Program-made: the position numbers and the translations under genes
The notes under the pieces: model-generated
Database searches by the model: none
What the model saw: the letters and a program-made list of their open reading frames with translations, nothing else
What the model was told of the DNA's origin: nothing
Shown here: piece after piece, positions 1-16,673 of the stretch
Layout of the letters: each line of letters opens with the position of its first letter
How positions within the stretch are numbered: position 1 is the stretch's first letter
Virus record (IMG/VR): IMGVR_UViG_2734482555_000001
DNA from: a virus
Lineage: Duplodnaviria > Heunggongvirae > Uroviricota > Caudoviricetes
DNA: 16,673 nucleotides
Reading direction: 5' to 3' (one strand)

Positions 1-220
1 GGTTATCGCTCGCCACGGGAATATCTGCGGCAGCGGGCTTGTAATGGGTTAAGTGATAACAGATGTCTGGAAATATAGGGGCAAATCCAATCGTCGCCGT
101 ATTCCCGTATTAACAGAGACCGTAGCCCGACGGGGAACTCCTTCTGCGCGAGTGTGCGGGAATAATCAAAAACGATGCACACCGGGGTTACCGGGTACAC
201 ATATTTCATCATGCCAGCGA

Positions 221-249
221 GTCCGGTTCTGGCACGGAAGAAACCGGAC
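221..249 (-). other. Stem-loop immediately 3' of the minus-strand accessory gene (8-bp stem GTCCGGTT/AACCGGAC, 13-nt loop); possible transcript-end or stabilising structure, not a canonical intrinsic terminator
   Basis: Perfect 8-bp inverted repeat 221-228/242-249, starting 8 nt past the stop codon (258-260) of the minus-strand gene. No U-run follows on either strand. Confidence 0.35.
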
Positions 250-257
250 GTTATGAT

Positions 258-668
258 TTAGTGCGGAAATATTTGTGTAGTGTTCTGTATGTTCTCAGTA
301 AAGAGTAATGAATTATCAAAGGTATAGTAATACCTTTTGTTTTCGTGGATATTTGTAATCCATCTGAAAACCCCTGCTGTAGCAAGATTTTTCCTGTATT
401 CGTAAAATGATAACTCTCCTGATTTGAATCCTTTTAAGGTGGCTTCTATAAGGCATTTATTTTTTGAAAATCTTACATTTACAACCTTACCCTGTCCTTT
501 TATTAAAACCGTATTATCGTTTTCAAGAACAAGATGAATATTCTCTGTGGCTAAATAGTAAATGTAATGTGAGACATTGTGACGTTTTAGTTCAGAATAA
601 AACCAGTGATAGTTTAAATTATTTCGCACTTTATCGAATATTTGTTTAAAAATGGCAACCTGAGCCAT
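258..668 (-). CDS. AT-rich accessory (moron-type) protein, about 136 aa; probably the DUF1398/YbcV-like protein found in the right-end region of lambdoid phages
   Basis: Open frame 258-683 on the minus strand. The second in-frame ATG (668) has a GGAAGG Shine-Dalgarno-like motif about 7 nt upstream; the first ATG (683) has none. GC is roughly one third by eye, against over 50% in the structural genes. Family assignment is from my recollection of lambda/DLP12 homologues and is unverified. Confidence 0.7.
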
Positions 669-725
669 TGTAGTACCTTCCATGTGATATGAGGGGGCGT
701 AGTCTGCACGATTATCTAAATTGCT

Positions 726-959
726 TCAATCTGGTCTAACCTGTTTTCTGAGCAATTCAGTAATGTCACTCTTTTCTTTGTTTGCTTCAGGCGAAACTCT
801 TTTTTCTGAGCACAGTCTCCGGCGGCAGGCTTCAATGACCCAGGCTGAGAAATTCCCGGACCCTTTTTGAACAAGAGCGATGTTAATTTGTTCAATCATT
901 TGGTTAGGAAAGCGGATGTTGCGGGTTGTTGTTCTGCGGGTTCTGTTCTTCGTTGACAT
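726..959 (-). CDS. Small DNA-binding protein, 77 aa, with a ribbon-helix-helix-like core (NIRFPNQMIEQINIAL...FSAWVIEACRRRL) after a basic Thr/Arg-rich N-terminus; probably YlcI/YnfO-like
   Basis: Minus-strand ORF with ATG at 959-957, ending 43 nt upstream of the next minus-strand gene. The strand-helix-helix residue pattern is typical of Arc/CopG-type repressors. The family name is recollection, not a search result. Confidence 0.65.
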   Translation of the reverse strand: MSTKNRTRRTTTRNIRFPNQMIEQINIALVQKGSGNFSAWVIEACRRRLCSEKRVSPEANKEKSDITELLRKQVRPD

Positions 960-1128
960 GAGGTTGCCCTGTATTCAGTGTCGCTGATTTGTATTGTCTG
1001 AAGTTGTTTTTACGTTAAGTTGATGCAGATCAATTAATACGATACCTGCGTCATAATTGATTATTTGACGTGGTTTGATGGCGTAGATGCACGTTGTGAC
1101 ATGTAGATGATAATTATTATCATTTTGC

Positions 1129-1143
1129 GGGTCCTTTCCGGCG
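1129..1143 (+). other. cosQ-like element (packaging termination signal) upstream of cosN
   Basis: Placed by position, about 16-30 bp upstream of the cosN nick, within GGGTCCTTTCCGGCGATCCGACAGGTTACG, which closely matches the lambda right end as I recall it. Confidence 0.4.
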
Positions 1144-1152
1144 ATCCGACAG

Positions 1153-1176
1153 GTTACGGGGCGGAAGGCGCGCGGG
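1153..1176 (+). other. cosN, the terminase nicking site; predicted 12-nt cohesive end GGGCGGAAGGCG (1159-1170)
   Basis: The flanks TTACG and CGCGGGTTTTCGCTATTTATGA match the lambda cos junction. The 12 nt between them differ from canonical GGGCGGCGACCT at five of the last six positions. Confidence 0.75.
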
Positions 1177-1204
1177 TTTTCGCTATTTATGACAATTTTC
1201 CGGT

Positions 1205-1325
1205 TTAAGGCGTTTCCGTTCTTCTTCGCCGTAACCTAATGTTTTTATTTAAAACACCCCCTGAAAAGAAAGGAAACGACAGGTGCTGAAAACGGGCTTT
1301 TTGGCCTCTGTCGTTTCCTTTCTCT
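1205..1325 (+). other. cosB terminase small-subunit binding region: R3 (about 1211-1226), A/T-rich IHF-like site I1 (about 1232-1260), R2 (1268-1282) and R1 (1308-1322) as an inverted pair
   Basis: CGTTTCCGTTCTTCTT at 1211-1226. GAAAGGAAACGACAG at 1268-1282 is the inverse of CTGTCGTTTCCTTTC at 1308-1322. The region lies directly upstream of Nu1. Confidence 0.7.
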
Positions 1326-1347
1326 GTTTTTGTCCGTGGAATGAACA

Positions 1348-1867
1348 ATGGAAGTCAACAAAAAGCAGCTGGCTGACATTTTCGGTGCGAGTATCCGTAC
1401 CATTCAGAACTGGCAGGAACAGGGAATGCCCGTTCTGCGAGGCGGTGGCAAGGGTAATGAGGTGCTTTATGACTCTGCCGCCGTTATAAGATGGTATGCC
1501 GAAAGGGATGCTGAAATTGAGAACGAAAAGCTGCGCCGGGAAGTTGAAGAACTGCGGCAGGCCAGCGAGACAGATCTCCAGCCAGGGACTATTGAGTACG
1601 AACGCCATCGACTTACGCGTGCGCAGGCCGACGCACAGGAGCTGAAAAATGCCAGAGACTCCGCTGAAGTGGTGGAAACCGCATTCTGTACTTTCGTGCT
1701 GTCGCGGATCGCAGGTGAAATTGCCAGTATTCTCGACGGGATCCCCCTGTCGGTGCAGCGGCGTTTTCCGGAACTGGAAAACCGACATGTTGATTTCCTG
1801 AAACGGGATATCATCAAAGCCATGAACAAAGCAGCCGCGCTGGATGAACTGATACCGGGGTTGCTGA

Positions 1868-1893
<26 letters not shown>
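1348..1893 (+). CDS. nu1: Terminase small subunit (gpNu1), 181 aa
   Basis: ORF begins MEVNKKQLADIFGASIRTIQNWQEQGMPV, the lambda Nu1 N-terminal winged-helix sequence. It lies just downstream of cosB. Confidence 0.95.
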
Positions 1894-5574
<3,681 letters not shown>

Positions 5575-5594
<20 letters not shown>

Positions 5595-6894
5595 TCTCCC
5601 GCATATTGCCAGCATGGCTTTTAATGAGCCGCTGATGCTTGAACCCGCCTATGCGCGGGTTTTCTTTTGTGCGCTTGCAGGCCAGCTTGGGATCAGCTGC
5701 CTGACGGATGCAGTATCCGGCGACAGCCTGACTGCCGGAGAGGCACCCGCGGCGCTGGCGTTATCCGGTGATGATGACGGACCACGACAGGCCCGCAGTT
5801 ATCAGGTAATGAACGGCATCGCCGTGCTGCCGGTGTCCGGCACGCTGGTCAGCCGGACGCGGGCGCTGCAGCCGTACTCGGGGATGACCGGTTACAACGG
5901 CATTATCGCCCGTCTGCAACAGGCTGCCAGCGACCCGATGGTGGACGGCATTCTGCTCGATATGGACACACCGGGCGGAATGGTGGCGGGAGCATTTGAC
6001 TGCGCTGACATCATCGCCCGTGTGCGTGACATAAAGCCGGTATGGGCGCTGGCCAATGACATGAACTGCAGCGCAGGTCAGCTGCTTGCCAGTGCCGCCT
6101 CCCGGCGTCTGGTCACGCAGACCGCCCGGACAGGCTCCATCGGCGTCATGATGGCTCACAGTAATTACGGCGCTGCACTGGAGAAACAGGGCGTGGAAAT
6201 CACGCTGATTTACAGCGGCAGCCATAAGGTGGATGGCAACCCCTACAGCCATCTACCGGATGATGTCCGGGAAACATTGCAGTCCCGGATGGATGCAACC
6301 CGCCGGATGTTTGCACAGAAGGTGTCGGCATATACCGGCCTGTCCGTGCAGGCTGTGCTGGATACCGAGGCTGCAGTGTACAGCGGTCAGGAGGCCATTG
6401 ATGCCGGACTGGCTGATGAACTTGTTAACAGTACCGATGCGATCACCGTCATGCGTGATGCACTGGATGCACGTAAATCCCGTCTCTCAGGAGGGCGAAT
6501 GACCAAAGAGACTCAATCAACAACTGTTTCAGCCACTGCTTCGCAGGCTGACGTTACTGGCGTGGTGCAAGCGACGGAGGGCGAGAACGCCAGCGCGGCG
6601 CAGCCGGACGTGAACGCGCAGATCACCGCAGCGGTTGCGGCAGAAAACAGTCGCATTATGGGGATCCTCAACTGTGAGGAGGCTCACGGACGCGAAGAAC
6701 AGGCACGCGTGCTGGCCGAAACCCCCGGTATGACCGTGGAAACGGCCCGCCGTATTCTGGCCGCAGCACCACAGAGTGCACAGACGCGCAGTGACACTGC
6801 GCTGGATCGTCTGATGCAGGGGGCACCGGCACCGCTGGCTGCAGGTAACCCGGCATCTGATGCCGTTAACGATTTGCTGAACACACCAGTGTAA
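5575..6894 (+). CDS. C: Head maturation protease / minor capsid protein gpC, 439 aa
   Basis: GTG start at 5575 preceded by AGGAGGAG, inside the 3' end of B. Product begins MTAELRNLPHIASMAFNEPLMLEP, the lambda C start. The ORF-track extension to 5440 is rejected. Confidence 0.9.
6289..6894 (+). CDS. nu3: Scaffolding protein gpNu3, 201 aa, translated from an internal in-frame start within C
   Basis: In-frame ATG at 6289 (MDATRRMFAQKV...) sharing the C stop codon; matches the nested C/Nu3 arrangement of lambda. Confidence 0.8.
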   Translation: MDATRRMFAQKVSAYTGLSVQAVLDTEAAVYSGQEAIDAGLADELVNSTDAITVMRDALDARKSRLSGGRMTKETQSTTVSATASQADVTGVVQATEGENASAAQPDVNAQITAAVAAENSRIMGILNCEEAHGREEQARVLAETPGMTVETARRILAAAPQSAQTRSDTALDRLMQGAPAPLAAGNPASDAVNDLLNTPV

Positions 6895-6903
6895 GGGATG
6901 TTT

Positions 6904-7236
6904 ATGACGAGCAAAGAAACCTTTACCCATTACCAGCCGCTGGGCAATAGTGACCCGGCTCATACCGCAACCGCGCCCGGCGGATTGAGTGCGAAAGCGC
7001 CTGCAATGACCCCGCTGATGCTGGACACCTCCACCCGTAAGCTGGTTGCGTGGGATGGCACCACCGACGGTGCTGCCGTTGGCATTCTTGCGGTTGCTGC
7101 TGACCAGACCAGCACCACACTGACGTTCTACAAGTCCGGCACGTTCCGTTATGAGGATGTGCTCTGGCCGGAGGCTGCCAGCGACGAGACGAAAAAACGG
7201 ACCGTGTTTGCCGGAACGGCAATCAGCATCGTTTAA
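6904..7236 (+). CDS. D: Head decoration protein gpD, 110 aa
   Basis: Begins [33 protein letters not shown] Shine-Dalgarno-like motif upstream. The alternative ATG at 6898 is rejected. Confidence 0.93.
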
Positions 7237-7253
7237 CTTTACCCTTCATCACT

Positions 7254-7278
7254 AAAGGCCGCCTGTGTGGCTTTTTTT
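7254..7278 (+). terminator. Terminator-like hairpin in the D-E intergenic region: stem GCCGC/GTGGC (one G-U pair), loop CTGT, followed by T7 and preceded by AAAG
   Basis: Read directly: AAAGGCCGCCTGTGTGGCTTTTTTT, lying between the D stop and the E start. Confidence 0.5.
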
Positions 7279-7291
7279 ACGGGATTTTTTT

Positions 7292-8317
7292 ATGTCGATG
7301 TACACAACCGCCCAGCTGCTGGCGGCAAATGAGCAGAAATTTAAGTTTGATCCGCTGTTTCTGCGTCTCTTTTTCCGTGAGAGCTATCCCTTCACTACGG
7401 AGAAAGTCTATCTCTCACAAATTCCGGGACTGGTAAACATGGCGCTGTACGTTTCGCCGATTGTTTCCGGTGAGGTTATCCGTTCCCGTGGCGGCTCCAC
7501 CTCTGAATTTACGCCGGGATATGTCAAACCCAAGCATGAGGTGAATCCGCAGATGACCCTGCGTCGCCTGCCGGATGAAGATCCGCAGAATCTGGCGGAC
7601 CCGGCTTACCGCCGCCGTCGCATCATCATGCAGAACATGCGTGACGAAGAGCTGGCCATTGCTCAGGTCGAAGAGATGCAGGCAGTTTCTGCCGTGCTCA
7701 AGGGCAAATACACCATGACCGGTGAAGCCTTCGATCCGGTTGAGGTGGATATGGGCCGCAGTGCGGCGAACAACATCACACAGTCCGGCGTCACGGAGTG
7801 GAGCAAGCGTGACAAGTCCACGTATGACCCGACCGACGATATCGAAGCCTACGCGCTGAACGCCAGCGGTGTGGTGAATATCATCGTGTTTGACCCGAAA
7901 GGCTGGGCGCTGTTCCGTTCCTTCAAAGCCGTCAAGGAGAAGCTGGATACCCGTCGCGGCTCTCATTCCGAGCTGGAGACAGCGGTAAAAGACCTGGGCA
8001 AAGCGGTGTCCTATAAGGGAATGTATGGCGATGTGGCCATCGTCGTGTATTCCGGACAGTACGTGGAAAACGGCGTCAAAAAGAACTTCCTGCCGGACAA
8101 CACGATGGTGCTGGGGAACACTCAGGCTCGCGGTCTGCGCACCTATGGCTGCATTCAGGATGCGGACGCACAGCGCGAAGGCATTAACGCTTCTGCCCGT
8201 TACCCGAAAAACTGGGTGACCACCGGCGATCCGGCGCGTGAGTTCACCATGATTCAGTCAGCACCGCTGATGCTGCTGGCTGATCCTGATGAGTTCGTGT
8301 CCGTTCAACTGGCGTAA
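7292..8317 (+). CDS. E: Major capsid protein gpE, 341 aa
   Basis: Begins MSMYTTAQLLAANEQKFKFDPLFLRLF and ends DPDEFVSVQLA. Length matches lambda E. The ORF-track start at 7265 is rejected. Confidence 0.95.
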   Translation: MSMYTTAQLLAANEQKFKFDPLFLRLFFRESYPFTTEKVYLSQIPGLVNMALYVSPIVSGEVIRSRGGSTSEFTPGYVKPKHEVNPQMTLRRLPDEDPQNLADPAYRRRRIIMQNMRDEELAIAQVEEMQAVSAVLKGKYTMTGEAFDPVEVDMGRSAANNITQSGVTEWSKRDKSTYDPTDDIEAYALNASGVVNIIVFDPKGWALFRSFKAVKEKLDTRRGSHSELETAVKDLGKAVSYKGMYGDVAIVVYSGQYVENGVKKNFLPDNTMVLGNTQARGLRTYGCIQDADAQREGINASARYPKNWVTTGDPAREFTMIQSAPLMLLADPDEFVSVQLA

Positions 8318-8319
8318 TC

Positions 8320-8346
8320 ATGGCCCTTCGGGGCCATTTTCTCTCT
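8320..8346 (+). terminator. Hairpin just after the E stop: 7-bp perfect stem ATGGCCC/GGGCCAT with a TTCG tetraloop, followed by TTTCTCTCT
   Basis: Read directly at 8320-8337, with a pyrimidine-rich tail at 8338-8346. It sits between E and FI. Confidence 0.5.
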
Positions 8347-8358
8347 GTGGAGGAGTTC

Positions 8359-8757
8359 ATGACGAAAGATGAACTGATTGCCCGTCTTCAGGAGCTGGGT
8401 GAGCAATTGAACCGCGATGTCAGTTTGACGGGAACGAAAGAAGAACTGGCGCTTCGTGTGGCAGAGCTGGAAGAAGAGCTTGATGACACGGATGAAACTG
8501 CCGGTCAGGACACCCCTCTCAGCCGGGAAAATGTGCTGACCGGGCATGAAAATGAGGTGGTATCAGCGCAGCCGGATACCGTGATTCAGGATACGGCTGA
8601 ACTGGTCACGGTCGTGGCACTGGTGACGCTGCATACTGATGCACTTCACGCCACGCGGGATAAACCTGTGGCATTTGTGCTGCCGGGAACGGCGTTTCGT
8701 GTCTCTGCCGGTGTGGCAGCCGAAATGACAGAGCGCGGCCTGGCCAGAATGCAATAA
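8359..8757 (+). CDS. FI: DNA-packaging / head assembly protein gpFI, 132 aa
   Basis: ATG at 8359 preceded by GGAGGAG. Product begins MTKDELIARLQELGEQL. The ORF-track start at 8320 lies inside the hairpin and is rejected. Confidence 0.9.
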   Translation: MTKDELIARLQELGEQLNRDVSLTGTKEELALRVAELEEELDDTDETAGQDTPLSRENVLTGHENEVVSAQPDTVIQDTAELVTVVALVTLHTDALHATRDKPVAFVLPGTAFRVSAGVAAEMTERGLARMQ

Positions 8758-8768
8758 CGGGAGGCGCT

Positions 8769-9122
8769 GTGGCTGATTTCGATAACCTGTTCGATGCTGC
8801 CATTGCCCGCGCCGATGAAACGATACGCGGGTACATGGGAACGTCAGCCACCATGACATCCGGTGAGCAGTCAGGTGCGGTGATACGTGGTGTTTTTGAT
8901 GACCCTGAAAATATCAGCTATGCCGGACAGGGCGTGCGCGTTGAAGGCTCCAGCCCGTCCCTGTTTGTCCGGACTGATGAGGTGCGGCAGCTGCGGCGTG
9001 GAGACACGCTGACCATCGGTGAGGAAAATTTCTGGGTAGATCGGGTTTCGCCGGATGATGGCGGAAGTTGTCATCTCTGGCTTGGACGGGGCGTACCGCC
9101 TGCCGTTAACCGTCGCCGCTGA
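8769..9122 (+). CDS. FII: Head completion protein gpFII, 117 aa
   Basis: GTG start preceded by GGGAGG. Product begins MADFDNLFDAAIARADETIRGYMG. Confidence 0.9.
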   Translation: MADFDNLFDAAIARADETIRGYMGTSATMTSGEQSGAVIRGVFDDPENISYAGQGVRVEGSSPSLFVRTDEVRQLRRGDTLTIGEENFWVDRVSPDDGGSCHLWLGRGVPPAVNRRR

Positions 9123-9133
9123 AAGGGGGATGT

Positions 9134-9712
9134 ATGGCCATAAAAGGTCTTGAGCAGGCCGTTGAAAACCTCAGCCGTATCAGCAAAACGGCGGTGCCCG
9201 GTGCCGCCGCAATGGCCATTAACCGCGTTGCTTCATCCGCGATATCGCAGTCTGCGTCACAGGTTGCCCGTGAGACAAAGGTACGCCGGAAACTGGTAAA
9301 GGAAAGGGCCAGGCTGAAAAGGGCCACGGTCAAAAATCCGCAGGCCAGAATCAAAGTTAACCGGGGGGATTTGCCCGTAATCAAGCTGGGTAATGCGCGG
9401 GTTGTCCTGTCCCGCCGCAGGCGTCATAAAAAGGGGCAGCGTTCATCCCTGAAAGGTGGCGGCAGCGTGCTTGTGGTGGGTAACCGTCGTATTCCCGGCG
9501 CGTTTATTCAGCAACTGAAAAACGGCCGGTGGCATGTTATGCAGCGTGTGGCCGGGAAAAACCGTTACCCCATTGATGTGGTGAAAATCCCGATGGCGGT
9601 GCCGCTGACCACGGCGTTTAAACAGAATATTGAACGGATACGGCGTGAACGTCTTCCGAAAGAGCTGGGCTATGCGCTGCAGCATCAACTGAGAATGGTA
9701 ATAAAGCGATGA
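9134..9712 (+). CDS. Z: Tail completion protein gpZ, 192 aa
   Basis: Position, length and order match lambda Z. GGGGGA Shine-Dalgarno-like motif upstream. Confidence 0.9.
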   Translation: MAIKGLEQAVENLSRISKTAVPGAAAMAINRVASSAISQSASQVARETKVRRKLVKERARLKRATVKNPQARIKVNRGDLPVIKLGNARVVLSRRRRHKKGQRSSLKGGGSVLVVGNRRIPGAFIQQLKNGRWHVMQRVAGKNRYPIDVVKIPMAVPLTTAFKQNIERIRRERLPKELGYALQHQLRMVIKR

Positions 9713-10104
9713 AACATACTGAACTCCGTGCAGCCGTACTGGATGCACTGGAGAAGCATGACACCGGGGCGACGCTTTTTGATGGTCGCCCCGCTGTTTT
9801 TGATGAGGAAGATTTTCCGGCAATTGCCGTTTATCTCACCGGCGCTGAATACACGGGCGAAGAGCTGGACAGCGATACCTGGCAGGCGGAGCTGCATATT
9901 GAAGTTTTCCTGCCTGCTCAGGTGCCGGATTCAGAGCTGGATTCGTGGATGGAGTCCCGGATTTATCCTGTGATGAGCGATATCCCGGCACTGTCAGATT
10001 TGATCACCAGTATGGTGGCCAGCGGCTATGACTACCGGCGCGACGATGATGCGGGCCTGTGGAGTTCAGCCGATCTGACTTATGTCATTATCTATGAAAT
10101 GTGA
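9709..10104 (+). CDS. U: Tail terminator protein gpU, 131 aa
   Basis: ATGA overlap with Z. Length and position match lambda U. Confidence 0.9.
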
Positions 10105-10111
10105 GGACGCT

Positions 10112-10852
10112 ATGCCTGTACCAAATCCTACAATGCCGGTGAAAGGTGCCGGGACCACCCTGTGGGTTTATAAGGGGAGCGGTGACCCTTATGCGAACCC
10201 GCTTTCAGACGTTGACTGGTCGCGTCTGGCAAAAGTTAAAGACCTGACGCCCGGCGAACTGACCGCTGAGTCCTATGACGACAGCTATCTCGATGATGAA
10301 GATGCAGACTGGACTGCGACCGGGCAGGGGCAGAAATCTGCCGGAGATACCAGCTTCACGCTGGCGTGGATGCCCGGAGAGCAGGGGCAGCAGGCGCTGC
10401 TGGCGTGGTTTAATGAAGGTGATACCCGTGCCTATAAAATCCGCTTCCCGAACGGCACGGTCGATGTGTTCCGTGGCTGGGTCAGCAGTATCGGTAAGGC
10501 GGTGACGGCGAAGGAGGTGATTACCCGCACGGTGAAGGTCACCAATGTGGGACGTCCGTCGATGGCAGAAGATCGCAGCACGGTGACGGCGACGACCGGC
10601 ATGACGGTGACACCCGCCAGTGCTTCCGTAGTGAAAGGGCAGAGCACCACGCTGACCGTGGCATTCCAGCCGGATGGCGCAACCGACAAGAGCTTCCGTG
10701 CGGTGTCTGCGGATAAAACAAAAGCCACCGTGTCGGTCAGTGGTATGACCATCACCGTGAAAGGTGTTGCTGCAGGCAAGGTCAACATTCCGGTCGTATC
10801 TGGTAATGGTGAGTTTGCTGCGGTTGCAGAAATCAACGTCACCGCCAGTTAA
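10112..10852 (+). CDS. V: Major tail tube protein gpV, 246 aa, with a C-terminal Ig-like domain
   Basis: ATG at 10112 preceded by GAGGA. Begins [22 protein letters not shown]. The C-terminal region ([25 protein letters not shown]...) is Big_2-like. The ORF-track start at 10082 is rejected. Confidence 0.93.
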
Positions 10853-10867
10853 TCCGGAGAGTCAGCG

Positions 10868-11290
10868 ATGTTCCTGAAAACCGAATCATTTGAACATAAC
10901 GGTGTGACCGTCACGCTTTCTGAACTGTCAGCCCTGCAGCGTATTGAGCATCTCGACCTGATGAAACGGCAGGCAGAACAGGCGGAGTCAGACAGCAACC
11001 GGAAGTTTACTGTGGAAGACGCCATCAGAACCGGCGCTTTTGTGGTTGCGATGTCCCTGTGGCATAACCATCCGAAGAAGACGCAGATGCCGTCCATGAA
11101 TGAAGCCGTTAAACAGATTGAGCAGGAAGTGCTTACCACCTGGCCCACAGAGGCAATTTCTCATGCTGAAAACGTGGTGTACCGGCTGTCCGGTATGTAT
11201 GAGTTTGTGGTGAATGATGCTCCTGAACAGGCAGAGGACGCCGGGCCTGCAGAGCCTGTTTCTGCGGGAAAGTGTTCGACGGTGAGCTGA
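10868..11290 (+). CDS. G: Tail assembly chaperone gpG, 140 aa
   Basis: Begins MFLKTESFEHNGVTVTLSELSALQRIEHLDL. Ends at TGA 11288-11290, just after the slippery site. Confidence 0.92.
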   Translation: MFLKTESFEHNGVTVTLSELSALQRIEHLDLMKRQAEQAESDSNRKFTVEDAIRTGAFVVAMSLWHNHPKKTQMPSMNEAVKQIEQEVLTTWPTEAISHAENVVYRLSGMYEFVVNDAPEQAEDAGPAEPVSAGKCSTVS

Positions 11291-11706
11291 GTTTTGCCCT
11301 GAAACTGGCGCGTGAGATGGGGCGACCCGACTGGCGCGCCATGCTTGCCGGGATGTCATCCACGGAGTATGCCGACTGGCACCGCTTTTACAGTACCCAT
11401 TATTTTCATGATGTTCTGCTGGATATGCACTTTTCCGGGCTGACGTACACCGTGCTCAGCCTGTTTTTCAGCGATCCGGAGATGCATCCGCTGGATTTCA
11501 GTCTGCTGAACCGGCGCGAGGCTGACGAAGAGCCTGAAGATGATGTGCTGATGCAGAAAGCGGCAGGGCTTGCCGGAGGTGTCCGCTTTGGCCCGGACGG
11601 GAATGAAGTTATCCCCGCTTCCCCGGATGTGGCGGACATGACGGAGGATGACGTAATGCTGATGACAGTATCAGAAGGGATCGCAGGAGGAGTCCGGTAT
11701 GGCTGA
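10868..11706 (+). CDS. G-T: Tail assembly chaperone gpG-T fusion, made by a programmed -1 ribosomal frameshift at 11266-11272
   Basis: The -1 frame after G GGA AAG continues as VFDGELSFALKLAREMGRPDWRAM... to a stop at 11704-11706. This matches the lambda G-T arrangement. Confidence 0.85.
11266..11272 (+). promoter_or_regulatory. Slippery heptamer G GGA AAG for the G to G-T -1 programmed frameshift
   Basis: GCG GGA AAG in the G zero frame, 16 nt before the G stop; the T frame is open from here. Confidence 0.85.
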
Positions 11707-14260
11707 ACCGGTAGGCGATCTGGTCGTTGATTTGAGTCTGGATGCGGCCAGATTTGACGAGCAGATGGCCAGAGTCAGGCGTCATTTTTCCGGTACGGAA
11801 AGTGATGCGAAAAAAACAGCGGCAGTCGTTGAACAGTCGCTGAGCCGACAGGCGCTGGCTGCACAGAAAGCGGGGATTTCCGTCGGGCAGTATAAAGCCG
11901 CCATGCGTATGCTGCCTGCACAGTTCACCGACGTGGCCACGCAGCTTGCAGGGGGGCAGAATCCCTGGCTGATCCTGCTGCAACAGGGTGGTCAGGTTAA
12001 GGACTCCTTCGGCGGGATGATCCCCATGTTCAGGGGGCTTGCCGGCGCGATCACCCTGCCGATGGTGGGGGCCACCTCGCTGGCGGTGGCGACCGGTGCG
12101 CTGGCGTATGCCTGGTATCAGGGCAACTCAACCCTGTCCGATTTCAACAAAACGCTGGTCCTTTCCGGTAATCAGGCGGGACTGACGGCAGATCGTATGC
12201 TGGTCCTGTCCAGAGCCGGGCAGGCGGCAGGGCTGACGTTTAACCAGACCAGCGAGTCACTCAGCGCACTGGTTAAGGCGGGGGTAAGCGGTGAGGCTCA
12301 GATTGCGTCCATCAGCCAGAGTGTGGCGCGTTTCTCCTATGCATCCGGCGTGGAGGTGGACAAGGTCGCTGAAGCCTTCGGGAAGCTGACCACAGACCCG
12401 ACGTCGGGGCTGACGGCGATGGCACGCCAGTTCCATAACGTGACGGCGGAGCAGATTGCGTATGTTGCTCAGTTGCAGCGTTCCGGCGATGAAGCCGGGG
12501 CATTGCAGGCGGCGAACGAGGCCGCAACGAAAGGGTTTGATGACCAGACCCGCCGCCTGAAAGAGAACATGGGCACGCTGGAGACCTGGGCAGACAGGAC
12601 TGCACGTGCATTCAAATCCATGTGGGATGCGGTGCTGGATATTGGTCGTCCTGATACCGCGCAGGAGATGCTGATTAAGGCAGAGGCTGCGTTTAAGAAA
12701 GCAGACGACATCTGGAATCTGCGCAAGGATGATTATTTCGTTAACGATGAAGCACGGGCGCGTTACTGGGATGATCGTGAAAAAAAACGCCTGGAGCGGG
12801 ATGCAGCCCAAAAGAGGGTAGATCAACAGCGTCAACAGGACAAAAATGCGCAGCAGCAGAGCGATACCGAAGCGTCACGGCTGAAATATACCGAAGAGGC
12901 GCAGAAGGCTTACGAACGGCTGCAGACGCCGCTGGAGAAATATACCGCCCGTCAGGAAGAACTGAACAAGGCACTGAAAGACGGAAAAATCCTGCAGGCA
13001 GATTACAACACGCTGATGGCGGCGGCGAAAAAGGATTATGAAGCGACGCTGAAAAAGCCGAAACAGTCCGGCGTGAAGGTGTATGCGGGCGATCGTCAGG
13101 AAGACAGTGCTCATGCGGCCCTGCTGACGCTTCAGGCAGAACTCCGGACGCTGGAGAAGCATGCCGGAGCGAATGAGAAAATCAGCCAGCAGCGCCGGGA
13201 TTTGTGGAAGGCAGAAAGTCAGTTCGCGGTACTGGAGGAGGCGGCACAACGTCGCCAGCTGTCCGCACAGGAGAAATCCCTGCTGGCGCATAAAGACGAG
13301 ACGCTGGAGTACAAACGCCAGCTGGCTGCACTTGGTGACAAGGTTACGTATCAGGAGCACCTGAATGCGCTGGCGCAGCAGGCGGATAAATTCGCACAGC
13401 AGCAACGGGCAAAACGGGCAGCCATTGATGCGAAAAACCGGGGGCTGACTGACCGGCAGGCAGCGCGGGAAGCCACGGAACAGCGCCTGAAGGAACAGTA
13501 TGGCGATAATCCTCTGGCGCTGAATAACGTCATGTCAGAGCAGAAAAAGACCTGGGCGGCTGAAGACCAGCTTCGCGGGAGCTGGATGGCAGGCCTGAAG
13601 TCCGGCTGGAGTGAGTGGGAAGAGAGCGCCACGGACAGTATGTCACAGGTTAAAAGTGCAGCCACGCAGACCTTTGATGGTATTGCACAGAATATGGCGG
13701 CGATGCTGACCGGCAGTGAACAGAACTGGCGCAGCTTCACCCGCTCCGTGCTGTCCATGATGACAGAAATTCTGCTTAAGCAGGCAATGGTGGGGATTGT
13801 CGGGAGTATCGGCAGCGCCATTGGCGGGGCTGTTGGTGGCGGCGCATCCGCGTCAGGTGGTACAGCCATTCAGGCCGCTGCGGTGAAATTCCATTTTGCA
13901 ACCGGGGGATTTACGGGAACCGGCGGCAAATATGAGCCAGCGGGGATTGTTCACCGTGGTGAATTTGTCTTCACGAAGGAGGCAACCAGCCGGATTGGCG
14001 TGGGGAATCTCTACCGGCTGATGCGCGGCTATGCGGAAGGTGGTTATGTGGGCGGTGCCGGAAGTCCGGCGCAGATGCGGCGGGCTGAAGGCATTAATTT
14101 TAATCAGAACAATCACGTGGTGATTCAGAACGACGGTACGAATGGTCTGCCAGGTCCACAGATGATGAAGGCCGTGTATGACATGGCCCGCAAGGGTGCC
14201 CGTGATGAAATTCAGACACAGATGCGTGATGGTGGCCTGTTCTCCGGAGGTGGACGATGA
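11699..14260 (+). CDS. H: Tail tape measure protein gpH, 853 aa
   Basis: 853-aa ORF with a long coiled-coil-like, Ala/Gln/Lys-rich central region and a Gly-rich C-terminal segment. Overlaps the T end. Length matches lambda H. Confidence 0.95.
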   Translation: MAEPVGDLVVDLSLDAARFDEQMARVRRHFSGTESDAKKTAAVVEQSLSRQALAAQKAGISVGQYKAAMRMLPAQFTDVATQLAGGQNPWLILLQQGGQVKDSFGGMIPMFRGLAGAITLPMVGATSLAVATGALAYAWYQGNSTLSDFNKTLVLSGNQAGLTADRMLVLSRAGQAAGLTFNQTSESLSALVKAGVSGEAQIASISQSVARFSYASGVEVDKVAEAFGKLTTDPTSGLTAMARQFHNVTAEQIAYVAQLQRSGDEAGALQAANEAATKGFDDQTRRLKENMGTLETWADRTARAFKSMWDAVLDIGRPDTAQEMLIKAEAAFKKADDIWNLRKDDYFVNDEARARYWDDREKKRLERDAAQKRVDQQRQQDKNAQQQSDTEASRLKYTEEAQKAYERLQTPLEKYTARQEELNKALKDGKILQADYNTLMAAAKKDYEATLKKPKQSGVKVYAGDRQEDSAHAALLTLQAELRTLEKHAGANEKISQQRRDLWKAESQFAVLEEAAQRRQLSAQEKSLLAHKDETLEYKRQLAALGDKVTYQEHLNALAQQADKFAQQQRAKRAAIDAKNRGLTDRQAAREATEQRLKEQYGDNPLALNNVMSEQKKTWAAEDQLRGSWMAGLKSGWSEWEESATDSMSQVKSAATQTFDGIAQNMAAMLTGSEQNWRSFTRSVLSMMTEILLKQAMVGIVGSIGSAIGGAVGGGASASGGTAIQAAAVKFHFATGGFTGTGGKYEPAGIVHRGEFVFTKEATSRIGVGNLYRLMRGYAEGGYVGGAGSPAQMRRAEGINFNQNNHVVIQNDGTNGLPGPQMMKAVYDMARKGARDEIQTQMRDGGLFSGGGR

Positions 14261-14586
14261 AAACCTTCCGCTGGAAAGTGAAACCCGGTATGGATGTGGC
14301 TTCGGCCCCTTCTGTAAGAAAGGTGCGCTTTGGTGATGGCTATTCCCAGCGAGCGCCTGCCGGGCTGAATGCCAACCTGAAAACGTACAGCGTGACGCTT
14401 TCTGTCCCCCGTGAGGAGGCCATGGTACTGGAGTCGTTTCTGGAAGAGCACGGGGGCTGGAAAGCCTTTCTGTGGACGCCGCCTTATGAGTGGCGGCAGA
14501 TAAAGGTGACCTGCGCAAAATGGTCGTCGCGGGTCAGTATGCTGCGTGTTGAGTTCAGCGCAGAGTTTGAACAGGTGGTGAACTGA
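14257..14586 (+). CDS. M: Tail tip assembly protein gpM, 109 aa
   Basis: ATGA overlap with the H stop. Length and position match lambda M. Confidence 0.9.
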   Translation: MKTFRWKVKPGMDVASAPSVRKVRFGDGYSQRAPAGLNANLKTYSVTLSVPREEAMVLESFLEEHGGWKAFLWTPPYEWRQIKVTCAKWSSRVSMLRVEFSAEFEQVVN

Positions 14587-15173
14587 TGCAGGATATCCGG
14601 CAGGAAACACTGAATGAATGCACCCGTGCGGAGCAGTCGGCCAGCGTGGTGCTCTGGGAAATCGATCTGACAGAGGTCGGTGGAGAACGTTATTTTTTCT
14701 GTAATGAGCAGAACGAAAAAGGTGAGCCGGTCACCTGGCAGGGGCGACAGTATCAGCCGTATCCCATTCAGGGGAGTGGTTTTGAACTGAATGGCAAAGG
14801 CACCAGTACGCGCCCCACGCTGATGGTTTCTAACCTGTACGGTATGGTCACCGGGATGGCGGAAGATCTACAGAGTCTGGTCGGCGGAACGGTGGTCCGG
14901 CGTAAGGTTTACGCCCGTTTTCTGGATGCGGTGAACTTCGTCAACGGAAACAGTGACGCCGATCCGGAGCAGGAGGTGATCAGCCGCTGGCGCATTGAGC
15001 AGTGCAGCGAACTGAGCGCGGTGAGTGCCTCTTTTGTACTGTCCACGCCGACGGAAACAGATGGCGCTGTTTTTCCGGGACGTATCATGCTGGCCAACAC
15101 CTGCACCTGGACCTATCGCGGCGATGAGTGCGGTTATCACGGTCCGGCGGTCGCGGATGAATATGACCAGCCA
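14586..15173 (+). CDS. L: Tail tip protein gpL, N-terminal 196 codons only; the 3' end is lost in the N-run
   Basis: ATG overlaps the M stop by 1 nt (TGATG). The ORF runs open into the N-run that begins at 15174. Confidence 0.85.
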
Positions 15174-15423
15174 NNNNNNNNNNNNNNNNNNNNNNNNNNN
15201 NNNNNNNNNNNNNNNNNNNNNNNNNNNNNNNNNNNNNNNNNNNNNNNNNNNNNNNNNNNNNNNNNNNNNNNNNNNNNNNNNNNNNNNNNNNNNNNNNNNN
15301 NNNNNNNNNNNNNNNNNNNNNNNNNNNNNNNNNNNNNNNNNNNNNNNNNNNNNNNNNNNNNNNNNNNNNNNNNNNNNNNNNNNNNNNNNNNNNNNNNNNN
15401 NNNNNNNNNNNNNNNNNNNNNNN
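15174..15423. other. Run of 250 N (assembly gap or masked sequence) covering the L 3' end and the L-K junction
   Basis: Uninterrupted n characters. Confidence 1.
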
Positions 15424-15441
15424 CCGGAGGCGTATTTCCGT

Positions 15442-15748
15442 ATGTCGCCGGAAGACTGGCTGCAGGCAGAGATGCAGGGTGAGATTGTGGCACTGGTCCA
15501 CAGCCACCCCGGTGGTCTGCCCTGGCTGAGTGAGGCCGACCGGCGGCTGCAGGTGCAGAGTGATTTGCCGTGGTGGCTGGTCTGCCGGGGGGCGATTCAC
15601 AAGTTCCGCTGTGTGCCACATCTTACCGGGCGGCGCTTTGAGCACGGGGTGACGGACTGTTACACGCTGTTCCGGGATGCTTACCATCTGGCGGGGATTG
15701 AGATGCCGGATTTTCATCGTGAGGATGACTGGTGGCGTCACGGTCAGA
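15442..15748 (+). CDS. K: Tail tip assembly protein gpK, N-terminal part, with a JAMM/MPN-type motif and the start of an NlpC/P60-like domain; the 3' end is lost in the N-run
   Basis: ATG at 15442 with GGAGG 11 nt upstream. HSHPGGLPWLSEAD fits the H-x-H-x7-S-x2-D JAMM pattern. GVTDCYTLFRDAYHLAG resembles the NlpC/P60 catalytic Cys segment. Confidence 0.8.
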
Positions 15749-16068
15749 NNNNNNNNNNNNNNNNNNNNNNNNNNNNNNNNNNNNNNNNNNNNNNNNNNNN
15801 NNNNNNNNNNNNNNNNNNNNNNNNNNNNNNNNNNNNNNNNNNNNNNNNNNNNNNNNNNNNNNNNNNNNNNNNNNNNNNNNNNNNNNNNNNNNNNNNNNNN
15901 NNNNNNNNNNNNNNNNNNNNNNNNNNNNNNNNNNNNNNNNNNNNNNNNNNNNNNNNNNNNNNNNNNNNNNNNNNNNNNNNNNNNNNNNNNNNNNNNNNNN
16001 NNNNNNNNNNNNNNNNNNNNNNNNNNNNNNNNNNNNNNNNNNNNNNNNNNNNNNNNNNNNNNNNNNNN
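15749..16068. other. Run of 320 N (assembly gap or masked sequence) covering the K 3' end and the I 5' end
   Basis: Uninterrupted n characters. Confidence 1.
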
Positions 16069-16549
16069 TGCCGGGCAGGATGTTAGCACGTCCGGATTAA
16101 CGGCACAGTTACATGAGGCTCTGCCTGACGGCGCTGTGATTCATATTGTTCCCAGAGTCGCCGGGGCCAAGTCAGGTGGTGTATTCCAGATTGTCCTGGG
16201 AGCAGCCGCCATTGCCGGATCATTCTTTACCGCCGGAGCCACCCTTGCAGCATGGGGGGCTGCCATTGGTGCCGGTGGTATGACCGGCATTCTGTTTTCT
16301 CTCGGTGCCAGTATGGTGCTCGGCGGTGTGGCTCAGATGCTGGCACCGAAAGCCAGAACTCCCCGCACACAGACAACGGATAACGGTAAGCAGAACACCT
16401 ATTTCTCCTCACTGGATAACATGGTTGCCCAGGGCAATGTTATGCCTGTTCTGTATGGTGAAATGCGCGTGGGGTCACGTGTGGTATCTCAGGAGATCAG
16501 CACGGCAGACGAAGGGGACGGTGGTCAGGTTGTGGTGATTGGTCGCTGA
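16069..16549 (+). CDS. I: Tail assembly protein gpI, C-terminal part (5' end inside the N-run); has a Gly/Ala-rich hydrophobic segment
   Basis: Open frame from the gap edge to TGA at 16547-16549, ending 60 nt before the J start. Position agrees with the lambda I to J spacing. Confidence 0.7.
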
Positions 16550-16609
16550 TGCAAAATGTTTTATGTGAAATCGCCTCCGGGCGGTTTTATCGTTTATGGA
16601 GCATGACGA

Positions 16610-16673
16610 ATGGGTAAAGGCAGCAGTAAGGGGCATACCCCGCGCGAAGCGAAGGACAACCTGAAGTCCACGC
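16610..16673 (+). CDS. J: Tail fibre / host-specificity protein gpJ, first 21 codons only; continues past the window end
   Basis: ATG at 16610 with GGAG 8 nt upstream. Product MGKGSSKGHTPREAKDNLKST matches the lambda J N-terminus. Confidence 0.85.
   Translation, partial: MGKGSSKGHTPREAKDNLKST

Follow-up and report, generated by a model that had tools for sequence, protein, structure and literature searches.

Immediately to the left of the cohesive-end site of a lambda-like phage, two small genes are found that run against the direction of late transcription, the first coding for a protein with the pattern of a ribbon-helix-helix (RHH) DNA-binding protein and the second for a larger protein of AT-rich DNA. 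This layout raises the question whether the two genes form a dedicated operon of a regulator and its effector, or whether they are separate accessory genes that happen to share a variable part of the phage genome.

The window, i.e. the whole stretch of 16,673 nucleotides that was analysed, represents the left part of such a phage. It contains the small terminase gene Nu1 (1348–1893, plus strand), as recognized from the ORF list and annotated homologues, and the terminase A gene (1868–3793, plus strand), which is followed downstream by a long series of plus-strand ORFs. The cosN cohesive-end position could be placed at 1159–1170 (plus strand) by alignment with lambda-type cos regions and with the help of the cos annotation in the record of phage 434. 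It is present in the window in a variant form and constitutes the start of the late and packaging module. Both small genes are carried by the strand opposite to Nu1, A and the downstream ORFs; they are divergent from Nu1 and point away from the packaging module.

Identity of the two genes

The cos-proximal gene (726–959, minus strand) encodes a protein of 77 aa and belongs to the ynfO/ylcI family. Its product matches Pfam PF13132 (DUF3950) with 72.8 bits (E 2e-20, cutoff 25), a profile that is matched by all 46 of the diverse family members we have aligned, and the NCBIfam model NF041551 (YlcI_YnfO_N) with 35.2 bits (cutoff 30). It is identical to YnfO of E. coli K-12 at 75 of 77 residues. The protein is basic (pI 10.9) and contains no hydrophobic segment. 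Constraint on the coding sequence is visible in the comparison with phage BP-4795, where 16 of the 26 base differences within the first 50 codons concern the third position.

The second gene (258–668, minus strand) encodes 136 aa and is a member of the ydfO/ybcV family. The ORF covers the PF07166 (DUF1398) profile over its entire length (positions 1–119 of 119) with 147 bits (E 3e-43, cutoff 22) and matches PDB 2HH8, the NMR structure of E. coli YdfO, over residues 1–140 (E 1.4e-69); YdfO and the window protein are ~75% identical. An in-frame ATG at 683 would allow a longer form of 141 aa (258–683, minus strand). The Shine–Dalgarno sequence GGAAGG (676–681, minus strand) precedes the ATG at 668 by 7 nt and does not vary in an alignment of the upstream regions of the window, lambda, DLP12, Qin and a further locus, L118, while the upstream ATG is out of frame in lambda and DLP12. 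For these two reasons we have taken the 136 aa protein as the product, with the ATG at 668 as the probable start and the ATG at 683 probably not used.

The distance separating the two genes is 57 nt when measured to the 136-aa start and 42 nt to the 141-aa ATG, instead of the 43 nt given in the original prediction. The latter was otherwise right in considering both ORFs as real (they are far beyond chance) and oriented against late transcription, in assigning them to the YlcI/YnfO and DUF1398/YbcV families (as borne out by the Pfam, NCBIfam and 2HH8 matches), and in describing the larger gene as AT-rich and equipped with its own Shine–Dalgarno sequence. Indeed, the GC content of the DUF1398 gene is 31.4%, as compared to 44.4% for the DUF3950 gene and 53.7% for the window.

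DUF1398 is a small family, with 189 cluster representatives at E≤1e-3 among 1.84 billion. The window protein is predicted to be soluble, aromatic-rich and basic, again without a hydrophobic segment. The invariant positions in the family alignment are L27, T41 and G99, and invariant residues of a catalytic type were not found in this alignment. A weak hhalign match between the two halves of the protein (residues 17–58 against 85–126, E 0.007) suggests an internal duplication. The AlphaFold2 (AF2) model, based on an alignment of 28 sequences, reached a pLDDT of 49, which is too low for a fold comparison. A possible relationship with HEPN RNases, indicated by a match to HEPN_AbiA_CTD (15.8 bits with a cutoff of 27, E 0.014), was abandoned since the RHNVSH (Rx4H) motif with its residues R29 and H34 is not conserved in the DUF1398 family. 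Searches of PADLOC-DB returned nothing significant, the sole match of DUF1398 being Csx23 (E 0.025, 12.6 bits), with none for DUF3950, and neither protein matched a Pfam toxin family. These results agree with the earlier remark that catalytic motifs are missing. In one listing ydfO is flagged as 'essential', there by TraDIS alone.

The cassette is thus made up of the known YnfO (DUF3950) and YdfO (DUF1398) genes, which are annotated in most E. coli prophages. Of 5426 complete E. coli genomes, 5211 contain DNA that matches window positions 1–1350 (median of four places per genome), and PGAP labels for both genes are present in thousands of E. coli genomes. In the assembly collection, 8495 indexed blocks contain the 77-aa protein in identical form, and in all six of the places listed it is flanked by Nu1 and a DUF1398 gene. 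We have found no paper that gives a function to YnfO or YdfO. As PGAP already names both genes in so many genomes, they are under-characterised rather than new, in agreement with what had been proposed initially. With the cassette present in nearly every E. coli genome and already named, little rests on this particular window.

A mosaic locus shared with Qin, lambda and DLP12

The Qin prophage of K-12 shows the same arrangement as the window. Its genes nohA, ynfO (b4533) and ydfO (b1549) are alike in strand, order, the 57-nt spacing and the position beside the Nu1 homologue, and the DNA is colinear with window positions 220–1400 at 90% identity (blastn). The window differs from Qin, a decayed prophage, in that it runs on into plus-strand ORFs past Nu1 and A. 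At the right end of lambda and in DLP12 the order is bor, lambdap78 (ybcV), lambdap79 (ybcW), a ylcI homologue, cos and Nu1. Here lambdap78 is the DUF1398 gene of lambda and the ylcI homologue corresponds to an ORF for a 64-aa protein at 48109–48303 (minus strand), which is annotated neither in NC_001416 nor in J02459. Two genes that are found in both lambda and K-12 are still without a function, and the reference annotation of lambda omits one of them.

Relative to cos, the two genes have the same order and orientation in lambda and DLP12 as in the window, and the flanking DNA is 83–95% identical. However, their DUF3950 protein of 64 aa has a different tail, and an extra 613 nt carrying the plus-strand gene lambdap79/ybcW are inserted between the two genes, where the window has 54 nt (743–796) instead. 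According to the blastn breakpoints, window positions 89–742 and 797–1400 match lambda/DE3 and DLP12, and the 54 nt in between (minus strand) represent a mosaic joint that codes for the greater part of the variable tail at the C-terminus of the 77-aa protein. Residues 1–49 of DUF3950 proteins are nearly invariant, while the sequences beyond residue 49 are wholly different between variants. The window version of the tail ends in codons (QVRPD, followed by the stop) that coincide with the palindrome GGTTAGACC of the block upstream of the DUF1398 gene. Since the end of the tail is at the same time the PdhR box of the next module, the tail is a by-product of recombination and not a conserved domain for binding a partner.

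This upstream block is itself a conserved entity. The window shares with lambda, DLP12, Qin and one other locus a conserved stretch of about 75 nt in front of the DUF1398 gene. This stretch comprises the palindrome GGT(C/T)AGACC, a GATAAT −10 element and the Shine–Dalgarno sequence. In the window, the resulting promoter-like element (711–741, minus strand) lies inside the last codons and the stop codon of the DUF3950 ORF, with the PdhR-box-like palindrome at 741–733 overlapping a −35-like TAGACC and the −10 element at 716–711. It is the best minus-strand sigma-70 match between positions 640 and 1200, in terms of a consensus match only. At ybcV/ybcW and ynfO>ydfO, the palindrome is a reported target of PdhR in gSELEX, and ybcV mRNA is reduced 10-fold in a pdhR mutant (PMC7660256). 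Since the DUF1398 gene possesses an upstream block of its own that includes a PdhR box, it would be expressed mainly under host control. Overexpression of T4 MotB, in a study of H-NS-dependent repression, increased ybcV and ybcW expression more than 1000-fold (PMC7827196). The control of the DUF1398 gene might combine the reported activation by PdhR with a putative silencing by H-NS. Furthermore, ydfO is strongly induced by ionic liquid (PMC4077768) and affected by DicC expression (PMC11430063), and overexpression of YdfO raises oxidative-stress resistance according to a report cited within PMC4077768. Some read-through from ynfO into the DUF1398 gene could also occur, since no terminator was detected between the two genes; likewise none was detected downstream of position 258. 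A search of Rfam produced nothing above threshold, the sub-threshold matches being to microRNA families only and lying on the cosB hairpin at 1262–1329.

By its sequence traits the DUF1398 gene behaves as an AT-rich moron. It combines a GC content far from that of the window with presence or absence between conserved flanks: BP-4795 has these flanks without the gene, and in 434 the cos-proximal region lacks it. The left flank of the insertion is a conserved block at 90–200 (no strand assigned), defined by blastn and the HK629 promoter annotation; in lambda this block corresponds to the region next to bor, where a promoter-like site is annotated, and in BP-4795 the block is found close to the DUF3950 gene. 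CRISPRi directed at lambdap78 leaves plaque formation unchanged, with EOP values of 1.9 and 1.3 (PMC10695390). The PHROG/RefSeq labels 'head protein' and 'putative envelope protein' attached to DUF1398 were rejected in view of these unimpaired plaques and of a product without hydrophobic segment. In its deviant GC content, presence or absence between flanks, promoter-like element and dispensability, the gene resembles the lambdoid morons of the bor type, from which it differs in that no terminator was detected after the gene. The antisense layout had originally been compared to both bor and lom, and this comparison can be maintained for bor but not for lom: the lom gene of lambda has the orientation of the late genes, and only bor is antisense. 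The orientation of the cassette suggests that it would be expressed in the lysogen.

YnfO as a putative DNA-binding protein

The 77-aa product is probably an RHH-like DNA binder, as judged from its sequence and a structure model. It begins with a basic arm, continues with the alternating strand motif N-I-R-F-P and then has two helices joined by a GSGNFS turn; the motif IRFP ... GSGNFS is kept throughout the DUF3950 family. Homologues with 33–47% identity are found across the Enterobacterales; they make up a second, widespread DUF3950 subfamily present in Klebsiella, Salmonella, Serratia, Yersinia, Dickeya and others. Residues R16, F17, P18, F37, S38, W40, V41 and C45 are invariant in both subfamilies. 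In the AF2 model of YnfO residues 1–18 are extended and helices are predicted for residues 19–32 and 34–52 with a pLDDT of 86–88; this is a monomer model, in which an RHH strand is unable to form. Pattern and predicted helices together make an RHH fold plausible.

To this extent the RHH assignment of the original prediction stands, but a significant sequence, profile or structural similarity of YnfO to an established RHH family was not found. The Pfam RHH models gave no match even at E 10 among the 46 DUF3950 members and no RHH family was recurrent, profile searches of the PDB with DUF3950 alignments yielded no RHH match, and a Foldseek search with the YnfO model found nothing. Of the HMM profiles suggested at the outset, PF13132 and PF07166 were thus matched above their cutoffs while the RHH models remained silent; as to structure prediction, the AF2 model of the 77-aa monomer has well-predicted helices and that of the DUF1398 protein is of low quality. 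Compared to the RHH repressors and antitoxins (Arc/Mnt, CopG, ParD, MazE6/7), YnfO is similar in its basic N-terminal arm, the strand motif, the helix, the G-x-(S/N) turn and the following helix, and differs by the lack of a significant sequence, profile or fold match. With hhalign, DUF3950 was aligned with P22 Arc in the expected register at a borderline E of 0.016, and no match, even borderline, was obtained with Mnt or CopG. Arc is also small and has N-L-R-W-P in place of the N-I-R-F-P of YnfO, a likeness that is meant only as a comparison of how the two proteins might work.

By binding to DNA, YnfO would act as a local regulator or autoregulator. The gene itself would be transcribed leftward, away from cos, by a weak or factor-dependent promoter; a scan of the minus strand between 640 and 1200 revealed no convincing sigma-70 promoter 5′ of the DUF3950 gene. 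A repeat search identified an AT-rich inverted repeat, ATCAATTAATACG-7-CGTCATAATTGAT (1029–1061, no strand assigned), 70–100 nt 5′ of the DUF3950 start, which is a possible candidate for an operator. Its conservation is uninformative because the region is invariant among the aligned lambda-type loci. The DUF3950 subfamily of satellites has three copies of GGTGTACCCyCAC upstream of the gene, and an operator-like motif common to both subfamilies was not found in the upstream regions compared. In the PICI-like satellites we examined, DUF3950 is a lone antisense gene inside the alpA-to-primase string, with its own strong Shine–Dalgarno sequence and a terminator-like hairpin. One could imagine from this that DUF3950, unannotated as it is in lambda, is an overlooked, conserved small DNA-binding regulator which, being antisense at the lysis/packaging junction and in the satellite alpA-to-primase string, controls late or induced transcription or the adjacent accessory slot. 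We regard such a role as unlikely.

Pair or independent genes

The original prediction had further likened the cassette to an autoregulated effector or toxin–antitoxin operon, in which the RHH protein would repress or neutralise a DUF1398 effector. In the case of a type II toxin–antitoxin system one would look for conserved co-occurrence, tight bicistronic coupling and a toxin family. By tblastn, DUF3950 is present in 155 phage records and DUF1398 in 43, and each gene is commonly found without the other. BP-4795 and Stx1_699 contain DUF3950 without DUF1398, flanked by Rz on one side and by an HNH/TerS/TerL module of another type on the other; in these phages the gene has a strong Shine–Dalgarno sequence and is followed by a terminator-like hairpin and a T-run. 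Phage 434 also has DUF3950 without DUF1398, with bor as the next gene, and in JLK-2012 other genes come after DUF3950.

On the other hand, a genome scan with the DUF1398 alignment recovered ~35 diverged DUF1398 loci (28–53% identity) in Citrobacter, Klebsiella, Kluyvera, Pseudocitrobacter, Salmonella and Escherichia, including K-12 ycgX beside bluR. No DUF3950 ORF lies within 4 kb of any of them, and the genes around them are unrelated chromosomal ones. A first scan of viral contigs had returned near-identical loci only. Matches in 'genomes' of unrelated taxa were discarded as probable contamination with lambda control DNA, since they lie on contigs of ~3.5 kb and their DUF1398 shows the same similarity to the query (76%) as that of lambda itself.

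Among lambdoid DUF1398 genes of at least 70% identity and with enough upstream flank, a same-strand DUF3950 gene is found upstream with L118 as the sole exception. This association would be explained equally well by a common linkage to cos. In lambda and DLP12 the two genes are separated by ~680 nt, which include a gene on the opposite strand, and in the window the 57-nt gap has a promoter-like element. The DUF1398 gene possesses its own conserved upstream element, the tail of the presumed antitoxin is hypervariable and partly encoded by the promoter block of its neighbour, and a ybcV::kan strain exists in the Keio collection. These comparisons of loci show the two genes to be independent of each other and, together with the negative results for DUF1398 with PADLOC, Pfam toxin families and invariant catalytic-type residues, make a regulator–effector pair, whether or not of the toxin–antitoxin type, quite improbable.

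We favour, with a probability of about 0.7, the reading that the Qin-type ynfO–ydfO arrangement consists of two accessory genes, separate from each other and non-essential, that lie in the variable region bounded by the lysis genes and cos, and is not a dedicated two-component system. YnfO/YlcI would be the constant element of the locus, a small and very basic protein that most likely forms an RHH-like dimer binding to DNA. The AT-rich DUF1398 moron (YdfO/YbcV) would have been inserted downstream of DUF3950 in a subset of phages, bringing along its own block with the PdhR-box palindrome and the −10 element. YdfO presumably acts alone, as a soluble cytoplasmic protein devoid of an enzymatic signature and dispensable for lytic growth. 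YnfO and YdfO are thus to be treated as separate genes and not as a pair.

It is just as improbable, in our opinion, that the DUF3950 gene serves in the control of the late operon or of packaging with DUF1398 as a bystander, YnfO being a DNA binder or the gene an antisense unit that modulates read-through, the use of cos or prophage silencing. Such a role would be consistent with the position and antisense orientation of DUF3950 just upstream of the packaging module, which are kept across two terminase types, with its antisense location within the alpA-to-primase string of satellites and with the repeated motifs found 5′ of the satellite gene. However, an HNH gene separates DUF3950 from cos in the HK97-type Stx phages, the DUF3950 subfamilies have no operator-like motif in common, and the conserved position could merely mark a recombination hotspot. 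Furthermore, we know of no report of a packaging or late-gene defect of lambda that maps to 48109–48303. Still less probable is a function of one or both genes in superinfection exclusion, anti-phage defence or anti-defence, for although the variable accessory region also holds bor, KilA-N/Ant genes and lambdap79, which triggers Vulcan from the same slot in lambda, and although HEPN_AbiA_CTD (E 0.014) and Csx23 (E 0.025) matched below threshold, PADLOC gave nothing significant, the Rx4H motif under the HEPN match is not conserved, enzymatic motifs are lacking and the diverged DUF1398 members are single genes in ordinary chromosomal neighbourhoods.

The separate accessory genes that we propose share their locus with a slot whose content matters to the phage, as it can hold lambdap79, the trigger of Vulcan. 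This gene activates the Vulcan NADase system; the lambda-vir escapers of Vulcan have all deleted lambdap79, likely by recombination with Qin, and escapers without lambdap79 are viable (bioRxiv 10.64898/2026.09.04.749371). The layout of the window, without lambdap79, is that of Qin. The polymorphism between the forms of the cassette therefore has a known selective consequence, for a gene that is absent here, and the escape of lambda by loss of lambdap79 makes the locus a live hotspot of recombination and immune evasion.

Absence of lambdap79/ybcW, and a lambda homologue left out of the reference records

The small late-strand gene lambdap79/ybcW is missing from the window, where 54 nt (743–796) stand in place of the 613 nt segment at positions 3154–3766 of the fetched phage lambda locus (L002). 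The Vulcan NADase defence system is reportedly activated by lambdap79, and lambda escapers are reported to have lost this gene, probably via recombination with the Qin prophage of E. coli K-12 (bioRxiv 10.64898/2026.09.04.749371). The layout of Qin, which is likewise without lambdap79/ybcW, equals that of the window. A CRISPRi screen rated lambdap79 'essential' (PMC10695390); we suspect that the score comes from roadblock polarity affecting the late transcript. The same paper describes this artefact for other lambda genes.

Phage lambda itself encodes a YlcI/YnfO (DUF3950) homologue of 64 aa on the minus strand between lambdap79 and cos (L002 3735–3929, corresponding to lambda 48109–48303). 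The lambda reference records NC_001416 and J02459 carry no feature for it, while it is annotated in some other records.

The DUF1398 protein and its downstream flank

The DUF1398 gene of the window (258–668, minus strand) belongs to a family whose members carry two labels, 'head protein' (RefSeq and PHROG, phrog_413) and, in older records, 'putative envelope protein'. We found no support for either of them: the protein is soluble, and CRISPRi knockdown of lambdap78, the DUF1398 gene of lambda, leaves plaque formation unimpaired (PMC10695390). A weak hhalign match between its two halves, residues 17–58 and 85–126 (E 0.007), suggests that a unit consisting of one helix and three strands was duplicated in tandem.

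Downstream of this gene, a 69 aa ORF on the same strand (3–212) looks like a gene remnant, its match to PHROG 20197 being confined to the C-terminal end of that family. A conserved block at 90–200 occurs upstream of bor in lambda and near Rz in the Stx phage BP-4795, and the annotation of phage HK629 places a promoter-like site in the equivalent bor-upstream block. Positions 1–89 gave no match to the closest phages.

A variant cosN and adjacent elements

At the cohesive-end position of cosN (1159–1170, plus strand) the window has the 12-mer GGGCGGAAGGCG instead of the GGGCGGCGACCT common to lambda, Qin, DLP12 and 2H10; five of the 12 bases differ from the lambda form, while the flanking bases are identical. 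Among 174 retrieved loci, the variant 30-mer was present in seven and the lambda-form 30-mer in 65. A promoter-like site, GTGACA-16-TATCAT (1096–1123, plus strand; 10/12 match to the consensus), is directed at cos and Nu1 and is overlapped by a perfect palindrome, ATGATAAT-T-ATTATCAT, at 1107–1123.

Apparent and satellite distribution

This lambda region also turns up in dozens of 'genomes' assigned to unrelated taxa, among them Pseudomonas, Kitasatospora, Flavobacterium and Cohnella, as well as on many contigs of ~3.5 kb (loci L096–L132 and many ENA proteins). These occurrences most likely represent contamination by lambda control DNA, which inflates the apparent taxonomic spread of the region.

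A diverged DUF3950 subfamily is found in PICI-like satellites of many Enterobacterales, as a lone antisense gene within the string of genes from alpA to primase. In two such loci (L161 and L163) the gene lies at 5001–5204 and is preceded by three copies of GGTGTACCCyCAC, two direct and one inverted (4915–4987). An annotated 324 aa CDS overlapping it on the opposite strand looks spurious, and a terminator-like hairpin follows the satellite gene on its 3′ side.

Follow-up and report, generated by a model that had tools for sequence, protein, structure and literature searches.

A five-substitution variant of the lambda cohesive end beside lambda-type terminase genes in Escherichia prophages and phage-plasmids

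The cohesive-end segment GGGCGGAAGGCG, at positions 1159..1170 of the 16,673-nucleotide stretch of viral DNA analysed here (the window), is very probably a functional cosN allele of a lambda-like prophage that is cut by an unchanged terminase. Its left half is canonical, and its right half reads AAGGCG where lambda has CGACCT. The allele is an ordinary polymorphism and points neither to a new terminase nor to a packaging specificity of a new kind. What is notable about AAGGCG is that five changes occur together with lambda's own cosB and terminase, and that the allele is typical of lambda-headed phage-plasmids.

The cos site of the window

A reading made from the sequence alone (hereafter the sequence-only reading) had claimed that five of the last six cosN positions differ from the canonical end, that the flanks carry only scattered single substitutions, and that Nu1 and gpA are nearly identical to their lambda counterparts, and all three observations hold. 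Alignment with lambda and with four lambda-like phages (2H10, Turner, PhiR70_1, and an Stx1 phage), as that reading had proposed, confirms the variant hexamer. Relative to the lambda end GGGCGGCGACCT, cohesive-end positions 7, 8, 9, 10, and 12 are changed, and positions 1-6 and 11 are the same. The site, which like all features described here is given on the + strand, runs from TTACG (1154-1158) through GGGCGGAAGGCG (1159-1170) to CGCGGGTTTTCGC (1171-1183). The left half GGGCGG (1159-1164) precedes the right half AAGGCG (1165-1170), and the conserved CG dinucleotides located 5' of the inferred top-strand nick (1157..1158) and 3' of the inferred bottom-strand nick (1171..1172) are, like the left half, identical to those of lambda. 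The cosN 30-mer occurs once in the window and in 0 of 200 shuffles. No open reading frame of at least 60 aa was found to cover cosN in the window, and no run of N was found close to it.

Outside cosN, the region from -45 to +140 contains 12 scattered single differences from lambda, none of which is in R3. Four of these lie in the 45 bp upstream of cosN (1114..1158), which contain the cosQ region and are otherwise collinear with lambda; each of the four is also frequent in other lambda-like loci. These 45 bp were treated as a whole conserved stretch. The cosB element R3, AGGCGTTTCCGTTCTT, is found at 1208..1223 and is identical to lambda bp 50-65 (coordinates from PMC9026076). Nu1 (TerS, 181 aa; 1348..1893) begins 190 nt downstream of the first cohesive-end base, as in lambda, and its product has 98.3% identity with lambda Nu1 (three substitutions). 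Gene A (TerL, 641 aa; 1868..3793) encodes a protein with 99.4% identity to lambda gpA, from which it differs, start codon apart, at residues 151, 185, 404, and 466.

The dinucleotides flanking both nicks are highly conserved among cos sites, as is the left half (PMC4669245), and conservation of GGGCGG and CG serves as a criterion for recognizing such sites (PMC9303873, with PMC4669245). The window has GGGCGG with the nick-flanking CG dinucleotides, the upstream segment at lambda spacing, and R3 with terminase genes downstream. Judged by every sequence criterion tested, the site is a lambda-like cos, and it appears to join a known class of tolerated right-half cosN variants. Aside from the substitutions themselves, the site differs from lambda in the two-fold symmetry of the 16-bp core, which extends to 10 bp in lambda and to 8 bp in the window, with pairs 3/10 and 6/7 lost and pair 4/9 gained. 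Both overhangs have 10 of 12 GC positions, and their calculated nearest-neighbour stabilities (dG37) are -17.8 kcal/mol for the variant and -18.2 kcal/mol for lambda. The six bases that open the R3 region in the window (1207-1212; lambda bp 49-54, TTTAAGGCGTTTCC) likewise read AAGGCG, which is probably a chance event for a 6-mer within about 200 bp.

The changes in cosN are densely clustered. Window and lambda differ at 3.4% of 15,961 aligned bases, and in the main 14.4-kb block (797-15173) at least five mismatches per 6 bp are found only in cosN, at 8387-8390, and in two adjacent clusters at 14050-14066. With cosN as one of three such dense spots, the cluster is real and unusual for this alignment, and does not resemble uniform divergence. 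A small inversion was considered as the origin of the hexamer and rejected, given that the reverse complement of CGACCT is AGGTCG and not AAGGCG. The genes Nu1, A, W, B, C/Nu3, D, E, FI, FII, Z, U, V, G, T, H, and M are full length and encode products with 94-100% identity to those of lambda. Farther downstream, runs of N at 15174-15423 (250 bases) and 15749-16068 (320 bases) mask the L/K and K/I junctions, mimic mosaic patches in tblastn, and inflate the L reading frame to 298 codons. The apparent mosaic patches at L/K/I are thus an artefact of the data and not biology.

Distribution and carriers of the AAGGCG end

The variant end was sought with a 40-nt query built such that every 28-mer seed spans the variant hexamer. 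Among 5,426 complete E. coli genomes, a match of at least 28 nt across the hexamer was found in 155 (166 places, 16 of them on plasmids), and 12 genomes match all 40 nt exactly. The canonical end is present in 4,128 of the same genomes at 7,469 places (19 on plasmids), a count that takes in cryptic prophage remnants. AAGGCG thereby makes up about 2% of the lambda-type cosN copies in this set. Many of the prophage copies behind such genome counts may be defective, which is a point against taking every carrier as functional. It is also present in 23 PLSDB plasmid records (the canonical end in 30), in two phage records (PhiR46_1 and YDC107_1), in 78 IMG/VR viral contigs as an exact match, and in the species representative Escherichia sp. 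E1V33. The latter was the only relevant locus among the matches listed in a contig scan with ACGGGGCGGNNNNNNCGCGGGTT, the others being chance occurrences in GC-rich genomes such as those of Streptomyces.

The spectrum of right halves was obtained from complementary IUPAC scans of IMG/VR that required lambda-identical flanks, and it leaves aside changes at position 11 alone and one further matching contig, L344. The canonical CGACCT was seen in more than 117 contigs among the matches listed and AAGGCG in 78. The remaining alleles are CAGGCG (four contigs), CAGACG (three), AGACCT, TGACCT, and GAGCGT (two each), and CGACCG, AAGCGT, AAGGCT, and CTGACG (one each). AAGGCG is therefore by far the leading non-canonical right half, and its one-step satellites CAGGCG and AAGGCT are as expected of an established lineage. 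The deposited phage PhiR70_1 (PV340577.1) has a different one-step variant, GGGCGGAGACCT (C7A), whose A at position 7 is common to the window allele and whose full end is also found on two IMG/VR contigs. The sequence-only reading had reasoned that its proposal would lose force if this exact variant were already common among characterised lambdoid phages. For prophages and phage-plasmids that is largely the case; the exact 12-mer is named in none of the papers found, and a survey by Vahanian et al. (2017; Virology 509:140-145) may list it.

Some of the carriers are plasmid-like phages. PhiR46_1 was deposited as a complete phage genome, with ECOR13 as its laboratory host according to the GenBank host field, and its annotation includes telL and telR sites, ParA/ParB, a large primase, a cI repressor, and a complete lambda head-tail set. 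It is thus an N15-like linear-plasmid phage with lambda virion genes. A literature search found no paper describing PhiR46_1 or the PhiR phage set, and no phage record was found that starts at the variant end. YDC107_1 belongs to Ravinvirus by classification, and upstream of cos the same order of genes is seen in plasmid pAH01-1. The 23 variant-end plasmids come from E. coli, E. fergusonii, E. albertii, and Shigella sonnei, are all non-mobilizable, and are mostly 42-51 kb in length. By comparison, most of the canonical-end PLSDB matches lie on replicons of very large size, on small vectors, or on records of lambda size (48.5 kb) in species that are not hosts. With 16 of 166 variant places and 19 of 7,469 canonical places on plasmids, the enrichment of AAGGCG on plasmids is approximately 38-fold. 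The canonical lambda cos also appears in PLSDB records from Rahnella, Alicyclobacillus, Paenibacillus, Stenotrophomonas, and Bacillus thuringiensis (H141, H142, H153, H156, and H170), which are about 40-49 kb in length (two of exactly 48,499 bp), apart from a 109-kb Bacillus thuringiensis record; several of these look like lambda control DNA contamination deposited as plasmids.

The window shares the AAGGCG end and the lambda-type cosB, Nu1, and A with the PhiR46_1 and YDC107_1 phage-plasmids, but it differs from them in having A at -10 and T at -5, where they have G and C, and in the DNA to the left of cos, which is lambda-like and holds homologues of lambda right-end ORFs. To the right of cosN, the state of the window is enriched among variant loci at +35 (C in 11 of 83 variant and 2 of 120 canonical loci), +71 (C in 58 of 82 and 12 of 120), and +97 (C in 74 of 82 and 14 of 120), in a comparison whose canonical set was collected under tighter flank requirements than those applied to the variant loci, such that association at -4 to -1 is not meaningful and other flank positions are possibly somewhat biased as well. 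A lambda-like left flank joined to variant-enriched states on the right points to a lambda-type prophage whose cosN-cosB segment came from the variant lineage. Thus, from its sequence the window resembles an allele-bearing prophage of the lambda type and not a phage-plasmid. AAGGCG is the usual allele of lambda-headed N15-like phage-plasmids, is old and mobile, and has moved by recombination onto lambda-type flanks, those of the window among them. The A-to-C change at window position 1193 (lambda bp 35), between cosN and R3, marks a sub-lineage of variant cos sites.

Terminase independence and packaging of the variant site

The sequence-only reading had offered two forms of a terminase explanation, in which the enzyme either tolerates the altered right half-site or has co-evolved with it. 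Among 106 loci with enough sequence, 99 Nu1 and 88 gpA proteins were compared. Four distinct gpA and four distinct Nu1 sequences adjoin both alleles in independent elements, and for two of the four gpA pairs both members come from prophages of isolate genomes. A protein identical to the Nu1 of the window is also found beside canonical cosN. Its gpA is identical to two variant-linked gpA proteins and is 2-3 residues from several canonical-linked ones. No gpA column separates the alleles among the 74 gpA proteins of 641 aa, the best being N9D (46% versus 9%). Residues 151, 185, and 466 of the window gpA are polymorphic in both allele classes, and R404 is rare (3 of 41 variant-linked gpA proteins) and does not track the allele. 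Beyond the terminases, four left and four right flank haplotypes are common to both alleles, and AAGGCG also occurs with a second cosB type and a TerL about 65% identical to that of the window (L176, L178), a cosB type that is likewise found with the canonical end (L115). Neither the terminase nor the cosB type, therefore, governs which hexamer is present. Tolerance, in short, is indirectly supported by identical proteins beside both alleles, and co-evolution is not.

That terminase proteins have instead adapted to the altered half-site is very improbable. The weak linkage of gpA N9D and S21A to the allele is the kind of pattern such adaptation might leave, yet these residues are N-terminal and nearest cos, as physical linkage predicts. 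Both alleles are found with identical gpA and with identical Nu1, the window gpA is only 0-3 aa from gpA beside either allele, and none of its four differences from lambda tracks the allele.

In lambda-like phages, packaging specificity resides in cosB and TerS. The proposal that the variant end would be important for packaging specificity was overstated, since changes at bp 7-12, in the account of Xu and Feiss (1991) as cited in PMC4669245, are without measurable effect on cos cleavage or yield; in that same account, the symmetric left-half changes have severe effects. Once TerS holds it at R3, TerL nicks the bottom strand largely irrespective of sequence, right-half variants are nicked efficiently, and an exchange of cosN between lambda and N15 leaves yield unchanged (PMC4669245). 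Natural variation at bp 7-12 is common, as in N15 and phiD326 (positions 9 and 12) and Gifsy-1 (positions 8, 9, and 11) (PMC4669245), and the mEp213/LLS end is GGGCGGCGCGCT (positions 9 and 10) (PMC12315714). In all of these, as in the window, the changes are confined to bp 7-12, and the left half and nick-flanking bases are kept. The described variants carry two or three changes, whereas the window has five.

The N15 end, GGGCGGCGTCCG, has G at position 12 in common with the window. However, an N15-type (Ravinvirus) cos is recognized by this end together with a simple cosB containing a single R3, whereas the window differs from N15 both in the end and in its flank, its terminase and cosB are of lambda's own type, and N15 TerS is 57.5% identical to the window Nu1. 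N15 TerL (gene 2) has 87% identity with the window gpA by global alignment, and lambda and N15 TerL are given as 64.9% identical in PMC4669245; a different alignment method or a different protein may account for the discrepancy.

These observations can be assembled into a route by which the variant site would be packaged by an unmodified lambda-type terminase. As described in the literature, TerS (Nu1) would bind the unchanged cosB/R3 and position TerL (gpA), which would then nick the AAGGCG allele at CG-flanked positions 12 bp apart. The right half would not be read in a sequence-specific manner, as suggested by the published work on other right-half changes and, indirectly, by the identical terminases located beside both alleles. 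Tolerance of five simultaneous changes may be extrapolated in this way from the described variants with two or three; the reduced symmetry of the core counts against it. Cleavage would leave 12-nt 5' ends, GGGCGGAAGGCG and its complement, that should anneal within one chromosome with about the stability calculated for lambda, and because the ends are self-complementary and of near-equal calculated stability, the life cycle would be unaffected. The sole consequence would be poor annealing or ligation of an AAGGCG end with a canonical end, given five mismatches of which one is beside the bottom-strand nick, and this would be felt only where chromosomes are cut from mixed concatemers or where ends are joined in vitro. 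Ends with two mismatches lower yield four-fold, and both alleles segregate without repair (PMC4669245); thus five mismatches should strongly impair mixed ends.

Alternative readings and practical implications

Two other explanations raised by the sequence-only reading treat the hexamer as damage, either to the data or to the prophage. The clustering of the changes is the one feature that a sequencing or consensus error would account for, and the chance of such an error is close to nil: AAGGCG recurs in independent IMG/VR, PLSDB, and phage records as well as in the E. coli genomes, including the 12 that match the 40-nt query exactly and the 155 that match at least a 28-mer across the hexamer. 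An identical allele in hundreds of independent assemblies rules an error out. It is also improbable, if somewhat less so, that this copy is a packaging-defective or cryptic prophage whose altered half-site reflects decay. Only 16.7 kb of the element is visible, too little to assess the replication, immunity, and lysis regions, and L, K, and I are partly masked by runs of N, which leaves some room for such defects, but every gene from Nu1 to M has its full length and 94-100% identity to lambda, and decay would not arrive at these exact five changes independently in hundreds of elements. The carriers of AAGGCG moreover include the deposited phage genome PhiR46_1.

A more elaborate possibility, which is doubtful although less remote than those just described, is that the two main Escherichia end types are kept by selection as compatibility groups. 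AAGGCG would then mark a phage-plasmid lineage, the overhang might move as a cassette through heteroduplexes in mixed concatemers, and the five mismatches might form a partial barrier that limits hybrids between phage-plasmids and integrated, canonical-end prophages. Such a scheme is in keeping with the strongly two-peaked allele spectrum, in which other alleles are few, with the 38-fold plasmid enrichment, with the size and non-mobilizable character of the variant plasmids (which most canonical plasmid matches do not resemble), and with the cost and unrepaired segregation of two-mismatch ends noted above. It is also favoured by IMG/VR contig L016, which has the canonical end and is otherwise the same as PhiR46_1 from -160 to +700, the five cosN bases excepted. 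But L016 is one metagenomic contig, which shares its sample of origin (3300045988) with the variant twin L196, and it may be an assembly chimera; its haplotype with a canonical end is present in 0 of the 5,426 complete E. coli genomes, where the best match (97.5%) is a variant version. The low overall divergence of lambda-like modules can account for conservation of each allele without selection, and flanks and terminases common to both alleles indicate that any barrier is leaky. The preferred reading remains that of an ordinary cosN allele cut by an unchanged terminase.

Comparison of L016 with L006 and L196 places both cosN types on an otherwise identical 860-bp background, drawn from one metagenome and PhiR46_1. 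L016 and L196 are either co-existing near-isogenic phage-plasmids or the product of an assembly chimera. Two canonical-end "plasmids" were considered as isolate counterparts of L016 and were rejected, as they are not PhiR46-like.

The expectation that a naturally variant end stands beside a lambda-type terminase is borne out, and the allele, with its five substitutions, is a natural test of the functional asymmetry that has been reported for cosN. To the extent that tolerance can be inferred, AAGGCG would widen the tolerated sequence space of the right half past the two to three changes that have been studied. The practical value of the finding is modest. DNA from AAGGCG phages would not be expected to join lambda arms or cosmid ends by annealing or ligation. 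Software that annotates genomes or predicts termini by searching for GGGCGGCGACCT will overlook about 2% of the lambda-type cos sites of E. coli, and such a search will miss most cos sites on lambda-headed phage-plasmids. Annotation of these sites can go astray in another manner as well: some RefSeq annotations, for example that of pAH01-1 at 2834-3058, place a "hypothetical protein" coding sequence across cosQ and cosN, which is likely a spurious gene call.
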